A DNA stretch of 64,000 nt from an uncultured Pelagibacteraceae bacterium (GTDB lineage Bacteria; Pseudomonadota; Alphaproteobacteria; Pelagibacterales; Pelagibacteraceae): contig CABZXO010000004.1 in assembly GCA_902529645.1 (NCBI GenBank), positions 9,226-73,225 on the forward strand, read 5' to 3'. Both the position numbers and the translations under genes were made by a program. Below are positions 1-64,000 of this stretch, piece by piece. Within the stretch, counting starts at the first letter, position 1, and the number at the start of each line of letters is the position of its first letter. The notes beneath the pieces were generated by a model that ran no database searches, was not told where the DNA came from, and was given only the letters and a program-made list of their open reading frames with translations.

Positions 1-227
1 AACTTTGAAGACATAAAAATTTGATTCGAATTCCTTAATTTTTTTGGTTTTTAACTTATAAATTGTATTTAATTTTAAAAATTAAGTAAAATCAATGCTT
101 ATTAGTGACAATTAAGTCTTCATAAAACTATTTTAATTTGCTATTTAACCTCCAAATTGGCTTAGGGAAACTTAAGTCTAGTTTATATAAACTAAATAAA
201 TAAAAACTAACGAAGAGGGAGTTTTTT

Positions 228-1001
228 ATGAAAAAACTTAAACTGTTTGCTTTAGCAGCTATGGCTCTGATTGGATTTTCAGGTATAGCTATTGCAGCAG
301 ACGCAACGATGTTGATGCAAGATGACTTCGTAGGAATTTCATTCTGGGTTATCTCTATGGGAATGTTAGCAGCTACTGCTTTCTTTTTCATGGAAGCAGG
401 CAACGTCGCATCAGGCTGGAGAACGTCAGTTATTGTTGCTGGTCTAGTAACTGGTATTGCATTCATACACTACATGTACATGAGAGAAGTATGGGTTGCT
501 ACTGGAGACTCGCCAACTGTTTACAGATACATCGACTGGTTAATCACTGTGCCATTACAGATGGTAGAATTCTATTTAATTCTAGCAGCTATTGGTAAAG
601 CAAACTCTGGAATGTTCTGGAGATTGTTAATTGGTTCATTAGTAATGCTAATCGGTGGATACTTAGGTGAAGCAGGATATATTAATGCTACACTAGGTTT
701 CATTATCGGAATGGCAGGTTGGGTATACATTCTTTATGAAGTATTCTCAGGTGAAGCTGGTAAGGCTGCAGCGAAAAGTGGTAACAAAGCTCTTGTAACT
801 GCTTTTGGTGCAATGAGAATGATCGTAACAGTAGGTTGGGCAATTTACCCATTAGGTTATGTATTTGGTTACTTAACTGGTGGTGTAGACGCTAACTCAC
901 TTAACGTCGTTTATAACTTAGCTGACTTCATTAACAAAATTGCATTTGGTCTAGTAATCTGGGCTGCTGCAACTAGTTCAAGCGGAAGAAGAGCTAAGTA
1001 A
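228..1001 (+). CDS. prd: Proteorhodopsin, blue-absorbing type (DTE proton pump)
   Basis: Signal peptide plus 7 TM; helix C RYIDWLITVPLQMVEF (D97, T101, Q105, E108 in PR numbering); His in IAFIHY; helix G LADFINKIAFG with the Schiff-base Lys. Confidence 0.98.
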   Translation: MKKLKLFALAAMALIGFSGIAIAADATMLMQDDFVGISFWVISMGMLAATAFFFMEAGNVASGWRTSVIVAGLVTGIAFIHYMYMREVWVATGDSPTVYRYIDWLITVPLQMVEFYLILAAIGKANSGMFWRLLIGSLVMLIGGYLGEAGYINATLGFIIGMAGWVYILYEVFSGEAGKAAAKSGNKALVTAFGAMRMIVTVGWAIYPLGYVFGYLTGGVDANSLNVVYNLADFINKIAFGLVIWAAATSSSGRRAK

Positions 1002-1019
1002 TTAGCTAAAATTTAAATT

Positions 1020-1056
1020 AAGGGCAGGTACAATTTTGTACTTGCCCTTTTTTTTT
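1020..1056 (+). terminator. Rho-independent terminator of the proteorhodopsin gene
   Basis: AAGGGCAGGTACAA-TT-TTGTACTTGCCCTT hairpin followed by a T run. Confidence 0.9.
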
Positions 1057-1100
1057 ACCTTTATTAAAACTAAGTATAATAATTATACATAATTTTTTTT

Positions 1101-2102
1101 ATGGACGTTAAATTAGAAAAATGGCATCGATGCAAAGTTGATATAGAAGTTCTTAAAGAACTTTCAAAAAAATCTGATATCAAAGGGCTTCAACATGTTT
1201 CAGTTTTTTTTGGATTATTATTAGTAACAGGAGTTTTGGCATATATAACTTGGGGTACATGGTGGTCTGTTTTTTGGTTTTTGGTTTATGGAAACATTTA
1301 TGGTTTTTCAAATCCATTATGGCATGAGACTGGTCACAAAACTGCTTTTCAATCAAAATCTTTAAACGAATTTTTTTATTATATTTCCTCATACCTCTCA
1401 AATTTTGAACCAGTAAGGTGGAGATATACACATTTTGTTCATCATGGAAATACATATTCAACAGAAAATCCATATGATCATGAAATTGAGTATGGAAATA
1501 ATTTAAAAGAAACTCCAAAAAATTTATTGATGAATTTAATTCCTTTTATGGAACTTATTTATTTTAAAAAAAGTATAGCCTACGAAATTATTCAGCATGC
1601 TTTCGGTATAAAAACAAAAGTAATGCAAGATTGTATTCCTGAAAATGCACAACCTAAAGTTATTTTAAACTCTAGAATTTTCGTTGCAATTTGGATTGCG
1701 ATTATTTTGTTGTCTTTAATTACATTATCTTGGTTACCAGTTTTATTTTTTTTATTACCAAAATATTACGGAAGAACTTTACACAAACTTGTCTCTTTTA
1801 CTCAACATGCGGGTCTGGCAAGAAATATTAAAGATCACAGGTACACAACAAGAGAAATGTATTTAAATCCTGTATTAAGCTTTTTATATTGGAAAATGGA
1901 ATACCATGTGACACATCATATGTTTCCAACAGTACCATCTTATAACTTAGATAAACTTCATCATCATATAAAAGATCAATTACCAAGAACAAATAATGGT
2001 TTAATCGAAGCCTATAAAGAAATTTTACCAGCTTTGATGAAACAAAAAGAGGACTCTAGCTACTTTTTTAAAAAGGAAGTTCCTGAACCAGAAAACGCAT
2101 AA
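1101..2102 (+). CDS. Membrane fatty-acid desaturase family protein (MocD-like di-iron enzyme)
   Basis: Three His boxes HETGH, HFVHH, EYHVTHH plus TM segments. Confidence 0.85.
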   Translation: MDVKLEKWHRCKVDIEVLKELSKKSDIKGLQHVSVFFGLLLVTGVLAYITWGTWWSVFWFLVYGNIYGFSNPLWHETGHKTAFQSKSLNEFFYYISSYLSNFEPVRWRYTHFVHHGNTYSTENPYDHEIEYGNNLKETPKNLLMNLIPFMELIYFKKSIAYEIIQHAFGIKTKVMQDCIPENAQPKVILNSRIFVAIWIAIILLSLITLSWLPVLFFLLPKYYGRTLHKLVSFTQHAGLARNIKDHRYTTREMYLNPVLSFLYWKMEYHVTHHMFPTVPSYNLDKLHHHIKDQLPRTNNGLIEAYKEILPALMKQKEDSSYFFKKEVPEPENA

Positions 2103-2162
2103 AACTGACCAGGTTTGTTTTTACTTACTTGCTCAATTTAGATAAGAACCTATATATAACGC

Positions 2163-2483
2163 ATGGCAAAAATTACCTACCATACTCACGATAAAAAAAC
2201 TCATACTATTGATATTCAAAATGGATTAACCGTAATGGAAGGTGCAATCCAAAATGATATTCCAGGCATTGATGCAGATTGTGGAGGTGGAATGTCTTGT
2301 GCTACTTGCCACGTTTATGTCAAAGAAGAATGGTTAGATAAGCTTCCTACAAAAGAAGACGGTGAAGAAGATATGCTTGATATGGCTTTTGAACCAAAAA
2401 AGAATAGCAGGTTGAGTTGTCAGTTAATAGTTTCAGATGAATTAGATGGATTAGAAGTGAACATTCCATCAAAGCAAGGTTAA
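2163..2483 (+). CDS. fdx: 2Fe-2S ferredoxin (adrenodoxin type)
   Basis: [11 protein letters not shown] and SRLSCQ motifs. Confidence 0.95.
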
Positions 2484-3500
2484 ATGAATAAAACAGATGT
2501 ATTAATTATTGGAGCAGGGCCAACAGGTTTATTTTGTGCACACCAACTAGGAATAATTGGATTAAGTTGTGAGATTGTAGATAATCTTGATAAAGTTGGT
2601 GGGCAATGTATTGAACTTTATCCAGATAAACCAATTTACGATATTCCAGCAGTCCCTGAGTGTACAGGAGAAGAGTTAACCAATAATCTTTTAAAACAAA
2701 TTCAACCATTTAATATTAAATTTCATTTAAATGAAAGAGTAGAGAAATTAAAAAAAAATCAAAACAGATGGCACGTTAAAACCTCTGGTGGAGTAGAGTT
2801 TGATGTTGCAGCAATTGTAATAGCCGGCGGTGTTGGTTCTTTCGAGCCAAGGAAGTTTGCTGTTAAGGAGTGTGAAAAATTTGAGGGAAACTCTTTATTT
2901 TATTCAATTAAAAATAAATCAATATTTAAGAACAAAACTATTTCAATATTTGGAGGAGGAGATTCAGCATTAGATTGGGCTGTTGAACTATCAAATACGT
3001 CTAAAGTAAATTTAATTCATAGAAGAGATGGTTTTAGTGGAGCAGAAGCAAGTGTTCAAAAAGTAAAAGAACTTAACGAACAAGGCAAATTAAATTTATT
3101 TACAAAGTATCAATTAGACTCAATAATAGGAGAAAAAAATATTGAAATAGTAAAAATAAAACATGATGAGGGAGAAATTAAAGAAATTAAATCTGATTAT
3201 GTATTAGGTTTTTTCGGTTTAATTATGCAACTTGGCCCAATTTTAGATTGGGGCTTAAATATAAATAAAAAAAATGTTGGAGTTAATACTGAAAATTTTG
3301 AAACCAATGTTAAAGGAATATTTGCCATTGGTGATATTTGTTCTTACCCAGGAAAATTAAAATTAATTCTTTCAGGTTTCCATGAGGGCGCATTGGCAGC
3401 AAGAGGATGTTTTAAATATGCTAAACCAAATGAAAAATTAAGATTTGAATTCACAACAACTTCTAAAACTGCACAAGAAAGACTTGGAATTAAAAAATGA
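2484..3500 (+). CDS. Thioredoxin-reductase-like ferredoxin--NADP+ reductase
   Basis: GAGPTG and GGGDSA Rossmann motifs, YPDKPIYD, GIFAIGD, YPGKLKLI; no CxxC; directly follows the ferredoxin. Confidence 0.88.
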   Translation: MNKTDVLIIGAGPTGLFCAHQLGIIGLSCEIVDNLDKVGGQCIELYPDKPIYDIPAVPECTGEELTNNLLKQIQPFNIKFHLNERVEKLKKNQNRWHVKTSGGVEFDVAAIVIAGGVGSFEPRKFAVKECEKFEGNSLFYSIKNKSIFKNKTISIFGGGDSALDWAVELSNTSKVNLIHRRDGFSGAEASVQKVKELNEQGKLNLFTKYQLDSIIGEKNIEIVKIKHDEGEIKEIKSDYVLGFFGLIMQLGPILDWGLNINKKNVGVNTENFETNVKGIFAIGDICSYPGKLKLILSGFHEGALAARGCFKYAKPNEKLRFEFTTTSKTAQERLGIKK

Positions 3501-4123
3501 TAGAACTTTTTTCTGCTAATACTCCTAACGGGTGGAAAATTAGTATCATGCTTGAAGAAATTGGTTACGAGTATAAGGTAACTAAAGTTGATTTAGGTAA
3601 AGATGAACAATTTAAACCAGAATTTACAAAGCTAAGTCCATTTGGAAAAATCCCAGTTATTATTGATCATAAGAACAATAAAAGTATTTTTGAATCTGGT
3701 TCAATATTAATGTATTTAGCTGACATAAGTGGAAAACTTTATAATCAAAAAGATAGACTAATTATTAATCAATGGTTGATGGCTCAAATGGGAACAGTAG
3801 GCCCGATGATTGGTCAACATCATCAGTTCCATCATTACAATCCAGGAAAAAGTGAATTTGGTGAAGAAAGATATTTCAAAATTACAAAAAGAATTTATGG
3901 AGAATTGGATACTAGATTAAATGAGTCTAAATATCTCGCAGGGGAAGAGTATACAATTGCAGATATTGCAACCTGGCCATGGATAGCAAGACATGAATGG
4001 CATGATATTGGTTTAAAAAATTATCAAAATTTATCCAGATGGTACTTAGAGATTGCGGAACGTGAGGCTGTAGTTAAAGGCTATGCCTTTATGGATAAGG
4101 AAGCTAAAATCCCAAAACTATAA
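3497..4123 (+). CDS. Glutathione S-transferase (YfcG/YghU nu-class-like)
   Basis: TPNG motif, KIPVI, FESGSI, EYTIADIA. Confidence 0.92.
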   Translation: MIELFSANTPNGWKISIMLEEIGYEYKVTKVDLGKDEQFKPEFTKLSPFGKIPVIIDHKNNKSIFESGSILMYLADISGKLYNQKDRLIINQWLMAQMGTVGPMIGQHHQFHHYNPGKSEFGEERYFKITKRIYGELDTRLNESKYLAGEEYTIADIATWPWIARHEWHDIGLKNYQNLSRWYLEIAEREAVVKGYAFMDKEAKIPKL

Positions 4124-4130
4124 AAAAATT

Positions 4131-4226
4131 TTATCCAAATAATCTGTAGAGGGTACTTAGAATTCCATAACCTGAAAACTCAATAGCAATAATTATAATA
4201 ATTATTAAAATTAATTTTTTATTCAT
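4131..4226 (-). CDS. Putative 31-aa small membrane protein (MNKKLILIIIIIIAIEFSGYGILSTLYRLFG)
   Basis: Translated by hand; ATGA overlap with the upstream micro-ORF; basic N-terminus and hydrophobic helix. Confidence 0.5.
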   Translation of the reverse strand: MNKKLILIIIIIIAIEFSGYGILSTLYRLFG

Positions 4227-4339
4227 TTTAAGAATAAATAAAGTAACAAAATTATCCAGAAAAAGGGATAGTAGAAATAAATATATTTTTTTGCAAAAAG
4301 AAAAGAAATTGAACTTTGTTTGGAAGATTTTTTTCTCAT
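4223..4339 (-). CDS. Putative 38-aa small membrane protein (MRKKSSKQSSISFLFAKKYIYFYYPFFWIILLLYLFLK)
   Basis: Translated by hand; ATG immediately follows the dksA stop (TAAATG); C-terminal TM helix. Confidence 0.5.
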   Translation of the reverse strand: MRKKSSKQSSISFLFAKKYIYFYYPFFWIILLLYLFLK

Positions 4340-4855
4340 TTAATCATCTGCATGAACTTTTTCGTCTTTTTCATGCTTTTCTTGCGCAGCTATAGTGTAT
4401 TTTGCTACAGGTCTTGCCATTAATCTTTTTAATCCAATTGGCTCCGCTGTATCCAAGCAATAACCATAAGTATCTTCTCTAATTCTTCTCAAAGCTTTAT
4501 CAATTTCCGAAATTAATTTAATCTGTCTATTAATTGCTTTCATTTCTACATTGCTATCAATATAGGAGTTTGCTTGATCGACAATATCTGCAGAAATATT
4601 ATTATCATCCATGCTACCGTTGTATAGAGCTTCATTATTAGCTTTAATTAATTCTTTTTTCCATTCCGTTAGTCTCATTCTGAAAAATACTTTATGTTTT
4701 TCACACATATATTTTTCAGTATCTTTTGGAACATAAGTTTTTGAAATTTTTACAGGACCTTTGGGCGCAACTTTAGCTGTAGTTGGTTTTGCTTTACTTA
4801 CAACTTTAGTTTTTGGTTTTGATACTTTTTTCTTTGCTTTAGCAGTCTTTGGCAT
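4340..4855 (-). CDS. dksA: RNA polymerase-binding transcription factor DksA
   Basis: Coiled-coil tip DIVDQA (DxxDxA); YGYCLDTAEPIGLKRLMARP; Lys/Ala/Pro-rich N-terminal tail. Confidence 0.93.
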   Translation of the reverse strand: MPKTAKAKKKVSKPKTKVVSKAKPTTAKVAPKGPVKISKTYVPKDTEKYMCEKHKVFFRMRLTEWKKELIKANNEALYNGSMDDNNISADIVDQANSYIDSNVEMKAINRQIKLISEIDKALRRIREDTYGYCLDTAEPIGLKRLMARPVAKYTIAAQEKHEKDEKVHADD

Positions 4856-4869
4856 AGCGTAATTTTAAT

Positions 4870-4904
4870 CGCTCGCAGTATATTCAGCAAATTAGGGGTG
4901 TCAA
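4870..4904 (-). promoter_or_regulatory. sigma70 promoter of dksA
   Basis: Minus strand TTGACA (4904-4899), 16-nt spacer, TATACT (4882-4877), then GC-rich GCGAGCG. Confidence 0.7.
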
Positions 4905-4933
4905 GCAAGCTTAATTAATATAAATATTTATAA

Positions 4934-6256
4934 ATGACCATTAATAACAAAAATATTGATAATGTTTTTTATATTTTTGTTACAGCTCATCTAATTTTTT
5001 GGACACTGATTCCATCAATTACAAATCACAATTTACCACTGGATACAATTGAAGCTTTAGCTTGGGGCAGTAATTTAGATTGGGGATTTAATAAACACCC
5101 ACCAATGAGTGCTTTTGTTCCAGAAGTTTTATATTTAATTTTTGGACCACAAGATTGGGTTTATTATTTATTAAGTCAAATTTTTGTAATTATATCTTTT
5201 TATTACGTTTTTAAATTTTCAAATGAAATATTTAACAATAAATTATTAGTTTTAATTTCTGTATTATTAATTGAAGCAATTTATTTTTATAACTTCACCA
5301 CACCTGAATTTAATGTAAATGTATGTCAATTACCTTTCTGGTCTTTAACAGTTTATTATTCCTGGAAAATATATAGCGGCAATGAAATAAAGTTTTCAGA
5401 TTGTTTTTTTGTAGGTCTGTTTGCAGCTTTTGGTTTTTTATCAAAATATCTATTTATTTATCTATTAGTTTCTATTGATCTTGTCTTTATTTATTTAATT
5501 TTTTTAAAAAAGGAGAGAAAATTTGATTTTAAATATCTTATTACTGTTGAAGTTTTTTTAGTTGTTTTAGTCCCACATTTTATATGGCTATACAACAATG
5601 ATTTTATTACAATTACATATGGATTAGCTAGAACTGGCCTAGAACAATCTAGCTTTATAGATCATATTAAATTTCCACTAATCTTTTTATTCAAACAAGT
5701 AGGAATAATAATTCCATTTTTTATTTTAATTTGGTTGCTAGTAAAAAAAATTAAATTTAATTTAAATTTAAAGGACAAAAAATTACTATTTTTATTAGCA
5801 ATTAATATTTTGCCTATTGTTTTAATGTTTTTAACTTCATTAATTACTGGATCAAAAATTAGGACAATGTGGATGACACCATTCTATTTGTTTTTTGGCA
5901 CATTATTTGTTTATTTGTTTCAAGCTCAAATTAATCTTAAAAAATTAAAACCATTCATGATTGGATTTATTTTCTTTTTCTTTTTATCGCCAGGACTTTA
6001 CGCTTATGTTTCAATTTCAAAAGATGACAAGAGAACTGATTATCCAGGTAAAGAAATTGCAACAAAAACTCAATATGCTTGGGATCAACAATTCGCGTCA
6101 GAAATAAATGTAGTTTTAGGTGATGAATGGAATGCTGGAAATTTATCTTATCATTTAAAATCTAGACCAGTTTGGGAGGGTTTTGTTGAAAGAGAAAAGC
6201 TTGATCAATTGAAAGACTATATGTGTCTTGATAATATTTGCGTAGGATCAAGATAA
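4934..6256 (+). CDS. ArnT/PMT-family (GT-C) membrane glycosyltransferase
   Basis: Polytopic; LDTIEALAWG, WGFNKHPP, FLSKY motifs. Confidence 0.85.
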   Translation: MTINNKNIDNVFYIFVTAHLIFWTLIPSITNHNLPLDTIEALAWGSNLDWGFNKHPPMSAFVPEVLYLIFGPQDWVYYLLSQIFVIISFYYVFKFSNEIFNNKLLVLISVLLIEAIYFYNFTTPEFNVNVCQLPFWSLTVYYSWKIYSGNEIKFSDCFFVGLFAAFGFLSKYLFIYLLVSIDLVFIYLIFLKKERKFDFKYLITVEVFLVVLVPHFIWLYNNDFITITYGLARTGLEQSSFIDHIKFPLIFLFKQVGIIIPFFILIWLLVKKIKFNLNLKDKKLLFLLAINILPIVLMFLTSLITGSKIRTMWMTPFYLFFGTLFVYLFQAQINLKKLKPFMIGFIFFFFLSPGLYAYVSISKDDKRTDYPGKEIATKTQYAWDQQFASEINVVLGDEWNAGNLSYHLKSRPVWEGFVEREKLDQLKDYMCLDNICVGSR

Positions 6257-7126
6257 ATGAAATATGTAATTTTAGTTCCAATTTATAATGACAGAGAGTC
6301 TTTAAAGTTATTGGTAGAAAATATTAATTCTGAAATAAAAGATTTAAATCATGAAATATCATTAGTTGTTATAAATGATGCATCATCACAACAGATAATA
6401 GATACTTATCCAAATATTGAAAACATAAGTTCTTTTGAAATAATAAATATGAAGGAAAATAGAGGTCATGCAAGATGCATTGCCTCTGGCTTAAAATATA
6501 TTTTTGAAAAAAAAGATTTTGATTTCGTAATTCCAATGGATGGTGATGGCGAAGATAGACCTCAAGAAATTAAAAATTTCCTTCAACTTTCAGAGCAATC
6601 AGGCGAAAAGTCAATTACTGGTGAAAGAGTAAAGAGATCTGAAGGTTTATTTTTTCAATTATGTTATCAATTTCACAAATTCTTAACTTTAGCATTTACC
6701 GGACAATCAATTAAATTTGGGAACTTTACTTGTTTATCAAAATCAACTGTAAAAAAAATGCTGGAAGAAAAGGCTACCTGGAATAGTTTTTCTGGATCAT
6801 TAAAAAAAGTTGAAAAGGATTTAATCAGCACACCTTCTATAAGAGGTAAAAGATATTTCGGTCCATCTCAAATGAGTTTTTTTAACTTATTAAAACATTC
6901 ACTTTCAATTATAAGTGTTTTCAGAAAAACAGTTTTGATTAGATCAGCTTTATTTATTATTTTTTATATATTATTGATCAAAAGCTATGCTTCAGTAATT
7001 ACTTCACTACCATTGGTTTTATTATTGATAATGATTTATTCAATTTCTAGCTTAGCTTTAAGAGAAAATATTGAAGAATTTAATAATTCCTTAACAAATA
7101 TTCACGATATTGATAAAATAAAATGA
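6257..7126 (+). CDS. GT2 polyprenol-phosphate glycosyltransferase (GtrB/ArnC-like)
   Basis: VPIYND, INDAS, NRGH, MDGDGED; two C-terminal TM helices. Confidence 0.88.
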   Translation: MKYVILVPIYNDRESLKLLVENINSEIKDLNHEISLVVINDASSQQIIDTYPNIENISSFEIINMKENRGHARCIASGLKYIFEKKDFDFVIPMDGDGEDRPQEIKNFLQLSEQSGEKSITGERVKRSEGLFFQLCYQFHKFLTLAFTGQSIKFGNFTCLSKSTVKKMLEEKATWNSFSGSLKKVEKDLISTPSIRGKRYFGPSQMSFFNLLKHSLSIISVFRKTVLIRSALFIIFYILLIKSYASVITSLPLVLLLIMIYSISSLALRENIEEFNNSLTNIHDIDKIK

Positions 7127-7136
7127 TTTAAGCTTT

Positions 7137-8006
7137 ATGAAAAAAATTTCAGGCATTCTGTTTCTTAGCTTGTTATTAGGTGGAAGTAGTTTTGCAGGTG
7201 TAGAAGAAGTCCTTAAAGAAATCAAAAAAAATAAAGATATAGCCCGGGGTTTTAATAAAGTTAAAGAATTTGATTCATGGAACGAATGGCATATTGACAA
7301 TAAAGCAATACTTAAATCAGATAAATCAAAAAGAGAGCATATAGTCAAAATTGTTAGTAAATCTGATAATCATCCTGTTAGATTTGGAAATCAGTCATTA
7401 AGATTTGAAGTTAGAGATGGCAATGGATGGGGTTGGGATGCTAGAAATGACAGAGAAAGAGTTGAGCTGAAAATATGTTGTGTTAATAAAAAAACTACAT
7501 GGACAGCTTGGTCATTATATCTACCAGAAGATTATAAAGTAATTTATCCTGCTAAAACAATGTTAGCTCAATTTCATAATGATGCTGATAATCCTCCCGC
7601 TTTTGCTTTTGAAAACCAATCTCACACTAATGGAGGAGGTTATTGGATTGATCGTGATAGTTATATTCTTGGATTCAACATGCAGTCAAAATTAATCGAT
7701 AAGTCAGAGATGTATGGAAAGTGGAATGATATTTTAGTTAATGCAAAATGGACATACAAAAATGATGGTTTTTTTAAAATTTGGATCAATGGTAAACTTG
7801 CTTTTCACCATAAAGGCAGGACGCAAGAAAAGGGTGAAAGAATAGAATTTCATTTTGGTATATATAGATCATTCATGTCTAGAACACCTGGACCAGATCC
7901 AACTCAAATAGCTTACTATGATGAAATAAGACATGCTAAGTCATGCAAAAAACTTAAACTTAAAGATCTAGGATATTCTTGTAAAGAAATTGAAAGTCAG
8001 AATTAA
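7137..8006 (+). CDS. Secreted polysaccharide lyase-like protein (Polysacc_lyase/heparin lyase I-like jelly roll), paralog 1
   Basis: Signal peptide; SLRFEVR, RERVEL, QFH, WNDILVNAKW, GFFKIWING, FHFGIYR. Confidence 0.72.
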   Translation: MKKISGILFLSLLLGGSSFAGVEEVLKEIKKNKDIARGFNKVKEFDSWNEWHIDNKAILKSDKSKREHIVKIVSKSDNHPVRFGNQSLRFEVRDGNGWGWDARNDRERVELKICCVNKKTTWTAWSLYLPEDYKVIYPAKTMLAQFHNDADNPPAFAFENQSHTNGGGYWIDRDSYILGFNMQSKLIDKSEMYGKWNDILVNAKWTYKNDGFFKIWINGKLAFHHKGRTQEKGERIEFHFGIYRSFMSRTPGPDPTQIAYYDEIRHAKSCKKLKLKDLGYSCKEIESQN

Positions 8007-9011
8007 ATGAAAAAAATATTAATAATTTTATTTTCACTTTTATTAGTTCCTTCAATTTCGTATGCAAATAAATGGCATATAAAAATGAAAAAGCAAGAGA
8101 AGAAAGATTTTGCTCATTATGTGCTTAAAGCACAGTCAGATAATAAGATGGTATTTAACCTTCGAAATATCAAAAATTCTAACATCTATAAATTTTTTGA
8201 TGAATTTGAAGATTATTTAGGAGTAAAAGAAAAAGGGATAGAATTTAATTTAAAATATTCATTTGAGGGACACGAAAAAGATTGGATAAGATGGGGTATA
8301 CCAGGTCATGCTCAGCGATTTCAAATCATGGAACCTTATAAAGAAACTACCAAAAAAAATAAAACTAAATGGTATAGACTTGGATATTTTGTACCAGCAG
8401 ATATAAGAACAGATAAACATACGATTGGTTTATTTGATTTTAAAAAACTATATGGGAAAGGTGAAAAAACCCACGATGCATCATTTAATATAATTGATAA
8501 CAGATTTGCATGGATCTTTAACTCATCAAACTTTTTGGCTACTAAAAATGAAACAGGGTCTGAATATTTGTATTTTGATCACTATATTATTAATTTAGAT
8601 CAAAATTTTGTAAGACTAAAAGGTAAGTGGGTAAATATTATAATTAATGCAAAATGGTCTGAACAAGGTTTTTTACATTTATGGATAGATGGAAAATTAA
8701 TTTCAAGTTATTTTGGTGATACATTAGGAGATGCTTCTAGCGTGAGATTTAAATTTGGTCCTTATAGACATCATATGGACAATGCCACCAAAGAAGGTAT
8801 AGAAATTCCTGATACTATTATTAGATATTCAAATGTAGGTAAATCTGACAATTGTGATGATTTATGGAGTGGTTGCTCAGAACTGATAAGCCAGTTATCA
8901 AATCAATCTCAAGTTAATGGTGCAAGTTCTGTCGTGTTGTGTACATCAACATCTTCACAATCTTCATCTTGTAAAAATTTAGGCTATCCATCTAATCAAA
9001 GACCTTTTTGA
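8007..9011 (+). CDS. Secreted polysaccharide lyase-like protein, paralog 2 (divergent)
   Basis: Signal peptide; WYRLGYFVP, KWVNIIINAKW, GFLHLWIDG, FKFGPYR align with paralog 1. Confidence 0.62.
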   Translation: MKKILIILFSLLLVPSISYANKWHIKMKKQEKKDFAHYVLKAQSDNKMVFNLRNIKNSNIYKFFDEFEDYLGVKEKGIEFNLKYSFEGHEKDWIRWGIPGHAQRFQIMEPYKETTKKNKTKWYRLGYFVPADIRTDKHTIGLFDFKKLYGKGEKTHDASFNIIDNRFAWIFNSSNFLATKNETGSEYLYFDHYIINLDQNFVRLKGKWVNIIINAKWSEQGFLHLWIDGKLISSYFGDTLGDASSVRFKFGPYRHHMDNATKEGIEIPDTIIRYSNVGKSDNCDDLWSGCSELISQLSNQSQVNGASSVVLCTSTSSQSSSCKNLGYPSNQRPF

Positions 9012-9233
9012 TTAACAACAACCGCAGCTTTTTTTTGTAGTTTTTGGTTTATCGTCAGCTTTTACAGCTTCTAATTCTTTTTGTTCGTCTTTAATAGCTT
9101 TTTGTTGCTTTGAAATTTTATCCTCAAAGTATTCATAAAGAGATGCAAAACCTAATTTAGAGGCTCTTTTTTCCTCATAATTCCTTCGTCCTTTAAGGTT
9201 TTCAATTATTTTAACTATTTCTTGATTTTGCAT
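9012..9233 (-). CDS. Small hypothetical protein with C-terminal CGCC
   Basis: 73-aa ORF with a coiled-coil-like body ending KKSCGCC; fills the gap exactly. Confidence 0.7.
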   Translation of the reverse strand: MQNQEIVKIIENLKGRRNYEEKRASKLGFASLYEYFEDKISKQQKAIKDEQKELEAVKADDKPKTTKKSCGCC

Positions 9234-9319
9234 GTTTCTTTTTTATTAAAAAAAGCAAATAATTCAAGCTCTAAAATTTGGCAAACAATAAATAGGTTTT
9301 TTTGTGCTAGGATAATGTC

Positions 9320-10129
9320 ATGAATATAAGTCAAAAAAAACTGGAAAAATCTAAGGGCAGATTAGAAATAAAAATAAAAGATCAAAATTTACAAAAACTT
9401 TATCAACAAGGATCTTCAAAAGCTTTGATGCCAGATTTTCATGAAAATTTAAAACAATTAATGCTTATCAATACCGCTGGTGGAATTACTTCCGGGGATG
9501 AATACGACTACAAATTTGAAATCGATAGTTCGAAACTTTGTATTTCAACCCAGGCGGCAGAAAAAATTTATAGTGGTTTTGGTAATCCAGCTAATTTAGA
9601 AATTAATTTAAATTTATTAAACAATTCTAGTCTGTTTTGGTTACCTAAAGAATTAATTTTATTTAATAATTGTAATTTAAAAAGAAAAATTAATTTTAAT
9701 TTATCAAAAGAATCAAATTTACTTCTTTGTGAAAATATTATTTTTGGACGAACTTCTATGAAGGAGAAGTTTGAAAAGGGTTATTTTTCAGATTTTTGGA
9801 ATATTAATGTCGATAATAAATTAATTCATACTGAAGCAATAAATACAGGTTTATTTGAAAAAAAATATTTGAATAGTTTTTCGACATTAAATAATAATTC
9901 TGCAGTTGCGACAATTATAATTGTAGGAAATAAATTTTTGAATAACCTAAATAATCTATCTAAAACTTTAACTAACAATGTAAATACAACTTCAAATTAT
10001 TCTAATTGGGATAATAAATTGATCGTAAGACTTTTATCTAAAGATAGTTATAATCTTAAATTTGCAATTGATAAAATTTTGTCTTATTTTTTTGAAGGTT
10101 CAAAGATACCAAAAGTATGGAATGTATAA
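9320..10129 (+). CDS. ureD: Urease accessory protein UreD
   Basis: INTAGGITSGD, STQAAEKIY, WLPKELILF; first gene of the ure operon. Confidence 0.92.
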   Translation: MNISQKKLEKSKGRLEIKIKDQNLQKLYQQGSSKALMPDFHENLKQLMLINTAGGITSGDEYDYKFEIDSSKLCISTQAAEKIYSGFGNPANLEINLNLLNNSSLFWLPKELILFNNCNLKRKINFNLSKESNLLLCENIIFGRTSMKEKFEKGYFSDFWNINVDNKLIHTEAINTGLFEKKYLNSFSTLNNNSAVATIIIVGNKFLNNLNNLSKTLTNNVNTTSNYSNWDNKLIVRLLSKDSYNLKFAIDKILSYFFEGSKIPKVWNV

Positions 10130-10432
10130 ATGAAACTTACTCCTAGAGAAAAAGATAAACTTTTAATAAGTCTTGCAGCAATTGTTGCTAAAAATAGACT
10201 GTCAAAAGGTATAAAATTAAATTATCCAGAAGCTATAGCTTTAATAACAGATTTTGTAGTCGAGGGAGCTAGAGAGGGCAAAAGTGTTGCAGAACTTATG
10301 GAGGCAGGAGCTCATGTTGTTAAAAAAAAGGATTGTATAGAAGGTATTCCAGACATGGTGAAGGAAGTTCAAGTAGAAGCTACTTTTCCTGATGGAACTA
10401 AATTAGTAACAGTGCACAAACCTATTAGATGA
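10130..10432 (+). CDS. ureA: Urease gamma subunit
   Basis: [33 protein letters not shown]. Confidence 0.98.
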
Positions 10433-10439
10433 TAATATT

Positions 10440-10745
10440 ATGAAGCCAGGTGAAGTAGTTACAAAAGACGAGAATATAGAATTAAATAAAGACACCAAAG
10501 TTACTAAGATAAAAATTTCTAATTCTGGAGATAGACCTGTACAAGTTGGAAGCCATTATCATTTTTTTGAAACAAACGAGTATTTAGTTTTTGACAGGGA
10601 ATTATCATATGGAAAAAGATTAAATATACCTTCAGGAACTGCTGTAAGATTTGAACCAGGTCAATCTAAAGATGTTGAGCTTATAGAAATTAATGGATCA
10701 AAAAAAATATATGGGTTCAATAAGAAAGTTATGGGTAATTTATAA
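10440..10745 (+). CDS. ureB: Urease beta subunit
   Basis: [32 protein letters not shown]. Confidence 0.98.
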
Positions 10746-12451
10746 TGGCTAAAATTTCTAGAGCAGCTTATGCAGATATGTATGGGCCTACAACAGGAGA
10801 CAAAGTAAGGCTCGCAGATACTGAATTAATTATTGAGGTTGAAAACGATCTAACAACTTATGGTGAAGAGGTAAAATTTGGTGGTGGAAAAGTAATAAGA
10901 GATGGGATGGGTCAATCTCAAATTAGTAGAAAAAAAGGAGCTGCAGATACAGTTATAACTAATGCTTTAATAGTTGATGTAAATGGAATTTATAAAGCTG
11001 ATGTTGGTTTAAAGGATGGAAAAATATTTGAAATTGGTAAAGCTGGTAATCCAGATACTCAATCTAAAGTAAATATTATTATTGGTCCAGGAACAGAGAT
11101 AATTGCAGGTGAAGGAAAAATTTTAACAGCAGGGGGTTTTGACAGTCATATTCATTATATATGTCCCCAACAAATTGATGATGCTTTACATTCAGGTATT
11201 ACAACTATGTTAGGAGGAGGAACTGGACCGGCTCACGGTACACTTGCAACAACTTGTACACCTGGACCATGGCACATACAAAGAATGATTCAATCTGCTG
11301 ATGGTTTTTCAATGAATTTAGCTTTTGCTGGTAAAGGAAATTCTTCTTTACCAGAAGGTCTTCAAGAACAAATTCTAGCAGGAGCTTCAGCTTTAAAATT
11401 ACATGAGGATTGGGGAACCACTCCTGGAGCAATTGATAATTGTTTAAATATTGCTGACAAAAACGATGTACAAGTAATGATTCACACAGACACTTTAAAT
11501 GAAAGTGGGTTTGTAGAAAATACTATCAAAGCAATTAATAAAAGAACTATTCATGCTTTTCATACAGAAGGTGCTGGCGGTGGACATGCACCAGATATAA
11601 TTAAAGTTTGTGGAGAAGAGTATGTTATTCCTTCCTCAACAAATCCAACCAGACCATATACAGTTAATACAATAGAAGAACATTTAGATATGCTAATGGT
11701 GTGTCACCATCTCGATAAATCTATTCCAGAGGATGTTGCATTTGCTGAAAGTAGAATAAGAAGAGAAACAATAGCAGCAGAAGATATTCTTCATGATATG
11801 GGTGCTTTTTCAATTATTGCTTCAGATAGTCAGGCAATGGGTAGAGTTGGAGAAGTAATAATTAGAACATGGCAGACAGCACATAAAATGAAAGTCCAAA
11901 GAGGAAGTTTACCAGAGGAAAAAGGGGATAATGATAATTTTAGAGTTAAAAGATATTTAGCAAAATACACAATTAATCCTGCAATTGCTCATGGGATTTC
12001 AAAACATATTGGCAGTATTGAAAAAAATAAACGTGCAGATTTAGTTTTATGGGACCCAGCATTTTTTGGTGCCAAACCAGAGATGATATTAATAGGCGGA
12101 AGTATAGCTTGTGCTCAAATGGGAGACCCGAATGCATCAATTCCAACCCCTCAACCAGTATACACTAGACCAATGTTTTCATCATTTGGAACTTCTTTAG
12201 AAAAATCTTCAGTAATTTTTACAAGCAAACTAGCTATTGAAAAGAATTCATTAAAAGATGCAAATATTAGAAAAGACTTGTTACCTGTAGAAAACACAAG
12301 GGCCATTTCTAAAAAAGATATGATTTTAAATAATAAGTGTCCGAAAATTGAGGTTAATCCTGAGACTTACGAGGTAAAAGCTGATGGTGAAATAATTACC
12401 TGTGAACCTGCTAAAGAACTTCCTTTGGCACAAAGATATTTTATGTTTTAG
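10745..12451 (+). CDS. ureC: Urease alpha subunit
   Basis: Ni ligands [30 protein letters not shown]; flap MVCHH. Confidence 0.99.
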
Positions 12452-12454
12452 CTT

Positions 12455-12898
12455 ATGGATAATTGTTTTTTAATAGTAAATAAAATACCTAAAAATAAAG
12501 CAAAAGATCATATATCTTTATCTTATGATGAGAGATTTTTAAGAAGAAAAAAACTTGTTTCAGATAATGGTTTTGAATTTTTAGTCAATTTACCAGAGAC
12601 AAAATCACTTTCAGAAAATCAAGCGTTTAGGCTTCAAAGTGGAAATTTGATTTTAATCAAAAACAAAAAAGAAAGTTTAATTGAAATAAAAGGTAAAAAT
12701 TTAATGCAATTAATTTGGCATATTGGAAACAGGCATATGCCATGCCAAATTGAAAAAGATAGAATTTTTATTCAGTATGATGAAGTAATAAAAAAAATGA
12801 TATTAAAATTAGGAGGAAAGGTTAAGAGAGTTTTAAGACCTTTTAAACCAGAGGGAGGAGCATATGGAATTGGTAGAACCCATAGCCATAGACACTAA
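12455..12898 (+). CDS. ureE: Urease accessory protein UreE
   Basis: [16 protein letters not shown], short His tail THSHRH. Confidence 0.93.
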   Translation: MDNCFLIVNKIPKNKAKDHISLSYDERFLRRKKLVSDNGFEFLVNLPETKSLSENQAFRLQSGNLILIKNKKESLIEIKGKNLMQLIWHIGNRHMPCQIEKDRIFIQYDEVIKKMILKLGGKVKRVLRPFKPEGGAYGIGRTHSHRH

Positions 12899-13544
12899 AA
12901 TAAAAGGTAAAAAAGATTTAAAAGAACCCTTACAAATTCTTCAAACTTGGTTTTCACCATCATTTCCTGTTGGAAGTTTTTCATATTCTCATGGTTTAGA
13001 GGCAATGATTAATGATAATTTTATTAAGTCAAAAGAAGATATTCTGGATTATTTAAAATGTATCTTAAAATACGGAACAGGTAAAAATGATATAATTTTA
13101 ATGAAACATACTTATCAAGGAGAAGAGTTAAATGAACTGGCCTTATCTCTTTGTCCATCCAAAGAAAGAAAAATGGAGACTGTAGAAATGGGTAATGCTT
13201 TTAGAAAAGTGTTAGCTGATAGTTGGGATTTTAATATTAAAGAAAACACTGCTTATCCAATCGCAGTTGCTAAAGCAGCTAAACATTTTGATATACCGCT
13301 TAACTTAACAATAGTATTTTATCTACAATCCTTTGTATCAAATCTAATAAATGTTTGCATTAAACATATACCAATTGGTCAAAAAATTGGACAGGACTGT
13401 ATAATTAAAACTTACGAATTAATAAGAGAAATAGAAAAAGAAAGTCAAAATTTAAATTTAGAAGACTTAGGTGGAATTTGTTTTAATAGTGATATCTACA
13501 GTATCAAGCATGAAAATTTGAAAACGCGAATTTATAAGACATGA
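12864..13544 (+). CDS. ureF: Urease accessory protein UreF
   Basis: [18 protein letters not shown]; C-terminal HENLKTRIY; strong RBS GGAGG upstream. Confidence 0.93.
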
Positions 13545-14152
13545 AAAATATAAATGGACCATTAAAAGTTGGAATAGGCGGACCCGTTGGTGCAGGAAAG
13601 ACAAGTTTGACTGCAGAACTCTGCAAGTTTTTATCAAAGAAAATTTCTATGGCTGTAATATCAAACGATATTTATACAAAAGAGGATGCAGAATTTTTAA
13701 TGAAAGTCCAAGCTTTACCTCTTGAGAGAATTAAAGGAGTTGAAACAGGAGGATGTCCACATACAGCAATACGTGAAGATGCTTCAATTAATATGCTTGC
13801 TGTAGAAAATATGAAAAAAAAATTTCCTGATCTTGATTTGATTTTAATCGAATCTGGTGGAGATAATTTAGCAGCAACTTTTAGTCCTGAATTAGTTGAT
13901 TTATCTATTTATGTTATTGATGTTGGTATGGGTGGAGATATCCCTAGAAAAGGTGGCCCTGCCATTCAAAAATCAGACTTGTTAATTATTAATAAGACAG
14001 ATTTAGCTCCTCATGTAGAAGTTAATCTTGAAACCATGAAAGAAGATGTGAAAAAGGCTCGAAATGGTTTGCCTTATGTTTTTTGCCAGATGAAAAAACA
14101 AATTGGTGTTGAAGATGTTGCAAAATTTTTATATTCATCAGGAGGTCTATGA
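13541..14152 (+). CDS. ureG: Urease accessory GTPase UreG
   Basis: [27 protein letters not shown]. Confidence 0.97.
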
Positions 14153-14179
14153 CAAATTTATATATAACAAAGTGTTTTT

Positions 14180-15253
14180 ATGAAAACAATATTAATTACT
14201 CTTTTTGTATTAGCATTTGCAAATAATGTTTATGCAAATAAAAAAGATATAACTAATATAAATTTCAAACCATCTGTTCACAAAGGAAAAATAGGAAAGG
14301 CTTACGAAATAGTTAAAGCAGAATCAGGAGAGCCTGTTATAGGTAAAAGAGCGTATAAATTTGTTGCAATTCCTTTTGATTGTGGAAACGATGGAGCTAA
14401 ATATACCGATTGTGGTGACTTTAAAAGAAATAAAAATACCTTTACATCAAAAGGAGATAGAGTTCGCAGTGAGCTTGGAGGATGGGATAGTACTTTCAAG
14501 GGTGAACAATGGCTGACATTTAGTATTTATATTCCAAATAATTATAAAACTATTTCTCCAACCATAACTTCCTTCTATCAAATTTATGAAAAACCAAGCC
14601 TTGGGCCTGCATTAAAAATAGAGGATTATTATGGAGTTATGGTTGCTAATATTATGATTAGAGGAAAGTCAATTTCTTCAAAAAAACTTTTAGAAATTGA
14701 AAAAATGAGAGGCAAGTGGACTCATATCGTTATGAAAAATAATTACTCTAAAAATAAAGAAAAAGGTTTTTATAACATATGGGTGAATTCAGAATATAAA
14801 GCATCCTATAGCGGACAAACTAATGGTGGAGCTCCAAATGGCATGTATGTTAAAGCTGGAATTTATCAATCCTTTATAAGTAGATACCTTAAGGCAATTG
14901 GTATGAACCCCAATTGGCAAAAAGGTCAAGATGCTGGAGAATTTCCAACTCAAATTATTTTTATGGATAATATTTTTAAAGCTAAATCAAAAGAAAAATT
15001 AAAAAAAACAATAGCAAAAGTTTATAAAAATATGGAAATACCAAAAGCATTTGATTTAGATAATTTGAGAGTTGAAAGTATTTCTGATGAAAATAAAGGA
15101 AAATTTTTTGCTATCGTTCTATCAAAATCTAACCCTACAACTGAATTTAAAGCATTTGATGAAGACAAAGGTAAAGCAAAAGTAAAAGCTATGAAAAAGT
15201 GCTTTGAAAAACATGATGATTGTTCGATTAAATCATCAGGTGTAGTTAAATAA
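14180..15253 (+). CDS. Secreted polysaccharide lyase-like protein, paralog 3, with a C-terminal two-Cys domain (DUF4189-like)
   Basis: Signal peptide; RVRSEL, FSIYIP, GKWTHI, GFYNIWVN, YVKAGIY; tail AKVKAMKKC...DC. Confidence 0.68.
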   Translation: MKTILITLFVLAFANNVYANKKDITNINFKPSVHKGKIGKAYEIVKAESGEPVIGKRAYKFVAIPFDCGNDGAKYTDCGDFKRNKNTFTSKGDRVRSELGGWDSTFKGEQWLTFSIYIPNNYKTISPTITSFYQIYEKPSLGPALKIEDYYGVMVANIMIRGKSISSKKLLEIEKMRGKWTHIVMKNNYSKNKEKGFYNIWVNSEYKASYSGQTNGGAPNGMYVKAGIYQSFISRYLKAIGMNPNWQKGQDAGEFPTQIIFMDNIFKAKSKEKLKKTIAKVYKNMEIPKAFDLDNLRVESISDENKGKFFAIVLSKSNPTTEFKAFDEDKGKAKVKAMKKCFEKHDDCSIKSSGVVK

Positions 15254-15261
15254 AAATTAAA

Positions 15262-16539
15262 TTAAGCTCTAATCGTTGGTAAACAATAAAAATCAGCCGT
15301 ATCAATTTTAGAAGAATACTGTCTTCTCATATTCCATTTTTTATGAACCCCAGCACTTGCAACACTTAAAGTTGATCTTCCATATCGATGGTTAGTATTA
15401 TCAATGGATCTCATTAAACTATTTATCTTTTCATCTTTTTCAGAAGTAAATAAATTTGTTTTATCACTAGCATTAGATAACCCTGTTAGCATTACCCCTG
15501 CTTTTTGATAACGGTAACCATTTTTAAAAATGTTTTCCAATATTGAAACTGCTGTCTTAACTGTTTCGATACTATTATTTGTTGCTATAGGAAAATCAAC
15601 TGTCTTCGCATTTGAATAGTAACCAAAGTTTCTTTGGAAAGGACTGGTTCTAACAAATACAGTAATTGCTTTTGCAACCAAAGACTCTGATCTAATTTTT
15701 TCAGATGCATTTAAACAATAATTTGCAACTGCTTCTTTTAACTCTTGGAATGTTTCAATCCTTTTTCCAAATGATCTTGAAACTACACAGCTCTTTCTTT
15801 TAGTAGTAGTTGTTTCTAAACCTATACAAGAAATTCCCCTAAGCTCCATTGCAGTCCTTGAACTTAGGACATTTGAAGATTTTTTAATCCAAGTATTAGA
15901 TTTATTTTTAAGTTGTTTAGCATTGTAAATCCCATGTTTTTGATAAAACTTAGTTAGCTGTCTACCAACTCCCCAGACATCATTAATTTCAACCTTTTCT
16001 AAAATAGGATCTAAGTTTTCTATTCCAATTAAACTTGTCACCCCTGATTGTTTTTTCTTTGCAATATGATTTGCAACCTTGCTTAAAGTTTTTGTATTTG
16101 CAATTCCAATACTTGTTGGGATACCAGTCCATTGTAAAACTGTTTCTCTAATTTCTTTTCCAACTTTTTCTACTTCACTATCAGGAAAGTTTGACAAATC
16201 TAGAAATGCTTCATCAATTGAATAAACTTCTATTTCTGAATTAAATCTTTTAAGAGTTCTCATTACTCTTCTAGATAAATCTCCATATAAAGAATAATTA
16301 GATGAAAATACCTCAACTTTATTTTTAATAATAATATCTTTTGCTTTAAAGTAGGGCTCACCCATTTTAATACCTAAAGCTTTTGCTTCATTCGATCTTG
16401 AAATAATACAACCATCATTATTAGATAAAACAACAACAGGTTTTCTTCTTATTTTTGGATTAAACAATCTTTCACAAGAAACGTAAAAAGAATTACAATC
16501 AATTAATGCTATTTTTTTAGTACGTTGAATGGATGACAT
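15262..16539 (-). CDS. umuC: Y-family DNA polymerase V subunit UmuC
   Basis: [34 protein letters not shown]; ATG at 16539 preferred over the ORF-track start at 16548. Confidence 0.95.
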
Positions 16540-16912
16540 AAGTAACAACCCCCCAAATAAAAATATCTTGTTCTTCGTTAATTAAAATTCTGTCAGAAAA
16601 CTCTTTAGATCCAGAAGTTAAAAATTTTTTATCTCGTTCTTGAACTAAAGTTTTAACCACAAGTTCGTCATGAACATTCGCAATCACTGTTGAAAAGTTT
16701 TTTGGTTTTAAACTTTTATCAACCACCAATAAGTCACCATCATTAATCCCAACATCGACCATGGATTTACCTTGAACTCTGATGATGAAAGTTGCTGGAA
16801 CATTTTTTATTAAATGCATGTTCAGATCAATATCTTCTTCGATATAATCAGTAGCAGGGGAAGGAAAACCAGCACCTGCTTTATGTAGATAATAAGGGAT
16901 TGTTAGTTTCAT
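16517..16912 (-). CDS. umuD: DNA polymerase V accessory subunit UmuD (S24 autopeptidase)
   Basis: AGFPSPA cleavage site, GKSM catalytic Ser, VVK catalytic Lys. Confidence 0.93.
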
Positions 16913-16927
16913 GTTCTTGTTTTGTTC
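16913..16927. promoter_or_regulatory. Alphaproteobacterial LexA (SOS) box of umuDC
   Basis: GTTC-TTGTTTT-GTTC, a perfect GTTC-N7-GTTC, touching the umuD start codon. Confidence 0.85.
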
Positions 16928-17035
16928 TAATTTATAGACTATTTATACAATACACTCAAGAGGTTGTATTTTGAGTCCGTAATTGAATCAAAAGTGAATC
17001 AAAACGTGAACATCGAAAACAACATTTGGTGGACA

Positions 17036-17044
17036 TGTGGATAA
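17036..17044 (-). promoter_or_regulatory. Perfect DnaA box (TTATCCACA)
   Basis: TGTGGATAA on the + strand in the intergenic region upstream of umuD. Confidence 0.5.
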
Positions 17045-17087
17045 CTTTTACAATAAGTAGTCTTAAAGTGATTTAAAAAGGAAAATT

Positions 17088-17282
17088 ATGATTTGTATTT
17101 AAGCCAATATTCCAGAAGAGTTAAACAAAATAGATGATGAATTAAAAGCAGTTTACCATAGCAAAGACACTGTTTGTTTTTTCATATTAAAAACAAGAGA
17201 ATTAAGAAATAAGTTTATATAAGAAACCAAGGGAATGAACAAAAGTGAAAGAGAAAAAGTTTATGAGGTATATAATAAATAA
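17088..17282 (+). pseudogene. 64-codon small gene interrupted by two in-frame TAA codons
   Basis: AAGGA RBS then MICI*ANIPEELNKIDDELKAVYHSKDTVCFFILKTRELRNKFI*ETKGMNKSEREKVYEVYNK; stops at 17100 and 17220; ends 3 nt before the next gene. Confidence 0.65.
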
Positions 17283-17285
17283 ATC

Positions 17286-17669
17286 ATGAATATTTTAGAT
17301 TTTGTGATGGTTGGTTCTGATGATCATGAAAAATCAGGTGATTTTTATGATGCTGTATTTGAACCTTTGAAATTAAAAAGAGTTTTGAAAACACAAAAAT
17401 ATCTTGGTTACGCTCATTCAAGTGATCCAGAGAAAGTCCAATTTTACGTAACACATCCAGTTAATGGAAAAGATGCAACGTTTGGCAATGGAACCCAAAT
17501 AACTTTATTAGCAGATAACAAAGAAGCTGTTAAAAAATTTTATGAAATTGCAATTTCCAAAGGAGCAACAGATGAGGGAGCTCCAGGAGTTAGAAAAGAT
17601 GGAAATTATTATGGATATATTCGTGATTTAGATGGAAATAAGATTGCAGCTAAAAGTATTTTAAAATAA
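17286..17669 (+). CDS. VOC/glyoxalase family protein
   Basis: FYDAVF, ATFGNGTQI, GATDEGAPG, YIRDLDGNKI. Confidence 0.88.
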   Translation: MNILDFVMVGSDDHEKSGDFYDAVFEPLKLKRVLKTQKYLGYAHSSDPEKVQFYVTHPVNGKDATFGNGTQITLLADNKEAVKKFYEIAISKGATDEGAPGVRKDGNYYGYIRDLDGNKIAAKSILK

Positions 17670-17681
17670 AAAAGGAGATAT

Positions 17682-18047
17682 ATGAAATTAAATTGTCATT
17701 GTGGAGCCGTTGAAGTGGAAATTAATGCTACAGTTAATGAATTAGCAAAAATTGTAAGATGCAATTGTTCAATATGTAAAAGAAAAAATGCAACAATGGG
17801 AATAGTTAAAAACGAAGATTTTAAAGTTACTAAAGGACAAGATAAATTAAAACTTTATCAGTACCATACTAAAGTTGCTAACCATTACTTTTGTACTGAA
17901 TGTGGAATTTACACTCATCACAATCCAAGAAGTGCACCTACTATGACTGGTTTTAATATGGGATGTGTAGATGAAGTTAAAGTAGAAGATTTAAAAGAAG
18001 TAGCAAACTTCGATGGTTTAAACCATCCGATGGATCAAGAAAAATAA
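17682..18047 (+). CDS. GFA/CENP-V family zinc-binding protein
   Basis: CHCGAV, CNCSIC, FCTECG. Confidence 0.9.
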   Translation: MKLNCHCGAVEVEINATVNELAKIVRCNCSICKRKNATMGIVKNEDFKVTKGQDKLKLYQYHTKVANHYFCTECGIYTHHNPRSAPTMTGFNMGCVDEVKVEDLKEVANFDGLNHPMDQEK

Positions 18048-18054
18048 AAGTCTA

Positions 18055-18984
18055 ATGAAATTATCTGAAGAGTGTTTTAAGAAAGTTAAAAAAGATTGTT
18101 TTAAATTTATTAAATCACAAGAAACTTCAACTGAAAAGTTTGGTAACAAACAGGGGATGATCAAAAACTATTTAATCCCAATATGTTTTTGGATTGCAAA
18201 AAAAGCAGATAACAAAAAACCTTACTTTGTTGGATTAGCTGGAGGTCAAGGAACAGGCAAAACAACAATTAGTTCAATAATAAAAATAATATTAGAAAAG
18301 TATTTTAAATTAAAAGTATTCAAGATTTCTATTGATGATTTTTATAAAACTAGAAAAGAAAGAATTGCTTTATCAAAAAAAGTCCATCCTATGCTTTTAA
18401 CTAGAGGTGTCCCAGGTACTCATGATATTAACATGATGTTACATTTCTTTAAAAAATCAAAAAGTAAAAAATTCAAAAAATTAAAATTACCAAATTTTAA
18501 TAAGGCAATTGATGACAGATTTCCAAAAAAAAAATGGAACACAATTAATAAAAGACCAGATGTTATTATTTTTGAAGGTTGGTGTGTGGGAGCAAGAGCA
18601 GAAACAAACAAGACATTAAAAAAATCAATTAATTCTATGGAAAAAGCTAATGACCAAAAATTAGTTTGGAGAAAATATGTTAATGAACAATTAAAAAATA
18701 AATACAAAAAGCTATATTCACAGTTAAATTGTATGATTTACTTAAAAGCAAAAAACTTTAGTTTATTGCAAAAGTGGAGATTAAAGCAGGAACATAAACT
18801 ATGGTTAAAAACAAAGAAGAAAGGCGGTCATAAAATAATGAGCAAAGGGGATGTGATTAATTTTATGCAAACTTATCAAAGAATTACTCAAAATATGTTT
18901 AAAGATATGCCTAAATTTGCTTCTATAATTTTAAAATTAAACAGTAACCACCAAATTAAAACTGCTGTATATAAATCAAAATGA
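18055..18984 (+). CDS. D-glycerate 3-kinase-like (GLYK/uridine-kinase fold) P-loop kinase
   Basis: GGQGTGKTT, SIDDFY, RGVPGTHD, FEGWCVG. Confidence 0.8.
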   Translation: MKLSEECFKKVKKDCFKFIKSQETSTEKFGNKQGMIKNYLIPICFWIAKKADNKKPYFVGLAGGQGTGKTTISSIIKIILEKYFKLKVFKISIDDFYKTRKERIALSKKVHPMLLTRGVPGTHDINMMLHFFKKSKSKKFKKLKLPNFNKAIDDRFPKKKWNTINKRPDVIIFEGWCVGARAETNKTLKKSINSMEKANDQKLVWRKYVNEQLKNKYKKLYSQLNCMIYLKAKNFSLLQKWRLKQEHKLWLKTKKKGGHKIMSKGDVINFMQTYQRITQNMFKDMPKFASIILKLNSNHQIKTAVYKSK

Positions 18985-20273
18985 AAAAAATATTTATCAT
19001 AGTAATTACATCATTATTATATTTCAGTAATGCTTTAGCAGTTACGCTTCTAGATGCATTAAATTTAACTTATCAAAATAATATTCAATTAAATGCTGAA
19101 AGGGAAAATATAAAAGTTTCCGAGGAGGATATTAAAATTTCTGAAGCTGATTACAAACCGTCTGTTACACTAAGTAGTTCTAAAAGTTTTGAAAATACCA
19201 ACACGTTAAAAAATCAAAATGGTGGCACAGCTTCAAAAAATGATGTTGATCCATTTACAACATCTTTGAAGATAGAACAAACAATACTAGATTATGGCAG
19301 AGATCTTACGCTTGAAAAAAATAAAGTTTCATTGACTTTAGCTAAAGCACAATTAATTAAAAAAGAACAAGAAGTATTGCATGATGCTATAAATGCATTT
19401 ACAAATTTAATTTTATCGAGAGAAAAACTTAATATTAATTCAAAAAATTTAAATCTTCTAATTAGACAGGTTGAAAACGATAAAATTAGAAGAGATAGAG
19501 GGCAAATTACAAATACAGATTTGGCACAGTCAGAATCCTCTCTTGCTGGCGCACAGGCACAATTTGCAAAGTCAAAAAGTGATTTATTAATTAGCAAACT
19601 TAATTATGAAAATATTATAGGAAAAATAAATGATCCTAATAATTTAAAGAAAAGTTCAAGTGCAATTGTTAATATTCCAAAAACTTTAAGTGAAGCAATA
19701 AATTTATCAAAACAGAATAATCCAGATATACTGATTGCAAAACTTGATTTAGAAAAGTCTGAAAAAGATATAGCAATTTCAGAATCGGATTTAAAACCAA
19801 CTGCTTCAGTATCATTAGAGAAATCGTACACTGACGATCTTAGCTCGACTGTTGCAGAAAGAGATAAAGATATATTAAAAGCAACAATTAGTTGGCCTTT
19901 TTATTCTGGTGGAAAAAAGAAATATAAAATTAGCAAAAATACAAATTTAACCAATAGAAAGAGATTATTATTAGATCATGCTGTTAAAAATAATGAAACT
20001 AACGTTGCAAGTGCGTGGGCAAGCTTAGAGTCATCTAAAAGTTTTTTAAATTCTGTGAATGTTCAATTAAAATCAGCAGAAATTGCCAACGAGGGAATTA
20101 AAGCAGAGTATGAAAGAGGATCGAGAACAACTTTAGACGTTATTCAATCAAATTCACTCTTACTTTCTGCACAACTTTCTTTAGTAAATTCTGAGAGAGA
20201 TTATTTAATGGCTCAATATAACTTGCTTAAATCAGTAGGCCTACTTAATAGTCTATATCTAAAACTTAAGTAA
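18981..20273 (+). CDS. tolC: TolC-family outer membrane efflux protein
   Basis: Signal peptide; duplicated OEP repeats; WPFYSGG, YERGSRTTLDV. Confidence 0.9.
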   Translation: MKKIFIIVITSLLYFSNALAVTLLDALNLTYQNNIQLNAERENIKVSEEDIKISEADYKPSVTLSSSKSFENTNTLKNQNGGTASKNDVDPFTTSLKIEQTILDYGRDLTLEKNKVSLTLAKAQLIKKEQEVLHDAINAFTNLILSREKLNINSKNLNLLIRQVENDKIRRDRGQITNTDLAQSESSLAGAQAQFAKSKSDLLISKLNYENIIGKINDPNNLKKSSSAIVNIPKTLSEAINLSKQNNPDILIAKLDLEKSEKDIAISESDLKPTASVSLEKSYTDDLSSTVAERDKDILKATISWPFYSGGKKKYKISKNTNLTNRKRLLLDHAVKNNETNVASAWASLESSKSFLNSVNVQLKSAEIANEGIKAEYERGSRTTLDVIQSNSLLLSAQLSLVNSERDYLMAQYNLLKSVGLLNSLYLKLK

Positions 20274-20316
20274 ATATTTGATTTTTTTGGTCTAAAAATA
20301 ATTATATTGCCAATGA

Positions 20317-20331
20317 GAACAAAATGTGTAC
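20317..20331. promoter_or_regulatory. LexA (SOS) box of recA
   Basis: GAAC-AAAATGT-GTAC (GAAC-N7-GTAC variant) about 50 nt upstream of recA. Confidence 0.8.
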
Positions 20332-20381
20332 ATTTATATTCATGATTCGAGTGATAAAAAATTTAAAAAAAGAGGCAAAAA

Positions 20382-21536
20382 ATGACGAAAAATAACCTAA
20401 AAGTAATTAAATCTACTAAAGATCAAGAAATGGATGTTAAAGAAAAGAACAAAGCGTTAGACGCTGCAATAGCTCAAATTACAGATAATTTTGGAAAAGG
20501 CTCTGTAATGAAGCTTGGTGAAAAGAGAGCCATGGATATAGAGTCTGTTTCAACAGGTTCTTTAAGTCTTGATTTAGCTTTAGGTATAGGTGGATTACCA
20601 AAAGGAAGAATTATTGAAGTTTATGGACCAGAGTCATCAGGAAAAACAACATTAGCATTACAAGTTGTTGCTGAAGCTCAAAAAGCTGGAGGCATTTGTG
20701 CATTCGTTGATGCTGAGCATGCATTAGATCCAGTTTATGCAAAAAAGTTAGGCGTAAATACGGAAGAACTTTTAATTTCACAACCAGATACTGGTGAACA
20801 AGCTTTAGAAATCGCTGATACACTAGTAAAATCAGGCTCTATTTCAGTAATCGTTATTGACTCCGTTGCAGCTTTAACCCCGAAAGCTGAAATCGAAGGT
20901 GAGATGGGAGATCACCATGTTGGTCTTCAATCAAGATTAATGAGTCAGGCGTTAAGAAAATTAACTGGTTCAATTTCAAACACAAACACAATGATGATTT
21001 TCATTAACCAAATCAGAATGAAGATTGGAGTTATGTTTGGAAGTCCTGAAACAACATCAGGTGGTAATGCACTAAAGTTTTACTCTTCTGTGAGAATGGA
21101 TATTAGAAGAATTGGTGCGATCAAAGATAAAGATGAAATAATTGGTAACTCTACTAGAGTGAAAGTAGTTAAGAATAAAGTAGCACCACCATTTAAAGTT
21201 GTTGAATTTGACTTGATGTATGGAAGAGGAATTAGCAAAATGGGCGAACTAGTCGATCTTGGTTCAAAAGCAGATATAATTGAAAAATCAGGTGCATGGT
21301 ATGCTTATAAGGGTGAGAAGATTGGTCAAGGCAGAGAAAATGCTAAGACTTATTTAGCTCAAAATCCTAAAGTTGCTGCAGAAATTGAAATGGCAATTAG
21401 AGAAAAAGCAGGTGTAATTTCGAAGAAAATAGAAGGAAATCCAATCGATCCTGAAAAATTAGAGAAAGAAAAGAAAGTAGCTGAAAAAGAAGAAGCTGAA
21501 AAAGCAGAAGCTACTCCTCCATCTAAAAAGAATTAA
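20382..21536 (+). CDS. recA: Recombinase RecA
   Basis: [40 protein letters not shown]. Confidence 0.99.
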
Positions 21537-21556
21537 TAGATCATCTTTATTAATAT

Positions 21557-21585
21557 AAAAGGCGCTTAATTTAAGCGCCTTTTTT
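21557..21585 (+). terminator. Rho-independent terminator after recA
   Basis: AAAAGGCGCTTAA-T-TTAAGCGCCTTTT perfect hairpin with T tail. Confidence 0.9.
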
Positions 21586-21631
21586 CCCTTCGATATCTAG
21601 ACATAGAATAAAAAAGCTGTATTTTAAAAAT

Positions 21632-24298
21632 ATGGCAGACAAAACACTCAATGAAATAAGAAATACTTTTTTAAAATATTTTGAAAAGAACGATCATAAG
21701 ATTGTGGAGTCTAGTAATTTGGTTCCCAATAACGACCCTACATTGATGTTTGCTAATTCTGGAATGGTTCAGTTTAAAAATGTATTTACTGGATTAGAAA
21801 AAAGAGATTATGTAAGAGCTACCACTTCACAAAAATGTGTAAGGGCAGGCGGTAAGCATAACGATTTAGAAAATGTTGGTTACACACCAAGGCACCACAC
21901 CTTCTTTGAGATGTTAGGAAATTTTTCTTTTGGTGATTATTTTAAAGAGCAAGCAATTCATTATGCTTGGGATTTAATAACCAAAGATTTTGGAATAGAT
22001 AAAAACAGGCTTTACGTAACAGTATTTCACGAGGATGATGAAGCCTTCAATTTTTGGAAGAAAATAGCGGGTTTTAGCAATGACAGGATTATAAGGATAG
22101 CAACTTCTGATAATTTTTGGTCAATGGGTGAGACAGGTCCATGCGGCCCTTGCTCAGAAATTTTTTTTGACCACGGAGATCATTTACCAGGAGGTTTACC
22201 TGGAACTAAAGATGAGGATGGAGATAGATTTATAGAAATTTGGAACTTGGTCTTTATGCAGTTTGAGCAAGTTACACAAGATAAAAGAATTAATCTTCCA
22301 AAACCTTCTGTTGATACTGGAATGGGACTAGAAAGAATTGCAGCTTTATTACAAGGTTCACATGATAACTATGAAACAGATCATTTTAAAAAAATAATTG
22401 GTTCTGCATCTGAAATTACAAAAGTTAAGTCAGATAAATCTAATCTTGCAAGTTTTAGAGTAATAGCTGATCACTTAAGAGCAAGTTCGTTTTTAATAGC
22501 TGAGGGGGTTTTGCCTTCGAATGAAGGAAGAGGATATGTTCTTCGAAGAATTATGAGAAGAGGAATGAGACATTCTCATTTATTAGGATCTAAGGAACCA
22601 GTTTTTTATAATTTGTTCGACACTCTGAAAAATGAAATGTCTGAAAATTATCCAGAATTAGTTAGAGCAGAGTCTTTAATAAAAGAAACTTTAAAAATGG
22701 AAGAAGAAAAATTCTTAGTTCTATTAGATAGAGGAATTAAAATTTTAAATGATGAAATATCTAAAATAGATAAAGTATTACCAGGTGAGGTAGCTTTTAA
22801 ATTATACGATACTTATGGTTTCCCATTAGATCTTACTGAAGATATTTTAAGAAATAAATCTATGTCAATTGATACTAAAAAGTTTCAATCTTTGATGAAA
22901 GAAAGCAGAGAGCTTGCTAAAAAAAATTGGAAAGGTTCTGGTGATGCAGCAGTTGAAGATATTTGGTTTGGAATAAAAGATAAAGTTGAGCCAACTGAAT
23001 TTTTAGGATACGAAACTAATCATGCAGAAGGTGTCGTGTTATCTCTTTTAAAAGACAACAAAGAGGTAGATCAGTTAAAAGAAAATGATGAAGGAATGAT
23101 TATAGTAAATCAAACTCCTTTCTATGGCGAGTCAGGTGGACAAGTTGGTGATACTGGCGAAATAGTCTCGAATGATTTCAAATTTGAAGTAACAGATGTT
23201 CAAAAAAAATTAGGTGATTTATTTGTTCATTATGGAAAGGTAAAGAGTGGATCTATAAAACTACAGGAAAGTGTAGAGCTAAAAATCGATGAAGAAAGAA
23301 GAGATAATACTCGTGCTTATCACTCAGCAACCCATCTGCTACATGAATCATTACGAAGAGTTCTAGGTACTCATGTAACTCAAAAAGGATCTTTAGTAGA
23401 GCCAAGCAGATTAAGGTTTGATTTTAGCCATATGAAGCCAATTTTAAATGAGGAAATTTATAAAATAGAAGAGTTTGTAAACAAAATGGTCTCTAAAAAA
23501 TCTGATGTAAAAACTAGGTTAATGACACCTGATGAAGCAGTTGAAAATGGTGCTTTAGCATTATTTGGCGAAAAATATGGAGATGAAGTAAGAGTCCTTT
23601 CAATGGGAGACGAGGATGGAAAGTATTTTTCAACAGAACTATGTGGTGGAACACATGTCAAAAACACTGGTGATATTGGTAAATTTAAGATTGTCAGTCA
23701 GTCTTCAATTGCTGCAGGGGTTAGAAGAATTGAGGCATTAAGGGATAAACAGTTAGAGGAATATTTAAAAAATAAAGAGAAATTATCAAACCTATCTGCA
23801 GAAAAAGACGAGGAAACAATTAAAGATTTAAGTCAGCAAATTATAAAACTTGGTGGAAAGCCAAATTTAGAAGAAGCTAATCAAAAAACATTAATTAAAA
23901 ATTTAACTAAACAATTAGAAACTATATCAGTAAATGCAATTTTAGAAGATAAATCAAAAAACATTATTAAAGACGAAGAAATTAATGGAGTTAAGTTAAG
24001 ACTTCAAAAAATAGATGGTTTGCCTCCAAAAGAATTAAGAAAACTTGTAGACAAAGGTAAAAAAGATTTAGGTGAAGGTATTGTGGTAGTATTTGCAAAT
24101 AAGGATGACAAGGTTGGATTAGCTGTTGGAGTAACAGATAATTTAACAAGCAAGTTTGATGCAGTTCAATTTGTTAAAGTTGGCTCTGAAATAATTGGTG
24201 GTAAAGGAGGTGGAGGAAGAAAAGATTTTGCTCAAGCTGGTGGGCAGGATCAATCAAAAATTGAAGCAGCTTTTGAAAAGCTCAAGAGTTTAGTTTAA
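21632..24298 (+). CDS. alaS: Alanine--tRNA ligase
   Basis: [45 protein letters not shown]. Confidence 0.99.
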
Positions 24299-25504
24299 TT
24301 TCTTTTTTAAGTTACCATCAATTTCATCTAAAAACTGATTCGTAGTCAAATACTTACTGTCAGGACCAATAAGAATTGCCAAATCTTTTGTCATTGATCC
24401 ACTTTCCACACTATCAATACAAACTTTTTCTAAAGTCTGTGCAAATTTAATTAGCTCCTCATTACTATCTAATTTACCTCTATGGGCTAATCCTCTTGTC
24501 CAAGCAAAAATAGATGCTATTGGGTTTGTTGAGGTTTCTTTTCCTTGTTGATGCATCCTATAATGCCTTGTTACTGTACCGTGCGCAGCTTCTGCCTCCA
24601 TTATTTTTCCATCTGGAGTTAACAATGTGCTTGTCATTAATCCTAAAGATCCGTACCCTTGTGCCATAGTATCTGATTGAACATCTCCATCATAATTTTT
24701 ACAAGCCCAAATATATTTTCCATTCCATTTCAATGCACAAGCAACCATATCATCAATTAATCTATGTTCGTAAGTCAAATTATTTTTTTTAAAATCTTGT
24801 TTATATTCTTTGTCAAAAATTTCTTGGAAAATATCTTTAAATCTTCCATCGTATTGTTTTAGAATTGTATTTTTGGTTGACATATAAACAGGCCATTTTT
24901 TAATTAACCCATAACTAAAACAAGATCTTGCAAAGTCTTTAATAGACTTATCTAAATTGTACATTGATAAAGCTACACCTGGACCTGTAAAATTAAATAC
25001 TTCATATTTAATTTCATCTTTTCCATCTTCTGATGTCCATTTGACTTCCATTTTTCCTTTTCCAGGAACTTTAAAGTCTGTTGCTCTATATTGATCACCA
25101 AATGCATGTCTTCCAATAATCACTGGATCAGTCCAAGAGGGAACAAGTTTTGGAATATTTTTACAAATAATTGGTTCTCTAAATACTGTTCCTCCAATTA
25201 TATTTCTTATAGTTCCGTTTGGAGATCTCCACATTTTTTTTAAATCAAATTCTTCTACTCTTGCTTCATCAGGTGTAATCGTTGCACATTTAATTCCAAC
25301 ACCAATCTTTTTGATCGCATTCGCAGAGTCTATTGTGATTTGATCGTCTGTATTATCTCTGCTTTTCATGCCTAAATCGTAATATTCGATACCAAGATCT
25401 AAATATGGAAGGATTAATTTATTTTTGATGAACTCCCATATAATACGAGTCATTTCATCGCCATCCAGCTCGACAACTGGGTTTTTTACCTTGATTTTGC
25501 TCAT
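24290..25504 (-). CDS. icd: NADP-dependent isocitrate dehydrogenase (type II)
   Basis: [38 protein letters not shown]. Confidence 0.98.
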
Positions 25505-25580
25505 TAAATAAAAATTATCTTAATAATTGAATTTGATAGTTTTATATACATATTAATCGAAAATTAGCAAATAGAAGAAT

Positions 25581-26228
25581 ATGTTTAGTAAGATATTTCC
25601 AAAGATTCACACAGAAGGATACAAGTTTATAGTAATAGCTGTATTCATAACTTTCATTTTTTTAATTATTAATAATTTTTTAGGATTAATAGGAATTTTA
25701 CTAAGTGTCTGGGTTTATTATTTTTTTAGAGATCCAGAGAGAACAATAATAGGAGATGATAATTACCTTGTCAGTCCAGCTGATGGAGAAGTGATTAAAG
25801 TTGAAGAGGTGGATGGTCCAAGAGAGCTTGGATTAGAAAATAAAAAATTTAAAAAAATAAGTATTTTTATGAATGTCTTTGATTGTCATGTAAACCGAAC
25901 ACCGTGCTCAGGTATTGTTGAAGATATTTTATATAAACCAGGTAAATTTTTAAATGCATCTTTAGATAAAGCAAGTGAGGACAATGAGAGAAATTATTAT
26001 AAAATTAAAGATAAGCATGGGAATGATATTGTAATTGTTCAAATTGCAGGATTAGTTGCAAGAAGAATTGTTTGTGAAACAAATAAAAATCAGGAATTAA
26101 ATCAAGGTGATAGAATTGGGATGATTAGATTTGGTAGTAGAGCAGACGTTTATTATGAAAATTATGAGCCACTAGTTAAAGTTGGTCAAACAGCAATTTC
26201 AGGAGAAACACTGCTGGCTAAAAATTAA
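25581..26228 (+). CDS. psd: Phosphatidylserine decarboxylase proenzyme
   Basis: FFRDPER, SPADG, HVNRTP, IRFGS cleavage site. Confidence 0.95.
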   Translation: MFSKIFPKIHTEGYKFIVIAVFITFIFLIINNFLGLIGILLSVWVYYFFRDPERTIIGDDNYLVSPADGEVIKVEEVDGPRELGLENKKFKKISIFMNVFDCHVNRTPCSGIVEDILYKPGKFLNASLDKASEDNERNYYKIKDKHGNDIVIVQIAGLVARRIVCETNKNQELNQGDRIGMIRFGSRADVYYENYEPLVKVGQTAISGETLLAKN

Positions 26229-26231
26229 TTT

Positions 26232-27041
26232 ATGGAACAGCCAAAAAACAATTTAAAAATTGTTACAGATAAAAAAACTAACGCAAGGGTAATTTTACCT
26301 AACATGCTAACTCTTATTGGCGTTTGTATAGGTTTATCATCAATCAGATTTGCATTGGATGGAAAATTTGAATTTGCAATTATAGCAATTATGTTTGCCG
26401 CTCTTATTGATGGGTTAGATGGAAGAATAGCAAGATTAATTAAAGGGACATCAAAAGTTGGCAAAGAATTAGATTCTCTTACAGATATGATAAGTTTTGG
26501 AGTAGCCCCAGCATTTATTATGTATTTCTGGAAACTAAATACATTAGGAAGATTTGGATGGTTGTTATGTTTAATATATGTAATTTGTGTTGCATTACGT
26601 TTAGCTCGTTTCAATGTAAATACAGGTCAAGTATCTTCCTGGAGAGATAATTTTTTTGAAGGAGTTCCATCTCCAGCGGGTGGTATCTTAGTTTTAACAC
26701 CGTTAATTTTAAGTCTTACAAGCTTTGATTTTATAATTCTAAATTATGATATTGTTGTTCCAGTTTTTTTTATTGTAACATCTCTCTTGCTTATCAGTAA
26801 ATTTCCAAGTTATTCATTTAAAAAAATTGTAATTCAAAGAAAAGCAACCATTTTTTTATTATTTGGAATAGTTTTATTTTTTGGATTACTTCTAATATAT
26901 CCATTTAATGTTATATCTATTAGTGCAATTATATATTTAGGTATGCTTCCAATTAGTTTTTATCACTATCAAAAGTTGAAAAAACAAAATGAGGATCAAA
27001 ACTTAAAAGATTATGAAGACGATCTTGAAGATATTCTATAA
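26232..27041 (+). CDS. pssA: CDP-diacylglycerol--serine O-phosphatidyltransferase
   Basis: DGLDGRIAR...GKELDSLTD, RLARFN; adjacent to psd. Confidence 0.95.
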   Translation: MEQPKNNLKIVTDKKTNARVILPNMLTLIGVCIGLSSIRFALDGKFEFAIIAIMFAALIDGLDGRIARLIKGTSKVGKELDSLTDMISFGVAPAFIMYFWKLNTLGRFGWLLCLIYVICVALRLARFNVNTGQVSSWRDNFFEGVPSPAGGILVLTPLILSLTSFDFIILNYDIVVPVFFIVTSLLLISKFPSYSFKKIVIQRKATIFLLFGIVLFFGLLLIYPFNVISISAIIYLGMLPISFYHYQKLKKQNEDQNLKDYEDDLEDIL

Positions 27042-27940
27042 TGAAAGAAAATGTCATTATAACTTTAGCAGACTCTAATTATTATGAGTTATTAGATGAA
27101 TTGGTTAACTCTATTAAACGCTTTAAAGAAAGTGAAAATATTGCAATCTGTATTTTAGATGCAGGTTTATCAGATGAACAAAAAAAACAGCTTTCACAAA
27201 AGGTTGATGAAATAAAATCAGCTGAGTGGGACATAGAAGTACCAGATTTTAAAGTTAAAGGAAAAGAGTGGCTCAAAAGCCAAGTTTCAAGAGCCTTTTT
27301 ACCAAAATACTTTCCTGGTTATAAGAAATACTTATGGATAGATGCAGATGCATGGGTCAATTCATGGAGTGCAATTGAGCTATACTTAAAGGGATGTGAA
27401 AATAATAAACTATCTATTGCAACTTCTGCAGATAGAGCTTACGGGAGAGTACTAAGAGCCGAATGGGTCTTGGGAAGTTTTGCTAGAGTTAAGTCGCAGA
27501 ATTATAAACATGCAAAGTCATCAGGTTTCTCAGAAAAAATAGCGAGAGAAGTTGCTTTAAAACCTCATCTAAATATAGGAGTATTTGCATTAGAAGCAAA
27601 TGCATCTCACTGGGAAGTTTGGCAAAAAAATTTAAGAGCAGCATTAAAATCTGGGAAAATTTGGGGCTCAGAACAAATAGCAATGAATATTACAATTTAT
27701 CATGACGGATTAAATGTTGAGATATTACCAGCTTATTGTAATTGGACATTAATAGAGGCATTAAAATTTGACAAAGAAAAAAATACATTAGTTGAACCTT
27801 ATCTTCCAAATCATCAAATAGGCATCGTACATTTTGCAGGAAAAAATAACGATCTCATAAGAAATGATAAAAATTTTATTTCAAAATTAAGAGCTACCGA
27901 TGGTAGTTTAATAGAAATGAAACTTAGGTTTAAAAATTAA
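27041..27940 (+). CDS. GT-A fold glycosyltransferase (GT8-like)
   Basis: WIDADAW DxD motif, NIGVF, EQIAMN, IVHFAG. Confidence 0.7.
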   Translation: MKENVIITLADSNYYELLDELVNSIKRFKESENIAICILDAGLSDEQKKQLSQKVDEIKSAEWDIEVPDFKVKGKEWLKSQVSRAFLPKYFPGYKKYLWIDADAWVNSWSAIELYLKGCENNKLSIATSADRAYGRVLRAEWVLGSFARVKSQNYKHAKSSGFSEKIAREVALKPHLNIGVFALEANASHWEVWQKNLRAALKSGKIWGSEQIAMNITIYHDGLNVEILPAYCNWTLIEALKFDKEKNTLVEPYLPNHQIGIVHFAGKNNDLIRNDKNFISKLRATDGSLIEMKLRFKN

Positions 27941-28552
27941 TTGAAAAAAAATAAAATTTCAAAAAACTGGGTAAATAAACAAAGAAGAGACATTTATGTT
28001 AGACAATCTAAGGTAGATGGTTACAGAGCTAGATCAGCTTACAAATTAATTGAAATTGATGAGAAATTTAAAATTTTTAAAGGTGGATTATCAGTAATTG
28101 ATATTGGTGCAGCCCCAGGAAGCTGGTCACAATATGCTATTAAAGCAGCTAAAAGTGGAAAATTAATATCGATAGACTTAAAAAAAATGGAGTCGATAGG
28201 TAATAGTATTCAAATCCAAGGAGATTTTACTGAAGAAAAAACTCAAGAAGAAATTAAAAAAAATATAAACGGTAAAGTTGATATCGTAATGTCTGATATG
28301 GCCGTAGATACAACTGGTATTAAAAATATAGACTCAATTCAAACCGGAGAACTATGTAAAGAGGCAATGTTTTTTGCAAAAGATTTAATGAAAGAAAATG
28401 GATATTTTATTTCAAAAATTTTTATGGGAGGAACATTTAACGAAATCGTCGCAGAGGGAAAAAAATATTTTAAAGAAGTTAAGGTTTTTAAACCAAAATC
28501 TAGCAGAAAAGATTCAAAAGAAAGTTTTATAATTTGTAGAAAAATTCAATAG
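27941..28552 (+). CDS. rlmE: 23S rRNA Um2552 methyltransferase
   Basis: YRARSAYKL, DIGAAPGSW, SDMA, KPKSSR; TTG start. Confidence 0.95.
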   Translation: MKKNKISKNWVNKQRRDIYVRQSKVDGYRARSAYKLIEIDEKFKIFKGGLSVIDIGAAPGSWSQYAIKAAKSGKLISIDLKKMESIGNSIQIQGDFTEEKTQEEIKKNINGKVDIVMSDMAVDTTGIKNIDSIQTGELCKEAMFFAKDLMKENGYFISKIFMGGTFNEIVAEGKKYFKEVKVFKPKSSRKDSKESFIICRKIQ

Positions 28553-28589
28553 AGACTTTTATTTTTAAAGGAATCGTATATAAAAGATT

Positions 28590-29666
28590 ATGGTTCCCAT
28601 AAAAGAAGCACTTACCTTTGATGATGTTACATTAGCTCCAAAGTATTCTGAAATATTACCATGTGATACAGATACTAGTGTATCTCTAACAAAGCATTTG
28701 AAACTTAAAATTCCACTTTTATCATCTGCGATGGATACTGTCACAGAGAGTAGAATGGCAATAGCTATAGCTAAAGTTGGTGGTATTGGAGTGATTCACA
28801 GAAACCTTGATATAAAAAAACAATTATCAGAGATAAAAAAAGTAAAAAAACAAAAACTAATTATTGGAGCAGCTGTAGGTGCAGCACCAAATGAATTTGT
28901 CAGAGCTAAAGAAATAGTTAAAGAAGGTGTAGATTTAATCGTAGTAGACACAGCACATGGCCATACAAAGAAAGTTGCCGAAATAATTAAATATATTAAA
29001 AAAATAAAAACTAACAAAATTGCTTTGTGTGCAGGAAATATTGCAACACCAGAAGCTGCAAAATTCCTAATAAAGTTAGGAGTAGATATAATTAAAATTG
29101 GCATAGGGCCAGGTTCTATCTGTACAACAAGACTGGTTGCAGGAATAGGAGTTCCTCAATTGAGTGCAATTTTAGCTGTCAGAAGTGGTTTAAAAAATAA
29201 AAATGTTAAAATAATTTCAGATGGTGGAATAAAATATTCTGGTGATTTAGCAAAAGCTTTTTCTGCCGGAGCTGATGCTGTAATGATAGGTTCGTTATTT
29301 GCAGGTACAAACGAAACCCCAGGTAAATTGATTAAAAAAAATGGACAGCTTTTTAAAAGTTTTAGAGGCATGGGGTCAGTTGGAGCTATGAATAAAGGGT
29401 CAGCTGATAGATACTTTCAAAAAAAACAAAAAGATTCTTCAAAATATGTACCTGAGGGTGTTGAAGGTTTTGTAAAATATAAAGGAGATGTTGGCAGTGT
29501 TATTTATAAATTAATTGGTGGATTGAAATCTTCCATGGGTTATCTTGGTTCAAAAACAATCATTAAATTAAGACATAAACCACAATTTTTGAAAATTACA
29601 AAAGCTGGATTTTATGAAAGTATGGTTCATAATGTAGATGTGGTAAAAAACGATAGTAAATATTAA
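28590..29666 (+). CDS. guaB: IMP dehydrogenase lacking the CBS subdomain
   Basis: [38 protein letters not shown]; 358 aa. Confidence 0.96.
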
Positions 29667-30106
29667 TGAGCAAATTTTTCAAATTAATTGGATTAATACT
29701 TTTAACAGCTTCTTTTAACAGCACGTCCTTAAGTAAAGAAAATTTTTTTAATGAAGCTCTAGAATTGTTTAAAAAAGAAAAATATGAAGATGCACGTTTT
29801 CTATTTGAGAGAAATATTGTTTTTAATCCAAAAGATGCAAACTCATATTTATATTTAGCAAAAATTTATAACCAAGAAGAAAATCAAAGAAAAGAAGAAT
29901 ACAATTTAGAAACAACACTTTTAATTGAACCTGGCAATGAAGAAGCTTTATTAATGTTAATGAAAATTGCTTTAGAAAAATCTAATTATGAGAAAGTTAA
30001 AGATCTTTCAGATAAGTTTGTAAAAGTTTGTAAAAATTTATGTGATGAAAACAAAGATATTCAAGAGTCATTAAAAAATATAGAACCTGAAAATAATGAG
30101 TCTTGA
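29666..30106 (+). CDS. Secreted TPR-repeat protein
   Basis: Signal peptide and TPR-like helices ([15 protein letters not shown]). Confidence 0.75.
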
Positions 30107-31658
30107 TCAAAATCTTAACAAAATCCTAATAATAGATTTTGGTTCTCAATTTACTCAATTAATTGCAAGAAGAGTAAGAGAATTAGGTGTATTTTCTGAA
30201 ATAGTTAGTCACAAAAAAATAAAACTAATAGACATAAATCACAGTATTAAAGGAATAGTATTGTCTGGTGGTCCATTAAATGTTTATCAAATAAATAAAT
30301 ATTCATTTGATAAAAAAATTTTACAAGTTGATGTACCAGTTCTTGGAATATGTTTTGGGCATCAAATTTTATCAAAACTTAGTGGTGGAAGAGTAAAACA
30401 ATCAAAACATCGAGAATTTGGTGTAGCTAATGTTTATAAAAAGAATAACAGTCTTTTAACAACTAATTTTTTTGGAAACAAAAAATTTAAACAAGTTTGG
30501 ATGAGTCATGCTGATCAAGTTTCAAAACTGCCTAAGAATTTTAAAGTTGTTGCATCAAGCACTAATTCAAAGTTTGCAATTGTTGAAAATAAAATAAAAA
30601 AATATTATGGGGTACAATTCCACCCAGAGGTAACTCATACAGAGAACGGTAAAAAATTAATAAGTAATTTTATATTTTTGATTTGTAAAATTAAAAGGAA
30701 TTGGTCCTCTAAGGATCAAAAAAATCAGCTAATTAATGATGTTAGAAAACAAGTTGGAAATAATAAAGTTATTTGTGCATTATCAGGAGGTGTGGATAGT
30801 AGTGTAGTCGCTCAATTACTGAATAAAGCTATTGGAAAAAAACTTTATTGTATTTTTGTAAACACTGGCCTTTTAAGAAAAAATGAGGAAATACAAGTAG
30901 TTCAGACATTTAAGAAGCGCTTAAAAATAAATTTAATTTATGTAAATGCTGAAAAGGAATTTTTAAAAAAGTTAAAAAATGTTTCTGATCCTGAGAAAAA
31001 AAGAAAAATAATTGGTAATTTATTTATTAAAATTTTTGAGCGATATGCCAAGAAAATTAAAAATGTTAAATTTTTAGCTCAAGGCACTTTATATCCAGAT
31101 TTAATTGAGAGCAAATCTGTTACTGGAAGCCAAACCTCAAAAATAAAATCTCATCATAATGTTGGTGGGTTGCCAAAAAAAATGAATTTAAAATTAGTAG
31201 AACCACTAAAATTCTTATTTAAGGACGAGGTACGAAAATTAGGATTAGAATTAAATTTAAGTAAAGAAATTATTTCAAGACATCCTTTTCCCGGACCAGG
31301 TTTAGCTATTCGAATTCCAGGTATAATAACTAATGAAAAAATCAAAATTTTAAAAGAAGCTGATTATTATTTTATACAAAATTTAAAAAACAATGGTCTT
31401 TATCATAAGATTTGGCAAGCTTATGCAGCTTTGCTACCTGTAAAAACAGTCGGAGTAATGGGTGATAATCGTACTTATGAATATCTTTGCTTATTAAGAG
31501 CAATTACCTCTGAAGATGGAATGACAGCAGATTATTATGAATTTAAAAAGTCATTTATGCAATCTATATCAAATAAAATAGTGAATAGTATTAGAGGTAT
31601 CAATAGAGTTGTATATGATGTTACATCAAAACCACCAAGCACTATTGAATTAGAGTAA
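30096..31658 (+). CDS. guaA: GMP synthase (glutamine-hydrolysing)
   Basis: [37 protein letters not shown]. Confidence 0.98.
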
Positions 31659-31679
31659 TTTTTAACTATAAATATTGAT

Positions 31680-32099
31680 ATGAAATATTTACATACCATG
31701 ATTAGAATTAGTGATGTTGATGCATCTCTAAGGTTTTTTTGTGAAGGTCTTGGACTTAAAGAAACAAGAAGAAAAGATAGTGAAAAAGGAAGATACACTT
31801 TAATTTTTCTTGCCCCACCAAATGACAAAAATGCAGAGATTGAATTAACATATAATTGGGATGGTGATGATCTAGGTGAGGGATCAAGAAATTTTGGTCA
31901 TCTAGCTTATAGAGTAGATAATGTTTATGATACATGTCAAAAACTTATGGACATGGGTTATACTATCAATAGACCGCCAAGAGACGGTCATATGGCATTT
32001 GTTAGATCACCAGATAAAATTTCAATAGAATTACTTCAAGATGGATATTTAGATCCTCAAGAACCCTGGTCTTCAATGGAAAATACTGGCATTTGGTAA
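31680..32099 (+). CDS. gloA: Lactoylglutathione lyase (glyoxalase I)
   Basis: YLHTMIRI, IELTYNW, FGHLA, SPDKISIEL. Confidence 0.9.
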   Translation: MKYLHTMIRISDVDASLRFFCEGLGLKETRRKDSEKGRYTLIFLAPPNDKNAEIELTYNWDGDDLGEGSRNFGHLAYRVDNVYDTCQKLMDMGYTINRPPRDGHMAFVRSPDKISIELLQDGYLDPQEPWSSMENTGIW

Positions 32100-32114
32100 T
32101 TTGTACCAATGTGA

Positions 32115-32885
32115 ATGAGCAAAATTAAAAAAATAATTTCTAAAAAAAACAAGACTAAAATAGTTAGTCTTACTGCATATTCAAAAAACGTTGCATCTAT
32201 TTTAGATAATTATTGCGATATCATACTCGTTGGAGACTCTCTCGGATCTGTTTTGTATAATTATAAATCTACGAGAGAAGTAAATTTGAATACTATGATT
32301 GAACATTCTAAAAGTGTCAGAATGGGAATAAAAAAAAGTTTAATGATTGTTGACATGCCGCATAACACCTATCGAAATCCCAAAGAAGCTTTAAAAAATG
32401 CAAAACAAATAATGAAAAAAACTAAATGCGATGGAGTAAAATTAGAGGGTGGAAAAAAAATTTATGAAACAGTCAAAACTTTAGTTAAAAATAAAATTCC
32501 AGTTATGGGTCATTTAGGATTACTTCCTCAATCAGATAAAACTTTCAAATTTAAGGGTAAAAATGAACTAGAGAGAAATAATATTATTAGGGACGCACAA
32601 TTATTAGAAAAAGCAGGAGTGTTTTCAATTGTTTTAGAATGTGTGGAAACTTCTCTGGCAAAGCTTGTGACTAAAAGTTTAAATATTCTAACTATTGGTA
32701 TTGGATCTTCTAAATATTGTGATGGTCAAATATTAGTTTTTGATGATTTAATTGGATTAAATCCAATGAATTATAGATTTGTAAAAAAATACGCCAATAT
32801 TAGAAATTATATTTCTAAATCTGTTTTAAATTATTCAAAAGAAGTTAGAAAAATCAAATTTCCAAATAAAAAAAATTCTTATTAA
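32115..32885 (+). CDS. panB: 3-methyl-2-oxobutanoate hydroxymethyltransferase
   Basis: LVGDSLG, VDMP, VKLEGG, GHLGLLPQ, DGQILV. Confidence 0.96.
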   Translation: MSKIKKIISKKNKTKIVSLTAYSKNVASILDNYCDIILVGDSLGSVLYNYKSTREVNLNTMIEHSKSVRMGIKKSLMIVDMPHNTYRNPKEALKNAKQIMKKTKCDGVKLEGGKKIYETVKTLVKNKIPVMGHLGLLPQSDKTFKFKGKNELERNNIIRDAQLLEKAGVFSIVLECVETSLAKLVTKSLNILTIGIGSSKYCDGQILVFDDLIGLNPMNYRFVKKYANIRNYISKSVLNYSKEVRKIKFPNKKNSY

Positions 32886-33497
32886 TTAAAAGTATTTTTT
32901 AAATTCCTCATTAATATTTAATATTTCAAGATCAACCAATCCACCAATTACCAGTTGAAGACCAACAATTAAGATAAATACCAAACCAACATAAGCTATC
33001 CAAATATGTTTTTGTATATAATTAGCCATGTACGTGGCTAAAGCTCCAGTTAAAACAACCGACAACATAAGTCCAAATATCATAAATCCAAAATATCCTT
33101 TTGCAGCTGCAACTACGCCAATCACATTATCAAAACTAATCATGATATCTGCAAACAAAACTTTTCCAATACTGCTTATGTATGAAGGTTCTTTACCTTT
33201 TTTTGTAGTGGGTTTTACTTTTTTTATGTCTAATAAATCTTTCCTTAAATCATTTACAATCCAAATTAATAACAAACCACCTAAAATTTTTATAAAATAA
33301 AATTCAAATAAAAAAGTTGCAAATACAGCAAAAAATATTTTAAAAACAAAAGCTCCAATTACACCCCAAAGAATTATTTGTTTCCTATTTTTTGGAACAA
33401 AATTAGAAGCAATAGATCCAACAATCACAGCATTATCTGCTGTTAATATAATTGTTATAAAAATTATATTGGTTAAAATTATGAGTTCTTCAATCAA
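32886..33497 (-). CDS. TerC-family membrane protein
   Basis: LTADNAVIV, ADIMISFDNVIGV; TTG start. Confidence 0.88.
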   Translation of the reverse strand: MIEELIILTNIIFITIILTADNAVIVGSIASNFVPKNRKQIILWGVIGAFVFKIFFAVFATFLFEFYFIKILGGLLLIWIVNDLRKDLLDIKKVKPTTKKGKEPSYISSIGKVLFADIMISFDNVIGVVAAAKGYFGFMIFGLMLSVVLTGALATYMANYIQKHIWIAYVGLVFILIVGLQLVIGGLVDLEILNINEEFKKYF

Positions 33498-33549
33498 GAT
33501 GGATTAATATTATTTCAATTTGTGAATTTTTCAATAAATACTATCTTTA

Positions 33550-33572
33550 AGCTGGTGATTTTAACACCAGCT
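33550..33572. terminator. Hairpin between the TPR gene and the terC-like gene (probable terminator)
   Basis: AGCTGGTG-N7-CACCAGCT. Confidence 0.45.
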
Positions 33573-33595
33573 AATTTTTATAGTTTGTATTTAAA

Positions 33596-34081
33596 TTAAT
33601 ATTTGGATTTTTTAGTACCTTCAATAACTTCTTTTAACTGAGTATATTCTTTACAGTTACAGTTTTCTAATATTTTTAATCTTTCTTTTGCTAAATTTAA
33701 TCTGTTTGTTGCAACATACAGTTCACCCAAATATTCATTTATACCAATATGATTAGGTTCAATTTCCAGACCTTGTAGATAATATTTTTCACCGTTTTCG
33801 TAATCACCAAGTTTTCGCGTAGTGAAACCTAAATAATTTAAAGTATCAGCTTTGTTAGGTTTTTCTGAGTTTGATTTTAAAAGTAGTTTTTGAGCTTTAG
33901 CATATCTTTTTTTTGCCTTTTCAAGTTTACCTTTTGACTCATATTTTTTTGCAAATTTAATTGACTCTACTGCTTTATCATAATTTGATTTTACTTTTGA
34001 AGAAGTGGAATCTGATCCTGCAGAAAAAGAACTTGTTGTAAACAATGTTAAAATCAAAATTACAAATATTTTTTTAATCAT
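33596..34081 (-). CDS. Secreted TPR-repeat protein
   Basis: Signal peptide; ADTLNYLGFTTRKLG, EPNHIGINEYLGELY. Confidence 0.8.
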   Translation of the reverse strand: MIKKIFVILILTLFTTSSFSAGSDSTSSKVKSNYDKAVESIKFAKKYESKGKLEKAKKRYAKAQKLLLKSNSEKPNKADTLNYLGFTTRKLGDYENGEKYYLQGLEIEPNHIGINEYLGELYVATNRLNLAKERLKILENCNCKEYTQLKEVIEGTKKSKY

Positions 34082-34851
34082 ATAAATTTCTCCATTTTAT
34101 TTAAAGGTTTTAATTGTAATCCATTTTCTAACAGGTTTTCTCTTATTGATTTTGCTGTAGATAACGAACTTTCGTTATCACCATGTATACACACAGAGTC
34201 AATTTCACAAGGTATCTGCTTTCCACTGTGACAATTAAGCGACTGATTTTTAACCATATTCAGCACATGTTTTTTAGCTTCTACCGGATCAGTAATAAGA
34301 GCATGTGGTTTTTTTCTAGAAACCAAATTGCCATCATCTTCATAATTCCTATCTGCAAAAATCTCACAAGCTATACGCATGTTTAGTTTTTTAGCTGCTT
34401 CTTCCATTTTAGATCCTGTAGGAACTAAATAAATTAAATCTTTACTGATCTCATTTACCGTTTTTGCTAAAGTAGTTGCTAAATCAATGTCTTCGCAAGC
34501 CATATTATTTAAAGCACCGTGTGGTTTAATATGAGTAACATTTTCTCCATGATCTTGAGCAATCTTTTGAAGAATTTCATATTGATCAATTATTAATTGC
34601 CTCACCTCGTTTGGTTGAAGATTCATTCTTTTTCTTCCAAAATTTTCTGGATCTTTAAATGATGGATGCGCTCCAATACTGACACCATTTTTTTTTGAAA
34701 TTTGAACTACTTGTTTCATAGAATCATCGTCACCTGCATGGTAACCACATGCCACATTAGCCGAATTAACTATTTCAAGTAAATTTGGATCATTCTTATT
34801 TGAATGATGTTTTGATTTTTCCCCTAAATCACAATTTATATTAATTTCCAT
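34078..34851 (-). CDS. pxpA: 5-oxoprolinase subunit A (LamB/YcsF)
   Basis: NCDLGE, NVACGYHAGD, GAHPS, KPHGAL, SVCIHGD; start placed at MEININ (34851). Confidence 0.93.
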   Translation of the reverse strand: MEININCDLGEKSKHHSNKNDPNLLEIVNSANVACGYHAGDDDSMKQVVQISKKNGVSIGAHPSFKDPENFGRKRMNLQPNEVRQLIIDQYEILQKIAQDHGENVTHIKPHGALNNMACEDIDLATTLAKTVNEISKDLIYLVPTGSKMEEAAKKLNMRIACEIFADRNYEDDGNLVSRKKPHALITDPVEAKKHVLNMVKNQSLNCHSGKQIPCEIDSVCIHGDNESSLSTAKSIRENLLENGLQLKPLNKMEKFI

Positions 34852-34878
34852 AGCTAATAATGTTGAGTATAACATGGC

Positions 34879-35553
34879 ATGATAAAAAATATATCAAATC
34901 TTGGTGACGCAGCTGTATACTGTGATTTTGGTAATGAAGTAAATAAAACAATTAATTCAAAAGTAATAAAATATTTTAAGACTATTAAAAAAAATTATAT
35001 TGAAGGGATCAATAATTTAACCCCTTCTTATAATAAATTAATTATTTCTTATGATTTAAAAAAAACAAATTTTAAAGAAGTTAAAAATTTTGTTGAAAAT
35101 ATTAATCCTGAAGACTCAATAGATATAAATTCTAAAAAATTAGAAATACCAGTTTGTTGTCATGAAAATTTCTCAATGGACATTAAAAGATTAGAAGAAA
35201 TATTAAAATTAAGTAGAGAAAAAATTTTAGAGAAATTTTTAAATAAGGACTATTTTTGTTATATGACAGGTTTTATCGCTGGTATGCCTTTTCTTGGTGA
35301 CTTAGATGAAAATATGCGAGCTCAACGTTTAGAAACTCCAAGAGTAAAAGTTCCAAAAGGATCTGTAGCAATTACTGAGCAATTTGCAAACATTTATACA
35401 TTTGAAAGTCCAGGTGGGTGGAATATTTTAGGAAATACACCTTTAGATGTTTTTGATAGCTCAAAAGAAGATAAACCAAACGTAATTAACCCAGGAGATA
35501 CAGTAATTTTCAAGGAAATTACCTTAGATCAGTATAAAAATTTTAATGAGTAA
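34879..35553 (+). CDS. pxpB: 5-oxoprolinase subunit B
   Basis: GFIAGMPFLG, PRVKVPKGSVAI, SPGGWNILG. Confidence 0.9.
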   Translation: MIKNISNLGDAAVYCDFGNEVNKTINSKVIKYFKTIKKNYIEGINNLTPSYNKLIISYDLKKTNFKEVKNFVENINPEDSIDINSKKLEIPVCCHENFSMDIKRLEEILKLSREKILEKFLNKDYFCYMTGFIAGMPFLGDLDENMRAQRLETPRVKVPKGSVAITEQFANIYTFESPGGWNILGNTPLDVFDSSKEDKPNVINPGDTVIFKEITLDQYKNFNE

Positions 35554-36490
35554 TAATTATATAGATATAATCAGATCTGGAATTAATACTACTTTTCAAG
35601 ATAAAGGTAGAGACCATCTTTATCATATTGGTATCCCTTTCAGCGGTGCTATGGATAACAGAAATTATCTTATAGCTAACAAACTTGTTGACAATAATTT
35701 AGATGCAGCGGTGATTGAATTTGCATACCAAGGTCCTCTTGTAAAATATTCAGGAGAAAAAATTAATATTGCTATTACTGGAGATGTAATTTTTTCAATA
35801 AAAAAAAAAGATACTGAAATTGATGGTCAGTGTTACCAAAGTTATCAAATTGAAAATGGAGATGAAATAAATATCATATCTACAAATAAATCAGTCTATG
35901 GTTATTTAGCACTAGGCGGACAGCTCGATTTAAAATTTCAATGGAATAGTTGCTCTATAAATACGAAAGCAAATATTGGATCTAATAATGGAAAAAAATT
36001 AGATGAAGGACAAAGAATTAATTTAAAAAAAATAAATTCAAATAAGAATATTAAAAAAACCAATTACATAAATACCAAAATAGAAAACATAAGGGTAATT
36101 AAAGGTACTAATTTTGATTACTTTTCAGAAGAAGGTAAGAAAATATTTTATGAGAAGGAATTCAAAGTATCGAAACTTTCAGACAGAATGGGAATGAGAC
36201 TAGAGGGACCTAAAATTGATAATATTGTTAATACCAACATAAAATCAGAGGGTTTAATTAAAGGTGTAATCCAAGTACCTGCAGACGGAAATCCAATTAT
36301 AATGCTTTCAGATCATGGTACTATTGGTGGTTATCCAAAAATTGGAGTTGTAGCTAGTGTCGATTATGACCGATTAGTACAGATGTCTCCTGGTTCAAAA
36401 ATAAAATTTAAAGAGATTAATTTATCTGATGCAGAGACATTATTTAAATTATATGAAATGGAAACTCAAAATTTACTTTCACAAATTTAA
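35546..36490 (+). CDS. pxpC: 5-oxoprolinase subunit C
   Basis: QDKGR, SGAMD, SDRMGMRL, IQVPADGNPII, TIGGYPKI. Confidence 0.9.
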   Translation: MSNNYIDIIRSGINTTFQDKGRDHLYHIGIPFSGAMDNRNYLIANKLVDNNLDAAVIEFAYQGPLVKYSGEKINIAITGDVIFSIKKKDTEIDGQCYQSYQIENGDEINIISTNKSVYGYLALGGQLDLKFQWNSCSINTKANIGSNNGKKLDEGQRINLKKINSNKNIKKTNYINTKIENIRVIKGTNFDYFSEEGKKIFYEKEFKVSKLSDRMGMRLEGPKIDNIVNTNIKSEGLIKGVIQVPADGNPIIMLSDHGTIGGYPKIGVVASVDYDRLVQMSPGSKIKFKEINLSDAETLFKLYEMETQNLLSQI

Positions 36491-37362
36491 TGAATTTTTT
36501 ATCAAAAATACCAGGACCTTTTTTAGTTTTTTTAGGAGCTTGTGCACTAAGTTTTGGAGGTTTGATTGTTAAGTCTTTCGATGGATCTACACTTTGGCAA
36601 ATATTATTTTGGAGATCACTTTTTTTTATTGGAGTAATTACAATTTTTTTAATATTTACTTACAAAGGAAAAATTTTAAGTGCTCTTTATAAATCTGGAA
36701 TTCCAGGTTTATTTGGAGGAATAATATTGTCTATTGGATTTGCTAGCTATGTATTTGCTATGTATGAAACAACAGTAGCTAACGCTAATTTTATAATACA
36801 AACTCAAACTTTGTTTTTAGCAATTTTTGGTTATGTGTTTTTAAAAGAAAAAATTTCAAAAATTACATTAAGCTGTATTATTACAGCTGTAGTTGGCATT
36901 ATTTTAATGTTGGGAAGTTCACTTACACCAGGTCAAATGAATGGAAACTTAGTTGCATTTATTATGCCAATATCGTTTGCGATCCTAATTTTAATTGTTA
37001 GAAAATATCCTAAAGTTGACATGATACCTTTACAACTTGTTGCTGGAATTTTTGCGACACTAATAGGTTTGTTCATGTCACCAAGTATTATTGTTTCAAC
37101 AAATGATATTTTTTTAGGTTTTATTGCAGGATTTTTTCAAGTTGGACTTGGATTTATACTTATAACTATTGGAGCAAGATCAACTCCTTCGGCATTTGTT
37201 GGAATAATTATGTTAACTGAAGCTGTCCTTGGACCTTTGTGGGCATGGATGTTTGTGAACGAAAACCCACCACTTACTGTGCTTTTTGGCGGAGCGGTAG
37301 TTATAACAGCAGTAGTTATACAGTTTTTGTCTCCATTACTTGTCAAAAAGGTAGCTAAATAA
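36490..37362 (+). CDS. DMT (EamA) family transporter
   Basis: About 10 TM; FLKEKI, LTEAVLGPLWAW. Confidence 0.88.
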   Translation: MNFLSKIPGPFLVFLGACALSFGGLIVKSFDGSTLWQILFWRSLFFIGVITIFLIFTYKGKILSALYKSGIPGLFGGIILSIGFASYVFAMYETTVANANFIIQTQTLFLAIFGYVFLKEKISKITLSCIITAVVGIILMLGSSLTPGQMNGNLVAFIMPISFAILILIVRKYPKVDMIPLQLVAGIFATLIGLFMSPSIIVSTNDIFLGFIAGFFQVGLGFILITIGARSTPSAFVGIIMLTEAVLGPLWAWMFVNENPPLTVLFGGAVVITAVVIQFLSPLLVKKVAK

Positions 37363-37396
37363 ATTTCACATAAACATTTTAAATGTGTTATAAATT

Positions 37397-37536
37397 TATA
37401 TACGGGAGAGACTACTTTTGTAGCGCCGAAGGAGCAACCACCCCGGAAACTCTCAGGCAAAAGGACCGTACATATTAACTCTGGAAAGAGAATTATTCTC
37501 GCCGAAGGAGCAAATCTCTCAGGCACCAAGACAGAG
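37397..37536 (+). ncRNA. Tandem glycine riboswitch
   Basis: Two aptamers, each with GGA(G/A)AGA...GCCGAAGGAGCAA...CTCTCAGGCA...; closing stems tatatacgg/ccgtacata and ctctg/cagag; directly upstream of gcvT. Confidence 0.95.
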
Positions 37537-37555
37537 GGGGCAAAGAAGAGTTAAT

Positions 37556-38659
37556 ATGGAAATAAAAAAAACGTCACTAAATAAACTTCATCAAAGTAAC
37601 AACGCTAAGTTTGTTGAATTCGCTGGCTATGAAATGCCTATTCAGTATAGCAAAGGTATTATTGAAGAACATAAATTCACAAGATCGAATTCTGGAATAT
37701 TTGATGTATCTCATATGGGTCAATTATTTATATATGGTGATGGAAGTTTAACAGAAGAATTAGAGAAAATATTTCCATTAGATTTAAAAAATCTTAAACA
37801 AAATTGCTCTAAGTATAGTTTTTTAATGAATGAGGACGCGGGAATTTATGATGATTTAATCATTACTAAAATTGAGGAAGGATATTTAATTATACTTAAT
37901 GCTGCATGCAAAGATAAAGATTTTGAGATTTTATCTAATTTACTAGGTTCGAAATTTAAAATGAATTTAGATAACAATAGATCTTTGATAGCAATTCAAG
38001 GACCCAAGTCTGTTGAAATTTTAAACTCCATTATAAATGGAGTTGATCAGCTAAATTTTATGACAGGAAATTGGTTCGATTCTAATAATCAAAAATTATT
38101 TGTAACAAGATCGGGTTATACAGGTGAAGATGGATTTGAAATTTCAATTTTTAACGAAGAAGCTGAAAAATTCGTTGAAAACTTAATAAAAAAGGGTGCA
38201 CAACTTATAGGACTTGGGGCAAGAGATACCTTGAGATTAGAAGCTGGATTATGTTTATATGGCCACGAATTAGATATTAATAAAACACCAATTGAGGCAA
38301 ACCTTAGATGGGCAATCTCAAAATCTAGATTATCAAATGGAGGTTTTATTGGATCGAAAAAAATTATGAACCAAATGCAAGATGGAGCAAGCCAAATAAG
38401 AGTAGGGATTAAACCCGAAGGTAGATTGATTGCTAGAGAAAAAACTAAAATATTTAATGATACAGATACACCAATCGGTGAGATAACTAGTGGCACGTTT
38501 GGACCAAGTGTAAATGGTCCTATAGCGATGGGATATGTTAATAAAGAGTTTTCAAAAGTTGATACTAAAATTTTGCTTGAGGTAAGAGGGAAAAAACATC
38601 CAGCAAGTGTTTGTGCATTACCATTTTATAAAAAAAATTATGTGAAAGGAGTAAATTAA
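37556..38659 (+). CDS. gcvT: Glycine cleavage aminomethyltransferase T
   Basis: [31 protein letters not shown]. Confidence 0.97.
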
Positions 38660-39039
38660 TGAGTGAAGTAAAATTTTCAAAAGAACATGAGTGGATTACT
38701 TTAGATGGAGATGTAGCTACAATAGGAATTACAAAACATGCAACAGAAATGCTTGGAGACATAGTTTTTGCAGAACTACCTGAAAAAGGATCTAATGTTG
38801 AAAAAGATGGTACTGCGGGAGTGGTAGAATCTACAAAAGCTGCTAGTGATGTTTATACTCCAGTTAGTGGTGAAGTGGTGGACACTAATCAGTCTATAGT
38901 AGATGATCCTGCCAAAATTAATGAGGACCCTGAAGGGGGTGCATGGTTTTTTAAATTGAAAATTAAAGATTCATCAGAGTTAGATACTTTAATGAACAAA
39001 GAAGAATACGATAAATTTGCAAAGGAGACATCAAGCTAA
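38659..39039 (+). CDS. gcvH: Glycine cleavage H protein
   Basis: EHEWI; VESTKAASD lipoyl-Lys. Confidence 0.97.
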
Positions 39040-41909
39040 TGTTACATAATTCACAAAAAGATTTTATTAGAAGACACATTGGTCCATCTAAAGAGGATCA
39101 AGAAAAAATGCTTAAAGATCTTAACTTTAAGTCATTAGATGAATTAATTAATAGTACCATTCCAGAAAAAATTCAGTTTAAAGGTGAATTAAATATTGGT
39201 GAACCAAATTCAGAATATGAAGCTTTAAGAAAATTAAAAGCAATTTCAAAAAAAAACCAAATTTACTCAAATTTTATAGGCATGGGTTATTATGGAACCT
39301 ATACGCCATATGTAATTTTAAGAAATATATTAGAAAATCCAGGATGGTATACATCATACACACCTTATCAGCCTGAAGTAGCCCAAGGTAGATTGGAGAT
39401 GCTATTAAACTTTCAGCAAATGATTGTTGATTTTACAGGAATGGATATAGCAAACGCGTCTTTACTTGACGAAGGAACAGCGGCTGCAGAAGCTATGGGA
39501 TTAAGTCATAGACTTAATAAAAGTGATAGTAATTTAGTTTTTGTCTCAGAGAATTGCCATCCACAAACGATTGACGTTATTCAAACTAGAGCAGAACCAA
39601 TGGGTCTTAAAGTCCTAGTTGGAAACGAGGATAAAGTTCTTGAGCAGTTAAAAGAAGATTTGGTTTGTGGAGTTTTACAATATCCAGGAACTTTAGGTGA
39701 TATTAAAGATCCTAGTGAGGCTATAAGTAAAATTCATAAAAAAAATGGAAAAGCAATTTTAGTTTGTGATCTTCTTGCGCTGTCTATGCTAAAAACACCA
39801 AGAGAACTTGGAGCTGATATTGCAGTCGGTAGCTCCCAAAGGTTTGGTATCCCAATGGGTTACGGAGGACCTCATGCAGCTTTTTTTGCAACAAAAGATG
39901 AATACAAAAGATCTATGCCAGGTAGGATTGTTGGGGTTTCAGTCGATAGGCATGGAAACAAGGCTTATAGATTATCATTACAAACTAGAGAGCAACACAT
40001 TAGAAGAGACAAAGCTACAAGTAATATTTGTACTGCTCAAGCCTTACTCGCAATTGTTTCAGCAGCATATGCCATTTATCACGGACCAGATGGAATTAAA
40101 AGTATATCTGAAAGAGTATCTCAACTAGCAAAAAATTTTGCAGATAAAATAAAACAATCCGGATATGAATTATACTCAGATTATTTTTTTGATACTGTAA
40201 CTATTATTACCAAAGAAAAGACAGATCAGATTTTCAAAAATGCTTTAGATCAAAAAGTTAATATTAGAAAAGTAAATTCAGAAATGCTGTCCGTTTCTTT
40301 CGATGAAAGAAAAAATGTTTATAGAGTAAATCAACTATTGAAAATTTTTAATGCAGCGGAATCTATTAAAAAAGAAGATCCTACTGTCAGTTTACCAAAT
40401 CTACCAAACAATTTATTAAGAACTTCAAAATATTTGGAACACCCTGTTTTTAATTCATATCACTCTGAAACAGAAATGCTTAGATATCTTAAAAAGTTAG
40501 AGGATAAGGATATAGCTCTTAATAGAACAATGATCGCTCTGGGTTCATGTACTATGAAATTAAATGCTACTGCAGAAATGATACCTATTTCTTGGAGAGA
40601 ATTGGCAGAGCCTCATCCATTTGTACCTGTTGAACAAATGGAGGGATATAGAGAAATGTTCACAGATCTTAAAAATTGGTTAAGGTCTATTACCGGTTTT
40701 TCTGGTGTTTCACTTCAGCCAAATGCAGGAGCTCAAGGCGAGTATGCAGGTTTAATGGTAATAAGAAAATATCATTTAGATAGAGGAGATGAAAACAGAA
40801 ATATATGTTTAATTCCAAGCTCAGCACATGGAACTAATCCAGCTAGCGCACAGATGGTTGGAATGAAAGTTGTAGTTGTTGATTGTGATAAAGAGGGAAA
40901 TGTTGACTTTGAAGATTTAAAGAAAAAAGCAGAATTGCATTCAGATAATCTTGGTGCATTAATGGTTACTTACCCATCAACACATGGGGTATTTGAAGAA
41001 AAAATTAAAGATATATGTGAAGTAATTCATGAACATGGCGGTCAAGTTTATATGGATGGTGCAAACTTAAATGCACTTGTTGGTGTGGCAAAACCTGGAA
41101 ATTTTGGTCCTGATGTTTGTCATATAAACTTACATAAAACATTTTGTATTCCACATGGTGGTGGAGGACCCGGAATGGGACCTATCGCATGTAAAAGACA
41201 TTTACAAGTTTATCTACCTAATCATCCAGTTGTAAAAGATTGCGGGCCTGCAAGTGGAATAGGTGCCGTTTCAGCAGCTCCATGGGGAAGCTCAAGTATT
41301 TTATCTATTTCTTGGATGTATATTAAGATGATGGGATCAGAGGGTGTAAAACTTGCAACGCAAATTGCAATCCTAAATGCAAATTACATTGCAAATAGAT
41401 TAAAAGATCATTATCCAATTCTTTATAAAGGTTCAAATGGTAATGTAGCTCACGAATGTATTATCGATATTAGATCTATTAAAAGTGACACAGGTATTTC
41501 AGAAGAAGATATAGCAAAAAGATTAATAGATTATGGATTTCATGCACCAACAATGTCATGGCCAGTTGCTGGAACAATGATGATTGAACCAACAGAAAGT
41601 GAGAGTTTATCTGAACTAGATAGATTTTGTAACACTTTGATTAGCATTAAAAAAGAAATAGATATGGTCAAGTCAGGCAAGTTTGACAAAGTTGATAACC
41701 CTATAAAAAATGCACCTCATACTGATATAGAACTAGCTTCAGATGAATGGAGTCATAAATATTCAAGAGAGCAAGCTGCATATCCAGCAAAATTCTTAAA
41801 AGCAAATAAATTTTGGCCTCCGGTTGCAAGAGTTGATAACGTATATGGAGATAAAAATATTTTTTGTACTTGTCCAAGTATGGATGAGTTTAAAGAAGAT
41901 GCAGCATAG
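39039..41909 (+). CDS. gcvP: Glycine dehydrogenase (decarboxylating) P protein
   Basis: YTPYQPEVAQG, ATSNICTAQAL, NLHKTFCIPHGGGGPG. Confidence 0.98.
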   Translation: MLHNSQKDFIRRHIGPSKEDQEKMLKDLNFKSLDELINSTIPEKIQFKGELNIGEPNSEYEALRKLKAISKKNQIYSNFIGMGYYGTYTPYVILRNILENPGWYTSYTPYQPEVAQGRLEMLLNFQQMIVDFTGMDIANASLLDEGTAAAEAMGLSHRLNKSDSNLVFVSENCHPQTIDVIQTRAEPMGLKVLVGNEDKVLEQLKEDLVCGVLQYPGTLGDIKDPSEAISKIHKKNGKAILVCDLLALSMLKTPRELGADIAVGSSQRFGIPMGYGGPHAAFFATKDEYKRSMPGRIVGVSVDRHGNKAYRLSLQTREQHIRRDKATSNICTAQALLAIVSAAYAIYHGPDGIKSISERVSQLAKNFADKIKQSGYELYSDYFFDTVTIITKEKTDQIFKNALDQKVNIRKVNSEMLSVSFDERKNVYRVNQLLKIFNAAESIKKEDPTVSLPNLPNNLLRTSKYLEHPVFNSYHSETEMLRYLKKLEDKDIALNRTMIALGSCTMKLNATAEMIPISWRELAEPHPFVPVEQMEGYREMFTDLKNWLRSITGFSGVSLQPNAGAQGEYAGLMVIRKYHLDRGDENRNICLIPSSAHGTNPASAQMVGMKVVVVDCDKEGNVDFEDLKKKAELHSDNLGALMVTYPSTHGVFEEKIKDICEVIHEHGGQVYMDGANLNALVGVAKPGNFGPDVCHINLHKTFCIPHGGGGPGMGPIACKRHLQVYLPNHPVVKDCGPASGIGAVSAAPWGSSSILSISWMYIKMMGSEGVKLATQIAILNANYIANRLKDHYPILYKGSNGNVAHECIIDIRSIKSDTGISEEDIAKRLIDYGFHAPTMSWPVAGTMMIEPTESESLSELDRFCNTLISIKKEIDMVKSGKFDKVDNPIKNAPHTDIELASDEWSHKYSREQAAYPAKFLKANKFWPPVARVDNVYGDKNIFCTCPSMDEFKEDAA

Positions 41910-41915
41910 TAATTA

Positions 41916-43154
41916 ATGAAAATTGCTGTTGTTGGCTCAGGTATTTCTGGATTAAGTTCTGCTTATTATTTATCTAAAAAACATCACGTAGATCTTTTTG
42001 AGAGAGAGGATCATTTTGGTGGACACTCTCATACAATAGATTTATTTTTTGATGAAAAAAAAGTTTCAATAGATATTGGTTTTATTGTTTTTAATTTTCA
42101 AACTTATCCAAATTTAATTAATTTTTTTAAGGAAAATGATATTCAAATTGAAAAAAGCAACATGTCTTTTTCAGTTTCAGTAGATAATACGAAATTTGAA
42201 TATTGTGGAAAAGGATTGAGTGGGATTTTCTGCAATAAATCAAATCTATTTAATATTGATTTCTTAAAAATGTTTTTTGATATAATTAAATTTTATAAAA
42301 AAAGTGATCAAGCAACCATATCCAATGACAAAATTACCTTAGGTGAATATTTAAAAATTAATAAATTATCCAAAACATTTATTGATTATCATATAATACC
42401 AATGGTATCTGCAATTTGGTCTATGCCCCCTTATGAAGCTAGCAAAATGCCAATTAGTTTTTTTCTTAGATTTTTCCAAAATCATGGTTTGTTTAAATTG
42501 AAAAATAGACCACAGTGGTACACAGTAACCAATAGAAGCAGAACCTATGTTAGTAAAATAATTTCACAATTAAGTGGGGAACATTATAAAAATTATAAAG
42601 TCACAAAAATTAAAAGAAAAATGTCAGGACTAGATTTATATTACGGTGGAGAAAGTGAATTTTTTGATTATGACAAGGTTATTTTGGCAACACATGCTGA
42701 TGAAGCCTTAGAGATCATTGAAAATCCAACTGAGGATGAGAGAAATATTCTTTCGAATTTTAGCTACAAAGAAAATATAGCTTACATACATACAGATCAG
42801 CGGGCCATGCCAAAAAATAAAAAAGCTTGGTCTTCTTGGAATTCATCAATAGATGACAAGAATTTAGAGAAAAATTCAATAACCTACTGGTTAAATTTAT
42901 TGCAAAATTTAAAGTGTGATGAAAATATTTTCTTAACACTAAATCCTTATTTCAATATTGATGAGAAAAAAATATTGAAAAAAGTAAAATTTACACATCC
43001 ATATTACGATCAAAAAGCATTAGATGCTCAATCAGAGCTTATTAAAATACAAAATCAAAAAGATTTACTTTTTTGTGGCAGTTATTTTGGTTACGGATTT
43101 CATGAAGATGGAATAAAATCATCTCTTGAAATGCTGAAAAACCTTAATGATTAG
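41916..43154 (+). CDS. FAD-dependent oxidoreductase (UfaD/RSP_1091-like fatty-acid desaturase)
   Basis: GSGISG, GGHSHT, DIGFIVFN, FFQNHGL, WSSWN, GFHEDG; linked to DUF1365 and cfa. Confidence 0.8.
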   Translation: MKIAVVGSGISGLSSAYYLSKKHHVDLFEREDHFGGHSHTIDLFFDEKKVSIDIGFIVFNFQTYPNLINFFKENDIQIEKSNMSFSVSVDNTKFEYCGKGLSGIFCNKSNLFNIDFLKMFFDIIKFYKKSDQATISNDKITLGEYLKINKLSKTFIDYHIIPMVSAIWSMPPYEASKMPISFFLRFFQNHGLFKLKNRPQWYTVTNRSRTYVSKIISQLSGEHYKNYKVTKIKRKMSGLDLYYGGESEFFDYDKVILATHADEALEIIENPTEDERNILSNFSYKENIAYIHTDQRAMPKNKKAWSSWNSSIDDKNLEKNSITYWLNLLQNLKCDENIFLTLNPYFNIDEKKILKKVKFTHPYYDQKALDAQSELIKIQNQKDLLFCGSYFGYGFHEDGIKSSLEMLKNLND

Positions 43155-43911
43155 TTCTTGTATATATAATGGAAACGTAATCCATAAAAGATTTAAACCA
43201 AAAGAACATTTTTTTAAATATAAAGTATTTTCACTTTTCATTGATCTATCAGAGCTAAATGAGCTTAATGATAAATTAAAATTTTTTTCATTAAATAAAT
43301 TTAATCTTATTAGTTTTTACGAAAAAGATCATGGTGACCGTGATGGATCATCTCTTTTTGAGTGGGTAAAAAAAAATCTAATTAATAACGAAATCAGTAC
43401 AGACAACATAAAAGTTAAACTTTTATGCTATCCAAGAATATTTGGTTATGTTTTTAATCCACTAAGTATTTTTTTTGTATACGATAATAATGATAATTTA
43501 ATTTCTATATTATATGAGGTTAAAAATACATTTGGTGAGCAACACACATATGTTTTTAAAGTAGAGGGACAAAATAAATTAATTCAAAATAATTGCTCTA
43601 AAAAATTTCATGTCTCACCATTTATTGAAATGGATTGTAATTATTTTTTTAGGATATTAAATCCAGACCAGAAGTTGTCAGTAATAATTGATCAATATGA
43701 TCAAGAAGGAAAAATTCTTTTTGCATCTCAAGATGGTGAAAGATCTGCTTTGACAAGTAAAAACTTAATGAATTCTTATCTTAAACACCCTCTAATGACA
43801 TTTAAAATTATATCTGCGATACATTTTGAAGCGTTTAAATTGTGGTTTAAAGGAATTAAATTTATTAAGAAAAAATTTAAAATTAAAAATAATATAACAG
43901 TAGAAAATTAA
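43147..43911 (+). CDS. DUF1365 protein (UfaO/RSP_1090-like)
   Basis: HKRFKP, PRIFGYVFNPLS, EVKNTFGEQH, KKFHVSPF, IHFEA. Confidence 0.88.
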   Translation: MISSCIYNGNVIHKRFKPKEHFFKYKVFSLFIDLSELNELNDKLKFFSLNKFNLISFYEKDHGDRDGSSLFEWVKKNLINNEISTDNIKVKLLCYPRIFGYVFNPLSIFFVYDNNDNLISILYEVKNTFGEQHTYVFKVEGQNKLIQNNCSKKFHVSPFIEMDCNYFFRILNPDQKLSVIIDQYDQEGKILFASQDGERSALTSKNLMNSYLKHPLMTFKIISAIHFEAFKLWFKGIKFIKKKFKIKNNITVEN

Positions 43912-45089
43912 TGTTTTTAAATAACACTGCAGATAAATTAGTTTTTAAATTTCTTAATAAAATAGATTATGGTTATCTAGAGCTTACTACACATGATGGA
44001 AAAGTTTTAAAGTTTGGAAATCCAAATGAAAAATTGTATGCAAATATTTCAATCAAAAAACCAGATTTTAATTATAATTTAATTAGAGGTGGTAGTATTG
44101 GATTTGCTGAGAGCTACATGAGAGGTGAATTTGAAACTAATAACTTATCAAATTTAATCGAATTAACTGCAAGAAATATAGAAGTAATACATAAATTCTC
44201 AGGCCTTCTTGATTTTCCAATAATTAATTTTGTAAAAAATAAAATTATTAAAAATACAAAAAGTAGAAGCAAAGAAAATATTGCTAAACATTATGATCTA
44301 GGTAATGATTTTTTTTCTCTTTGGTTAGATGACACACTTACATACTCTAGTGCTATTTTTGATGATAAATCAAAAAATCTATTTGATGCTCAAAATAACA
44401 AATACCAAAAATTAATTGATCTAATTAAACCAAATAATGGTGACAAAATTTTAGAAATAGGATGTGGTTGGGGAGGTTTTGCCGAGTATCTAGGTAAAAA
44501 ATACGATGTTAAACTAGACTGTATTACAATATCAAAAAAACAATTTGAATACGCAAAAGAAAGAATTTTTAATTGTGGTTTAAACGAAAAAGTAAATATT
44601 GAAATAAAAGATTACAGAGATCTTAAAGGCAAATACAATTCAATTGCCTCTATAGAGATGATTGAGGCAGTTGGTCAAAATTATTTAGAGGGTTATTTTA
44701 AAACTATTAAAAATAACTTATCTGATGGTGGTAAAGCAGCTATTCAAGCAATTACTATCGATGATAGGTTATTTGATAGATATAAAAACAAACAAGATTT
44801 TATTCAAAAATATATTTTTCCAGGTGGTTTTTTGCCAAATAAAAATAGCATTAATCGATATGTTTCTGACAACGGTTTAACTGTTAATTCATATATTTCT
44901 TATGCTGATCATTATGCAAATACACTGGCTATATGGAGAAATGAGTTTTTAAAAAAATGGGATTTAATAAAAAATCAAGGTTTTGACTCAACATTTAAAA
45001 GAATGTGGGAGTTTTACCTTTCTTATTGTGAAGCAGGATTTAAGTCAAAAAATATAGATTTAATTCAGTTTTCAATGCAAAATAAATAA
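43911..45089 (+). CDS. cfa: Cyclopropane-fatty-acyl synthase family SAM methyltransferase (Cfa/UfaM-like)
   Basis: NIAKHYDLGNDF, LEIGCGWG, SIEMIEAVG, YIFPGG, WEFYLSYCEAGF. Confidence 0.92.
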   Translation: MFLNNTADKLVFKFLNKIDYGYLELTTHDGKVLKFGNPNEKLYANISIKKPDFNYNLIRGGSIGFAESYMRGEFETNNLSNLIELTARNIEVIHKFSGLLDFPIINFVKNKIIKNTKSRSKENIAKHYDLGNDFFSLWLDDTLTYSSAIFDDKSKNLFDAQNNKYQKLIDLIKPNNGDKILEIGCGWGGFAEYLGKKYDVKLDCITISKKQFEYAKERIFNCGLNEKVNIEIKDYRDLKGKYNSIASIEMIEAVGQNYLEGYFKTIKNNLSDGGKAAIQAITIDDRLFDRYKNKQDFIQKYIFPGGFLPNKNSINRYVSDNGLTVNSYISYADHYANTLAIWRNEFLKKWDLIKNQGFDSTFKRMWEFYLSYCEAGFKSKNIDLIQFSMQNK

Positions 45090-45093
45090 AATA

Positions 45094-45654
45094 ATGGAGA
45101 TATTTATGCGACATCTAAAAATTATTAAGCCAATTTCGTTGATAATTTTATTATTCTTAATTACAAGTTGCTCGAATAATAGCGCTATGAAACCAGAAGA
45201 TTTTAAAAATAAAGAACCAAGATTAATCATTGAAGAATATTTATCTGGAAATGTTAAGGCTTGGGGTGTTTTACAAAACAGATCAGGAAAAGTTACAAGA
45301 CAATTTTCTGCAGACTTAAATGGCACTTGGGATGGAAAGCAGCTAATTCTTAAAGAAAAATTTAATTGGGATGATGGTGAAGTTCAAGACCGAGAATGGA
45401 CAATAAACAAAATTGACGAGCATAATTATGAAGGAACAGCAGGTGATGTTGTAGGTAAAGCAAAAGGTTATTCTTATGGATCAGCCTTTAAATTTGAGTA
45501 TGTTTTATTAGTCCCAGTCAAAGGTAAAGAGATAAAAATTACTTTTGATGACTGGATTTTTAAGCAAGACGATAGGGTTGCAATAAATAGAGCAACCATG
45601 ACTAAGTTTGGTTTTAAAGTAGCTGAGCTTACAGTTGTGTTTGTAAAGGATTAA
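45094..45654 (+). CDS. DUF3833 family lipoprotein
   Basis: Lipobox ITSC; AGDVVG, FDDWIF, NRATMTKFG; true start may be 45106. Confidence 0.85.
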   Translation: MEIFMRHLKIIKPISLIILLFLITSCSNNSAMKPEDFKNKEPRLIIEEYLSGNVKAWGVLQNRSGKVTRQFSADLNGTWDGKQLILKEKFNWDDGEVQDREWTINKIDEHNYEGTAGDVVGKAKGYSYGSAFKFEYVLLVPVKGKEIKITFDDWIFKQDDRVAINRATMTKFGFKVAELTVVFVKD

Positions 45655-46397
45655 CGATTTACGTACTTAGAAATTAAGTAATTATAGATTTTGTTTGGCA
45701 GTATTTGAATTATTTTATAGATAAATTTTATTTGATTAGGAAAAATTATTTCAAAATTATTTTTCTTAGTTAATCCATTAAAAATTTCATCTGCTGCATA
45801 TTCTGTAGACTTTAAAAAAGGCATTTTAAACTCATTTTTATCTGTCAGAGCTGTTTTAATAAATCCAGGAGTTATTAGTGTAACCTTGATATTAAATTTT
45901 TTGAAATCAAAATAAATTCCTTGAGTGAAATTATTAAGTGCAGCTTTAGAGGGGGTATATCCCGATGATTTTGGAAGACCTCTATAACCAACTGGCGATG
46001 AAACAATTGCAACATGACCGTTTTGTTTGGTTTTATAATATTTTTCAACCGCACTCACACAATTAATTACTCCAATAAAGTTTACCTCCATAACATGTCT
46101 GATATTTTCTACTATTAATTCTTTCTCAGATTTTCTTTCATAAGTTCCTGAGCTAAACAAACATAGGTCAATATTTTCATGATCATTGATTATTTTACTA
46201 AATACTTCTTTAGTTTGAGCCATATTCGTAACATCTAAAGGATATGAAAAAATATTTTCATTTTTTGAAAGTTCATTTAATAATTCAGCTCTTCTAGCTG
46301 AAATAAGAACCTTCCATCCTTCATCAGCAAATTTAATTGCAGATGCTTTCCCAATGCCACTACTAGCTCCTGTAATCCAAATAGTTTTTTTACTCAT
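45651..46397 (-). CDS. Short-chain dehydrogenase/reductase
   Basis: WITGASSGIG, YTPSK (YxxxK), PGFIKT, FKMPF. Confidence 0.92.
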   Translation of the reverse strand: MSKKTIWITGASSGIGKASAIKFADEGWKVLISARRAELLNELSKNENIFSYPLDVTNMAQTKEVFSKIINDHENIDLCLFSSGTYERKSEKELIVENIRHVMEVNFIGVINCVSAVEKYYKTKQNGHVAIVSSPVGYRGLPKSSGYTPSKAALNNFTQGIYFDFKKFNIKVTLITPGFIKTALTDKNEFKMPFLKSTEYAADEIFNGLTKKNNFEIIFPNQIKFIYKIIQILPNKIYNYLISKYVNR

Positions 46398-46420
46398 TTT
46401 TTGTTATGTATATATTTATC

Positions 46421-46888
46421 ATGCTTAAAAATAAATTTTTAACATTTCTATCGTTTCTTGCTATTACATTCTCTGCCTCATTGATTGGAGGGTTAGCTAC
46501 TATTAAATTTAAAGAACCTTGGTACTCACTACTAAATAAACCAACATTTAATCCACCAGATTGGATATTTGGTCCTGTTTGGACATCTCTTTATTTAATG
46601 ATGACTGTCGCTATATGGCTTTATTGGCATTCAAATTATAGTGATAGGAATACAGTTTATATTTATTTTATTCATTTAGTTTTCAATACAACTTGGAGTG
46701 TAGTTTTCTTTGTTTTTCATAATATGGCCTTGGCTTTATTAGTATTAATCATTCTAATAGCACTGATAATTAACCTAATTTTAAGGTTTAAACGCGTCAA
46801 GATGTTGAGCGCCTACTTAATGATTCCATATTTACTTTGGTGTAGCTTTGCACTAATTCTGAATACAAGCTTAATTATGTTAAATTAG
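46421..46888 (+). CDS. tspO: Tryptophan-rich sensory protein TspO
   Basis: WYSLLNKPTFNPPDWIFGPVWTSLY, PYLLW; second ATG (46421) preferred over 46406. Confidence 0.93.
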   Translation: MLKNKFLTFLSFLAITFSASLIGGLATIKFKEPWYSLLNKPTFNPPDWIFGPVWTSLYLMMTVAIWLYWHSNYSDRNTVYIYFIHLVFNTTWSVVFFVFHNMALALLVLIILIALIINLILRFKRVKMLSAYLMIPYLLWCSFALILNTSLIMLN

Positions 46889-46890
46889 AT

Positions 46891-47994
46891 ATGGATGATG
46901 TTGTAGTAATTGGTGGTGGAATAATAGGGGCGGCAACTGCTTATTTTTTATCTAAAGAGGGAAGAAAAGTAAAAGTTATTGAAAGAGATCCTACTTATAA
47001 AACAGCTTCATTTCCATTATCCCTAGGTGGATTTCGTAGACAATTTTTCCAAAAAGAAAATATTCTGTTAGGAAAATTTGCAAGAGAATTTATTTTTCAA
47101 ATACCAGAATTATTAAAAACAGAAAAAAATCCTAATCCTACAGCTAGTATGGTAACAAATGGATATCTTTTAATGTTTGGACCCGAACATGCTGAAGAGC
47201 AATATAGAGCATTAGAAAATCATAAAGATTGTGACGCAGGAACAAAAAATATTAAAGGCTCAGAATTATCTAAAGTTTTTCCTTATGTTAATAGTAAGGG
47301 AATTGAAACAGCAACTTATACAGATAACCAAAGTGAAGGATGGATTGATCCATTTATGTTTCATAGTGCCCTAAAGAGCAAAGCTATAGAGCTTGGAGCT
47401 GAATTTATTAAAGGTGAAGTAAAAAGCATTTCTGAAATTAATGCTAAAACAATTGTTTCTGCTGCAGGGTGTTGGACAAAAGAATTATTAGAGGATATAC
47501 CAGTTGTTCCGCAAAAGCATACAGTTTTCAGAGTTAAATGCCCAACATACATAAAAGAGATGCCTCTAAGCGGAGACTTAACCACAGGTGTTTACTGGAG
47601 ACCAGAAGGAGGAGAATATTTAGCAGGATCACCTATATCTGTATTTGATGCTAAAGATTTAGAACCAGCTTGGAATGATTTTGAGGAGTTAGTTTGGCCA
47701 GCTCTAGCTAAGAGAATACCTGCCTTTGAAGAATTAAAGTTAACTGGTGGATGGGCAGGTTATTATGATTGTAATAGATTAGATAATAATGCAGTCGTTG
47801 GTAAACATCCAAAATATGAGAATGTCTACATGGCTTCTGGATTTACCGGTCGAGGATTAATGCAGGCACCAGGTATTGGTAGAGCCTTAACTGAGCTTAT
47901 TACAACAGGAGCATACCAAACAATTGATATAAGTGATTTTGCAGTTGAAAGAGTTTTAGGCAAATCAGCTAGGCCAGAGCCCTACGTCCTATAA
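46891..47994 (+). CDS. DAO-family FAD oxidoreductase (sarcosine oxidase beta/FOXRED1-like)
   Basis: GGGIIG, SLGGFRRQF, WAGYYD, GFTGRGLMQAP. Confidence 0.8.
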   Translation: MDDVVVIGGGIIGAATAYFLSKEGRKVKVIERDPTYKTASFPLSLGGFRRQFFQKENILLGKFAREFIFQIPELLKTEKNPNPTASMVTNGYLLMFGPEHAEEQYRALENHKDCDAGTKNIKGSELSKVFPYVNSKGIETATYTDNQSEGWIDPFMFHSALKSKAIELGAEFIKGEVKSISEINAKTIVSAAGCWTKELLEDIPVVPQKHTVFRVKCPTYIKEMPLSGDLTTGVYWRPEGGEYLAGSPISVFDAKDLEPAWNDFEELVWPALAKRIPAFEELKLTGGWAGYYDCNRLDNNAVVGKHPKYENVYMASGFTGRGLMQAPGIGRALTELITTGAYQTIDISDFAVERVLGKSARPEPYVL

Positions 47995-47995
47995 T

Positions 47996-49441
47996 TTAAG
48001 TTCCACAAAAAGTTTGATATTTTTCATTGCTCAATGGAGCAGGTGCTTGATATTCTTCAATATTATTCTGATTATCATAAGGTTTTTTTAAAATAGCTAA
48101 CAACTTTTTCATTTTATCTAAACTTCCTTTGTCTGCTTCGGCTAAAGCTTCCTCCACTTTATGATTTCTAGGAATTACAATTGGATTATTTGATTTCATA
48201 AGTTTGTTTTGTTTTTCCTTAGTTGAATTATTTAACTCAGATCTTTTTTTCCATTCATTTTTCCAATTGATAAAATCATTATTTTTGTAAATTTCATCAG
48301 CATTAATATCCATTAGATTACAAAAAGTATTTGTGTAATCTGCTTTATTTTTTTCCATCCAATTTAACAAATCATTAATTAATTTTTTATCATTTTTATC
48401 CTCACCAAATAGACCAAGTTTATCTCTCATCATATTTACCCATTTATTTTCATAAATATTTTGGAAATTATCTATTAAATCTGTGGCTAATTTAATCGCT
48501 TTATCTTCATCTTTATCAATTAGAGGAATTAAACATTCAGCAAATCTTGCTAAATTCCACTTAGTAATTGGTGGCTGATTGGAAAAAGCGTATCTGCCAA
48601 ATTTATCGATTGAGCTAAATACAGTTTTTGGATCATAATAATCCATAAATGCACAAGGACCATAATCAATAGTTTCACCAGAAATTGTCATATTATCGGT
48701 ATTCATAACTCCATGTATAAATCCAACTCGCATCCAGTTAACTACAAGCTTACATTGTTTTTCCATGACATGATGTAATAGGTCTAACGCTTTTGAATTA
48801 GATGTTTTAATTTCTGGATAATGTCTGTTTATTGTGTAGTCGACCAAAGTATTTAAATTATCAATATTTTGGGTTGCAGCAATATATTGAAAAGTTCCAA
48901 CTCGAAGATGACTTGATGCAACTCTTGTTAATATAGCACCTTGTAAAAGATTTTCTCTTACAACTTTTTCTCCTGTTTTAACTACAGCAAGGCTTCTGGT
49001 AGTTGGAATATTTAATGAATGTATCGCTTCACTGATAATATATTCTCTAAGCATAGGTCCTAGAGCTGCTCTTCCATCACCACCTCTAGAAAAAGAAGTT
49101 CTTCCTGAACCTTTAAACTGAATATCAAAACGATTTTCATTGTTAACTAGATGTTCACCTAACAAAACTGCTCTGCCATCTCCTAACATAGTAAAGTGTC
49201 CAAATTGATGACCTGCATATGCTTGAGCTATAGTATTAGTTTCTTCCGGTATGGAGTTACCAGAAAATATCTCTGCTAACTTTTTTTTGTCTATTTTTGA
49301 AAAATCTAAATTTAAATTAGAAGCCAACTCTTGATTTAATATTACTAATTCTGGATCATGAACAGGGGTTGGTTTAATATTTTCTTTAAAAGTATTAGAT
49401 AATTTTGAGTAACTATTATCAAAATGCCAACCGATGGTCAT
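47996..49441 (-). CDS. selO: Protein adenylyltransferase SelO/YdiU
   Basis: AYAGHQFG, LGDGRA, KGSGRT, GDGRA, HGVMNTDN, IDYGP, C-terminal TFCGT. Confidence 0.95.
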   Translation of the reverse strand: MTIGWHFDNSYSKLSNTFKENIKPTPVHDPELVILNQELASNLNLDFSKIDKKKLAEIFSGNSIPEETNTIAQAYAGHQFGHFTMLGDGRAVLLGEHLVNNENRFDIQFKGSGRTSFSRGGDGRAALGPMLREYIISEAIHSLNIPTTRSLAVVKTGEKVVRENLLQGAILTRVASSHLRVGTFQYIAATQNIDNLNTLVDYTINRHYPEIKTSNSKALDLLHHVMEKQCKLVVNWMRVGFIHGVMNTDNMTISGETIDYGPCAFMDYYDPKTVFSSIDKFGRYAFSNQPPITKWNLARFAECLIPLIDKDEDKAIKLATDLIDNFQNIYENKWVNMMRDKLGLFGEDKNDKKLINDLLNWMEKNKADYTNTFCNLMDINADEIYKNNDFINWKNEWKKRSELNNSTKEKQNKLMKSNNPIVIPRNHKVEEALAEADKGSLDKMKKLLAILKKPYDNQNNIEEYQAPAPLSNEKYQTFCGT

Positions 49442-49446
49442 TTTAA

Positions 49447-52215
49447 TTAACTAACTTCAGCTTGATTTTCTTTTGGTTTAACTTCTGTTTTAAATTGATT
49501 AGAGATTTTTTGTACTTCAACAGAAGATACTTTGTATTCTGCACACATTGTTTCTTCATCTTTACCATGACCTGTAACCATATTAACCATATGTTCCGGG
49601 AAATGGAACGTAGTAAACACAATTCCTTCTTTAACTTTATCTGTAACCTCAACTTTAAGAGCAACCTCACCTCTACCTGAATAAAGTCTTCCGATATCAC
49701 CAGTATTTAAATCTCTATAAGCTGCATCTTTAGGATGAATTAATAAAACATCTTCATCAACAATGTTTATATTTTTTGTTCTTCTAGTCATTGTTGCTGC
49801 GTTGTAATGTTGTAAAACTCTACTAGTAGTTAAAATCAAAGGATAGTCTTTTTGATTAGCTTCAATTTCTGATGATTCTTTCCAATCAAAGTTTTTAAGT
49901 CTACCTTTTCCTAATTTAAATGTTTCTTTATGTAAAATTTTTGTATCAGTTCCATCTTCTTGAACTGGCCATTGTAATCCAAATTTTCCAAGTCTATCTC
50001 TGGTAACTCCCTTAAAGAAAGGAACTATATCAGCAATTTCTTCTAGAACTTGATCTGCATCATAAGTTGGCTGATCAAATCCTAACTTCTGCATCATCTC
50101 AGTTACAATTAATCCATCAGGTTTAGTGCCTGGAAGAGGTGGTACAGCTCTGTTTACTCTTTGAATTCTTCTCTCAGTATTTGTAAAAGTTCCATCTTTT
50201 TCTAAGAAAGTAGTACCTGGAAGAACAACAGTTGCTAATTTTGCTGTTTCACTCATAAATATTTCCTGTACAACTAAAAGTTCTAAAGAGTTCATAGCTT
50301 CAATAACATGTGCGCTATTAGGATCAGTTTGAACAATGTCTTCTCCTATGATCCATAAACCTTTTAATTCCTTGTTTATTGCAGCTTCAAACATTTGAGG
50401 AATTTTTAATCCTGGTTTAGTCGGATGTGTTACTCCATATTTTTCAGTGTAAAATTCTTGATGCTTTTCATCAGCCACAGGAAAATATCCAGCACCTTGG
50501 TGTGGTTGACATCCCATATCTGCTGCACCTTGAACATTGTTTTGACCTCTTAAAGGATTAACCCCGACGCCTTTTCGTCCAATGTTTCCAGTAATCATTG
50601 CTAGATCTGCAATTAACATTACAGTTTTAGATCCTTGTTCGTGTTCAGTAACTCCAAGACCATGAAACTCCATTGAATTTTTAGCAGTTGCATATGCAAT
50701 TGCTGCTTCTTTAACTAGTTGTTTATCTACACCAGCTACTTTTGCTAAATGATCAACATCTTGTCTTTCAATTTCTTTTAAGAAATTATCAAAACCTTCA
50801 GTTCTATCTCTAACAAAATCTGCATTATAAAGTTTTGATTTAATAATAAAGTGCAACATCATATTTAGAACTGCAACGTTAGTTCCAGGTCTTAGTTTAA
50901 TATGATAATCAGCAAGTTTAGCTAGTTCAGTTGTAACTGGATCAAGTACAATTAATTTTTTACCTTTCATTACTTGCTGTTTTATTTTTGCACCTGTAAC
51001 AGGATGAGCATTTGTTGGATTAGCTCCAATTACCAAAAATAAATCTGCATGATAAATATCTTCTGTAGAGTTAGTTGCTGCTCCAGTCCCAAAAGTTTGT
51101 TGCATTCCCCAAGCTGTTGGTGAATGACAAATTCTTGCACAACAGTCTACACTGTTTGTTCCAACTGCAGCTCTAATCATCTTTTGGAAAACATAATTTT
51201 CTTCATTCGTACATCGTGCAGAAGAAATTCCAGCAAAAGCATCTGGACCATTATCTTTTGTAATTCTGTTCATTTCTTTTTTTATAAAATCATAAGCTTC
51301 ATCCCAAGAAGCTTCTTCAAATTTTCCATTTCTTTTAATTAAAGGTGTTTTTAATCTGTCTGGATGATCATAAAAACTAAATGCATATCTTCCTTTAATA
51401 CACGTATGTCCAGCATTAACTTCTGTTTGTTTAGGTGTATCAATAGCCACAACCTTATCATCTTTAATCGAAGCCTCTAAATTACAACCAACACCGCAGT
51501 ATGAACAAGTTGTTCTAACTTTTTTATCTACTGCAGCAGATTTTGATTGAAAAACATCTGAAATAGCATCTGTTGGACAAGTGTGAGCGCATGCACCACA
51601 AGAAACACATGAACTATCTCCAAACATCATGTCGTTATCAGTTGTTATTCTTGACTCAAATCCTCTTCCACTCATTGTAAGTACAAACGAACCTTGAATT
51701 TCATCACAAGCTCTGACACATCTTCCACAATTGATACAATTGTCTAAATTCATTCTCATATAATCATGAGATGTATCTCTAGGAATACCTTTATGTTGTT
51801 TTGGACTATTATATCTATGATCATTAATTCCTAGATCATTAGCAACAGTTTGAAGTTCACAATTATTATTTACCTCACAGCTGTCACATTCCATTGGATG
51901 GTCTGTTAATACTAATTCAACAATATTTTTTCTTAGACTTTTTAAACTTTCATTAGACGTGAAAATATGCTGATTTTCAGCAACTGGAGTATGGCAAGAA
52001 GCAACTACTCTTGTAGGACCATCTTTTTCTAAAGCAACTTCGACCGAACATACTCTACAAGCTCCATAAGGTGCTAAATTTGGATCATCACATAAAGTAG
52101 GAACTTTTTTTTCACCTACATAGCTTTTTACAAATTTTAAAATAGATGAATGATTTGGTCCGATTTCATACGGTTTTCCATCAATATAAGCAATTTTTCT
52201 TTTCTCTGAACTCAT
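49447..52215 (-). CDS. fdhF: NAD-linked formate dehydrogenase alpha subunit (Mo-bisPGD, Cys ligand)
   Basis: N-terminal 2Fe-2S and 4Fe-4S motifs; CSYCGVGC, CARICHSP, LRGQNNVQGAAD. Confidence 0.95.
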   Translation of the reverse strand: MSSEKRKIAYIDGKPYEIGPNHSSILKFVKSYVGEKKVPTLCDDPNLAPYGACRVCSVEVALEKDGPTRVVASCHTPVAENQHIFTSNESLKSLRKNIVELVLTDHPMECDSCEVNNNCELQTVANDLGINDHRYNSPKQHKGIPRDTSHDYMRMNLDNCINCGRCVRACDEIQGSFVLTMSGRGFESRITTDNDMMFGDSSCVSCGACAHTCPTDAISDVFQSKSAAVDKKVRTTCSYCGVGCNLEASIKDDKVVAIDTPKQTEVNAGHTCIKGRYAFSFYDHPDRLKTPLIKRNGKFEEASWDEAYDFIKKEMNRITKDNGPDAFAGISSARCTNEENYVFQKMIRAAVGTNSVDCCARICHSPTAWGMQQTFGTGAATNSTEDIYHADLFLVIGANPTNAHPVTGAKIKQQVMKGKKLIVLDPVTTELAKLADYHIKLRPGTNVAVLNMMLHFIIKSKLYNADFVRDRTEGFDNFLKEIERQDVDHLAKVAGVDKQLVKEAAIAYATAKNSMEFHGLGVTEHEQGSKTVMLIADLAMITGNIGRKGVGVNPLRGQNNVQGAADMGCQPHQGAGYFPVADEKHQEFYTEKYGVTHPTKPGLKIPQMFEAAINKELKGLWIIGEDIVQTDPNSAHVIEAMNSLELLVVQEIFMSETAKLATVVLPGTTFLEKDGTFTNTERRIQRVNRAVPPLPGTKPDGLIVTEMMQKLGFDQPTYDADQVLEEIADIVPFFKGVTRDRLGKFGLQWPVQEDGTDTKILHKETFKLGKGRLKNFDWKESSEIEANQKDYPLILTTSRVLQHYNAATMTRRTKNINIVDEDVLLIHPKDAAYRDLNTGDIGRLYSGRGEVALKVEVTDKVKEGIVFTTFHFPEHMVNMVTGHGKDEETMCAEYKVSSVEVQKISNQFKTEVKPKENQAEVS

Positions 52216-53870
52216 TAATTATCTTTAACCATATCATTTTTCATTTCATCCCCAAAGTACTTTAGAATGTTCTGAATAGGAGTGGGTATAGCTCCGCATA
52301 AAGCACATAAACAACCTTTTTTCATTGTAACAAGTAATTCTTCAAGCAATTTCAAAGGTATTTTGGCAGTTTTCTTTTTAGCTTGGTCAAACATTTCTTT
52401 ACCTCTGTAAGATCCAAGTCTACCAGGAAAACATTTTCCACATGATTCTTCAGCAGAAAATTCAAAAAGATGATGAATGTATTCAGCCATAGAAAAATCT
52501 TTAGGAATACTCACCACACTAGCATGACCTAACATGAAACCTTTTGCAGTAAACTCCTGAAAATCTAAATTAAGATTTTCTATTTCACTTAATGGAACCA
52601 CACCACCAAGTGGCCCACCAATTTGAAAAGCTTTTAATGGTTCTTTATATCCTCCACCAATTTCATTAAATATTTTTTTCATTGGAGTACCCATATCAAT
52701 TTCATATACACCTGGGTTGTTAAAGAAACTATCCAAACAAACTAATTTAGTACCTGCTGATTTTTTATTTCCTATAGATGAAAACTTTTCAGAACCATTT
52801 ATTAAAATTCCAGTTGCAGCTGCTAAAGTTTCAACATTGTTAACAACAGTTGGTTTTTTATATAATCCCTCTGTAACAGGAAAAGGAGGTCTAACATCAA
52901 CTTCTGCTCTTCTTCCTTCAATAGATGCAATCAAAGCTGTTTCTTCTCCGCAGATATATGCACCTTGACCAATACAAATTCCTAAATCGAATGAAAAATC
53001 TGTTCCTAAAATATTTTCACCTAATAATCCTAATTTTTTAAGTTCATTTATACTACCATTTAATGCTTCAATTGATTTTGGATATTCTCCTCTTATATAC
53101 AAAACACCCTCATCACTCCCAATTACATAACCACATATTACCATTCCAAAAATAACTTTTAAAGGCTGGTCTTCTAATAAATATCTATCTGAGAAAGCAC
53201 CAGAGTCGCCTTCATCTGCATTACAGATAACATATTTTTTATCTCCTTTTGCTTTACTGCAGAAATCCCATTTCATTCCTGTTGGAAAACCTGCACCACC
53301 TCTTCCTGTTAAATTTGAGTCTAACAATGATTTAACTATTTCTTTTTTATCTGATTTTAAAAATTTACTTAATTGATCTTTGAATTGGTCTGTAGAAGAA
53401 AGTTTATCATCCATTAAGAAACTTGTTGTCGCATAACTCTTAGAAAAAAATTTTTCTTGCTTAATTTCCTCACCTTTTAAAATCTGATCAATTTTTTCTA
53501 TATCTTTACCAGCATAATTTTCTCCATCATAGTGAAATGCGTGGTTTTCATAACAATGACCTAAGCAGAACATTTCCCCAACTTTGTCATCACCCAGTTT
53601 TTCCTTGAGTTTATCTTTTAATTTGTCTTGAGTACCTGCACACATGCATGCACTACCGTTACAAACGAACGCTTTTTTTTCTCTATGAGAAGGTCTTAAA
53701 AATTCATAAAAGGATTCTGCACCATGGAGAGTTGAAACACCTAGGTTATGTTTTTTGGCAATTTCTTTAATATCTTTTGGACTATCGCTTAAGGTATTTT
53801 CTGAGATTTGCTTAAATAGGTTATCTTTTAAGCCTATTCTGCCTGATAAATTACTTATATTTTTTGACAC
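52215..53870 (-). CDS. Formate dehydrogenase diaphorase subunit (NuoE-like plus NuoF-like fusion)
   Basis: CNGSAC, CLGHC; GRGGAGFPTG, NADEGD, YICGEETAL, ESCGKCFP; GTG start. Confidence 0.9.
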   Translation of the reverse strand: MSKNISNLSGRIGLKDNLFKQISENTLSDSPKDIKEIAKKHNLGVSTLHGAESFYEFLRPSHREKKAFVCNGSACMCAGTQDKLKDKLKEKLGDDKVGEMFCLGHCYENHAFHYDGENYAGKDIEKIDQILKGEEIKQEKFFSKSYATTSFLMDDKLSSTDQFKDQLSKFLKSDKKEIVKSLLDSNLTGRGGAGFPTGMKWDFCSKAKGDKKYVICNADEGDSGAFSDRYLLEDQPLKVIFGMVICGYVIGSDEGVLYIRGEYPKSIEALNGSINELKKLGLLGENILGTDFSFDLGICIGQGAYICGEETALIASIEGRRAEVDVRPPFPVTEGLYKKPTVVNNVETLAAATGILINGSEKFSSIGNKKSAGTKLVCLDSFFNNPGVYEIDMGTPMKKIFNEIGGGYKEPLKAFQIGGPLGGVVPLSEIENLNLDFQEFTAKGFMLGHASVVSIPKDFSMAEYIHHLFEFSAEESCGKCFPGRLGSYRGKEMFDQAKKKTAKIPLKLLEELLVTMKKGCLCALCGAIPTPIQNILKYFGDEMKNDMVKDN

Positions 53871-53888
53871 AAATACCCTTTTATTAAT

Positions 53889-54728
53889 TTAGTCCACAAT
53901 AACTTTTTTGTTATTTGTGTAAATATTAAAACTGTCCCTCTTTACGAAACCAACAAGGGTAATGTCAAATTTATTCGCTAAATCGATAGCAAGACTAGTT
54001 GGCGCACCAACGCCAATCATTATACCTATATCTGTCATCAAAACCTTTTGAACCAATTCAAAATTTAGTCTGCCTGAGCATGTTATAAATTGGTTTTTAG
54101 GATCAATTTGGTTGCTCTTTAATGCACAACCAATAAGTTTATCTAGAGCATTATGTCTTCCCACATCTTCTCTGACAGCAATCAATTCTCCATTACTATT
54201 AAAAAGACCACTAGCATGAATTCCACCTGTTTTACTAAATTCTGATTGGCCTTCTTTCAATGTGTTTGGCGATTTAACAATTACTTCTTTTTTGATTTTG
54301 GGTTCTAATGGATTTGTTTTATTTTTTTTTATTATTTCTAGAGCATCAAGTGAAGATTTTCCACATACACCACAAGATGAATTAGTTAAAAAATCTCTTT
54401 TTATTTTTGAAATATTCACATTTTCAGAATTATTTAAAGTTGCTAATATTTTATTTTGAATATTGTATTGACCAACTTTATCTCCGTAACTTTCTATTGA
54501 ATCAATATCATCAATATTTTTTATAATTTGTTCATTATATAAAAATCCTCTTACAAGATCCTCATCATCACCTGGAGTTCTCATTGTTATAGATAAACTT
54601 TGATTTATCAATTTATTAGACTCATTATATTTTAATGAAATCTCCAATGGTTCTTCAATTGAAATTAAATCATCTATATTCTCAAACTTATTAGATGAAT
54701 ATTTTAAAACTTTGTATTTAGAATTCAT
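53889..54728 (-). CDS. fdhD: Formate dehydrogenase sulfurtransferase FdhD
   Basis: SSCGVCG, TGGIHAS, EDVGRHNALDKLIG, APTSLA. Confidence 0.96.
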   Translation of the reverse strand: MNSKYKVLKYSSNKFENIDDLISIEEPLEISLKYNESNKLINQSLSITMRTPGDDEDLVRGFLYNEQIIKNIDDIDSIESYGDKVGQYNIQNKILATLNNSENVNISKIKRDFLTNSSCGVCGKSSLDALEIIKKNKTNPLEPKIKKEVIVKSPNTLKEGQSEFSKTGGIHASGLFNSNGELIAVREDVGRHNALDKLIGCALKSNQIDPKNQFITCSGRLNFELVQKVLMTDIGIMIGVGAPTSLAIDLANKFDITLVGFVKRDSFNIYTNNKKVIVD

Positions 54729-54732
54729 TAAA

Positions 54733-55209
54733 TTATTTTAATGGATAGTTTTTTTTTAATAAATATTTGTTAATTATAATTGCTAATAACAATATAATAA
54801 TACAACCAAAAATTATTGGATTAATTAAATAATCATAAGAGGCACTTCCTATAATAACTATAATTGGATTTCCACCAGCAGGTGGGTGAACAATATTAAA
54901 TAAAATCATTAAAAAAACTCCTGCTCCAACAGCGATTGCAATACTGATATAAATAGGGAGCGGAATATAGTTTACAAAAATTACTCCTACTAAAGCAGTT
55001 ACCAAATGTCCAAAAAAAACATTTTTTGGTTGTGCAAATGGGCTTTCAGGAAAACCAAATAGTAAAACCATTGAAGAACCAAAAGAGGCTGCAATAAAAT
55101 ATCCAAGTGTACTTTTATAAGTAAGGACTGTTAGCACACCAATTGTAAATGCAGAAAAAAAACCTGCAATTAATGCTTTTTGCAATAAGGGTTTTGTAAT
55201 TTTGATCAT
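54733..55209 (-). CDS. HPP family membrane protein
   Basis: SFGSS, SPFAQP, VHPPAG. Confidence 0.92.
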   Translation of the reverse strand: MIKITKPLLQKALIAGFFSAFTIGVLTVLTYKSTLGYFIAASFGSSMVLLFGFPESPFAQPKNVFFGHLVTALVGVIFVNYIPLPIYISIAIAVGAGVFLMILFNIVHPPAGGNPIIVIIGSASYDYLINPIIFGCIIILLLAIIINKYLLKKNYPLK

Positions 55210-55608
55210 TTAAATTTTTAACGCTTTAGCAATAGTTCTTAAAGGTAAAAGCAAACATTCTTTCCTTGAAAGATTTTTTTTATCTAAAATTTCTTTAAAG
55301 TCTTTCCAATGTTTTTCCATACTTACTTTTGCATCCTCAAAAAGTTGTTCACCAACTTTTATAAATGTTTTAACATCATCAACTTTTTTTTCCTTAATTT
55401 TTCTGGACAGTAGACTGACTGATGCCTGACAATAAACACATGATTTACACTGATAACCCATATCTTTTACAACATCTTCTTTGACAATTAAGCTTATTTC
55501 CATCTCATCACCACATAATGGATTTTTATGTTTTGACTTATGAGTATAGTTTTCAACAACTTTATTGTTTTCAGTATGGGCTGCTATTTCTAAAATTCTT
55601 AAATCCAT
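55210..55608 (-). CDS. NifU/SufU-like Fe-S or sulfur-transfer protein
   Basis: NPLCGDE, CVYCQAS, RKECLLL. Confidence 0.85.
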   Translation of the reverse strand: MDLRILEIAAHTENNKVVENYTHKSKHKNPLCGDEMEISLIVKEDVVKDMGYQCKSCVYCQASVSLLSRKIKEKKVDDVKTFIKVGEQLFEDAKVSMEKHWKDFKEILDKKNLSRKECLLLPLRTIAKALKI

Positions 55609-55650
55609 TTAATTTCTTTAATTCAACTTTGAATGTTTTATATTTTATAG

Positions 55651-56259
55651 ATGGATCATAACAATATTTTAGGCACTGTGCTAGCAGGCGGTAAGTCACA
55701 AAGATTTGGAGAAGATAAATCCCAAGTAAAGTTAGCTGGTAAATTGTTAATTGATCACATGTTGACTGAAATTATTAATGAATTCAAGGAACTCTTAATA
55801 GTATCAAATAATAAAATTAGTTTTCATAACTCAGAAAAAATTTCAATAATTAAAGATTTTGAAAAAGGTCTTGGTCCGTTAGGTGGAGTTTTATCAGCTA
55901 TGAAATGGATAAAAGAATACCAAAAAGACTACGACTGGATAGCAACTTTCCCTGTTGATACACCATTTTTTAAGAGACAAATACTTAAAGATTTTATTCA
56001 GAATATAAATTTTAATGAAAGTGATTTATTTTTTATTAAGTCAAACAACACACGACATAATATATTTGGCTTATGGTCCATTAATTTACTAGATAAGTTA
56101 GAGAAGGATTTAAACAATGGAGAAAGAAAAGTAGAGTTGTGGGCTAATAATACTGGGGTAAAAATAATTAATATGGAGTTTTCAAATAATGATCCTTTCT
56201 TTAATATAAATACAAAAGAAGATTTAAAAAAAGCTGAAGAAATACTTAAAAATGATTAG
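55651..56259 (+). CDS. mobA: Molybdenum cofactor guanylyltransferase
   Basis: LAGGKSQRFGEDK, GPLGG, PVDTPF, FFNINT. Confidence 0.94.
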   Translation: MDHNNILGTVLAGGKSQRFGEDKSQVKLAGKLLIDHMLTEIINEFKELLIVSNNKISFHNSEKISIIKDFEKGLGPLGGVLSAMKWIKEYQKDYDWIATFPVDTPFFKRQILKDFIQNINFNESDLFFIKSNNTRHNIFGLWSINLLDKLEKDLNNGERKVELWANNTGVKIINMEFSNNDPFFNINTKEDLKKAEEILKND

Positions 56260-57496
56260 TTACGAAAAATCTAAGACAATTTTAAAAAAAGCAAAAATTA
56301 AAATTAAAGAGGAAACTATAAAGAGTATAAATTCTCTGAATAGAGTAGTTTCTACCAATATTTATTCTAATATAGATTATCCTGCAGGGAATAATGCTGC
56401 ATTTGATGGTTACGCAATTAATTCAAAAGATACTAATGGATTAAAAAAAAAATTCCCAAAAAAATTTAAAATTATTGGCTCAATTGCAGCAGGAATGAAA
56501 CCATTTAAAAAAAAGATAAAAAAATTTTATACTGCAGAAATAATGACTGGAGGGATTATTCCAAAGGGCTTTGACACAATTATTCCCATAGAACAAATAA
56601 TTTTTGCTCCTAATAAAAAATATATTTTAATTGACCAAAAAATAAAAAAATTCGATCACGTTAGGTTTGCAGGTTCAGATTATAGAAAAGGGGAGGTTGT
56701 AATAAAAAAAAATACAATTATTCAACCAAACCATATTTTAGCTTTTAAAAGTTTAGGTATTAAACAAATTAAAGTAAAAAAAAAAATAAACATATTATTT
56801 TTTTCGACAGGAAACGAAATATCAGACAAAGACAATATTCCAAATTGGATGGTAAGAAATTCCAACACACACTATATAAAAAACTTAAATCAAAATTTTT
56901 TATTTAATTTTAAAAGTGGGAGTATATTGAGAGATAATCATCAAAATATTTTAAAACAAAAAATAAATAAATTAATCAAATCTAAAGATGATATTATTAT
57001 TACTTCAGGCGCAGTGTCTGCAGGTAAGTTTGATTTTATACCTGATGTTGTTAAAAAATTTAAGTTATCAAGCTACTTTAAAAGTGCTGCAATAAGGCCT
57101 GGAAAACCAATTATGTTTGCAAAAATTAAAGGTAAAGAAAAAGCAATATTTGGACTCCCTGGAAACCCAATCTCCTCAGCTGCATGTTTTAGATTTTTTG
57201 TAATTCCATATATTTTAAATGCTCTAGGATTATCAGAAGAAAAATCAATTAAAGCTATTTTGACGAACAGTTTTAATAAAAAAATTAATTTCACAAGATT
57301 TGTAAAGAGCCAATTAAGCACAACTAAGAATGGAAAATTAAATGTTGAAATTTTAAAAGGGCAAGAGTCTTTTAGAATTAAATCATTTGTAAAATCAAAT
57401 ATTTGGGTTTTGTTACCAGTAGGTAAATCAAAATTTAAAAAAGGAGATATCGTTGATTGTTTTTTCCCCAACCTTTCAAATCAAAATTTAGTTTAG
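56252..57496 (+). CDS. moeA: Molybdopterin molybdenumtransferase
   Basis: AAFDGYA, IMTGG, STGNE, TSGAVSAG, IRPGKP, GLPGNP. Confidence 0.95.
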   Translation: MISYEKSKTILKKAKIKIKEETIKSINSLNRVVSTNIYSNIDYPAGNNAAFDGYAINSKDTNGLKKKFPKKFKIIGSIAAGMKPFKKKIKKFYTAEIMTGGIIPKGFDTIIPIEQIIFAPNKKYILIDQKIKKFDHVRFAGSDYRKGEVVIKKNTIIQPNHILAFKSLGIKQIKVKKKINILFFSTGNEISDKDNIPNWMVRNSNTHYIKNLNQNFLFNFKSGSILRDNHQNILKQKINKLIKSKDDIIITSGAVSAGKFDFIPDVVKKFKLSSYFKSAAIRPGKPIMFAKIKGKEKAIFGLPGNPISSAACFRFFVIPYILNALGLSEEKSIKAILTNSFNKKINFTRFVKSQLSTTKNGKLNVEILKGQESFRIKSFVKSNIWVLLPVGKSKFKKGDIVDCFFPNLSNQNLV

Positions 57497-57545
57497 AAAC
57501 GTATTTTTGTTGTAGAAAATTCTATTTACAATTAGATTTCTCATT

Positions 57546-58451
57546 ATGTTGCAGTTGAGAAATCCAAGAATAGCCATCCCAGTTGTACTTTTTGCTGGTC
57601 TATTATGGTCGTTTGGCCCATTAGTAGTTCGATATATGGATAATCCTCAATTGGTACCTTGGCAGTATATTTTTGGCAGAGGTTTAACAATTTTCATCTT
57701 ATTAAATCTTTATTTATTTTTTGAGGAGGGAAAAAATTTTTACAAAAACTATTATAAAATAGGTTTATCTGGAGTAATCGGTGGATCTGGATTGGGGATC
57801 GCTATGATTACATTCATTTATTCAATTACAAATACTAGCGCTGCAGTTACATTACTTTGTTTAGCAGCAATGCCTTTTTTTACAGCATTATTGGCATTTT
57901 TATTTTTAAGAGAAAAAATTTCTTTAAATGTGTGGATATCAATAATAATTGCAACAGTTGGTATCATTATTATGGCACTTGGAAGTACTGGTGAAAAATC
58001 ATTAATTGGTTTTGTATTTGGTTTAACTTCCTCAATTGGTTTCTCAATTTTTTCTGTAACTCTAAGATGGAGAAAAGAAACACCAAAATTCACAACAGTA
58101 GCTTTTGCAGGTTTCTTTTGTTTTGTGTTTGCGACAATTATGATTTTATCAAACAACTTAGTTTTCTTTTCATCTAGTTATAACGGGACTTTATTTTCTT
58201 TGCATGGAACACTAGTTTGTTTTGGTTTAATTTTATATTCAATTGGATCTAAAGCAATACCAGCGGCAGAATTGACTTTATTATCTTTAACTGAAGTTGT
58301 AGGTGGAATTTTTTGGGTTTGGTTACCATTATTTGGTATTAATGAAGTGCCATCCACAAATACTATAATCGGTGGTTTTTTTCTTTTTGTATCTATATTT
58401 TATTACAGTTTAATAATGAGATGGAACAAAAGATATATTGCTTTAAATTAA
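57546..58451 (+). CDS. DMT (EamA) family transporter
   Basis: About 10 TM; FLREKI, LTEVVGGIFWVW; 1 nt from the creatinase start. Confidence 0.88.
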   Translation: MLQLRNPRIAIPVVLFAGLLWSFGPLVVRYMDNPQLVPWQYIFGRGLTIFILLNLYLFFEEGKNFYKNYYKIGLSGVIGGSGLGIAMITFIYSITNTSAAVTLLCLAAMPFFTALLAFLFLREKISLNVWISIIIATVGIIIMALGSTGEKSLIGFVFGLTSSIGFSIFSVTLRWRKETPKFTTVAFAGFFCFVFATIMILSNNLVFFSSSYNGTLFSLHGTLVCFGLILYSIGSKAIPAAELTLLSLTEVVGGIFWVWLPLFGINEVPSTNTIIGGFFLFVSIFYYSLIMRWNKRYIALN

Positions 58452-58452
58452 T

Positions 58453-59670
58453 ATGGAACGGCCAGATTTTTTTGAACTTAAAAACGGTGAAAAAGTAAAA
58501 TTACCATTTACTGATAAAGAATATAACGATCGAGTAAGTAAACTTAGATCAATGATGGACCAAAATGGTCTTAATATGGTTATCTTAACCTCAATGCATA
58601 ACGTTGCATATTACACAGGTTTTATTTATTGTTCTTTTGGTAGACCATACGGATGTGTGATAACTCAAAGTAAAATTTCAACAATTTCAGCTAATATTGA
58701 TGCAAGTCAACCTTGGCGTAGATCTCACTGTGATAACGTTATTTATACTGATTGGAAAAGAGATAATTTTTTAAGAGCAATTGTTTCAATTATTGGAAGA
58801 GATGAACCTCCAAAAAATATTGGAATAGAAAATGATCATGTCACGTTAGATATGCGAGAAAAAATAGGGTCTATTTTTACTTTCTCTATTTTTAGTGATG
58901 TTTCAAAAGATCTAATGAAACTTAGAATGATTAAATCGAATGAAGAAATTGAGATCATCAAAAATGGCGCAAGAATTGCAGACATTGGTGGTGAAGAAAT
59001 AGTTAAAAATATTAGAGAAGATAATACAGAGATCGAAGTAGCAATTGCAGCAAGAGATAGAATGGAAAGAGAAATTGTTAAAAGTTATCCAGGGGCAGAG
59101 TATATGGACACTTGGGTATGGTTTCAATCTGGTATTAACACAGATGGAGCTCACAATCCAAAGACTAATAGAAAATTAGTTAAAGGAGATATTTTATCTT
59201 TAAATACTTTTCCAATGATCTCAGGATACTACACTGCGCTAGAGCGAACTTTATTTTTAGATTATGCTAATGATGAATCACTTAAAGCATGGGAAGCAAA
59301 CGTAAAAGTGCATAAGCGAGGATTAGAATTGATTAAACCAGGTGTTAAATGTTCAGATATTTGTCATGAGTTAAATGAATTGTTTGCTCAACTTGGTTAC
59401 CTTCATTATAGAACTTTTGGTTACGGACATTCATTTGGTATGCTTTCTCACTTTTATGGAAGAGAAGCAGGTTTAGAATTAAGAGAAGACATTGACACTA
59501 TTCTTGAGGAAAACATGGTGGTTTCTATGGAACCAATGATAATGATTCCAGAGGGTAATCCTGGTGCAGGTGGATATAGAGAACACGATATTTTGGTGAT
59601 TGGTAAAGATGGAGTAGAAAATATTACAAAATTTCCTTTCGGCCCTGAACATAATATTATAAAAAACTAA
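58453..59670 (+). CDS. Creatinase (creatine amidinohydrolase, M24 fold)
   Basis: YCSFGRPYG, WFQSGINTDGAHN, GYYTALERT, RTFGYGHSFG, GREAGLELREDI, SMEPM, GGYREHD. Confidence 0.92.
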   Translation: MERPDFFELKNGEKVKLPFTDKEYNDRVSKLRSMMDQNGLNMVILTSMHNVAYYTGFIYCSFGRPYGCVITQSKISTISANIDASQPWRRSHCDNVIYTDWKRDNFLRAIVSIIGRDEPPKNIGIENDHVTLDMREKIGSIFTFSIFSDVSKDLMKLRMIKSNEEIEIIKNGARIADIGGEEIVKNIREDNTEIEVAIAARDRMEREIVKSYPGAEYMDTWVWFQSGINTDGAHNPKTNRKLVKGDILSLNTFPMISGYYTALERTLFLDYANDESLKAWEANVKVHKRGLELIKPGVKCSDICHELNELFAQLGYLHYRTFGYGHSFGMLSHFYGREAGLELREDIDTILEENMVVSMEPMIMIPEGNPGAGGYREHDILVIGKDGVENITKFPFGPEHNIIKN

Positions 59671-59675
59671 TCCTT

Positions 59676-60791
59676 ATGAATGAGAATAAAACTATTGTTA
59701 ATAGTTGGAATGAGTGGGATCCGTTAAAACATGTAATTGTTGGTAGAGCGGATGGCACATGTATACCTGCGCCTGAACCAGCATTAGATGCAAAAGTTCC
59801 AGAAGACAGTGATATGCGAGGTCAGTTTGGACCAAGAACCAAAGATACTATCGATAAAGCAAATGAATTATTAGATAACTTTTCAAAAATTCTTGAAAAA
59901 AGAGGCATTAAAGTTGATCGACCAACGCCAATAAATTTTAATCAAAAAACGTCCACACCTGATTGGGAAGCTGAAACAATGTTTGGCTGCATGCCACCAA
60001 GAGATGTTTTGTTAACAGTGGGTAATGAGATCTTGGAAGCTACAATGAGTTACCGATGTCGTTGGTTTGAATATTTATGTTACCGACCACTTTTAAAAGA
60101 TTATTATAATCAAGATCCTAATATGAGACACGAGTCTGCTCCAAAGCCAAGATTAACGGATGCAGATTATAGAAAAGATTATTTATCTGATAAAATAGGC
60201 GTTCAAAAAAGATTAGAGTGGACTGAAAAAAAATATTTTGTAACTACTGAGGAAGAACCATTGTTTGATGCAGCAGATGTATTAAGATTTGGTAAAGATT
60301 TAGTTGTTCAGCATGGATTTACAACTAATTTAAAAGGAATTGATTGGTTAAAGCGACATTATAAAAATCATAGAGTTCATGCAGTTAACTTCCCAGGTGA
60401 TCCTTATCCAATTCACATTGATGCAACTTTTACACCAATAAAAGAGGGTTTAATTATCAATAATCCGCAAAGAAGACTCCCTAAGGAACAGAGAAAATTA
60501 TTTGAGGGCAATGGTTGGGAAATATTAGACAGTGCTCAACCAGCACATAACGAACCGCCACCATTATGTTATTCATCAACTTGGTTATCAATGAATGTTT
60601 TAGTATTAGATCCTAAGACTGTATGTGTGGAAAAAAGTGAAATTTATCAAGCTGAACAATTAGATAAGTTAGGAATGGAAGTTATACCGGTTGAACTAAG
60701 AGATGCATATGCTTTTGGAGGAGGCCTTCATTGCTGTACAGCTGATGTTTATCGAGAAGGCGATTTAAAAGACTATTTTCCAAAACAATAA
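59676..60791 (+). CDS. Amidinotransferase (L-arginine:glycine amidinotransferase family)
   Basis: SWNEWDPL, PRD, FDAAD, HIDAT, GGLHCCT (Asp-His-Cys triad). Confidence 0.92.
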   Translation: MNENKTIVNSWNEWDPLKHVIVGRADGTCIPAPEPALDAKVPEDSDMRGQFGPRTKDTIDKANELLDNFSKILEKRGIKVDRPTPINFNQKTSTPDWEAETMFGCMPPRDVLLTVGNEILEATMSYRCRWFEYLCYRPLLKDYYNQDPNMRHESAPKPRLTDADYRKDYLSDKIGVQKRLEWTEKKYFVTTEEEPLFDAADVLRFGKDLVVQHGFTTNLKGIDWLKRHYKNHRVHAVNFPGDPYPIHIDATFTPIKEGLIINNPQRRLPKEQRKLFEGNGWEILDSAQPAHNEPPPLCYSSTWLSMNVLVLDPKTVCVEKSEIYQAEQLDKLGMEVIPVELRDAYAFGGGLHCCTADVYREGDLKDYFPKQ

Positions 60792-61019
60792 TTAATTTGG
60801 ATTTTGTTTTAAAAGTTCAATATATTTAATAACATCATTATATTTTTCATCAGGAATATCTTTGTAGCTTGCATTGAATTTGCTTTTTACACAAATAGCA
60901 ACATGAGCATAGGGGTTTCTTCCTTTTGGGTGATTTGGGTGGTCAGGTAATTGCCCCACCAAATAATCGCCAGCTTCCTGAATAATTTTCCAGAGTTTCT
61001 GCGACTTTTCTGGGCTCAT
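60792..61019 (-). CDS. Small hypothetical protein with ORF6C-like C-terminus
   Basis: 75 aa; KSKFNASYKDIPDEKYNDVIKYI resembles the ORF6C motif (recognised by eye). Confidence 0.6.
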   Translation of the reverse strand: MSPEKSQKLWKIIQEAGDYLVGQLPDHPNHPKGRNPYAHVAICVKSKFNASYKDIPDEKYNDVIKYIELLKQNPN

Positions 61020-61042
61020 ACCACTTCAAACTTTGTTTTATC

Positions 61043-61114
61043 TTAAAAAGTTCTTGTTATGGTTCTAGTTATCCTACAAAATCCTTTAACCACGATACTT
61101 AAAAGTTTTTTCAT
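61043..61114 (-). pseudogene. Truncated signal-peptide remnant (MKKLLSIVVKG...)
   Basis: 23-codon ORF starting like a Sec signal peptide, downstream of the hydrolase gene. Confidence 0.3.
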
Positions 61115-61131
61115 CTCTTTAGTTTATTAAA

Positions 61132-62238
61132 TTAATTTAATAAATTTTCTTTCCAAAAAGCTAAATACTCTGGCATAAAAGTTTTTCCATGGTTACCCCC
61201 TTCAGTAACACCTTTTCCAATACATTTTTCTTTTTTAAGACCCTTGAACATTGTTTTAAAAGCTTTTCTTGGATTTTTACGTGATAACTCATTAAATTCA
61301 TCCAAACTTTTTATTTTTGTATTTTTTAAAATTAAATCAAAAAACTCTTTATTAGGATTCCCATCATCCTCTGTGTAAAAATTAGGACACTTCCAAAAAT
61401 ATTGAGTTCTTTTTTCTATTTCTGGCTCATAATTTCCAGTAAATAAATGATACCATCCCTCTCTTAAATCTATTTCAATATCAGCACCTTTAGCTTGCAT
61501 TTTTTCCATTAGATCTACACATGGACCTGGTAAGGTATAATCCTCAGCTAAACCATGTACATACCAAATTTTAGTTTCTTTAACTGGAGTTGGATTTCTA
61601 AACATTCCAGAAATTCCACATTCAGCAGATCTTGGTTGAGACGCAGCAAAATAAAGATCTTTGCTAACTAATATATCTCTCAATCTTTTTTCTGCAGCCA
61701 TTATTGAAAGATTTCCTCCCCTTGAATAACCAGAGACACCTACTTTTTTAATATTTATTTTTGGATCCTTACTGAGATAATCCAATGCCATAAACACATC
61801 TATATAAGTAGACCATAAAGATGCTTTTGATTGATCTGTATAAGTATGTTTTGCACCTCTCGCAGAAAAATTATCTAAATACATTGTCGCTATCCCCATG
61901 TCTAACAGAGGTTTTTGTTGATCTCTCATAAACTCTAGCCAATTTGCAGTAAATTCATCAGCACCACCACTACTATGAACGATTAATAATAAAGGAAATG
62001 GACCTTCTCCCTCTGGATAAGTAATAAGAGCATCAACTATTATTGGACTCTCTTTATACCAGCCCTCCAAAATGCCTTTATAATCAGAAGTTTGATACGA
62101 ATTAATCTTAATTAATTCTCCATTGCCTAGTTGTTTGGATAATTTTTTAAGTGGTGTTTTTTTTGGTTTAATTGTTTCTGCGTTAAGAACCGTACTTGAG
62201 ATAAAAATTAATAATGTAATAACCAAAATTTTTTTCAT
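61132..62238 (-). CDS. Secreted dienelactone-hydrolase-like alpha/beta hydrolase
   Basis: Signal peptide; HSSGG, GYSRGG nucleophile elbow, HGLAEDYT, WYHLF. Confidence 0.8.
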   Translation of the reverse strand: MKKILVITLLIFISSTVLNAETIKPKKTPLKKLSKQLGNGELIKINSYQTSDYKGILEGWYKESPIIVDALITYPEGEGPFPLLLIVHSSGGADEFTANWLEFMRDQQKPLLDMGIATMYLDNFSARGAKHTYTDQSKASLWSTYIDVFMALDYLSKDPKINIKKVGVSGYSRGGNLSIMAAEKRLRDILVSKDLYFAASQPRSAECGISGMFRNPTPVKETKIWYVHGLAEDYTLPGPCVDLMEKMQAKGADIEIDLREGWYHLFTGNYEPEIEKRTQYFWKCPNFYTEDDGNPNKEFFDLILKNTKIKSLDEFNELSRKNPRKAFKTMFKGLKKEKCIGKGVTEGGNHGKTFMPEYLAFWKENLLN

Positions 62239-62252
62239 ATAAAATAATTTAA

Positions 62253-62444
62253 TTAAAGACTGATTTTGAAAGTTCTTGAAGTTTTGTCGTCTGATACTTT
62301 TAAAATTTTAAATTTTGAAGTTTTCTCAAGCTTTTGACCTTTGTTTGTAACAAAAGATTTCATTTTCTTAACTTCACCTTCGGGCATTTTTCTTGTGTAC
62401 TTCAGTGTATGTTTTTTTGAACCTATAACAAATATTGTTTTCAT
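62253..62444 (-). CDS. Small basic hypothetical protein
   Basis: 63-aa Lys-rich ORF; TATAAT shortly upstream; packs against the next gene. Confidence 0.65.
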   Translation of the reverse strand: MKTIFVIGSKKHTLKYTRKMPEGEVKKMKSFVTNKGQKLEKTSKFKILKVSDDKTSRTFKISL

Positions 62445-62540
62445 GAGGTTTTAATTACAATTATATTTATTATCTGTCTCTGTGACATAAGTTTCATTTA
62501 AGACTTTGGGGTTATTTTGACACCGAGAATTTACTAAAAA

Positions 62541-62693
62541 ATGAAAGAAAAGGAGAGAATAGAGCGTAATCGTGCTGCACTAGCTAGAGAACAAAGACGT
62601 ATTTTTTGGTGCAATGCCTATGAACAAGGTAATTATGTCAGTCTTCGCTCTGATAGATATAAAAGACAAGAAAAAAAGTGTGAATATTATTAA
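62541..62693 (+). CDS. Putative 50-aa hypothetical protein or gene fragment
   Basis: Translated by hand: MKEKERIERNRAALAREQRRIFWCNAYEQGNYVSLRSDRYKRQEKKCEYY; ends 9 nt before the convergent gene. Confidence 0.35.
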   Translation: MKEKERIERNRAALAREQRRIFWCNAYEQGNYVSLRSDRYKRQEKKCEYY

Positions 62694-62702
62694 TCTAAAT
62701 AT

Positions 62703-63170
62703 TTATCTAAAAAATAAACTTTTTTTAATATCTATAATTTCTCTTATTTGTTTGTCTTTAATAGCATTCCAAGAAATAAATAGAGTGCATAATTGATATA
62801 AGGCAAATATCTCATTTTTTTGATTTTGAGACAATTTACTATCTGCTTCTATATAGTTTTCAAAATAAGAAATATTATTTCTTGCACAGTTTAAATAATA
62901 TTTACAAGCATCTGTTACTGTAGCAGTTGACCACCAGTTTGAGTCTCTGAAAAGATTTGATATTTCTTGGTAGAAAGAACTTGTTTCAGAAATAACTAAA
63001 TCCTTTTGAACATTTTCTGAAAACTGATCTAATTCAAATTGAATTAAAGCTAATATCTTTTTTTCACTACTTCTCTTAACATGTAGTTCAATAACATTTC
63101 TATATGACATGGAATTTATTTTGTTCCAATTATTGAAAAAATCGTTTGGTGCTTTGTTGAGATCGCTCAC
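62703..63170 (-). CDS. Hypothetical protein
   Basis: 155-aa ORF with GTG start; no recognisable motif. Confidence 0.6.
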   Translation of the reverse strand: MSDLNKAPNDFFNNWNKINSMSYRNVIELHVKRSSEKKILALIQFELDQFSENVQKDLVISETSSFYQEISNLFRDSNWWSTATVTDACKYYLNCARNNISYFENYIEADSKLSQNQKNEIFALYQLCTLFISWNAIKDKQIREIIDIKKSLFFR

Positions 63171-63269
63171 GTTTAATAATAGTTTTAAATTTTAATTGAA
63201 ATAACACTAAATTAACTATGCCAATATTAACAGTTTTAATTTTTAATTTTTAGTCTAATTGAAAATTAA

Positions 63270-64000
63270 ATGAAAAAATTATTTATATTTTTGTTAATAT
63301 TTTTAAATATTGCTAATTATTCAAAGTCAGACGATTTCTTTGAAGATATAACTTACCAAATATTAGAAAATCAACCTAGATTAAGTTATGGTGTGTCCGT
63401 TTCAGATGTAAACAACGATGGAAATTTTGAATTTATTGTAACTGGATTTGGATTTAATAATTTAGCCTTAGCTAATAAAAAGGGTATTTTGTTCAATTCA
63501 ATTGATCAAAGTATATTTTTAGATAAAAATCGTAGAACTATTGGTGTTGCATCCTGCGATATTGATCAAGATGGTTATGAGGAAATATATTTTTTAAATA
63601 CAGATACTTATAGTGGGAACAAAAGATATTCAGACAGATTATTAGATTTTGATGGAAATAAATTTTTTGATTTATTTGAATTAGAAATAAACCAGAAAAA
63701 TTTAAATCTTACAGCAGGTAGATCAGTTGTATGTGTAGATAGAAATGGAAACGGAGCTTATGGAATATATGTTGCAAATTATGGAGGCCCAACAAGATTT
63801 TATGAAAAAGATGGAAATGAAATAATAGACAAAGCTTCAGAGCTAGGTATTGATAAAATTACTGGAGGTAGAGCGGTTATTTCAGGTAATATTTTATCTG
63901 GAAAATCTGATATTTTTGCTGCAAATGAAAGAGGGGAGAATTTTTTATATTATAATAATAATGGAAATTTTGTTGAACTTGCGAAAGATTATGCTGTTGA
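63270..64000 (+). CDS. CRTAC1/ASPIC-UnbV family FG-GAP repeat protein (runs off the window end)
   Basis: Not in the ORF track; translated by hand: signal peptide, YGVSVSDVNNDG, IGVASCDIDQDGYEEIYFLNT, AGRSVVCVDRNGNG, IYVANY, TGGRAV, DIFAANE. Confidence 0.85.
   Translation, partial: MKKLFIFLLIFLNIANYSKSDDFFEDITYQILENQPRLSYGVSVSDVNNDGNFEFIVTGFGFNNLALANKKGILFNSIDQSIFLDKNRRTIGVASCDIDQDGYEEIYFLNTDTYSGNKRYSDRLLDFDGNKFFDLFELEINQKNLNLTAGRSVVCVDRNGNGAYGIYVANYGGPTRFYEKDGNEIIDKASELGIDKITGGRAVISGNILSGKSDIFAANERGENFLYYNNNGNFVELAKDYAV

Follow-up and report, generated by a model that had tools for sequence, protein, structure and literature searches.

The nearest described relatives of the genes discussed here are vertebrate AGAT with the cyanobacterial CyrA and SxtG, and the creatinases of the bacterial creatinine/creatine pathway. 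AGAT catalysis runs freely in both directions and takes guanidinoacetate together with ornithine, and we know of no characterised AGAT for which creatine serves as a donor. SAR11, the most abundant surface-ocean heterotroph, is nitrogen-limited, relies on external glycine or glycine precursors and is a conditional glycine auxotroph. The core genes of SAR11 subgroup Ia already include a creatinase (PMC3686209), and the description of the C1 and methylated-compound oxidation genes of SAR11 (Sun et al. 2011) mentions neither creatine, a DMT transporter nor an amidinotransferase (PMC3160333). When seawater communities were fed labelled glycine betaine, 13C3,15N1-creatine was formed from sarcosine, for which the authors invoke ‘an unidentified enzyme’ (PMC9321204). 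We found no paper linking an amidinotransferase to SAR11, nor one in which guanidinoacetate was measured in seawater.

Layout of the operon and its neighbourhood

The DNA analysed here is a stretch of 64,000 nucleotides from an uncultured Pelagibacteraceae bacterium (the window). It contains an operon of three co-directional genes on the + strand, coding for an EamA/DMT transporter, a creatinase and an AGAT-family amidinotransferase (hereafter AGAT). The features of the locus are:

55651–57496, + strand: mobA and moeA, molybdenum cofactor genes identified by family matches, co-directional with the operon and upstream of it
57507–57537, + strand: conserved upstream box TTGTTGTAG...TAGAT, putative operon promoter
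57546–58451, + strand: DMT transporter ORF, 301 aa
58453–59670, + strand: creatinase ORF, 405 aa
59676–60791, + strand: AGAT-family amidinotransferase ORF, 371 aa
60792–61019, − strand: convergent 75-aa ORF, conserved, marking the 3′ boundary of the operon

A first-pass annotation had described the three genes as packed 1 and 5 nt apart, and the ORF coordinates and the stop and start codons bear this out: the transporter gene ends in TAA at 58449–51 and the creatinase ATG follows at 58453, leaving 1 nt, while the creatinase TAA at 59668–70 is separated by 5 nt from the AGAT ATG at 59676. The three genes are presumably co-transcribed. The genes in and near the operon include no methyltransferase and none for secondary metabolism, in agreement with the earlier statement that a guanidinoacetate methyltransferase and secondary-metabolite genes are absent from the neighbourhood. 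Farther upstream, past mobA and moeA, lies a divergent FDH/FdhD/HPP/SufU block, with the FDH subunits and FdhD at 49447–54728. The mobA and moeA genes serve this adjacent formate dehydrogenase and are outside the conserved unit; in about 39 of 71 loci they are not found upstream of the transporter gene, their place being taken by a divergent sufU-like gene. The convergent ORF of 75 aa lies downstream of the operon, as does a dienelactone-hydrolase-like gene. The 75-aa protein is 66–90% identical, and its ORF abuts AGAT or a threonine aldolase gene, whichever is last, in nearly all loci examined; it is kept also in genus g4, where AGAT sits elsewhere. The protein has no Pfam match, and an ORF6C lead was weak.

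The conserved box just before the transporter gene is probably the operon's own promoter. The composite pattern TTGTTGTAG...TAGAT occurs once in the window, compared with 0.01 occurrences expected. Of 71 Pelagibacteraceae loci, 43 have TTGTTGTAG (≤1 mismatch) starting 38–40 nt 5′ of the transporter ATG; the figure for random 83-nt windows is 1.8%. The box is present with either upstream neighbour, moeA or the divergent sufU-like gene. As the signal of a genome-wide regulon the 9-mer was rejected, since it is not enriched (29 sites versus 40 for the control). Neither the window (searched to E 1) nor eight related loci yielded a riboswitch or other RNA element, and consensus promoter and terminator scans were uninformative (34 promoter-like sites versus 40 expected).

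Identity of the three proteins

Pfam domains and full-length matches to solved proteins showed that the genes had been correctly identified in the first-pass annotation. The second protein carries Creatinase_N (PF01321, E 1e-12) and Peptidase_M24 (PF00557, E 7e-32) domains and matches creatinases from end to end (P. putida 1CHM, E 2e-158; 7YTO, 5e-155; 1KP0, 1e-145), whereas the best prolidase reached only 5e-25 and the ectoine hydrolase DoeA 3e-11. Six creatine-site residues are identical to those of 1CHM, namely F62 and R64 (SFGRPY), H232 (DGAHNP), E262 (ALERT), R335 (YGREAG) and E358 (SMEPM); in P. putida numbering, we take His232 to be catalytic and Phe62, Arg64, Glu262, Arg335 and Glu358 to be substrate-binding. 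P. putida CreA (1CHM), together with the Arthrobacter and Alcaligenes creatinases, is the closest described counterpart of the protein. Judged by these features, the protein is a true creatinase (EC 3.5.3.3), predicted to hydrolyse creatine to sarcosine and urea (creatine + H2O → sarcosine + urea). Since every creatine-site residue is kept, a guanidinoacetase role is not suggested.

The third protein aligns over its full length with human AGAT (1JDW, E 9e-86, residues 8–368) and also matches SxtG (2e-64), StrB1 (6e-50) and HsvA, while Pfam returns only a weak C-terminal ADI match. In 81 Pelagibacter sequences, the catalytic triad C353/H247/D198 (human Cys407-His303-Asp254), the guanidino-binding residues D110 and D249 (human Asp170 and Asp305) and the carboxylate-site residues R266, S300 and S301 (human Arg322 and Ser354/Ser355) are invariant. 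These matches place the protein in the AGAT family of amidinotransferases, with a pentein fold, and we propose that it acts as a guanidino-acid:ornithine amidinotransferase. The flap departs from that expected of a strict EC 2.1.4.1 enzyme: human Asn300 and Met302 correspond to Tyr244 and Ile246, which are invariant in a clade of SAR11, Rhodobacterales and Rhizobiales sequences, and the flap differs in every subfamily. Because of this replacement, specificity for glycine and guanidinoacetate cannot be assumed. The Tyr/Ile flap is compatible with that specificity all the same, since CyrA, a true Arg:Gly enzyme, also departs from the vertebrate flap residues. NCBI records often mis-annotate members of the clade as “serine/threonine protein kinase”.

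The transporter matches Pfam EamA at residues 10–144 (E 6e-17); its second EamA repeat falls short of the score that Pfam reports, and TIGR00950 aligns to residues 77–282, below its own cut-off. Ten hydrophobic segments correspond to 10 predicted membrane helices, as in a two-repeat EamA architecture. The nearest solved chain is LicB (PDB 7B0K), a choline importer of the DMT superfamily with the same 10-helix EamA architecture, which shows that DMT proteins are able to import small charged amines; similarity to LicB is very weak, at E 2e-4, and tells nothing about the substrate. The second EamA gene of the genome, which adjoins a GpuA-like hydrolase, was discarded as a close paralog, being only 26% identical over 107 residues.

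Distribution across genomes

AGAT is present in 36/36 same-genus genomes, and the operon arrangement recurs in 34 of 36 complete ones; the gene arrangement is far from chance. A contig scan with a narrow alignment returned Pelagibacteraceae only and gave 80 loci (contexts in distant taxa were obtained separately). Among these 80, 47 contain DMT–AGAT alone and 28 DMT–creatinase–AGAT, so that the transporter gene is tied to AGAT in about 75. The gaps are similarly tight in 75 further loci, and in the majority of the 47 pair loci no more than 11 nt separate the transporter gene from AGAT. We conclude that the stable core is the DMT–AGAT pair, with creatinase as an optional insert exactly between the two. 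The three-gene pathway proposed in the first-pass annotation is therefore upheld in its tight, conserved clustering (the trio occurs in 28/80 loci) but not in its composition, since creatinase is optional and the transporter is more widespread than both enzymes. Co-occurrence of the three genes is seen in the 34/36 same-genus genomes that keep the arrangement; 47/80 loci lack creatinase.

Creatinase is absent from two genomes that are both 99% complete (G073 and G182), and it occurs alone, without AGAT, in genera g4, g2 and g9. In G149 and G013 the order is reversed to AGAT–creatinase and the genes are still adjacent. On a quick tree of 81 AGATs we count about nine gains or losses of creatinase, a weakly supported number, and no AGAT residue tells DMT–AGAT from DMT–creatinase–AGAT operons in these 81 sequences. 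An L-threonine aldolase gene (identified by 1V72, E 9e-111) follows AGAT at 1–5 nt in 28/80 loci. In g4 an azurin-like gene occupies the slot downstream of the transporter gene, and in g4 and g2, AGAT and/or creatinase adjoin a cluster for ectoine-type catabolism and ABC uptake.

Orthologs of the transporter are found in 36/36 genomes of g1, 30/35 of g2, 20/24 of g4, 5/6 of g9 and 5/37 of g5. In g2 and g5 the ortholog is the last gene of a DMGDH-ETF-ETFQO operon beside sox genes, and in AGAT-free SAR11 genera the DMGDH-ETF operon with the transporter gene is convergent with soxG and soxA. Since the transporter gene ends a dimethylglycine/sarcosine dehydrogenase–ETF operon in AGAT-free genera, it is tied to N-methylglycine catabolism. 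The DMT family is older and more widespread than either creatinase or AGAT.

Beyond SAR11, AGAT orthologs of Photobacterium (57% identity) and Streptomyces (54%) both adjoin importers, the types being EamA and Na:solute symporter genes and a binding-protein-dependent ABC importer. In other Alphaproteobacteria the orthologs are 72–84% identical and stand alone, with no transporter or creatinase nearby; creatinase is lacking in 3 of 5 non-SAR11 genomes with an AGAT ortholog. The clade is extremely well conserved, with 76–84% identity between SAR11 and Rhodobacterales/Rhizobiales, yet its occurrence is patchy, with about 6 carriers among the 396 alphaproteobacterial genomes sampled. More distant members of the family were set aside as a guide, because their contexts are unrelated (a sugar/aminoglycoside-like cluster, a virus-like contig, a hydantoinase cluster) and uninformative on the SAR11 clade.

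Proposed function and comparison with known systems

In our judgement the chances are about even that the operon serves uptake and scavenging of N-substituted glycines (creatine, guanidinoacetate), with AGAT running backwards to arginine plus glycine or sarcosine; we infer the substrates, the direction of the reaction and the polarity of transport. The DMT protein, a proposed importer of N-substituted glycines, would bring in creatine and/or guanidinoacetate and perhaps sarcosine-type compounds too. Creatinase would convert creatine to sarcosine and urea, and the sarcosine oxidases would convert sarcosine to glycine and a C1 unit that would end at the neighbouring formate dehydrogenase. The urea could be used by this strain's urease, encoded elsewhere in the window; most members of the genus have no urease. 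AGAT, working by a Cys-amidino ping-pong mechanism and opposite to animal creatine synthesis, would transfer the amidino group of the imported guanidino acid to ornithine, which should be available since the genome carries argG (two soxD copies are also present). The products would be arginine and glycine with guanidinoacetate as donor, or arginine and sarcosine with creatine as donor, and the cell would gain the glycine that SAR11 needs as well as two nitrogen atoms otherwise lost as urea. Since the urease alpha gene is found in only 5/61 same-genus genomes and AGAT in 36/36, transamidination would be the only way in which most strains keep the amidino nitrogen. Reverse transamidination for arginine and glycine, one of two alternatives put forward in the first-pass annotation, is thus favoured by context (the transporter in about 75/80 loci, the glycine-forming threonine aldolase in 28/80, and the importers beside AGAT in Photobacterium and Streptomyces), once its three-gene framing is corrected. 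Several points weigh against the scavenging reading: the Tyr/Ile flap, the absence of creatine from the donors known for AGATs, the many exporters among EamA proteins together with the weak similarity to LicB, the solitary AGAT orthologs of other Alphaproteobacteria, the failure to find a riboswitch or other regulator that would indicate a ligand, and our failure to find a seawater measurement of guanidinoacetate.

A more specific version, which we think unlikely, gives the SAR11 amidinotransferase specificity for creatine and sarcosine (creatine + ornithine ↔ sarcosine + arginine). In that case transporter and AGAT would by themselves form a complete system for capturing all three creatine nitrogens without urease, and the SAR11 enzyme, through its ping-pong exchange of sarcosine with creatine, would be the ‘unidentified enzyme’ of the field tracing.

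Alternatively, there may be no shared pathway: in a compact genome, the slot after the transporter gene would simply collect short genes that scavenge glycine and nitrogen independently of one another (AGAT, creatinase, threonine aldolase, azurin), and the donor/acceptor pair of AGAT would be unrelated to creatine. This would explain why the slot has no fixed content (AGAT, alone or with creatinase; threonine aldolase present or absent; the azurin-like gene in g4), why g2 and g5 have the transporter without either enzyme and why AGAT orthologs are solitary in other Alphaproteobacteria, and the divergent flap residues leave specificity open. However, the close DMT–AGAT spacing is difficult to reconcile with such a collection, as is the persistence of the pair across the genus; creatinase is inserted precisely between the two genes and not elsewhere, its adjacency to AGAT outlasts reversal of the gene order, and every add-on enzyme yields glycine or a glycine precursor. 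We consider this explanation doubtful.

Somewhat less probable again is net synthesis, in which AGAT makes guanidinoacetate from arginine (or creatine from sarcosine) as a solute or exported metabolite, the transporter may be an exporter and creatinase, in the loci that have it, recycles the product. The absence of GAMT beside the operon (at the level of the locus) and of a phosphagen kinase in the genome argues against it, and to export or store a compound with three nitrogens fits badly with a streamlined, nitrogen-limited cell; moreover, with a creatinase encoded alongside to break the product down, the cell would run a futile cycle, and it is importers, including a binding-protein-dependent ABC system, that adjoin AGAT in other taxa. 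On the other hand, the characterised members of the family (human AGAT, CyrA, SxtG) have been shown in no role other than forward chemistry, exporters are numerous among EamA proteins, and acceptor glycine could come from the downstream threonine aldolase. The 13C3,15N1-creatine formed from sarcosine in field tracing (PMC9321204) also fits synthesis.

Least probable, and improbable in our view, is a generalised form of the other alternative of the first-pass annotation, a carrier-cycled bypass of arginase in which AGAT moves the amidino group of arginine to glycine or sarcosine and creatinase or a GpuA/GbuA-like ureohydrolase frees urea and regenerates the carrier (net arginine → ornithine + urea): none of the three ureohydrolases of the genome, all agmatinase/GpuA-like, reaches the rocF arginase cut-off, this strain has urease and creatinase and AGAT are adjacent in both gene orders, but the obligate co-occurrence that a bypass predicts is contradicted by enzymes that are often apart, as in the loci, genera and non-SAR11 genomes listed above, two nitrogen atoms would be thrown away in a genus mostly without urease, no ornithine cyclodeaminase was found to consume the ornithine, and it would be simpler for one of the resident ureohydrolases to evolve into an arginase. 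The Arginase family occurs in all AGAT-positive genera as agmatinase/GpuA-like members only, which neither supports nor kills the bypass.

Should scavenging of N-substituted glycines be the correct reading, nearly every Pelagibacter cell would have a one-enzyme route from animal and algal guanidino acids to arginine and glycine that needs no urease, a flux of dissolved organic nitrogen absent from current models. The physiological role of an AGAT-type enzyme would be opposite to the textbook one, and the strong conservation of the AGAT clade would be explained, as would its frequent mis-annotation. The same reading may account for the field observation of creatine labelled via sarcosine. Cultured strains differ naturally in operon content.

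Compared to human AGAT/GATM (EC 2.1.4.1; 1JDW/1JDX), the SAR11 enzyme is homologous over its full length and has the same Cys-His-Asp triad, the same two guanidino-binding Asp residues and the same carboxylate-binding Arg and Ser residues; it differs in the flap and by two residues inserted after R322. Unlike vertebrate AGAT and CyrA/SxtG, it is accompanied by no partner methyltransferase or toxin cluster; its gene lies in a proposed uptake/catabolic operon, and we propose the opposite physiological direction. The downstream sarcosine oxidase route of the bacterial creatinine/creatine pathway is present in the SAR11 genome, whereas, in contrast to the Pseudomonas-type pathway, no creatininase lies beside the operon, the transporter and amidinotransferase genes flank creatinase instead, and the urease for urea use is missing in most of the genus. 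The operon directly adjoins the fdh-fdhD-mobA-moeA cluster that Sun et al. (2011) describe among the SAR11 gene sets for oxidation of C1 and methylated compounds. The transporter gene itself belongs to the dmgdh-etf-sox region in other SAR11 genera.

Gene content and surroundings of the DMT–creatinase–AGAT operon

The operon consists of three genes, flanked on its own strand by molybdenum-cofactor-type genes mobA and moeA and facing a small convergent ORF:

upstream of DMT, + strand: mobA and moeA (moeA–DMT gap of 49 nt)
57546-58451, + strand: EamA/DMT protein (DMT, ORF1; Pfam E 6e-17)
58453-59670, + strand: creatinase (ORF2; full-length alignment to solved creatinases)
59676-60791, + strand: AGAT-family amidinotransferase (AGAT, ORF3; full-length alignment to human AGAT)
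60792-61019, − strand: 75-aa ORF, convergent with AGAT and abutting its stop codon

An ORF listing of the window bore out the positions that the first-pass annotation had given for the three ORFs, all on the + strand, as well as the spacing of 1 and 5 nt, the junctions reading TAA-n-ATG and TAA-nnnnn-ATG, respectively. Ten hydrophobic segments were counted in ORF1. ORF2 aligned end-to-end with the creatinases of Pseudomonas putida, Alcaligenes and Actinobacillus (E 2e-158 to 1e-145), far above the best prolidase (E 5e-25), and Phe62, Arg64, His232, Glu262, Arg335 and Glu358 are all retained in the printed alignment. Residue numbers are those of the reference creatinase and AGAT in the literature, mapped onto the printed alignments. 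By these comparisons ORF2 is a true creatinase. ORF3 matched human AGAT end-to-end (E 9e-86) and, more weakly, SxtG, HsvA and StrB1. In its alignment the catalytic triad (Cys, His, Asp) is intact, as are the two aspartates that bind the guanidino group and the Arg and Ser of the carboxylate site; the flap residues Asn300 and Met302, which help set specificity in human AGAT, are replaced by Tyr and Ile. The source organism is a Candidatus Pelagibacter, and the closest named relative of its AGAT gene is found in strain HIMB1748 (97% identity).

Beyond mobA and moeA, genes on the opposite strand encode a SufU-like protein, an HPP protein, FdhD and both large subunits of formate dehydrogenase. Sun et al. 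2011 (PMC3160333) depicted this mobA/moeA/FdhD/formate dehydrogenase region as a cluster for C1 oxidation; neither creatine nor an amidinotransferase appears in their paper. On the other side, a dienelactone-hydrolase-like gene comes after the 75-aa ORF. This ORF is 66–90% identical over nearly all Pelagibacteraceae loci examined; it matched no Pfam family and gave a weak feature-based lead to ORF6C. Its first 20–30 residues are found again in other ORFs nearby.

Conservation of the operon and history of the transporter

Gene counts were made in 200 genomes of the family, which are relatives rather than independent samples and many of which are incomplete; among the 36 that belong to the window's genus, AGAT is present in all 36 and creatinase in 34, always adjacent. 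A wider sample covered 80 Pelagibacteraceae loci at species level: AGAT comes immediately after DMT in 47 and creatinase stands between the two in 28, with intergenic gaps mostly below 12 nt. What is conserved in this wider set is the coupling of DMT and AGAT; creatinase between them is optional. No creatinase remnant was found in the two-gene form, and no AGAT alignment column separated two- from three-gene operons. On a quick AGAT tree with weak support, creatinase presence required about nine changes. A gene for L-threonine aldolase (1V72, E 9e-111) lies 1–5 nt after AGAT in 28 of the 80 loci; it is missing from the source genome.

In two other genera, g4 and g2, AGAT and creatinase occur singly or together in reversed order (AGAT–creatinase). 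Their slot there (L015, L017, L019, L021 and L028–L032) lies beside a EutA-like racemase-fold gene, with a DoeA/EutD-like M24 hydrolase and an ABC importer of an ectoine-type cluster as further neighbours. Some SAR11 genomes also carry a second, 31%-identical amidinotransferase (L025:6858-8042, L027:7188-8369) next to polysaccharide deacetylase and formyltransferase genes; this enzyme is probably part of glycan modification, a pathway with no link to the DMT–creatinase–AGAT operon.

DMT orthologs (53–63% identical) are common in genera without AGAT and creatinase (30/35 genomes in g2, 5/37 in g5). In all three such loci examined (L126, L128 and L129, from genomes G001, G125 and G105), DMT closes an operon for a dimethylglycine/sarcosine-dehydrogenase-type enzyme (DMGDH/SARDH-like), ETF beta, ETF alpha and ETF-QO; soxG and soxA lie convergent to this operon. 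Since DMT ends a DMGDH/SARDH–ETF operon, it is a candidate sarcosine/dimethylglycine-type transporter. In g4 the order is moaA–moaE–DMT–azurin, and next come the 75-aa ORF and the hydrolase known from the window; in nearly all loci this ORF adjoins whichever gene ends the DMT operon, including those of g4, where AGAT lies elsewhere. The DMT contexts thus leave DMT plus the 75-aa ORF as the conserved frame. The transporter is older than the AGAT and creatinase enzymes, and AGAT, creatinase and threonine aldolase are add-ons behind it. The theme common to the DMT contexts is N-methylglycine/glycine and C1 metabolism, the exception being the azurin-like add-on of g4.

Upstream of DMT, 43 of 71 loci carry a box, TTGTTGTAG, that begins 38–40 nt ahead of the ATG, compared with 1.8% of random windows; it is present with either moeA or a divergent gene upstream. 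The window copy lies at 57507, and the composite motif was found a single time in the window, where 0.01 occurrences would be expected. Counted over the source genome, the 9-mer of the box is not a genome-wide motif. We predict that the box is the probable promoter of the operon itself.

AGAT relatives outside SAR11 and guanidino metabolism in the source genome

The AGAT clade is strikingly well conserved in sequence and yet sparse outside SAR11, occurring in about 6 of 396 alphaproteobacterial genomes sampled. Orthologs of Rhodobacterales and Rhizobiales are 76–84% identical, and their genes stand alone, creatinase being absent from three of five carrier genomes. NCBI labels these orthologs "serine/threonine protein kinase" (P0011, P0028, P0086, P0106, P0111; 76–82% identical), a wrong name for a pentein-fold amidinotransferase; the JGI label for the same clade is glycine amidinotransferase. 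A Photobacterium ortholog (57% identity) adjoins an EamA transporter and a Na:solute symporter, and one from Streptomyces (54%) adjoins a binding-protein-dependent ABC importer. Farther out in the family, the gene contexts are unrelated. One of the distant homologs at L123 (P0151) and L122 (P0142) follows hydantoinase A/B and DAO-type oxidase genes, a setting reminiscent of N-methylhydantoin/creatinine catabolism; the contig of the other, which also carries OTU, RING-finger and N6-methyltransferase genes, resembles the genome of a large eukaryotic virus.

The source genome carries argG and two soxD copies; neither a phosphagen kinase nor an ornithine cyclodeaminase was found in it. Its three ureohydrolases are all agmatinase- or GpuA/GbuA-like, none arginase-like. 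Two of them (L037:3765-4724, − strand, corresponding to 161788-162606 of contig C1; and L038:3918-4904, − strand) best match P. aeruginosa 3-guanidinopropionase/guanidinobutyrase (3NIP, E 2e-84 and 1e-42). One adjoins an aldehyde dehydrogenase gene, and the other is oriented divergently to a second EamA transporter gene, with a ProV-type ABC gene close by. The former type was seen in g1 (the window's genus), g4, g9 and g16, the same genera as AGAT plus creatinase, and not in g2, g5, g12, g14 or g17. A separate cluster (L039:3501-6621, contig C17) of agmatinase, 1,9-bis(guanidino)-5-aza-nonane synthase (NF002699, 583 bits, above cut-off) and a decarboxylase points to a putative agmatine-based homospermidine route.

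Predicted role of the amidinotransferase

The creatinase step of the predicted pathway can be regarded as secure. For AGAT, we favour action on imported guanidino acids, toward arginine and glycine or sarcosine, because of its persistent coupling to a transporter, partner enzymes that yield glycine, importer neighbours in other phyla and the catabolic islands of sister genera. The window also carries urease:

about 10751-11104: urease alpha (19976-20329 of source contig C4)

Urease alpha exceeds the cut-off in 5 of 61 same-genus genomes, many of them incomplete, so the window's urease is unusual for the genus and hydrolysis would cost most strains two of the three nitrogen atoms in creatine. 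Transamidination would instead keep the amidino nitrogen. Less probably, the slot behind DMT just gathers independent scavenging genes. Net synthesis of a guanidino compound by AGAT is likewise a less likely reading: it would suit a nitrogen-limited, streamlined cell poorly and be futile beside creatinase. The arginase bypass offered in the first-pass annotation requires AGAT and creatinase together and is contradicted by their distribution.

Our literature search, within the library covered, found no paper linking an amidinotransferase to SAR11 or Pelagibacter, or describing an amidinotransferase–creatinase gene pair; creatinase is already listed as a core gene of SAR11 subgroup Ia (PMC3686209). 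Boysen et al. 2022 (PMC9321204) added labelled glycine betaine to seawater, recovered 13C3,15N1-creatine and concluded that creatine arose from sarcosine via "an unidentified enzyme" or reversible creatinase. An AGAT accepting sarcosine and creatine, by ping-pong exchange, is a conceivable but rather unlikely source of that 13C3,15N1-creatine; AGAT adjoins creatinase in SAR11, the main betaine consumer.
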